Part shown: positions 1 to 20,000 of the stretch, in pieces | Layout of the letters: the number at the start of each line of letters is the position of its first letter | Numbering within the stretch: position 1 is the stretch's first letter | DNA from: an uncultured virus (IMG/VR IMGVR_UViG_2831345111_000005) | Taxonomy: Duplodnaviria; Heunggongvirae; Uroviricota; Caudoviricetes | Virus record (IMG/VR): IMGVR_UViG_2831345111_000005 | Reading direction: 5' to 3' (one strand) | DNA: 20,000 nucleotides | Position numbers and translations under genes: made by a program | The notes under the pieces: model-generated | Seen by the model: only the letters and a program-made list of their open reading frames with translations | Told to the model about the DNA's origin: nothing | Databases searched by the model: none

Positions 1-242
1 GCTTCGAGGCGCCAGCTTTTGATGATGCCGCAGTCATCAAGGAAGTGCAGCCGTTGGGGTCGAGCGGCCTGCACTGGAAGATTCGGGCAAAAATCGGGGA
101 TAACGACGTGCCGGAAACGGTGGTCATGTTCAACCAGCCGGAGCCGACCGTTGGCCAGGAAGTCCAGATGTATCTGGCTCCCAGCCTGAATACTTGGAAG
201 GGAAAGACCTCCCTGCAGTGGCAGGGAAGGGTGTTGAACTAG
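1..242 (+). CDS. recJ: ssDNA exonuclease RecJ-like protein, C-terminal OB-fold part (5' truncated by window)
   Basis: Frame open from base 3: FEAPAF...PLGSSGLHWKIR...VVMFN...YLAPSLNTWKGKTSLQW resembles the RecJ C-terminus (F-x-x-P-x-F...G-x-H-L-K...N-x-W-x-G-x-x-S-L-Q); stop TAG at 240-242. Confidence 0.7.
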   Translation, partial: FEAPAFDDAAVIKEVQPLGSSGLHWKIRAKIGDNDVPETVVMFNQPEPTVGQEVQMYLAPSLNTWKGKTSLQWQGRVLN

Positions 243-817
243 GCGGCGTCCACCAGCACGGTCTTTTTGAGTTCCGCGACCTGGATGGCTGTGCCAGCGC
301 CGAATACGGCATCAATCTGCTCAGCATAGCGCAAAATCAACGCTTTCGTTAAACGCGTATCCTTGGTTCCTGGCTCACGATGATTATTGGTGAGGTCCCG
401 ATGATTGCGGTGGCGTTGTTCCGGATTTTCACCATGTACTTCCAGTTCGCCAGGAGTGTACACGCTGGGCTCTAACTGGCTCGCCCAAAACTTGCTGCCA
501 TATCGCCAAATCAAACGAAGTGCACCTTTTCGCGCAAGGACGATACCCTCAGCGCTAAAATCGGTTCCATTTTCATACCTTGGCGCAACTTCAAATAACC
601 CGGAGTTCTTCCGTCCGCCGTTCTTTCGCTTATCGCGGGCGGTTTCGGCTTTATTATGCTCGATGGCGAGTATCTCCTCGCGCTCCCTCAAATTCGAAAG
701 AAACTTATGAATTTCAGGCACCGCCGAATCATCCCCCTCGTTCACACGCGTAAGCAAGTCAACAGCAGTTTCAAATTTTGAGGAGCGTTCGAGGATGGAG
801 AGATGTTTGAATGCCAT
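239..817 (-). CDS. hypothetical protein (~192 aa)
   Basis: Long ORF; start moved from 877 to ATG 817 (MAFKHL) because 849-877 is occupied by a promoter-like sequence; no family recognised. Confidence 0.7.
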   Translation of the reverse strand: MAFKHLSILERSSKFETAVDLLTRVNEGDDSAVPEIHKFLSNLREREEILAIEHNKAETARDKRKNGGRKNSGLFEVAPRYENGTDFSAEGIVLARKGALRLIWRYGSKFWASQLEPSVYTPGELEVHGENPEQRHRNHRDLTNNHREPGTKDTRLTKALILRYAEQIDAVFGAGTAIQVAELKKTVLVDAA

Positions 818-848
818 GATGGATTCCGACTGTAAGGAATACCTTCTG

Positions 849-877
849 AATATAGCATTATTTGCTATAATAGTCAA
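849..877 (-). promoter_or_regulatory. sigma70-type promoter with overlapping palindrome
   Basis: Minus strand TTGACT-17bp-TATATT; inverted repeat TATAGCA-N5-TGCTATA at 851-869 covers the spacer and -10. Confidence 0.6.
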
Positions 878-951
878 TCAGTTAATGTGCAACTTTGTTT
901 CCAGTTTCGAGTTTTGTGCGTTAATCTGTTTCCGCTCCCTATACTGGTACA

Positions 952-1206
952 TGGAAATATGGTTCCGTTTGTGTGAACCCGACGGGTAGGTAGAGTGCCC
1001 CTGTGGACGAAGCTTGAGCATTTGCTCGCTGTTGACGACGGTCGACATCCTCAAAAAGAAGTTTTACCGCAGTGACGCCTTTAACTATCCGCCAAAACAC
1101 GGACGTCCGTCAGCGACATTGAGCGTAAGCTCTGTTGTGACGATGAAAGGCCATTCTCGGTAACTTCTCTCTCCCACACCAGTTCTCTGAACTGGTGTTT
1201 GTTTTT
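952..1206 (+). ncRNA. candidate structured non-coding RNA, family not recognised
   Basis: No credible ORF; nested helices 959-964/1149-1154, 983-995/1079-1091, 1001-1006/1067-1072, 1030-1036/1041-1047, long hairpin 1104-1145 with GUAA tetraloop; TATACT at 940-945 upstream, intrinsic terminator downstream. Confidence 0.6.
1176..1206 (+). terminator. intrinsic terminator
   Basis: ACACCAGTTC-TCT-GAACTGGTGT perfect 10-bp stem followed by TTGTTTTT; the U-tract is only on the + strand. Confidence 0.75.
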
Positions 1207-1223
1207 ATTAGAGCCTTTGAGGC

Positions 1224-1787
1224 TTAAACCCTGGCTGAGCTCATTCGCCGGTCTTTATTGGCTTTTGTATACCGAGATTTATATTCATTCTTAGGGGTAC
1301 GCTTAGCTTCATAAGGTTGTCCGGCTCTGCGAGCCGCCAGATATGGCTCAAGCCCTTTGTGAAATGTGGCCCCTTGGCAAGATTTGCACAAAATCGAGCT
1401 GTGCTCGATTGCTTCCATCAACGACTCCCTAGCCATGCCGTTATGCAAAATGGCGGAAACACACGGCCCGTCAAAGTCACGATTCAAATGATAGGTTAGC
1501 TGATTAGCTGTTCCACATTTCTCACACTTAGCTGCCGCCAGACCTTCCTTCACAATTTTTTCTAAGGAAACCCGTCTTGCGGCTGCATTAATTGCTGACC
1601 GCTCGATGATTTTTTCTTTATTCGCTAAATAATGTTCTCGACTCACGATTGCTTGGCACGGCTTGCATCGAGACTGACGTTTGCCCGTTACCTTGTTCTT
1701 CAAATTGAAATCCGTAACAGGTTTTTCAACATGGCAATGACAACATTCCTTAACTTCAATGGCCTCGAGAATTTCCATACAGTTCAC
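1224..1787 (-). CDS. Zn-finger / HNH-endonuclease-like protein, degenerate HNH site
   Basis: Four CxxC pairs (CCHC, CKPC, CEKC, CKSC); N-terminal KECxxCxxEKPxxDF...CKPC finger and C-terminal CxxCG...L-x-Y-H...ILCxxC layout as in phage HNH proteins. Confidence 0.65.
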   Translation of the reverse strand: MNCMEILEAIEVKECCHCHVEKPVTDFNLKNKVTGKRQSRCKPCQAIVSREHYLANKEKIIERSAINAAARRVSLEKIVKEGLAAAKCEKCGTANQLTYHLNRDFDGPCVSAILHNGMARESLMEAIEHSSILCKSCQGATFHKGLEPYLAARRAGQPYEAKRTPKNEYKSRYTKANKDRRMSSARV

Positions 1788-1822
1788 TTAATTTCGTTTA
1801 GCAAGTAGGTAAGCTACCAAGT

Positions 1823-1846
1823 AAAACTGGCCGGATGGCCAGTTTT
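1823..1846. terminator. intrinsic terminator (bidirectional shape) downstream of nuc
   Basis: AAAACTGGCC-GGAT-GGCCAGTTTT inverted repeat. Confidence 0.7.
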
Positions 1847-1872
1847 AGAGTAACTAGTTGAAATTCTTAAAG

Positions 1873-2517
1873 CTAGTATTGTGTTTCAAATGGTGTTGAC
1901 TGGCTGTAGTTGCGGTTGAAGTGCTTGACGTAGGCATCAGCCAATTTTGGGTTGTTCCAGTTCACCAGCACATTCTCGGAGTTCTTGTGAGCGGCGGCGG
2001 CCGAATAGTTGAACGAGCCAAGTTCGACCGTATCCCGGTTCACGATGAGGACCTTATCATGGTGAATAGGATACACCTTGATGACGCGCACATCGGCGCC
2101 AGCGGTCTTCAACGCAGAGAGCGCGGCACGCGCCTTGCCGGAGCGGTCTTCAGAGATGTTGTTCTTGTAGTCAGCCACCAGCTTGATGGAAACGCCGTTA
2201 TGCGCCGCCTTCACCAGCGCCTCGGTCACTGGCGCCGAGGTGAAGCTGTAGGACAGCATCAAAATTTCGCCACCCTTTTTCTCGGACGCGGAGTTGATAA
2301 CCTTGATGACCAGATTTTCGCTGCCTTCGTCAGGGGAGAAGGCAACCTCTAGTGTGCCCGCCGCCGGCACGACAGTGCTGCCCTGGTTGGAAATTGCTTT
2401 ACTGACATCATGGAAGCCTTTGGTGACGTCTTTGAATGAGAATGCGTTGGCCACACCGCCAACCGCAACCATTGCCAGGGTTAACAATGCGGATACTGCA
2501 ACACGAGAGCGCGTCAT
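1873..2517 (-). CDS. nuc: secreted phospholipase D-family endonuclease (Nuc-like)
   Basis: Signal peptide ending ANA; VAFSP, YSFTS, HDKVLIVN...GSFNYS...NSEN motifs typical of plasmid Nuc. Confidence 0.9.
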   Translation of the reverse strand: MTRSRVAVSALLTLAMVAVGGVANAFSFKDVTKGFHDVSKAISNQGSTVVPAAGTLEVAFSPDEGSENLVIKVINSASEKKGGEILMLSYSFTSAPVTEALVKAAHNGVSIKLVADYKNNISEDRSGKARAALSALKTAGADVRVIKVYPIHHDKVLIVNRDTVELGSFNYSAAAAHKNSENVLVNWNNPKLADAYVKHFNRNYSQSTPFETQY

Positions 2518-2550
2518 TTCTTGCCTTTTGTTATCTAATATGGAACATGA

Positions 2551-2579
2551 AATATACTATATTAGGCACTTATTGTCAA
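2551..2579 (-). promoter_or_regulatory. sigma70-type promoter for nuc
   Basis: Minus strand TTGACA-17bp-TATATT. Confidence 0.7.
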
Positions 2580-2619
2580 CTTAGGCATTTGTTAATCAGC
2601 CAAGGCATCAGGAGAAATT

Positions 2620-2868
2620 ATGGCAGAACCTTGCAGAAAACGTGCGTGGAAAAATTCCCTTGCCCAAGGCCATCTTGAGGTTTGCCCGTGGGACTCGTCC
2701 GAAGCCGTCAGTTTTGAGTTGTATTATGCTGGCATGGAAAGTTCTAGCGCCACGCTCACCTTTACCTCCAGGCTACTGGCAGACCAGGTTTGCTACGCCC
2801 TAATGAAACAATTCGAGGCAGGCAAGCGTGCGGCTAAAGTGGAACTTAAGCATTGGCTCGACAGCTAA
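2620..2868 (+). CDS. hypothetical protein (82 aa)
   Basis: AGGAG RBS before ATG, terminator immediately after stop. Confidence 0.7.
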   Translation: MAEPCRKRAWKNSLAQGHLEVCPWDSSEAVSFELYYAGMESSSATLTFTSRLLADQVCYALMKQFEAGKRAAKVELKHWLDS

Positions 2869-2877
2869 TGCAGACTC

Positions 2878-2901
2878 AAAGCCCCGATATTCGGGGCTTT
2901 T
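2878..2901 (+). terminator. intrinsic terminator
   Basis: AAAGCCCCGA-TAT-TCGGGGCTTTT. Confidence 0.75.
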
Positions 2902-2914
2902 CGTTTGGACACAG

Positions 2915-2940
2915 AAAAGCCGCAAGAAAAATCTTGCGGC
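2915..2940 (-). terminator. intrinsic terminator ending the polA operon
   Basis: GCCGCAAGA-AAAA-TCTTGCGGC preceded by AAAA (U-tract on minus strand). Confidence 0.7.
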
Positions 2941-2950
2941 CTTGTGAGAG

Positions 2951-3148
2951 TTACATCAGGTTGTATTTCGACAAAAGGTGCTCAATCGCTTGATAGTGCT
3001 CCTGCATTGCATCTACCAGGTCGGCCCCAGAGATACTGGCTTCTGCATCACCAAACCCGAGTGATTCCAGGCTTGCGCGAATGTTCGTCAGAATGACGAT
3101 ACCCAGTTCCTTGTCATCATTAGTCACTTGAGACAGTTTGCTTGCCAT
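2951..3148 (-). CDS. hypothetical protein (65 aa)
   Basis: GGAGG RBS; operonic spacing with upstream gene. Confidence 0.75.
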   Translation of the reverse strand: MASKLSQVTNDDKELGIVILTNIRASLESLGFGDAEASISGADLVDAMQEHYQAIEHLLSKYNLM

Positions 3149-3159
3149 GATTCCTCCGC

Positions 3160-3894
3160 TTAGGGTTGAGTAAAGCTGTCACCGGACATAAATGCCATCC
3201 AGTTGCATGCTTTACCGTAGGACTTGAAGTTCGCGTGATTCAATAACAAACCATTCTGGTTTTTTACCCAAACCCCATGCGAGTAGCCTAGAGCCGCAAG
3301 AGAGACATACTTACCCTTGCTATCGGTATACCCATCTTCGTCGGAAATCGAACGAAGTTCCATCTCCGGCAAGTGGTACTGCGGGTGCCGATACACATCT
3401 TTACGGGTTGTGACGTCAACGATACGGACAATGCAGCTGGTCAGAAGTGCAGGTCCCCCATCCTCATCATCAGAAATCAGGAGAGGGCTCTTCATTGGCC
3501 CCATGCTGCGACCAATTCTTCCCATCATATCGTGTTCGTCCATCCAGTCACGGCCTGTGGATTCGTCGCCCAGGAAAATCCGGACACGATTTCCACTTTT
3601 ACGATAGGCCTCGAGCACCTTGCGTACCTGTTCAGGCGTGCGCGCATCAAACCAAGTTTCCTTGTCTTCGATGGCGCGATACTCCTGAAGCAGCGAAAGG
3701 TAGTCCTCGTACTGCTTGAGGGTACCGATTTCAGCGCTTTGCGGCGTTACTGAAATCGCGCGGCCGGCTTTTGCAATCCGGCTCGCAAACTCAGTGATGT
3801 AGTTATAGACTACATCAAACCCCAGGCAGCTATATCCACCGCCACTCGGGATTACAAACAAACGTTGGTCTTGATTCAGGCTGACAGCAGTCAT
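3160..3894 (-). CDS. hypothetical protein (244 aa)
   Basis: GAGG RBS, long ORF in operon; no family recognised. Confidence 0.8.
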   Translation of the reverse strand: MTAVSLNQDQRLFVIPSGGGYSCLGFDVVYNYITEFASRIAKAGRAISVTPQSAEIGTLKQYEDYLSLLQEYRAIEDKETWFDARTPEQVRKVLEAYRKSGNRVRIFLGDESTGRDWMDEHDMMGRIGRSMGPMKSPLLISDDEDGGPALLTSCIVRIVDVTTRKDVYRHPQYHLPEMELRSISDEDGYTDSKGKYVSLAALGYSHGVWVKNQNGLLLNHANFKSYGKACNWMAFMSGDSFTQP

Positions 3895-3943
3895 GATATT
3901 TCCTCATTTTGGTTAGTAACAATGAGGTATAGCGCTAAGTCGG

Positions 3944-4288
3944 CTAGAGCCGGATGATGCCCGTTTCGATGGAATCGATGGATTTCTCCAGGAAGGTCAC
4001 CGAACACTTCTTGTCGTCGCCGGCAATCTCCTGAGCCATGCCCAAGGTGCTGGCAAATGTGCGCTGCAAGGTGCTGTGACGCGCCTGGACTAGCGCCGTG
4101 GTGACAGCGCCACACTCACATTTCTTTGCCCAGGCCGCGCCGGCCGGGGTGTGCTTGATGAGCGTGAATCCATTCAGGACTTCGCCGCAGGTCTTGCACT
4201 TGATGTTAATCGGGGATTCGTCTTCCTGGATGGCTTGTGCCTGCGCAATGCGTTCTGCGAGGGAACCACGTTTTCTTGCTTGACCCAT
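3944..4288 (-). CDS. small Zn-ribbon-like hypothetical protein (114 aa)
   Basis: Start reassigned to ATG 4288 (MGQARKRG) with AAGGA RBS; CKTC...CEC cysteine pairs. Confidence 0.7.
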   Translation of the reverse strand: MGQARKRGSLAERIAQAQAIQEDESPINIKCKTCGEVLNGFTLIKHTPAGAAWAKKCECGAVTTALVQARHSTLQRTFASTLGMAQEIAGDDKKCSVTFLEKSIDSIETGIIRL

Positions 4289-4323
4289 TTTGTTTCCTTG
4301 ATGGTTGGCCCAGAGGGCTGAGG

Positions 4324-4710
4324 TTAGAGGTACCGCTGACTTCCGACACGTCCCGGCTTTAATGCCACAACGATGCCGCGGCAAGAGGGGGTGTTTCGAC
4401 GCTTGGGGTCGTTAGGGTTACTCATGGCATATCGGCGTTCTGCCGATAGCATGGTTGACCGGATGTTTCTGGCTACAACAGGGTTGCTGCGGTCGTGAAT
4501 ACACCAGTGCGGCACGGTTTTTCCGTAGATGCCTGAGGACTTGAGTATTTCTGCTGCCACCTCGTAAGGGGAGCCGCCGTCACCGAGGTCCGAGTCAAAT
4601 GAAATTTGGCGGACGTGCTCAGTTGCTAGTAGCTTAATGGCCTCCTTTGCGGAGCGGCACACTGTGGCGCCGACAGGAGCGGGTCGACTATCATCGAGGA
4701 ATAGGAACAT
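4324..4710 (-). CDS. cyclic-phosphate-processing receiver-like domain protein
   Basis: LFLDDSRPAP...CRSAKEAIKLL...ISFDSDLG...IH..NPV matches the LxLDDxRxxP...ISxDHDLG...HSxNP family pattern, with His replaced by Ser in DHDLG. Confidence 0.7.
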   Translation of the reverse strand: MFLFLDDSRPAPVGATVCRSAKEAIKLLATEHVRQISFDSDLGDGGSPYEVAAEILKSSGIYGKTVPHWCIHDRSNPVVARNIRSTMLSAERRYAMSNPNDPKRRNTPSCRGIVVALKPGRVGSQRYL

Positions 4711-5355
4711 TTACGGCTCCATCCAGAATGCGGGCAAGTGGTAGTTCAAGGAGGCGCCCATATACCCCGTTCGACCTATGGACACAAAGTTGAGTCTCTT
4801 GTAGTGCCTGCGCAATTTCGTCGATATCTTTTTGCGCTCTGCATCGGAAACTGGAGCGGCCTTCCCATCTTGAATTGGTGCTGCTTGCAGAAGCGCCAAT
4901 TCGCAGCCAAGCGCCTTGTTCTTAAGCAGGGTGTAAATTGCCTGCAAGCCGATGTCGCGTCCACGATAAGCCGGCTGCAGTTCAACGCGGTTAAGGTAGA
5001 GGATGCCACCAAATCCTGTGAGCAAGTCATCCCCGACCGCATCCATCAGCACCTGCTTCAGTTCAGTTTGCTCGTCATAAATTGTGCCAAACAGGTCCGC
5101 CAGAGTATCGCTGTGGGCATCCAGCGCATCCCCCAACCAGACACGGTTGTCATGCGCGAGAGCTGTATCAATCACAAAATAGTCAAGCACCCCTACGTCA
5201 ACAAAATCTTCAGTTTCATCGTCATAGATACAAATTTTGGCGAGGTAGTCAGTAACTATGTTTTCATCTGGCTCCCTGGCCTTAAATCGCGTCAGAGAGC
5301 TTTGGCTGATTTCCAGTACGAGGTTTTCTTCAGGGGGAACGCCTAAAAAGGCCAT
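4711..5355 (-). CDS. GNAT-fold protein
   Basis: ILYLNRVELQPAYRGRDIG (acetyl-CoA motif A-like) and KLRRHYKRLNF (motif B-like). Confidence 0.6.
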   Translation of the reverse strand: MAFLGVPPEENLVLEISQSSLTRFKAREPDENIVTDYLAKICIYDDETEDFVDVGVLDYFVIDTALAHDNRVWLGDALDAHSDTLADLFGTIYDEQTELKQVLMDAVGDDLLTGFGGILYLNRVELQPAYRGRDIGLQAIYTLLKNKALGCELALLQAAPIQDGKAAPVSDAERKKISTKLRRHYKRLNFVSIGRTGYMGASLNYHLPAFWMEP

Positions 5356-5375
5356 ATCAAAATCTCACGTTTCCG

Positions 5376-8216
5376 TTAGTCTTTAATCCAAAGCACACCG
5401 GTCGCCGGGCTTACCGCGCAAGGAACACCGTAGGGCATCGTGAGCTTGTTGGCTTCTTCCACCATGACCATTTCGATAATTTCCAGATGTGCTTTGAACT
5501 TGTCTTCGTCCAGGCAGAACACCACTTCGTCATGCACCTGATTGATAGCGCAATCGAAGATATCGGGGTATTCCACGTTAAGGCGGTGCATAATCATGCC
5601 GAGGATGTCGGCGCCTGATGACTGGTCCTGGTAGGACAGTGCAGCATTGAGGCCAAAGGCCACAATCTCACGTTCAGCCAGCGTGCGTGCCATCCACCAG
5701 CCGGTACGAACCGGCTTTTCCTTCGTGCCATCGGGCAGATACACAATCCCGGCTTGCAGACACTCGGTCCAGAGGTGCCACAATTCAACTTCAGGGTAGG
5801 CATCCATCCACAAGTCGCGGATATCGCCGGCCTCATCCAAGGTCCAGTGTTCGTCGTAGCCACGTGCAGCCGCCTCCTGGAAGCCTGCATCGGCCATCCC
5901 ATAGAGTAGGGACAAGTTAGCAATCTTGCCTTGCTGGCGCTTAGGCCCAAGTTCTTTCTTGAGCTTCTTCTCGTAGTTCTTGCGGTCCGAGGGAGTAAGG
6001 CCCTCGAACTCTTTCATGGGGTCGCGGCCTGCGAGCTTCATACCGGTGAAGGTGTGAATATCGATGTCGGCTACGAAAGCGTCGCGAAGGGCGGAATAAT
6101 CAGTTTCACCGCGTGCAACGGCGTACGACATACACTGCGCCAGACGGTAACCTAAGCGAGCTGCCAGCAGCTCATCTTTAACTTCGCCGCGCAGTTTGTA
6201 ATACTTGTTGCGCTGGATGCCGCCATCATCGAGCTGGCGCTTGAGGTTCTCCATCCGCTCATCCAGACGCGTAACTTCCTTCTTGAACCTTGCGGCTTCT
6301 GACTTCAGCGCCGCTTCCGCATCAGGGAGGCCCAGTAATCTTGCAATGGTGGTGATAGCGGCCAGCACATTCTCTGGTGGTTGCGTGCCACCAGGAACCA
6401 CATGCCCACGTGCTGCTGCCAGCATGTCCCGCTGAGCACGTACGCACAATGCAGCCCCCACGCGTACATCCAGTGCCCCAAAGTCGGAGGCAACAATGCG
6501 ATGCGTGAATTGCGCCTCAATGGCCGCGCCAAACTCCTTACGTTCAGCAGATGCTTTATGCGCACCAGCAAAGGAACTGAATTCGGTGGAAACCAGCGCG
6601 CCAACCTTGACCGTCTTACCGGTGGCGGCCGCAAGCACAGCCTGGTTTTCCTCGGTCGCTAAAACAGTAATCTTGTCTGTGGCGTACAGCCCGGCAAGCC
6701 ACGCCGATTCAACGCGAACCACTTCACCAATTGAAACGTCACGGTCGGCGGCTTTAGCAATGAGTGGTTGATTCCAGACCGTCACCAGCACGTCCATGAA
6801 TTCGCAACCGGGCTTCGTGTAGGCCATACACATCGCGCGGAACAACTGGTCCCGCGGCCACTGTTGAACGTTGGGTTCGGACGCTGCCAATCGCCCTGTG
6901 ACCGGACCATGCGAGAGCAGGGCGCGCACACGGCCGTCGGCACTACGTTCGGCGAAGCCGACCACTTCAAGGGCCATGTTCGAGGTTTTCTTTGCTCTGC
7001 AAACGGCCACCCATGCATTGAACAATGGCCTGGACTCTTCAATCTGGATTGCGCGACAAGCCCGGAGGTCCTTTTCCCCGACTTGCGGGGCGCCGGTAGC
7101 CGCGGTACGACGTAAAACGACGCCACGCTTCTCAAAGGCAGCCGCAAGACACTTCTTAAGGTCGTCGTCCAACCCGGCATCCGGGTCAGATAGCGCTTCG
7201 CGATAGGTCTCTAACGTGGGCTCTAGGGCGATGAGCTCACTAACCTTCATGCTGAGCTCGATACGCTTGGTTCTAACGTACTTGTTGCCGACGCTGGTAT
7301 TGAGCGGCATGCCGTGTTCGCGCAACAGCACCAGTTCGGGCACTTGGGGCTCTACCAATCGAACCGTCGCCTTTCGAGCGCGTTGACCTAGATAAGCCTG
7401 ATAGAGGTCGCCTTCGGCATCCAGCCCAAGCAATTCGCATAGGATGCGGTCCGCCCACACCACGTCATCAATGGCGTAATCGTAGTGGCCAAAGCTCAGC
7501 AACCCGGTCCAATTAGTCGGTTTCTGGAAGGATTTATCGACCACCACCCCAAACATCGCCAACACGACGTCCGCCAAGCTGCCGCCAGATGCCCCGGTGA
7601 TAAGGGACTTCCATGCGGCCTGCTCAACTTCGGTAGCGGTAACAATCTCGGTGTTGTGCTTGATGCTCGACACCAGCTCGGCTCGCTTCAGCACCAGCTT
7701 GGGGTTCAAAAGGCGAACCATCAACATGGTGTCGACCACGATGGCCGGCATCACGGTACGGCCTTGCGCCAGTCGCAGCCAATACAAGTCGAAGCCTGCG
7801 TTGTGCGCTATGAAAATGCGGCGGGAAAGGATGCATTGCGCAACTTCCTGTGTGAGCGCAGGCCCCATCTTGTCGCAGTCAAAGGCAAACTCAATACGAG
7901 GACCCTTACGACCGCGCACCGTCGGTACACGCACTTGAATGGTACGCATGCGCACGCGAGAGGAAGCGCCTTGCTTCCAGTTCTGCATATCAATGACGAC
8001 AGGGGAGGATGCGTCGGTGAGCCCGGTGGTTTCAACGTCGACGGAGGCCCATTGAGCTTGGCCAATCAGGTCCAGCGCGGCATAAACCTCATCCTTGTCG
8101 GATAGGAATTCCGGGCGATTGCCCTGGGCGTCGCACACTTCAAACCCGAATCCTAGCTGGTCGGGTAGCGCCAACGGTTTATGTTTTGCTTTTGCTGCCA
8201 ATCTCGTCTCCACCAT
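5376..8216 (-). CDS. polA: family A DNA polymerase with 3'-5' exonuclease, no 5'-3' exonuclease domain
   Basis: Exo I DVETTG, Exo II AHNAGFD, Exo III YAIDD; TGRLAASEPNVQQWPR; motif A DFGALDVR, DIH, motif B RQQGKIANLSLLYG, motif C VHDE. Start uncertain (ATG 8216, or TTG 8201 after GGAG); ATG 8273 lies inside the promoter. Confidence 0.9.
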   Translation of the reverse strand: MVETRLAAKAKHKPLALPDQLGFGFEVCDAQGNRPEFLSDKDEVYAALDLIGQAQWASVDVETTGLTDASSPVVIDMQNWKQGASSRVRMRTIQVRVPTVRGRKGPRIEFAFDCDKMGPALTQEVAQCILSRRIFIAHNAGFDLYWLRLAQGRTVMPAIVVDTMLMVRLLNPKLVLKRAELVSSIKHNTEIVTATEVEQAAWKSLITGASGGSLADVVLAMFGVVVDKSFQKPTNWTGLLSFGHYDYAIDDVVWADRILCELLGLDAEGDLYQAYLGQRARKATVRLVEPQVPELVLLREHGMPLNTSVGNKYVRTKRIELSMKVSELIALEPTLETYREALSDPDAGLDDDLKKCLAAAFEKRGVVLRRTAATGAPQVGEKDLRACRAIQIEESRPLFNAWVAVCRAKKTSNMALEVVGFAERSADGRVRALLSHGPVTGRLAASEPNVQQWPRDQLFRAMCMAYTKPGCEFMDVLVTVWNQPLIAKAADRDVSIGEVVRVESAWLAGLYATDKITVLATEENQAVLAAATGKTVKVGALVSTEFSSFAGAHKASAERKEFGAAIEAQFTHRIVASDFGALDVRVGAALCVRAQRDMLAAARGHVVPGGTQPPENVLAAITTIARLLGLPDAEAALKSEAARFKKEVTRLDERMENLKRQLDDGGIQRNKYYKLRGEVKDELLAARLGYRLAQCMSYAVARGETDYSALRDAFVADIDIHTFTGMKLAGRDPMKEFEGLTPSDRKNYEKKLKKELGPKRQQGKIANLSLLYGMADAGFQEAAARGYDEHWTLDEAGDIRDLWMDAYPEVELWHLWTECLQAGIVYLPDGTKEKPVRTGWWMARTLAEREIVAFGLNAALSYQDQSSGADILGMIMHRLNVEYPDIFDCAINQVHDEVVFCLDEDKFKAHLEIIEMVMVEEANKLTMPYGVPCAVSPATGVLWIKD

Positions 8217-8263
8217 GGGGCTGGGTGCAATGGACTTACTTGAGCACCCATGTATTTCTAAGT

Positions 8264-8292
8264 ATAATACCATTAAATACTATATTTCGCAA
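8264..8292 (-). promoter_or_regulatory. sigma70-type promoter for polA operon
   Basis: Minus strand TTGCGA-17bp-TATTAT with TG extended -10. Confidence 0.6.
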
Positions 8293-8387
8293 GGAGAGAG
8301 TCGGCTCTTGATTCTTATCTGAAGCGAAATCATGTTAACAAATGTTGCTATACGTGACATGGACAATAATTTATCGGAGGCAACAAA

Positions 8388-9506
8388 ATGAGTACGAAAA
8401 CCTATAAGAAGCGGGTCGAGGCCGACAAGGTCCGCGACCAGGCGCACGGCAAATGGCTGGATATCCTGCCGTCGCTGGTGCCGGGATACTTCAATAATGC
8501 GTTACAGAAGATTGGAACGCACGTGACGTGTCCTTTTCATGGGGGTAAGGAAGATTTTCGATTCATTAAGCAAGCCAAGCCAGGTAAGGGAAATACGCGT
8601 GAAGTAGGGGTCGCAATGTGCTCCTGCGGGGTCTATCCTGATGGGTTCGCTGTGTTGATGAAGGCCACTGGCTGGACATTCAATGAAACCCTGATTCGGG
8701 TGGATGAGTGGCTCAACGGGTCCTCCTACCAGGAAACGGTAACGCCAGCTCCTATCAAGGTGTATTCGGATGAAGACGACGAAGAACAGAACAAAAAGAT
8801 TCTGGCCAATCTTCTCAATTTATGGGAAGCGGGCAAGCCGTTGGACATCAAGCAAGTGCCTTATTACCTGGGCCGGGGATTGCATGCTCGCGTGTTGGTG
8901 GATATGCAGGATGAGCGTTTTATTGCGAGTCTGGGCTATTACGAATACGTGAAAAAGAATCCGGCTGACCCAAATAGTGAGGAGATACTGGTTAAAACTG
9001 GTAGCTACCCCGCAATTCTGGCTATGATGCGAGATGCTCAAGGCAACCCGGTGGCGGTTCATCGCACCTGGTTATCCAAGGATAAGAAAGAGAAGGCTCC
9101 GGTCCGCAAGGCCAAGAAGCTCTCCCGCACGATAGGCGCGGCAGGTGCAGCAATGCGCTTGTACGACGCTACCGGCGCAGACACACTTGGATTGGCTGAA
9201 GGCAAGGAAACTGCGCATTCGGTTCGTCAGCTGGCGATGGGGCGGTATTGGCCTGAGCTGGGGAAAATTCCAGTATGGGCAACCTACTCTGAGCGCAACA
9301 TTCGTAACTTTGTGATTCCAGATTCAATGTTGGGTACCCTGCGTAAAATCGTTATCTTCGCGGATAACGACCCAAACGGTACCGGGTTTTCGGCTGCTGC
9401 TGAATTCAAGGAACGTATGGCGCTTGAGCATCCTGAAATCGAAGTCGATATCAAGATGCCTGAGGTTGAAGGCATGGACTGGAACGACGTTCTGGTCAAT
9501 CTGTAA
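8388..9506 (+). CDS. Zn-ribbon + Toprim primase-like protein (P4 alpha N-terminus-like, no helicase domain)
   Basis: CPFHGGKEDFRF...CSCG..PDG zinc-binding domain; VAVHRTWL; Toprim AEGKETA, IFADND, DWNDVL; GGAGG RBS. Confidence 0.85.
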   Translation: MSTKTYKKRVEADKVRDQAHGKWLDILPSLVPGYFNNALQKIGTHVTCPFHGGKEDFRFIKQAKPGKGNTREVGVAMCSCGVYPDGFAVLMKATGWTFNETLIRVDEWLNGSSYQETVTPAPIKVYSDEDDEEQNKKILANLLNLWEAGKPLDIKQVPYYLGRGLHARVLVDMQDERFIASLGYYEYVKKNPADPNSEEILVKTGSYPAILAMMRDAQGNPVAVHRTWLSKDKKEKAPVRKAKKLSRTIGAAGAAMRLYDATGADTLGLAEGKETAHSVRQLAMGRYWPELGKIPVWATYSERNIRNFVIPDSMLGTLRKIVIFADNDPNGTGFSAAAEFKERMALEHPEIEVDIKMPEVEGMDWNDVLVNL

Positions 9507-9514
9507 TACTCACT

Positions 9515-9545
9515 AGCTCCAGCCATCCGGTTGGAGCTTTTTATT
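9515..9545 (+). terminator. intrinsic terminator after primase
   Basis: AGCTCCAGCC-ATCC-GGTTGGAGCT followed by T-tract. Confidence 0.75.
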
Positions 9546-9557
9546 GGTCTACAAAAC

Positions 9558-9587
9558 AAAAAAGCCGAGGAATAATCCCCGGCTTTT
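9558..9587 (-). terminator. intrinsic terminator after traN-like gene
   Basis: Minus strand AAAAGCCGGGGA-TTAT-TCCTCGGCTTTTTT. Confidence 0.7.
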
Positions 9588-9604
9588 ATTTTTTCAGAAA
9601 TTTA

Positions 9605-11542
9605 CTACTTAGCAGCTTCGTATGGAGCGCAAGCGTCATTGACGGTGTAGTTGCACGCCATCGTCCAGGCAGAGACTTGGAAGTACGCCCACATTTCACC
9701 GCCGCCACCCACACCAGTATCGATACGCAGGTAGTTCCGGCCATTCACGAGATAAGGCACGAAGTTGATGTTGGTAGAGGCACGCCAGCTCACGTTACGC
9801 TCCCAGTAAGACTGCCATGAGGTGACTGGGCTGCAGGTAAGGCCGCTCATTTGCCAGGAACACACATTTTGAGTCATCCACTGGCCCCAGGTGTCATAGG
9901 TCGGGTTGTAGGAGCCGCCTCCGTAATCCGCCCACAACCAATGACCATTAATGGACACCGCCATCAGGTCATCGTACCCAACGTAATACATCAGGAATTG
10001 CTTTACCGTCGCCACATCCTGGATGTCAATCGTAAACTCACGATGGTAGTACCCGGTGCTCCAATAGTTGTCACCGATAGCCCCCACTCTGAATTGGACC
10101 GTATAGGGGTCTGGCTGACCAATCACAGAAATACTAGTGTCGCCAGAAGTAACGTTTAGGTCCAGACCACCCTGATTAATGATGGCTTTCTGCTGACACA
10201 ACTGCGGCACGGCCGTTGTCGCGCAAGAATAGGTTGCGGTCGTACGCTGCTCAGTACAGATTTCCGTCGGCTTGGTGCGCGCGGACGTAATGTCATTCAG
10301 CGTGTAGTCCGTCTTGGTGGTGCAATTACGCATCGACAGTGGGACGTCCGAGCTGCAAGTCTGCGTCCAGGTGTTGGTGTTAACCACCTTCTGCACGCAA
10401 ACCTCTGTCGTGCCGCAATCTTGGCCTTCTGCAGCGACCTGGGCGGTCTTGGCCAACGGATGGATGCCGCTCTCATTGCTGTATGTCTGGTCACACACCG
10501 TAATCTTGCCGTCGGTCGCAATGCCGTGGCCAATTTGCTGCAAACATTCGCTGCCGTTCGCACCATACTTGGCTTGATACTGAGGAATCAGCGGATTGGC
10601 TTGCAGCTTCTGAATTGAAGCCCACTGGTTCGTGTGGTCTTGCGGATTCGGCACTGAACCGGCACCAGCGGTCATCATGTCCTTCGTGACCGTGGTCTTG
10701 TGGCGATAGGCAATACGGAAGCCGACCGCAGTCTTGTGCGTGTTGTTGTTGACGAAGCTCTGAACAATCTTAAGCGCCGTCATATTGTCCGAATCCGCCT
10801 TGAAATCAGGCGTAATGCCGCCAGACAGCGAGGGGTAGAACACCATTGCCAGGCCGTTACGTGCTTTTTGGTCCGCCGTCGCATTGCTTGGCATGCTGGC
10901 TTGCCAGCTCACCGTGGTTTCCGTGCTCCAGCCGTTCAAGCTGTTTTCAGGTTCCGAATCACACGCTGCAACACGGCAGACCTTGCCTGCGGGCGGCTTG
11001 TAGTTCGAGGCCGTGGGGTCGCTTGAACAATCAACTGCGTTATCCGGCTGGCTTACCGGCAGGCCGCGGGCAGGGGCCGTGCAAACCTTGAAGGTGATTT
11101 GCGCGTCACCGGTATCCGACACCTGACAATTTGAGACCTTGACCGCTACGCCGGCGATTACCTGGCTACGCGTGTTGCCGCAGGCCACGGCCAGGATACC
11201 CGTCTGCGCCGAGTAGCTGGAGGAGTTACCATCCTTATCGAGGAAGTTGAAGCTCTGAGTGCCCGCGGCCGTCTGGGCTTGAACTTGCAGCCCGTTGTAG
11301 TCCGGCATATCGTTGGCGCCGAACGCGCTGTGGCAGTTCTTGCCATTGGCGTCGCACTCCTCCGCACCCTTACTCATGAAGGATGTGATAGCGCCTACGG
11401 CCTGAGCCTTAGCCACCGCTTGATTGGCGTTCAACGTCGGGTTGGAAATCACCCCGTTGGACACTGGCGGACGGTCGGCAAGGGCTTGTGCTGAAAGCCC
11501 CATCAACGCCAAAGCAACAATTGAAAATCCGAACTTCATCAC
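9605..11542 (-). CDS. traN: TraN-like Cys-rich secreted mating-pair stabilisation protein (N-terminal and tip portion only)
   Basis: Signal peptide; about 21 Cys; T-rich C-x-n-C beta stalk segments; YDDLMAVSINGHWLW resembles TraN tip-domain motif; ends CNYTVNDAC. Confidence 0.6.
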   Translation of the reverse strand: MMKFGFSIVALALMGLSAQALADRPPVSNGVISNPTLNANQAVAKAQAVGAITSFMSKGAEECDANGKNCHSAFGANDMPDYNGLQVQAQTAAGTQSFNFLDKDGNSSSYSAQTGILAVACGNTRSQVIAGVAVKVSNCQVSDTGDAQITFKVCTAPARGLPVSQPDNAVDCSSDPTASNYKPPAGKVCRVAACDSEPENSLNGWSTETTVSWQASMPSNATADQKARNGLAMVFYPSLSGGITPDFKADSDNMTALKIVQSFVNNNTHKTAVGFRIAYRHKTTVTKDMMTAGAGSVPNPQDHTNQWASIQKLQANPLIPQYQAKYGANGSECLQQIGHGIATDGKITVCDQTYSNESGIHPLAKTAQVAAEGQDCGTTEVCVQKVVNTNTWTQTCSSDVPLSMRNCTTKTDYTLNDITSARTKPTEICTEQRTTATYSCATTAVPQLCQQKAIINQGGLDLNVTSGDTSISVIGQPDPYTVQFRVGAIGDNYWSTGYYHREFTIDIQDVATVKQFLMYYVGYDDLMAVSINGHWLWADYGGGSYNPTYDTWGQWMTQNVCSWQMSGLTCSPVTSWQSYWERNVSWRASTNINFVPYLVNGRNYLRIDTGVGGGGEMWAYFQVSAWTMACNYTVNDACAPYEAAK

Positions 11543-11551
11543 TTTCTCCGG

Positions 11552-12103
11552 TTAATCTTTTTTCTGGTTGGCAACCTGGCGCTCGGTTTTTTCCTGCGCC
11601 AAGCGTTCGCAGGTCTTCTGGGTGCTTGAAGGCAGCTTCTCGATAACTTCCAGCCCCTTCTTGGGGTTGACCAGGTCGGTGTCAGCGACTTCCTTCATCA
11701 TGCAATCACAGTAGTTCGCCGACTTAAGGTAGCCCGGGCCAAACAGGGCTTCCATTTCATAGGAAGACATCTTCCAGATGCGCTGACTATCCGATAGATT
11801 CTTAGCGGCGTCCTTCTGAACCTGCGTGTACTTACCCTGGCGGTCCAGCTTCACCATGGTCACAGCCTTGGTGAGCGTTCCCCGTGCGCAAGCTTCGGAG
11901 TAGGTGGCGCGCAAAAAGCGCAGCATGTCCGGCTCATTCAGGTACTTCTGCTGCACAAGCGGGTCCGTGAGCTTGAGATTCTTCAGCATCGGAGGCTCTT
12001 TAGCCGAATCCTGGCCCAGCCCGACAGGTTTGGCAGCATCATCCGCCAGAACAGTGCCAGAAAGCGACGCCAGAAGAAGGGCAGCAAGAAGGTGTTTCAT
12101 CAT
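11552..12103 (-). CDS. secreted hypothetical protein
   Basis: Signal peptide (VLA-DD), 4 Cys including YCDC; TAATG coupling to upstream gene. Confidence 0.8.
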   Translation of the reverse strand: MMKHLLAALLLASLSGTVLADDAAKPVGLGQDSAKEPPMLKNLKLTDPLVQQKYLNEPDMLRFLRATYSEACARGTLTKAVTMVKLDRQGKYTQVQKDAAKNLSDSQRIWKMSSYEMEALFGPGYLKSANYCDCMMKEVADTDLVNPKKGLEVIEKLPSSTQKTCERLAQEKTERQVANQKKD

Positions 12104-12654
12104 TAATCCTGTTTTTGAGTCAAAATGGTTTGCAGCGCGTTCTCGAACAAGTGCCCGACCTGATAAATTGCGGTCTCCATCGTGAGCGCAGAGTCGTACA
12201 AGTCAGGAACATCAAAATTCCAGTCAAACAGCACCTCGCCGGTCGACATTTGCATCTGAATTGGTTGCTGGCCGGGGAAGGTTGAAGAAATACGGGCGCC
12301 CACCTGGCTCTGCATCAGCGCCAGCGTCTTTGGGACGCGAACGCCCACACGCAGGACCTTACCCATCTGCAGAATGGACAGCCGGAATGACCGGCCGCTA
12401 GCCAGGTTCTCGCGAATTGTCAGGTAACCACGGGCAGGATTGGCAATCCAGTCTTCATCCGCAATTTTGCGCGCCGGAGAATCCCACAGCGGGTCGGAAA
12501 GATTCTTGGCGTCGGAACGCTCGTCTGGGCGCAAATGCGCACGAATTGCAAAAAAGAATCCTTCACGAGCTTCAATAATGAAGTTTCGCGCAGATAGATA
12601 GTCTCCGAACTTACGGAGACTTGGGTTGAATGCTTGTTTATCGGTAGCCTGCAT
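12103..12654 (-). CDS. hypothetical protein (183 aa, no signal peptide)
   Basis: Tight operonic spacing on both sides. Confidence 0.8.
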   Translation of the reverse strand: MQATDKQAFNPSLRKFGDYLSARNFIIEAREGFFFAIRAHLRPDERSDAKNLSDPLWDSPARKIADEDWIANPARGYLTIRENLASGRSFRLSILQMGKVLRVGVRVPKTLALMQSQVGARISSTFPGQQPIQMQMSTGEVLFDWNFDVPDLYDSALTMETAIYQVGHLFENALQTILTQKQD

Positions 12655-12656
12655 TG

Positions 12657-13040
12657 TTAGTCCTTGACGGCGAATTGAATGTTGTGGATGTCGTTTGACG
12701 CCAACTTATCCATGACACCGGCAACAGCCGCGAACGTTGCTGCCTTGTCCGCAAACACTTTTGCCGTAGTGGCGCCCCTCATCTTTGCGTATAGCTTCGT
12801 CCAATCGACTACGCGCAGACCGTCGGACCACACCGACCCATCAGAATGAATTTCGAGCGTCACCGAGGTGTCCTGGGTCATGACCGCGCCTGCCGAGGTT
12901 GCCGGCAAATCCACTCCAATCGACTTCGCCATGAACGGCGTGAGCAGCAGTAGCACGGCTACCAGCACCAGCAGCACATCGAGAAGCGGGATAATATTGA
13001 TTTCAGCCGCAGCGCGGCGCTGTTGAGCCTTGGTCATCAC
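12657..13040 (-). CDS. exbD: ExbD/TolR family protein
   Basis: AEINIIPLLDVLLVL TM with conserved Asp; VDLP; ADKAATFAAVAGVMDKL periplasmic motif. Confidence 0.9.
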   Translation of the reverse strand: MMTKAQQRRAAAEINIIPLLDVLLVLVAVLLLLTPFMAKSIGVDLPATSAGAVMTQDTSVTLEIHSDGSVWSDGLRVVDWTKLYAKMRGATTAKVFADKAATFAAVAGVMDKLASNDIHNIQFAVKD

Positions 13041-13442
13041 TTACTCCTGGGTGGACGAAGCGGCTTCTTCCGGGGCCACGGCTACAGGCTCCTCAGGCAA
13101 GACCATCAGAATGACGCGATGAGCAATCAATGCCGGGATAGCACAGCCCAGGCCCCATAAAGTGGCATATAAGGCTTCCCCAATCGGGTGCGCAATTGCG
13201 GCCACATTTAAATTGCCAGAACCAATCCCGGACAATGCCTGGATGATGTGCCATACGGTGCCGAACAGGCCCACATAGGGGGAAGTGGCTGCAATCAAGG
13301 CCAGACCGGCCAACCAGGGGTCAACAATGGCCGGATTGCGCGCCTTGCGTGCCGCTGCAGCAATGAAGCCGCCACCAACTGCCAGTGTCACGGTGAGCCA
13401 GAAAATTGCGTAAAGGGTGTACTGAATGATATTGCCAATCAT
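13041..13442 (-). CDS. exbB: miniature MotA/TolQ/ExbB proton-channel protein (133 aa)
   Basis: SPYVGLFGTV and IGEALYATLWGLGCAIPA helices; GGAG RBS. Confidence 0.85.
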   Translation of the reverse strand: MIGNIIQYTLYAIFWLTVTLAVGGGFIAAAARKARNPAIVDPWLAGLALIAATSPYVGLFGTVWHIIQALSGIGSGNLNVAAIAHPIGEALYATLWGLGCAIPALIAHRVILMVLPEEPVAVAPEEAASSTQE

Positions 13443-13463
13443 ATGAACTCCAGTGTCAGTGAA

Positions 13464-14135
13464 TCAGGGTAGAAATTCGTTAGTGCCATAGTCGATAACC
13501 AGGTCGAGTTGCCACATCTGCTCTTCGCCCGGCGCCTTCATGAGCTTGTCGATGCTGTAGCTGCGGGACATCATGGCCTTCAGGATGAGGGCGTCACGCA
13601 TGGGCTCGGCACCTTGGCGAACAATCCCGCCACGCTTTGCATTGCCATTGGCATCAACATAAATTCGGATGTACACCTGTCGCGGGCCAACGGCGAAGGG
13701 GTCGGGCTGTTCGCCTACGGAAGCATCCTGTGCCATCAGCTTGCCTCCCGGCATGGAGACTTGAGCTGGAGGAATAACTTCATCCGGCTTGGCGGCCTCG
13801 GGTCCTACAGTCGTGTCCTGGGCAGCGGCAACCGCTTTTGGCAAACTGGTCTCACGCTCTGCGGAGACTACTTTGTTCACGCGCTCCTTCGGGGGCTCAG
13901 CCACCACATCAGGCGCGGTTTTGTCGACGTTGGCAGGAGCCTCCTGGGCTGCCTGCTTTGGACCTTGGAGCACTGCAACGGAGAATCGCATGGTGCTCAG
14001 GCTGGGCGGAGCTTGCTCCCCTGTCGACTTGAAGGTGTGCAATAAAGCATAGAGAAGCAGGGATGCAGCCAAGCCGCCCGCCAAGAACGCTCTGGCGCGC
14101 GGGGAAGGGCAATTCAGGTTGAGCTTTCCAAGCAT
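13464..14135 (-). CDS. TonB/TolA-like energy transducer
   Basis: N-terminal TM (ASLLLYALLH), Pro/Ala/Glu-rich linker, C-terminal VYIRIYVDANG...RDALILKAM resembling TonB_C; adjacent to exbB/exbD; ATG 14135 overlaps upstream stop (TGATG). Confidence 0.65.
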   Translation of the reverse strand: MLGKLNLNCPSPRARAFLAGGLAASLLLYALLHTFKSTGEQAPPSLSTMRFSVAVLQGPKQAAQEAPANVDKTAPDVVAEPPKERVNKVVSAERETSLPKAVAAAQDTTVGPEAAKPDEVIPPAQVSMPGGKLMAQDASVGEQPDPFAVGPRQVYIRIYVDANGNAKRGGIVRQGAEPMRDALILKAMMSRSYSIDKLMKAPGEEQMWQLDLVIDYGTNEFLP

Positions 14136-14572
14136 CAAGTCGGATGATTCCATTTCTCGTAAATCCCCCACCAGTGGTGCATCACCTTGCTGGCGTATCT
14201 GAAGCCTGCGTCACGCCGCTGAGGCGTGTTTAGCGAGCCGACGTTGTACCGCGCAATGGCTCGATACCAGTCAGGCTCACGAGCCTTGTAATAAGCCAGC
14301 ACATAGGCGCCTGCAACCGCATTCGCACAAGCATCATGCTGAAGCTTAGAAGATGAGATACCCCACTTTTGGAAGTGCCCAGTCCACGTGTCTGAAATCT
14401 GGAATGGACCGAAGTAGGTCCCCGTGCTTCGGACATACGCCTTACCAACCTCACCACCCTCCTGCTTCAGAATGGATAGCAGCGCAGCTACGGGCACTGA
14501 ATAATGCTGTGCCGCACGCATGACGCAAGTGGTCGGAATTTCAGGGGGGAGTTCAGCAGATACCCAAAACAC
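14135..14572 (-). CDS. lytic transglycosylase (SLT; TrbN/VirB1-like)
   Basis: C..AAQHYSVP..LLSILKQEGG (catalytic Glu), GPFQI, DACAN, AIARYN. Confidence 0.85.
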   Translation of the reverse strand: MFWVSAELPPEIPTTCVMRAAQHYSVPVAALLSILKQEGGEVGKAYVRSTGTYFGPFQISDTWTGHFQKWGISSSKLQHDACANAVAGAYVLAYYKAREPDWYRAIARYNVGSLNTPQRRDAGFRYASKVMHHWWGIYEKWNHPT

Positions 14573-14598
14573 AGCTGTTATCTCATAAATTTAAGGAC

Positions 14599-14627
14599 AG
14601 TATACCGATTTATAGTTGTTTTGTCAA
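14599..14627 (-). promoter_or_regulatory. sigma70-type promoter for SLT-tonB-exbBD-traN operon
   Basis: Minus strand TTGACA-17bp-TATACT. Confidence 0.75.
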
Positions 14628-14653
14628 TTTTAAGCAGCTTGCGTTCCATAAAA

Positions 14654-14688
14654 CAAAAAGCCCATGCCATTTGGCACTGGGCTTTTTG
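14654..14688. terminator. intrinsic terminator after ssb
   Basis: CAAAAAGCCCA-TGCCA-TT-TGGCA-C-TGGGCTTTTTG. Confidence 0.7.
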
Positions 14689-14706
14689 CGTCAAGCTGGC
14701 CGACGG

Positions 14707-15072
14707 TTATTCGTCGATGCCGAGGCCAGACGGTTGTTCTTCTTCCAGTTCGTCAGCATCAACCACCTGGAAACGGTCAGCAACCAGTTCGTTGGTGACA
14801 AACCCTTCGGTAACGATATGCTTGAGCACGCCCTGGACGTGGCCGGTAACGTCGGCAAGGCAGCCGACCTTCAGGTGGTCCTTGCACTTCTCATACACAT
14901 AAGGGGGAATGCGAACCAGCGCCACGTTCACGAACTGGACCGATTGCTCGGTACGTTGACGGGACGGGCCGTATTGAATCCATGCTACCGCAGCCGGGCC
15001 TTTCTTGGCGGGCTTGTTATTGACGTCGATACGCTTAACTTCACCGGACAACACAAAGGTGTTAATAGTCAT
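14707..15072 (-). CDS. ssb: single-stranded DNA-binding (SSB/PriB-like OB-fold) protein
   Basis: INTFVLSGEV start, LKVGCLADVTGHV, ELVADRFQVV, acidic C-terminal tail. Confidence 0.7.
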   Translation of the reverse strand: MTINTFVLSGEVKRIDVNNKPAKKGPAAVAWIQYGPSRQRTEQSVQFVNVALVRIPPYVYEKCKDHLKVGCLADVTGHVQGVLKHIVTEGFVTNELVADRFQVVDADELEEEQPSGLGIDE

Positions 15073-15120
15073 TTTCTACACTCCATTAATTTAACAAAAC
15101 CCGAATCGAACATTCAGGGA

Positions 15121-15636
15121 TTAATCACAGTTATTTCGCTTCCCGTTTTTAGTACCTGGGCTGCGCTCGGACGCCTTGTGGGCAACCTTGTGCTTGCTTC
15201 CGCGGTGATGCTTCTTAATCGCGTGGGGACCCTTATTGGGGGTCGGCACGGTTGTCACTACGACGGTCGTCTCGTGGTATAGGGCAGAACACGTAATTTC
15301 GGTATGAAATTTGTTAGCTAATTGTGTAGCGTTATCGCACTGCTTCGAAATTTCAGCGCATTCCTTGCGATGCGCTTTATCAGTTGGCTTGATACACCCT
15401 GGCGCACGGACCTCGAGAACATGCCAGTTGGGACCGGCCGTTGACTTTAGCAACTCTTCAGCGGCCGATGGAGATACTTCTCGCACTTCTGAGTGAGCAT
15501 AGGTGTCCGCCGACAAGCGCACCGCCGCGGCATCAAGCGGGTTTTGTGGTGGGACAGGTTGCGGCGTCAGGGCCGCCAGCGCGCATTGGCTGAATCCAAC
15601 CAAGGCAAGGGTGCTAAGCAGGGTAGAGAATCGCAT
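15121..15636 (-). CDS. secreted hypothetical protein (171 aa)
   Basis: Start reassigned to ATG 15636 with AGGAG RBS; signal peptide ending ALA; several Cys; basic His/Lys-rich tail. Confidence 0.75.
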   Translation of the reverse strand: MRFSTLLSTLALVGFSQCALAALTPQPVPPQNPLDAAAVRLSADTYAHSEVREVSPSAAEELLKSTAGPNWHVLEVRAPGCIKPTDKAHRKECAEISKQCDNATQLANKFHTEITCSALYHETTVVVTTVPTPNKGPHAIKKHHRGSKHKVAHKASERSPGTKNGKRNNCD

Positions 15637-15647
15637 GGGGACTCCTG

Positions 15648-16292
15648 TTATTTGGTTGATTCGTTGAGTTTGTGCAGAACTTTTTGCACTAGCGGACCGG
15701 GTTCGGAAGCATCTGCGGGGGAAATCAGTTGCTTGATTTTTCCGTCGTGTACCCAAGCGAATACAGGAACTTCAGTCGCGCCGGACATATCAACCAGACG
15801 GCCTACCTTGACCTCAGAAACCAGGGTGATATCGGATGCCGCGCGGTCGGCGACGGCCAGCAAGTCAAACTTGGGTACCGTCTGCTTAATGCGTTGCGGG
15901 AGCTGGCGGCGCTCCAGGAAGGAGATAATCTGCGGGAGCTCTTCAAAATTCTGCCCCTCGCGCTGGATGCCATCAAACAAGGCATCACGCACGATATTTT
16001 CGGCGCCAGGGAAGAGGTCACGAACGGCGTAGTAGAACCGGTCCGGCCATAAGGATTGGCCCTCCCATGCGGCCGGGGCCACACGTAAAGGAATCTTGGC
16101 CTCTTTGGCGGCCTGAGCAATCGTGTCGAACTGGTCATTCACGGCATGGCAGCGCGGGCAGTGGAAGTTAATGATTTCCACCAGCACCGTATCTGTTGGG
16201 CCAGCTGCGACTCCGGGCGTAGGCATGTCCGCCATTGCAGTCAGGGGCAGCAGTGCCAGTCCAACCAAGGATGAAATCAGCTTGATTCGCAT
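15648..16292 (-). CDS. dsbA: periplasmic DsbA-like thiol:disulfide oxidoreductase
   Basis: Signal peptide, VEIINFHCPRCH (CxxC), EVP cis-Pro loop. Confidence 0.75.
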   Translation of the reverse strand: MRIKLISSLVGLALLPLTAMADMPTPGVAAGPTDTVLVEIINFHCPRCHAVNDQFDTIAQAAKEAKIPLRVAPAAWEGQSLWPDRFYYAVRDLFPGAENIVRDALFDGIQREGQNFEELPQIISFLERRQLPQRIKQTVPKFDLLAVADRAASDITLVSEVKVGRLVDMSGATEVPVFAWVHDGKIKQLISPADASEPGPLVQKVLHKLNESTK

Positions 16293-16300
16293 GCGGCCTC

Positions 16301-16699
16301 CTATTGCTTAACAGGCAGCGGCTGAGCGAGTGAGCCAGGATTGCCGGGGTGGTTATGTTCGTCCGCGGGCGCGGCTTGCTCTACAGGCTTATAGATTGCG
16401 ATGGATTGCATTGACGGCGCAGGCTTGATGAGGCCGGCGGCAATAGCCTTGTTGTAATCGGCCTGGTAGAAGAGGCGCCAGATAAGGAATTGGCAGCTGT
16501 AATCGAGCTTGTCACTCCAGCGAGCAGTGGTGGCTGTATGGCTCTCAGCGGACAGCGCCGTGGTGGAGGTGGCTACGTTGCCGACCCAGTTAATCGGCTC
16601 ACAGGCGCGAGAAATGCGGTCTTGGGGTACCGGTGCCGCAAAAATCCAGATGATGAAAAACAAAATGGGAACACCGAATAAAAGTTCCTTGATTTGCAT
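16301..16699 (-). CDS. membrane-anchored hypothetical protein (132 aa)
   Basis: Start reassigned to ATG 16699 downstream of promoter; N-terminal TM, two Cys. Confidence 0.75.
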   Translation of the reverse strand: MQIKELLFGVPILFFIIWIFAAPVPQDRISRACEPINWVGNVATSTTALSAESHTATTARWSDKLDYSCQFLIWRLFYQADYNKAIAAGLIKPAPSMQSIAIYKPVEQAAPADEHNHPGNPGSLAQPLPVKQ

Positions 16700-16736
16700 A
16701 TATTTCCAGTCAGAACTTGAGGAATGATTATTGCAT

Positions 16737-16765
16737 AGTATATCGTAGAATGATATATTTCGCAA
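16737..16765 (-). promoter_or_regulatory. sigma70-type promoter for the dsbA/ssb operon
   Basis: Minus strand TTGCGA-17bp-TATACT. Confidence 0.65.
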
Positions 16766-16890
16766 CATCACCGGCATTCAGTTGTTAACAAATATTACAA
16801 GTTAACTATGCAAGCGCGAGCTATACGGACTTAGGTCCATATCTCGCCTGAAGCTGGGCATAAATATTTATAACGGAAGGAAATCAAATC

Positions 16891-19242
16891 ATGACAGCAA
16901 CAACAACGAAGGAAGAGCTGGTTTTCCAGCTGGCTGATATCCGGTTTTCCAAAGACGGGTTTCACATTGCACGCACGACCAAGGGTGACAGTGTCGCCGG
17001 CAAGTTCAATGCGCAGGTTGGCCATTGCTATAAGGCTGCTGGCGAATGGGACCGGACCTCGGATAAGGCGTTGACCTACGGGCCGACGTTTAAGATTGAG
17101 TCCGCTGTCTCCATCCGCATGCCGTCCCCTGAAGCGCTTGGCCGCTATCTGGTGTTTGCCCTCCGTGGCAAGGGCTCGGGTACCGCGGCTGTTGGTGAAA
17201 TCGTGGTGAGCATGCTGGTGCAAGGCGTCAAGGAAGAAGGCCTCGACCTCGAGGAGCTTCTCGACCATTGCAAACGGGATACGCTCATCGACCTGGTGGG
17301 GACGCGTAACACGCCTAAGGTGGATACCATCCTGGCGTGGTGGCCCAAAATCAAGCCGGCTGCTGACTTGATGTCGCCGTTGCTGGGTTATGGGTTGTCC
17401 GAAGCGATGGCGGAAACGCTCATCAACATCTATGGTAGTCGTGTTATCGAGGAGGTGGAGAAGCGTCCGTATGACCTCATTCTTGAGGTTGACGGTGTTT
17501 CTTTCCTGACCGCTGACAAGATTGCCATGAAGGTTGGCCTCATTTCCAAGACTGACCCGTTGCGCCTGCGTGCAGCATTGGCTACAGGCATGCGCGATGC
17601 GACGTCGAACGGTGATGTAGGTGTGCGCCGCAAGCTGTTGGTTGACCGCACGATGCCGTTGGTCAATGAATCAGTCATCGAAAATGGCCGTCGCAAGCTG
17701 GCCCCTGGCGTTCCTCCTGCTGTTCCGGCCAACGTGCTGGAAAACATCCTCGACGACATGATTAAAGGGTCGTTCGTGGATGCTCAGGGTAAAGACTGTG
17801 AGTTCTCCAAGGAATTGGTTGAGTTCGCAGACGACAAGGGTGAAGTGGTAGTCTGGTATGCCCCGTTGGTTGAGGCAGAACGGACGATTGCTCGCCGGCT
17901 TGCGCAGTTCAACGCCAAGCCTCGTCCTGACCTGGCAGCACGTGTGGAGGAGTTCGCTACCAAGCTGGGCGCCACCCTGGCTCCTGAGCAACATGCAGCC
18001 GTAGGCATGGTTTTGTCGAACCCGGTTTCCGTCATTACAGGCGGCCCTGGTTGCGGCAAAAGCTTTGTCCTGAAAGTCGTTCTTGCTGCGTTGGATGCTG
18101 CCGGGTACAAGGGCACGTTGATTGCGCCGACGGGTAAAGCCGCTAAGCGTATTACCGAGTCCACTGGTCGTCTTGCGCAGACTGCGCATTCAGCGATTGG
18201 ATTTGGTGGTAAGCAGCGTGCAGCCTTCAATGAGGATTGCCCTTTGGCATCGCATTACCTGGTCATCGATGAGGCATCCATGATGGATACCGAATTGACG
18301 GCCGCGGTACTGTGTGCAGCAGCTAATCACTGCCGCATCATCATTGTGGGCGACGTCGACCAGCTTCCGAGCGTCGGCCCTGGCCAAGTGCTGCGAGACA
18401 TCATTCTGGCGGACATCGTGCCGGTCACCCGACTGACGCGCGTGTTTCGACAGGGTGCTGGCTCCGGTATTGTGACGGCAGCAAAAGTCATCAACACTGG
18501 GCATATGCCGGAAACAACCGATGACGGGCAGTTTGTCATGGTTGAGACCGAAACGCCGGCGCAGGACTTGCTGGAGGCTATGCGTGAGCTGATTGCTTCT
18601 GGCGTGAATCCGGATGATATTCAGGTACTGGCGCCCACCCATAAGGGTGACGCTGGCTGCACCGCGCTTAATAAGGCAGTGCAGGCGTTACTGAATCCGG
18701 AAACACCTGGGTCGATGCAGAAGTTGCGTCGAGACTCCGGCGACATCCGTGTCAATGACCGCGTTATTCAGGGTAAGAATAACCGCGAGCTTGGCATCGT
18801 CAATGGGGACATCGGCTGGATTGATGACATTTCGTCCGACAAGGGGAGCGTCCTACTCTCGCTGGCCGACCGACCGGAGCCGTTGAAAATGACGGCACAG
18901 GAGTCGACCAACCTGAAGCTCGCGTATGCCATTACGGTACACAAGAGCCAAGGAGCAGAAGCGCCTTACGTCCTGATTGCTTTAGACCGTGCAGCGAGCT
19001 TCATGCTTCGCCGCAATCTGGTTTATACCGCAGTAACACGCGGAAGCAAGAAGGTGATGTTGTTCGGTTCACTGAACACCGTCTCCGGCGCAGTGCGTCG
19101 TGGTGAGCCGCCTGAAGGTAGCCGCCGCACGTCTCTGGTGAGTAAGTTGAAGGCCAGCTTCCCCTCCATTGGAGCGAAGCCAACGGACCGTATCGCAGCA
19201 GCAATGCTGTCCGATACATTCGATGAATCGCTACCGTTTTAA
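16891..19242 (+). CDS. recD2: RecD2-family SF1B helicase
   Basis: PYDL..VDGVSFLTADKIA; Walker A GGPGCGKS; APTGKAAKR; IDEASM; VGDVDQLPSVGPG; LAYAITVHKSQG; LVYTAVTR; AAGGA RBS. Confidence 0.92.
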   Translation: MTATTTKEELVFQLADIRFSKDGFHIARTTKGDSVAGKFNAQVGHCYKAAGEWDRTSDKALTYGPTFKIESAVSIRMPSPEALGRYLVFALRGKGSGTAAVGEIVVSMLVQGVKEEGLDLEELLDHCKRDTLIDLVGTRNTPKVDTILAWWPKIKPAADLMSPLLGYGLSEAMAETLINIYGSRVIEEVEKRPYDLILEVDGVSFLTADKIAMKVGLISKTDPLRLRAALATGMRDATSNGDVGVRRKLLVDRTMPLVNESVIENGRRKLAPGVPPAVPANVLENILDDMIKGSFVDAQGKDCEFSKELVEFADDKGEVVVWYAPLVEAERTIARRLAQFNAKPRPDLAARVEEFATKLGATLAPEQHAAVGMVLSNPVSVITGGPGCGKSFVLKVVLAALDAAGYKGTLIAPTGKAAKRITESTGRLAQTAHSAIGFGGKQRAAFNEDCPLASHYLVIDEASMMDTELTAAVLCAAANHCRIIIVGDVDQLPSVGPGQVLRDIILADIVPVTRLTRVFRQGAGSGIVTAAKVINTGHMPETTDDGQFVMVETETPAQDLLEAMRELIASGVNPDDIQVLAPTHKGDAGCTALNKAVQALLNPETPGSMQKLRRDSGDIRVNDRVIQGKNNRELGIVNGDIGWIDDISSDKGSVLLSLADRPEPLKMTAQESTNLKLAYAITVHKSQGAEAPYVLIALDRAASFMLRRNLVYTAVTRGSKKVMLFGSLNTVSGAVRRGEPPEGSRRTSLVSKLKASFPSIGAKPTDRIAAAMLSDTFDESLPF

Positions 19243-19255
19243 CCCGCTGTAATAC

Positions 19256-19292
19256 CAAGCACCAGGAATTCCTCCCTGGTGCTTGTTCTTTT
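19256..19292 (+). terminator. intrinsic terminator after recD2
   Basis: CAAGCACCAGG-N8-CCTGGTGCTTG followed by TTCTTTT. Confidence 0.75.
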
Positions 19293-19340
19293 GTTGGCGC
19301 ACGACTCGCAATTTGCCTGGTGTTGCGCTAGGCTCACAGC

Positions 19341-20000
19341 ATGTGCTCCCACTACGACCCGGTGCTTGACCATACAGTACTCCGCGAATACTTCGGCGTT
19401 GAGGAGTCGCTTGCGCCTGGCATGAAGCCTAGTCTTTGGCCTGGGTATGTCGGCCCATTCATCCGCCGCCATGAACATGCGGATGTCGGGGATGAGGCGG
19501 TGCCACCTCGCGAGTTGATGCAAGGGAGCTTTGGGCTCATCCCGCATTGGAGCAAGGACGCGACCATTGCGCGGAGAACCTATAACGCCAGGTCGGAGAC
19601 GGTTGCCGAGAAACCAAGCTTTCGCGATGCCTGGCGTCTTGGCCGGCACTGCATCATTCCTGCAACCGGCTTCTTTGAGCCTGACTGGCGCAGTGGCAAA
19701 GCGGTGCCCACCAGGATTACGCGCAAGGATGGTGCGCCTATCGGGATAGCTGGTTTGTGGGCGATGTGGAAGCAACCGGATGGCGCGACATTGCATAGCT
19801 TTACCATGCTTACCGTCAACGCAGATGACCACCCGTTCATGCGCAACTTCCATAAGCCCGGCGATGAAAAACGCATGATTGTTATCTTGCCTGAAAACCA
19901 GTACGACGCCTGGCTGACCGCCCCGGCAGATGAAAGCAGGGCATTCCTTCAGCAGTACCCATCAGACCTGCTTGAAGCCGTCGCGTCCCCGGCCAGATAA
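19341..20000 (+). CDS. SOS response-associated peptidase (SRAP/HMCES/YedK family)
   Basis: N-terminal MC, FGLIPHW, YNARSETV..KPSFR, CIIPATGFFE, IAGLW, SFTMLT, H...RM; stop TAA at 19998-20000. Confidence 0.92.
   Translation: MCSHYDPVLDHTVLREYFGVEESLAPGMKPSLWPGYVGPFIRRHEHADVGDEAVPPRELMQGSFGLIPHWSKDATIARRTYNARSETVAEKPSFRDAWRLGRHCIIPATGFFEPDWRSGKAVPTRITRKDGAPIGIAGLWAMWKQPDGATLHSFTMLTVNADDHPFMRNFHKPGDEKRMIVILPENQYDAWLTAPADESRAFLQQYPSDLLEAVASPAR

Follow-up and report, generated by a model that had tools for sequence, protein, structure and literature searches.

A strand-specific folded RNA candidate in an intergenic gap of a giant conjugative element

The 20,000-nt stretch of DNA analysed here (the window) includes an intergenic gap (818-1223) that is flanked by two minus-strand genes, and the question it raises is what this gap encodes, given that it folds extensively on the plus strand. 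An earlier note had proposed an independently transcribed non-coding RNA (ncRNA) at 952-1206; the plus-strand-specific fold, the orphan terminator and the want of an Rfam family all stood up to analysis, whereas the TATACT element offered as its promoter proved weak. We favour, with moderate confidence, a separate plus-strand transcription unit for a stable, highly folded, unclassified ncRNA. The fold is strand- and RNA-specific by computation, terminator and promoter motifs are present, and together these motifs suggest that the unit is transcribed.

The gene to one side (239-817, minus strand) is divergent from the RNA unit, has its own terminator (229-208) and encodes a 192-aa protein with no assigned function; the exact protein sequence is recorded once, as a singleton cluster on one contig, with no match in Pfam, NCBIfam or PHROG and no relatives in PLSDB, genome_contigs or IMG/VR. 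To the other side, and convergent with the RNA unit, lies a minus-strand gene (1224-1787) for a 187-aa zinc-ribbon, HNH/endonuclease VII-like protein (PHROG matches to endonuclease VII at 8.5e-11 and HNH endonuclease at 5.2e-10), downstream of which a terminator scan of the window found no minus-strand terminator. Relatives of this protein (35% identity) occur in other contexts on four Variovorax megaplasmids; searches gave four Variovorax plasmid and three metagenome loci, none of them syntenic, and nothing in IMG/VR. The route to the RNA via neighbouring proteins reached no syntenic locus: Nuc is found at 10 loci (35-67% identity) that have no neighbours in common with ours (0 of 10), and the PolA-like protein has ~38% identical relatives on four Variovorax plasmids and in one of 400 class genomes (a count that leaves the candidates of one further genome unscored), with none in IMG/VR.

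As plus-strand RNA, positions 959-1154 form a Y-shaped structured core of 69 pairs (mean pair probability 0.94, -72.4 kcal/mol), for which the MFE and centroid structures are nearly identical. A closing stem (959-964/1149-1154) surrounds two branches, the first a long irregular arm (966-1105) leading to a three-way junction with hairpins 1016-1027 and 1030-1047, the second a side hairpin (1108-1142) capped by a GNRA loop (GUAA); the largest internal loop in the fold is 8 by 5 nt. When the seven helices listed in the earlier note were checked base by base and against the MFE, five were exact, one was in a shifted register and one was shorter. The closing stem is present (four Watson-Crick and two G-U pairs), 983-995/1079-1091 has the 12 of 13 pairs claimed for it (10 Watson-Crick, two G-U), 1001-1006/1067-1072 contributes six pairs (one G-U) and hairpin 1030-1047 contains 7 bp. 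Five Watson-Crick pairs are possible at 964-968/1099-1103, but the MFE instead takes 9 bp at 966-974/1097-1105, and position 964 cannot pair in this helix and in the closing stem at once. A UUGAG/CUCAA helix (1014-1018/1050-1054, again with five possible Watson-Crick pairs) survives as an alternative only; the MFE replaces it with 1009-1015/1059-1065 and a GAGC-AUUU-GCUC hairpin. The side hairpin keeps the GUAA loop previously described, but comprises 14 bp with two bulges rather than ~17. G-U pairs account for 11 of the 83 pairs in the plus-strand MFE of 952-1206, and the core fold depends on 10 G-U pairs.

Comparison with shuffled sequence on both strands, by which it had been suggested this fold be judged, revealed a clear advantage for the plus-strand core. 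Against 200 shuffles per strand and molecule, only the plus-strand RNA is exceptional (z -4.33, 0/200 shuffles as good); the minus-strand RNA gives -55.9 kcal/mol (z -0.63, 47/200), and the same core folded as DNA gives -26.4 kcal/mol for the plus strand (z -0.59, 55/200) and -24.2 kcal/mol for the minus strand (z +0.27, 127/200). This agrees with the earlier proposal of an RNA-level, strand-specific signal. The two strands have near-equal shuffle means (-54.9 and -53.3 kcal/mol), such that base composition is not the cause of the asymmetry; the arrangement of G-U pairs is. The asymmetry is visible in the core alone because the terminator hairpin, included when 952-1206 is folded, forms on either strand (RNA z -3.69 and -4.12, both strands alike).

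These values bear directly on the notion that the structure belongs to a minus-strand mRNA, either as the 3' UTR of the HNH-like gene or as an intercistronic spacer before the 192-aa gene. Both neighbours do lie on the minus strand and the HNH-like gene is without a terminator of its own, but the minus-strand core is matched by almost a quarter of its shuffles and the 192-aa gene is served by a strong promoter of its own (877-849), and we regard this explanation as very improbable.

The DNA folds speak in turn to a single-stranded DNA element on the transferred strand of a conjugative element, namely an Frpo-type promoter or a priming site (ssi). Two papers (PMC11541004, PMC9849209) describe conjugative islands as carrying Frpo-like ssDNA promoters. 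Our locus is alike in that a gene follows a folded, non-coding stretch, on a conjugative element with umuDC-like genes: the contig bears an F-type transfer system with the umuDC-like genes next to the window, and the flanking genes share one orientation. The distance from the RNA to the transfer genes and to a putative HD-domain relaxase is 20-50 kb. The core, however, is unstable as DNA (no better than its shuffles) and branched, relying on its G-U pairs, whereas the F plasmid Frpo2 control forms one long, stable hairpin of ~317 nt with z -6.52; with the terminator hairpin included, the DNA fold of 878-1223 reaches z -2.66 and -2.99. Nor is a -35/-10 pair rebuilt within the stem. A promoter scan of 700-1500 found no such pair inside 959-1154 on the plus strand, and by reading, the 3' arm of the core offers only TTTACC ... 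TATCCG; the Frpo2 control has TTGACG in its 5' arm near the base of the hairpin. Sequence similarity to the F leading region is likewise lacking (best E 0.66). The Frpo/ssi promoter was dropped as a candidate after the DNA folds and the Frpo2 control, and we hold a single-stranded DNA element to be highly improbable.

A more serious competitor is chance, that is, a non-functional spacer or decayed sequence in which a fortuitous hairpin and T-run happen to adjoin a foldable stretch. The local background is skewed in a way that favours it: over the whole window, scanned in unphased 196-nt steps (406 step-and-strand combinations, with 25 shuffles for the first 136 and 20 for the remainder), the mean z is -0.59 (sd 1.49), with 26/406 at z <= -3 and 7/406 at z <= -4.33, some of the latter in coding sequence. 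The core fold is therefore in the top 2% of the local background, but is not unique. Against chance, the two strands differ in z by as much as they do in the core at 1/203 scan positions. Places that fold more strongly are the paired terminators at 2745-3040, 9409-9700 and 14603, and a coding stretch at 3627-3822. This last (minus strand, within a 244-aa ORF at 3160-3894 that has PHROG matches) exceeds every other 196-nt stretch of the window in structure, at z -7.41 with 25 shuffles (z -3.72 for the longer 3560-3900), and comprises successive near-perfect hairpins on the sense strand.

The predicted 3' end of the unit is a strong intrinsic terminator (1176-1206, plus strand), in which a 10-bp stem (1176-1198, 3-nt loop, -13.6 kcal/mol) is followed by TTGTTTTTAT. 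Its plus-strand polarity had been remarked upon previously, as had the fact that no plus-strand gene requires it, and both points hold; no plus-strand protein gene precedes it. Terminator-like sites with at least nine pairs number five in the window, four of which (19256, 9587, 9515 and 229) sit just past the 3' end of a same-strand ORF, leaving 1176-1206 as the sole one without such an ORF. The scan found 16 terminator-like sites overall vs 20.9 +/- 4.4 in shuffles, and this want of enrichment counts in favour of a chance hairpin and T-run; yet the site equals in quality those that end real genes. A second terminator-like site (1247-1262) lies downstream of the unit.

At the other end, the motifs read from the sequence describe an overlapping divergent promoter region (842-878, both strands). 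The 192-aa gene is preceded on the minus strand by TTGACT (877-872), a 17-nt spacer and TGcTATATT (857-849), giving 10/12 matches plus the TG. On the plus strand, an extended -10 element, TGcTATAAT (863-871), lies 88 nt upstream of the core and in the correct orientation, although its -35 is poor (TTCTGA, 844-849); no other TGNTATAAT occurs in the 20-kb window when both strands are counted (40 kb of strand sequence). Transcription would start near 878 on the plus strand and at about 842 on the minus strand, as judged from these motifs. The TATACT previously put forward as the RNA's own -10 box is indeed present at 940-945, but is weak, has no usable -35, and is one of five occurrences across both strands of the window; TGcTATAAT, 80 nt further upstream, appears a much better candidate for the plus-strand promoter. 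The two extended -10 elements stand back to back in an imperfect inverted repeat (849-871, AATATAGCA ... TGCTATAAT), an arrangement that may constitute a symmetric divergent promoter.

A start at the extended -10 would give a unit of ~330 nt, compared with ~255 nt from TATACT, the predicted end in each case being the 1176-1206 terminator. The longer form would add a possible 5' part (878-958, plus strand) that includes TATACT, is T-rich (41% T) and contains two weak hairpins; on its own this is weakly structured (-17.2 kcal/mol, z -1.87, 11/200 shuffles as good). When 878-1206 is folded with this extension, the MFE departs from the core fold and the centroid retains it. Between core and terminator lies a pyrimidine-rich linker (1155-1175, plus strand; 43% C, 38% T), mostly unpaired in the centroid, for which 39 ten-mer complements exist in the genome with no clustering at gene starts by eye; none of these emerged as a candidate target. 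Judged by motifs and predicted ends, the unit has the generic layout of an sRNA gene, a promoter motif and a terminator with no supported ORF between them.

Two small plus-strand frames do fall inside the predicted unit, however, and both stop upstream of the terminator: a 34-aa frame (885-989, ATG start, aromatic and hydrophobic, inside a longer 64-aa frame) and a 49-aa frame (1014-1163, TTG start). The fold could then be that of a small-protein mRNA, for instance one organised like those of type I toxins, which are highly folded, with pairing between their 5' and 3' regions. Neither frame has a convincing ribosome-binding site (anti-SD duplex energies of +0.9 kcal/mol for the 34-aa and -3.0 kcal/mol for the 49-aa frame), and the 34-aa frame would begin ~7 nt after the predicted transcript start. 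Its best 19-residue hydropathy (1.31) is low for a membrane helix, and its Phe, Leu and Cys codons are those that T-rich DNA alone would yield. The 49-aa frame lacks hydrophobic character; it and the 64-aa frame have no matches in NCBIfam or the PHROGs and their exact sequences are absent from protein records, and the single-base variant described below (G1113A) would alter residue 34 of the 49-aa frame. A hok/sok-like toxin mRNA was rejected on the hydropathy of both frames and the lack of an SD for the 34-aa frame, and we consider a small-protein gene of any kind improbable.

Returning to the unit as a non-coding RNA, we asked whether it belongs to a known family. The earlier note could not match it to tRNA, tmRNA, RNase P, SRP or intron motifs, and this was borne out: Rfam 15 gave no matches over the whole window at the gathering threshold, and ARAGORN finds neither a tRNA nor a tmRNA in the window. 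With the threshold relaxed to E <= 10 over 800-1350, the one match is to an Enterococcus sRNA, EF3314_EF3315 (17.3 bits vs a gathering score of 100), and rests on terminator hairpins. By blastn, no homologues of the RNA were found in PLSDB or in phage records; sensitive blastn and a covariance model built from the predicted fold (R1) each return only the RNA itself in its own genome. BLAST of 60 relatives gave none, R1 gave none in 150 genomes of the order or 150 of the family, and an exact 24-mer of the RNA had no occurrence in IMG/VR. Among five chosen records, R1 produced one 67-nt partial match (19.7 bits, E 0.02) on a Variovorax plasmid, which we took as chance. A literature search for comparable megaplasmid ncRNAs found nothing relevant.

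That these homologue searches showed no conservation counts in favour of chance, but a near-identical copy does exist elsewhere. None of the sequencing runs recorded as RNA holds the stretch; the sole run that does contains 12% of its words and is of uncertain library type. A 229-nt public contig from that run repeats 990-1186 with one change, G1113A, which falls at a bulged, unpaired base of the GUAA hairpin, and the run leaves the rest of window positions 1-5000 uncovered. This sequence match establishes that the core is found again, nearly unaltered, in a second data set, and does not demonstrate transcription. Chance must account for the coincidence of four features (strand-specific RNA stability, the sole TGNTATAAT, a 10-bp terminator and a near-identical copy), and we judge it an unlikely explanation, though one to be taken seriously. 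The contig departs from our sequence at 1186, in the loop of the terminator hairpin, and continues for 32 unlike letters (~60% A, 27% G); this purine-rich end could mean that the sequence sits elsewhere in a genome or that the assembly is chimeric, or, as speculation, that an RNA fragment had received a non-templated tail.

The arrangement of folded domain, linker and intrinsic terminator, in that order, is also the usual one in transcription-terminating leaders. By analogy with these and with terminating riboswitches, the core could be a sensor and the terminator an expression platform, gating transcription that would otherwise run antisense into the HNH-like gene. This antisense strand is all that lies downstream in the plus direction, such that the candidate differs from known leaders in having no downstream plus-strand gene; it also differs in belonging to no aptamer family (no Rfam riboswitch or leader at E <= 10) and in showing no convincing antiterminator alternative in prefix folds. 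The further terminator-like site at 1247-1262 counts against such gating as well, and we think a leader of this type quite improbable.

Comparison with other structured RNAs helps to place the candidate ncRNA. FinP, CopA and RNA I are plasmid-borne structured regulatory RNAs of roughly 65-110 nt, with their own promoter and intrinsic terminator. The candidate resembles them in residing on a conjugative element, in its promoter-like motif, stem-loops and terminator hairpin with U-tail, and in being antisense to a neighbour's possible read-through transcript; it is unlike them in the size of its core (196 nt), in overlapping no 5' UTR or ribosome-binding site of a neighbour, and in having no kissing-loop-sized loops, sequence relatives or Rfam match. 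A 6S-like polymerase decoy, which the earlier note had entertained alongside conjectural roles as ribozyme, RNP scaffold or replication-control RNA, fares poorly. The candidate is of comparable size and its two termini likewise pair into a closing stem, but 6S RNA is rod-shaped and opened by one large bubble at its centre, whereas the candidate branches as a Y, with a side hairpin and a three-way junction, and Rfam returns no 6S family match at E <= 10. GOLLD, found 69 kb away on the same contig, is likewise an unexplained structured RNA on mobile DNA; the candidate differs from GOLLD and ROOL in lacking an Rfam match, in being about one-quarter the size and in having no adjoining tRNA.

If the unit is a separate ncRNA gene, the gene layout suggests that the RNA would act first in cis, on its own neighbours, a mechanism that we put forward tentatively and consider rather unlikely. 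The plus-strand promoter and that of the divergent 192-aa gene lie in the same 36 bp, so firing of one should exclude the other, and the two would compete. Read-through from the HNH-like gene, which has no terminator of its own, would be antisense to the RNA along its full length and run into it head-on. The core, large and closed, might confer stability or bind some protein; with its GNRA cap it is more elaborate than plain antisense needs, which hints at a protein or ligand partner. A bolder and improbable reading would make the core the first example seen of a tertiary-folded RNA class not described before, serving as ligand sensor, ribozyme or protein scaffold on giant elements rich in tRNA, tmRNA and GOLLD genes, and working alongside their RNA-centred gene set and not as a simple antisense regulator.

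The candidate is at present a single-sequence prediction. Were it real, it would be an unclassified, unusually large and well-ordered RNA on a 225-kb conjugative element, and its clear predicted ends would provide a handle on what such elements do with ncRNA; were it merely a local regulator of two orphan genes, it would be ordinary. Of the RNA candidate and the element around it, the element is arguably the more remarkable. The window lies on contig C7 (225,409 bp, G+C 0.541 vs 0.56-0.57 in large contigs), which by its gene content is a giant accessory conjugative element, mixing plasmid hallmarks with phage-like gene sets. Replication and partition are represented by TrfA-like and ParM-like genes, and transfer by an F-type T4SS (TraL, E, K, B, V, C, F, H and N) with two coupling proteins, and an HD-domain protein of 791 aa is a possible MOBH relaxase. 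DNA and nucleotide metabolism is covered by GyrA/GyrB-like, ThyA, Tmk, dNMP kinase, dUTPase, RNase H, PolA-like and primase genes, together with RecD2-like, SbcCD-like and RecJ-like genes. No terminase or capsid was matched among the scanned ORFs of at least 150 aa.

The RNA-related content of C7 is extensive, with a near-complete tRNA set among it, and the element's biology seems to centre on RNA. It encodes two RNA ligase-like proteins, a CCA-adding enzyme, PTH2, an RF-1-domain protein and a Nudix protein, and carries 39 of the genome's 92 tRNA genes, 38 of them in an array (L023:481-18854, C7 about 46.3-64.7 kb) and one a separate UUA tRNA (L022:8284-8359). A second, permuted tmRNA with tag ANDESYRLVA is present on the minus strand (L025:14787-15168, C7 about 20.6-21.0 kb), and the GOLLD RNA (RF02032) on the plus strand (L023:11527-11990, C7 57,354-57,817) scores 174.8 bits vs a gathering score of 150 (E 4e-47). 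An element this rich in RNA genes (39 tRNAs, second tmRNA, GOLLD) raises the prior for another, making an RNA gene in the gap more credible, as context and not as proof.

Several further features of the element deserve record. The tRNA array covers most amino acids, and the UUA anticodon of the separate tRNA would allow it to decode UAA, a stop. An odd tRNA is nested in GOLLD (ARAGORN reports its anticodon loop as 'tgat'), and the host's ordinary tmRNA (tag ANDETYALAA) is on a different contig, C13. Within the window, a second plus-strand island stands among the minus-strand genes at 2518-2960 and contains an 82-aa ORF (2620-2868) that is recorded as a protein; downstream of it are two strong hairpins, apparently terminators for convergent units. 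A cREC_REC 'cyclic-phosphate processing receiver' domain (2.9e-18) is present in the 128-aa product of a minus-strand gene at 4324-4710, a gene that is 3 kb away from the RNA and on the same element as the two RNA ligase-like genes.

Follow-up and report, generated by a model that had tools for sequence, protein, structure and literature searches.

The familiar roles of Ton and Tol motors are import and the maintenance of the envelope. In Myxococcus, the Agl-Glt and Nfs systems use a TolQR-type motor together with TonB-like proteins to move outer-membrane adhesin or coat proteins. As for individual components, the TM helix of TonB has a conserved Ser/His motif, and the transglycosylases TrbN, VirB1 and IagB carry an export signal. 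With regard to conjugation, two papers describe TraN as a conserved base plus a beta-sandwich tip, which is variable and determines recipient specificity, and mating-pair stabilization as the binding of TraN to recipient outer-membrane proteins (PMC9246713, PMC13104618).

Here, we analyzed a 20,000-nucleotide stretch of viral-record DNA (IMG/VR IMGVR_UViG_2831345111_000005; hereafter the window), in which an earlier note had described a Ton-type motor within a conjugation-type operon. Our results suggest, rather than prove, that the operon represents an energized mating adhesin. Seven tightly packed genes were found on the minus strand (9605-14572), encoding, in order, a lytic transglycosylase (SLT), a TonB-like protein, a mini-ExbB, an ExbD, two proteins of 183 aa each (U183a and U183b) and a protein of 645 aa (Big645). 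They are preceded by a sigma-70-type promoter (TTGACA-17-TATACT, minus strand, 14599-14627; 11 of 12 matches), located 27 nt upstream of the SLT start, and followed, 18 nt past the last stop codon, by an intrinsic terminator on the same strand (9560-9587) with a 12-bp stem including 6 GC pairs and then a T-run. Sites resembling promoters or terminators were no more numerous in the region than in shuffled sequences (3 vs 3.0 and 4 vs 5.7, respectively); thus, the two sites are credible because of their quality and position rather than on statistical grounds. The SLT and TonB-like genes share a TGATG overlap and the U183a and U183b genes a TAATG overlap. The ExbB/ExbD junction reads TAA-GTGATG, the gap from ExbD to U183a is 2 nt, and an SD-like GGAG precedes both the ExbB and the Big645 genes. 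All seven ORFs described by the earlier note were recovered at their stated coordinates, along with its promoter, terminator and stop-start overlaps. The operon is flanked by replication/repair genes (primase, PolA and RecD2), not by tra genes. The upstream neighbor outside the operon (15648-16292, minus strand) encodes a secreted 214-aa protein with a CPRC motif, which is probably DsbA-like (DsbA and ScsC matches were sub-threshold, E 0.3-0.5) and was present upstream in all six related loci with an upstream flank.

The two channel proteins both scored above their Pfam cut-offs. Mini-ExbB (133 aa; 13041-13442, minus strand) matched PF01618 over residues 45-111 (E 7.5e-20, 71.4 bits against a gathering score of 22.9) and has three TM segments and almost no cytoplasmic domain. 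Its NCBIfam matches were TolQ (7e-19), ExbB (2e-13) and exbB2 (1.8e-8), all of which remained below the equivalog cut-offs (TIGR02797, TIGR02796, TIGR02805: 68.4 vs 221; 50.6 vs 206; 34.6 vs 135). Short ExbBs are a known form, and the exbB2 model itself has 138 positions. ExbD (127 aa; 12657-13040, minus strand) matched PF02472 (E 3.6e-18, 66.3 bits against a cut-off of 25.4), and among NCBIfam models it was also closer to TolR than to ExbD (1.7e-17 vs 9e-13). The TM Asp lies within IPLLDVLLVL, and the PLLDVLL motif was found in all eight homologs listed.

The third motor component, the TonB-like anchor (13464-14171, minus strand), probably starts at the ATG at 14153 or 14135. In the AF2 model, a TM helix (residues 18-40) is followed by a disordered linker (41-156) and a C-terminal domain of ~70 aa with pLDDT above 90. 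When this domain was compared by Foldseek, the best 23 rows were all TonB C-terminal domains or TolA-III, and eight of the best nine named matches were TonB-type C-domains. The best fold match was 9dc4_T (Z 7.4, rmsd 1.8 Å over 60 residues), and TolA-III was found among the matches with Z 5.8. A Z below 8 is middling, but the families were consistent, and we consider the domain a predicted TonB fold. Neither Pfam nor NCBIfam gave a match for this protein, and a profile of its alignment retrieved none of the PDB sequences at E up to 1; some of its homologs have been named TonB by JGI or UniRef. The linker is predicted to be disordered, yet it contains near-invariant motifs, as seen in both the alignment and block conservation. 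The TM columns lack an invariant His or Ser, the window protein having a non-conserved His. The Ton-type motor noted earlier was borne out by two families above their cut-offs, a retained TM Asp and a predicted TonB/TolA fold; the trio is real and looks functional.

The first gene of the operon encodes the SLT (145 aa; 14135-14572, minus strand), which matched PF01464 (E 6.8e-7; 29.3 bits, cut-off 21.3). Its best NCBIfam matches were TrbN (1.3e-9) and IagB (4.7e-9), both far below the cut-offs, and it is 29% identical to an SLT encoded beside traN on pHN39-SIM. The Glu in KQEGG, which we take to be the catalytic residue, is conserved among homologs. The protein has no hydrophobic N-terminus, and neither it nor any of the 10 homologs has a signal peptide. 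Since an in-frame stop lies seven codons upstream and the N-terminus (MFW/MSW..AELPP) is kept in the 10 homologs, the start is fixed.

No family match was obtained for U183a, U183b or Big645 in Pfam, NCBIfam or PADLOC. U183a (12103-12654, minus strand) has neither signal peptide nor TM segment and is probably cytoplasmic; it is missing from one of eight related loci, and the low-confidence structural leads pointed to a CesT/SycN/YbjN chaperone-like fold. U183b (11552-12103, minus strand) is periplasmic, with a signal peptide, four invariant Cys and an N-terminal VGLGQDSAxEP motif. Mean column identity was higher in its alignment (64%) than in those of the TonB-like protein (57%) and Big645 (46%). 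U183b gave no family or fold lead and showed no similarity to TolB.

Big645 (9605-11542, minus strand) is a Cys-rich secreted protein with a signal peptide and 21 Cys, 16 of which are invariant in 38 sequences; neither a lipobox nor a barrel was found. Its N-terminal two-thirds are conserved, whereas the C-terminal beta-sandwich (residues 440-635) is hypervariable: mean pairwise identity was 0.58-0.61 for residues 22-440 vs 0.29 (median 0.21) for residues 441-644. The mature N-terminus, GPPxSNGVISNPTL, is predicted to be disordered and had a conservation of 0.74 vs 0.68-0.69 for the folded N-domain. Fold matches of the beta-sandwich were generic, with Z no higher than 7.3, and its neighbors were sugar-binding jelly rolls (GH2 N-domains, BcsB, CBM28 and PNGase F). 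Tandem Big645 paralogs with differing C-domains also occur. The gene had previously been called TraN-like. We rejected the identification of Big645 as TraN because PF06986 (F_T4SS_TraN) was absent at E up to 0.01 and BLASTP showed no similarity to the 1166-aa TraN encoded by the element itself (see below). What stands of that claim concerns the C-terminal domain, which occurs within or beside TraN. It is 30% identical (E 5e-13) to a domain at the end of the PF06986-positive 1468-aa TraN of Allochromatium pAt1, and in both of the two plasmids examined it matched ORFs directly upstream of a short traN (E 3e-19 for the ORF on pRK1-4). Furthermore, PF06986 was found directly C-terminal of a Big645-type domain in 6 of the 44 scanned representatives bearing this domain.

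The element that contains the window is plasmid-like and conjugative and measures at least 410 kb. On the same contig as the operon, we identified an F-type T4SS (TraL, E, K, B, V, C, F, H, G and N, with TraK and TraV below the Pfam cut-offs) and a coupling protein, including the true TraN (1166 aa; PF06986 E 3.2e-19). The conjugative setting suspected from the window was thus recovered at the level of the element. However, the tra genes are 12-36 kb from the operon, the nearest at 12 kb, and the operon therefore stands outside the tra operon. With its last protein lacking PF06986, its description as a conjugation-type operon running from SLT to TraN could not be retained.

Gene order was conserved across related loci, with homologs 45-70% identical. 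SLT and the TonB-like protein occurred together in 10 of 10 loci, both together with ExbB-ExbD in all nine loci that reach that far, and U183b in eight of eight, with the Big645 gene directly downstream of U183b in seven. All of these loci belong to one element family, so that the conserved order may reflect common descent. Besides the window's genome, hosts of the anchor include Burkholderia, Achromobacter and Comamonas. U183b is the last gene of the operon in the Achromobacter relative, whose operon contig also carries two Big645 paralogs at a distance of ~350 kb, beside glycosyltransferase (GT2) and UDP-glucose dehydrogenase genes. Outside the element family, the Big645 query found the module in none of 60 relatives, and the U183b profile gave no true match in 399 other class-level genomes.

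We also searched for the canonical partners of Ton and Tol motors. No family match to a TonB-dependent transporter (TBDT), TolB or Pal was obtained in the window, as had been noted before. The same was true of the element contigs (C7, C8 and C10), which hold none of the 10 TBDT (PF00593) and none of the 11 OmpA-family (Pal) matches of the genome, and the sole TolB_N match is on contig C4, where the host Tol-Pal genes reside. Similarly, none of the 21 TBDT matches of the Achromobacter relative lies on its operon contig (C5), nor does a TolB or Pal. The lack of a TBDT in the window thus extends to these contigs, although transporters of the host may serve as partners. The host also has several ExbB paralogs.

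On the basis of these observations, our preferred reading, to which we give somewhat less than an even chance, is that the operon is a dedicated proton-motive-force motor serving a mating adhesin of the TraN-tip type. The genes would together encode a self-contained machine spanning the envelope. In the inner membrane, the proton channel formed by mini-ExbB and ExbD would energize the TonB/TolA-fold arm across the periplasm, and the co-transcribed SLT would open the peptidoglycan locally. The motor output would be the operon's own periplasmic or outer-membrane proteins, U183b and Big645, rather than a TBDT. Big645 would be surface-exposed and the function of the operon conjugative. The TonB-like C-domain may capture a strand of its partner, for which the Big645 N-terminus (GPPxSNGVISNPTL) and U183b are candidates. 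Most probably, the motor would supply energy to display, position or tension an accessory adhesin in mating-pair formation or stabilization. Besides the synteny, the missing canonical partners and the links of Big645 to TraN, the conserved yet disordered segments of Big645 and the anchor and the DsbA-like neighbor count in favor of this reading. Counting against it are the position of the operon among replication and repair genes 12 kb from the nearest tra gene, the remote Big645 paralogs of Achromobacter, the locus lacking U183a, possible common descent as the cause of the conserved order, the missing signal peptide of the SLT, the TM helix of the anchor with no invariant His or Ser, the generic fold matches of the beta-sandwich, and Big645 having a signal peptide but neither lipobox nor barrel. 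A more specific version, which we regard as unlikely, is a conjugation-dedicated winch of the TonB type, in which proton-motive force would pull or expose the adhesin bearing the TraN tip via the private arm. Recipient choice would then be set by the swappable C-terminal domain, and mating-pair formation or stabilization would be actively energized.

Several other explanations should be considered. The motor and SLT might form a Tol-like module for T4SS assembly or outer-membrane integrity, with Big645 being an independent adhesin that shares the transcript. The lean of both channel proteins towards TolQ/TolR and the TolA-III fold match would agree with this, as would the T4SS/T3SS enzymes (TrbN and IagB) that are the best named relatives of the SLT and the Achromobacter six-gene core that stands without Big645. 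However, neither TolB nor Pal is encoded on the element, the host has its own Tol-Pal, further SLT-domain genes are present on element contigs C8 and C10, and Big645 follows U183b in all but one of the eight loci, and we find this explanation doubtful. It is rather unlikely that this is a surface or periplasmic adhesin system unrelated to DNA transfer that serves, for instance, in attachment (biofilm or substrate), in the binding of polysaccharides or in surface exclusion of related elements. The sugar-binding jelly rolls among the fold neighbors, the Achromobacter paralogs beside GT2 and UDP-glucose dehydrogenase genes and the tandem paralogs with different C-domains are consistent with such roles. 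On the other hand, wherever the context is known, this type of C-domain is fused or adjacent to TraN, and no occurrence of the module came to light outside this conjugative element family.

An extra Ton system that energizes chromosomal TBDTs of the host, carried as nutrient-uptake cargo, is very unlikely in our opinion. The host does have TBDTs and ExbB paralogs, and some anchor homologs are labeled TonB in databases, but the anchor matches none of the TonB models of Pfam or NCBIfam, and its linked genes at every locus are SLT, U183b and Big645, not a TBDT. Moreover, the hosts are diverse (Burkholderia, Achromobacter and Comamonas), so their TonB boxes need not match. Finally, a MotA/ExbB-type channel with its partner on a mobile element, near PLD/DrmC-like and cREC genes, could be a stator-like sensor of anti-phage or anti-plasmid defense in the manner of Zorya. 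This appears highly improbable, as none of the seven operon proteins matched any PADLOC model and no nuclease or other effector domain was found in the operon.

A literature search found no published description of this operon. If the winch version is true, this would make it the first motor of the Ton/Tol type to act in DNA transfer. A private, transporter-free motor that belongs to the backbone of a whole family of giant conjugative elements and is coupled to a variable protein of the TraN-tip type would extend Ton/Tol motors to cell-cell contact, and an energized accessory adhesin would add a testable layer to the way large plasmids choose and hold recipients. In addition, the operon offers compact test objects for motor-output coupling in its small ExbB and ExbD and its anchor, whose linear motifs are conserved.

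Compared with known systems, the locus shares with Ton an ExbB/ExbD channel with the TM Asp and an anchor composed of TM helix, linker and predicted TonB-fold C-domain. It differs in that the element lacks a TBDT, the anchor has no TonB_C sequence match, the linker carries near-invariant motifs instead of simple Pro-rich repeats, and the operon co-transcribes SLT, two unknown proteins and the adhesin-like Big645. With Tol-Pal it shares the best NCBIfam models of the channel pair (TolQ/TolR), the TolA-III fold match and, in U183b, a candidate periplasmic partner, whereas TolB and Pal are absent from the element, every score falls well short of its equivalog cut-off and U183b does not resemble TolB. 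Like the TrbN/VirB1/P19/IagB enzymes, the SLT is a small protein of the SLT-domain type whose gene opens an operon for an envelope-spanning apparatus, but it scores below the equivalog cut-offs, and the pHN39-SIM enzyme aligns with a signal-peptide-like N-terminus that the operon SLT and its 10 homologs lack. Like F-type TraN, Big645 is secreted, rich in Cys and built from a conserved body plus a hypervariable beta-sandwich. Unlike TraN, it lacks PF06986, has a different base and carries its variable domain at the C-terminus. The Big645 domain is homologous to a domain in or beside TraNs, and its equivalence to the IncF TraN tip defined by experiment is putative. By concept alone, the system can be likened to Agl-Glt and Nfs, in that motor output would move envelope proteins rather than drive import.

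Seven minus-strand ORFs are arranged head to tail (14572-9605); they encode an SLT-domain enzyme, a TonB-like anchor, a small ExbB-type protein, an ExbD, two 183-aa proteins (U183a and U183b) and a 645-aa Cys-rich secreted protein (Big645). The SLT and anchor genes overlap at TGATG, ExbB and ExbD meet at TAA-GTGATG, 2 nt separate ExbD from U183a, U183a and U183b overlap at TAATG, and short GGAG-containing spacers precede the ExbB and Big645 genes. A sigma-70 promoter (TTGACA-17-TATACT, 14627..14599, minus strand, 11/12 match) is located 27 nt 5' of the first start, and a terminator with a 12-bp stem and a T-run (9587..9560, minus strand) follows 18 nt 3' of the last stop. Thus, ORFs, junctions and both sites confirmed the close-packed, bracketed operon described in the earlier note. 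It should be noted that promoter-like sites (3 versus 3.0 in shuffles) and terminator-like sites (4 versus 5.7) were not in excess in this region, and therefore the two signals are convincing only by their quality and position.

The window corresponds to C7:125828-145827 of a 3.69-Mb assembly. Contigs C7 (225 kb), C8 (108 kb) and C10 (77 kb) have a common tetranucleotide signature (correlations with C7 of 0.96-0.99) distinct from that of the chromosome-like contigs (about 0.88), which suggests that they form a single element no smaller than about 410 kb. C7 encodes TraL, E, K, B, V, C, an S26 peptidase, TraF, H, G, a coupling protein and a 1166-aa TraN (C7:171491-174991), together with TrfA-like and ParM-like proteins, topoisomerase III, a ligase, UmuC and two RecJ. 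The operon is part of the element backbone, outside any tra operon: it lies between primase and PolA genes at one end and genes for RecD2 and a DsbA-like protein (the CPRC protein) at the other. The surrounding replication/repair block comprises a PLD/DrmC-like nuclease (1873-2517), a cREC_REC receiver-like protein (4324-4710), a family-A polymerase (965 aa, with a long extension at its N-terminus; 5376-8273), a DUF7146-Toprim primase (8388-9506), RecD2 (16891-19242) and an SRAP peptidase (19341-20000).

Several other features of this region were recorded. Between the CPRC gene and the operon promoter, two minus-strand ORFs encode a 121-aa protein (14707-15072) and a secreted Lys-rich protein of ~170 aa (15121-15639), neither with a Pfam match. 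The CPRC protein (15648-16292) is secreted, 214 aa long and probably DsbA-like, with sub-threshold matches only; next to it lies the gene for g158, a 158-aa membrane-like protein of unknown family (16301-16777). Elsewhere, C7 carries a 39-tRNA array, with 38 of the genes inside ~18 kb (C7:46308-64681), one of which received a four-base anticodon call; another tRNA, the anticodon of which is TTA, was called 'Stop' (C7:74111-74186). A tmRNA-like gene (C7:20592-20974), an RF-1/PCRF-domain protein (C7:67893-68528), a formaldehyde-activating enzyme gene (C7:76230-76844) and a two-partner secretion pair (1222-aa TPS/MBG protein and ShlB/FhaC-type transporter, with an FecR-domain protein; C7:90120-95922) were also found.

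For Big645 and the anchor, word-based searches identified 82 and 87 homologues, respectively (43-72% identity), mostly from metagenomes and often on contigs of 0.4-0.67 Mb; the named sources were Burkholderia ubonensis, B. ambifaria, Paraburkholderia, Achromobacter anxifer and Comamonas thiooxydans. Gene order, on which the earlier interpretation depended, proved to be conserved in the ten loci recovered, counting at each position the loci reaching far enough. The SLT and anchor genes adjoined each other in 10/10 loci, ExbB-ExbD came next in 9/9, U183a was present in 7/8 and U183b in 8/8, and Big645 followed U183b in 7/8; RecD2, g158 and the CPRC protein were encoded upstream in all six loci with upstream flank (6/6), and primase and PolA downstream in 6/6. 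The exception to the Big645 order was A. anxifer, in which the operon terminates at U183b. About 350 kb from it, within the same contig, a tandem pair of Big645 paralogues (G061:C5:455-459 kb) follows genes for a GT2 glycosyltransferase and UDP-glucose dehydrogenase; the A. anxifer TraN is ~30 kb from the operon, similar to the window's element. Tandem Big645 paralogues likewise occurred in two related loci, L012 and L018. Two extra converging genes (~440 aa and ~142 aa), conserved among L013, L016, L017 and L018 and absent from the window, lie between the Big645 and primase genes.

Nucleotide searches with the operon against plasmids, phages and E. coli genomes gave no match. Since the TonB-like protein, U183a, U183b and ExbD were all unmatched by tblastn against 72,556 plasmids, the family is absent from that collection at the sensitivity used. 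The U183b profile found nothing in viral contigs, and a search of 60 relatives with the 645-aa protein was negative. In a class-level sample of 400 genomes, the U183b profile yielded eight marginal matches (E 9e-5 to 1e-3); two that were checked were UvrB, the other six were in similar-sized ORFs, and none of the 399 other genomes gave a match taken as true.

Of the channel proteins, gene 3 (133 aa) matched MotA_ExbB (71.4 bits) and gene 4 (127 aa) ExbD (66.3 bits), both well above the Pfam cut-offs, and the transmembrane Asp of ExbD was kept in 'PLLDVLL' in the window and in 8/8 homologues read. Gene 2, the anchor, had no family match, and profiles A1 (homologues of the TonB-like protein) and A2 had no match among PDB sequences. 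Its AF2 model (25 homologues) predicts a transmembrane helix (18-40), about 115 disordered residues and a beta-beta-alpha-beta-beta C-domain (157-225, pLDDT >90). The top Foldseek matches were TonB C-domains (E 0.18-0.65, probability <=0.99). A second look with VIA placed only TonB-CTD or TolA-III among the best 23 rows (Z 7.4 to 3.9), followed by unrelated folds (Z <=3.9). Z values below 8 are middling, and it is the consistency of these rows that makes a TonB/TolA-type fold convincing for the modelled C-domain; the model does not tell TonB from TolA.

Gene 1 (14135-14572) encodes an enzyme with an SLT domain (PF01464, E 6.8e-7), its best named relatives being TrbN and IagB; a signal peptide is absent in 10/10 homologues although the substrate is periplasmic, and the N-terminus MFW/MSW..AELPP is kept in 10 homologues. 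U183a has no export signal, and a structural atlas look-up gave only low-confidence leads to a CesT/SycN/YbjN chaperone-like fold. U183b is periplasmic and highly conserved, with four invariant Cys and 64% mean column identity; its own atlas look-up provided no usable lead.

Big645 has a signal peptide, 21 Cys (16 invariant across 38 homologues), a beta-rich N-domain (residues 93-290) and a C-terminal jelly roll (residues 440-635). Residues 1-440 are conserved (mean pairwise identity 0.58-0.61), and the C-domain is hypervariable (mean 0.29, median 0.21). Fold searches, the rows of which were taken up by C-domain matches, returned generic sugar-binding sandwiches (Z <=7.3); Foldseek against viral models gave only low-TM, tail-fibre-like rows (TMq <=0.14), taken as generic. 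In PLSDB the C-domain matched 24 records, 21 of them typed conjugative. It corresponds to an unannotated ORF immediately 5' of a short traN in pHN39-SIM and pRK1-4, and to part of PF06986-positive TraN proteins in Nitrosophilus pHRV44 and Allochromatium pAt1. The word-based search with the C-domain alone retrieved only 5 proteins, and an exhaustive phmmer search 158 representatives (E <=1e-3). Among 44 representatives scanned with Pfam, which were picked by length class and not at random from the 150 listed of the 158, six had PF06986, the matched stretch being just N-terminal of the TraN domain in each; all 20 scanned proteins of 348-447 aa had no Pfam domain. Big645 itself has neither a PF06986 match nor similarity to the element's own TraN and was ruled out as a TraN family member; of the earlier 'TraN-like' label, only the recurrence of its C-domain in or beside TraN stands. 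TraN is described as a conserved base with a variable beta-sandwich tip setting recipient specificity (PMC9246713, PMC13104618). We infer that Big645 displays a putative tip-type module on a base other than that of TraN.

We tentatively read the operon as a private proton-driven motor whose output would be the operon's own periplasmic and outer proteins; its likeliest cargo would be Big645, as a variable protein of TraN-tip type, and its likeliest process mating-pair formation or stabilisation. Against this reading, one relative has Big645 away from the operon, and all loci are descendants of one element family. A Tol-like module assisting T4SS assembly or envelope integrity is conceivable, if unlikely. 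In its favour, NCBIfam TolQ/TolR models scored slightly higher than ExbB/ExbD for the channel pair, all far under equivalog cut-offs; against it, the TolB (1) and OmpA/Pal-type (11) matches of the window's genome were all outside C7, C8 and C10, the host's own Tol-Pal cluster being on C4.

An extra Ton system serving host transporters is quite improbable. PF00593 had 10 matches in the window's genome, 0 on C7, C8 or C10, and 21 in A. anxifer, 0 on the operon's contig. The missing TonB-dependent receptor, TolB and Pal, noticed earlier within the window, are thus missing from C7, C8 and C10 as well. A non-conjugative adhesin or exclusion system seems distinctly unlikely. A defence system is highly improbable; PADLOC models matched 0/7 operon proteins.

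Regarding the partners of the preferred private motor, the N-terminal motifs of Big645 and U183b occurred nowhere else in a six-frame search of the genome, and hence no family of 'box'-bearing partners is indicated. Among the papers that literature searches returned, no title or abstract described a motor of the Ton or Tol type for a conjugative element. Finally, the membrane-proximal segment of the anchor (conservation 0.73) and the stretch before the C-domain (0.80) outscore the C-domain itself (0.70), which points to putative fixed protein partners. Linker motifs of the anchor include 'FSVAVLxGPKQ' and 'IPPAQVSMPGG'. Classical TonB linkers differ in this respect, whereas in the window's anchor these two stretches are the most conserved parts.
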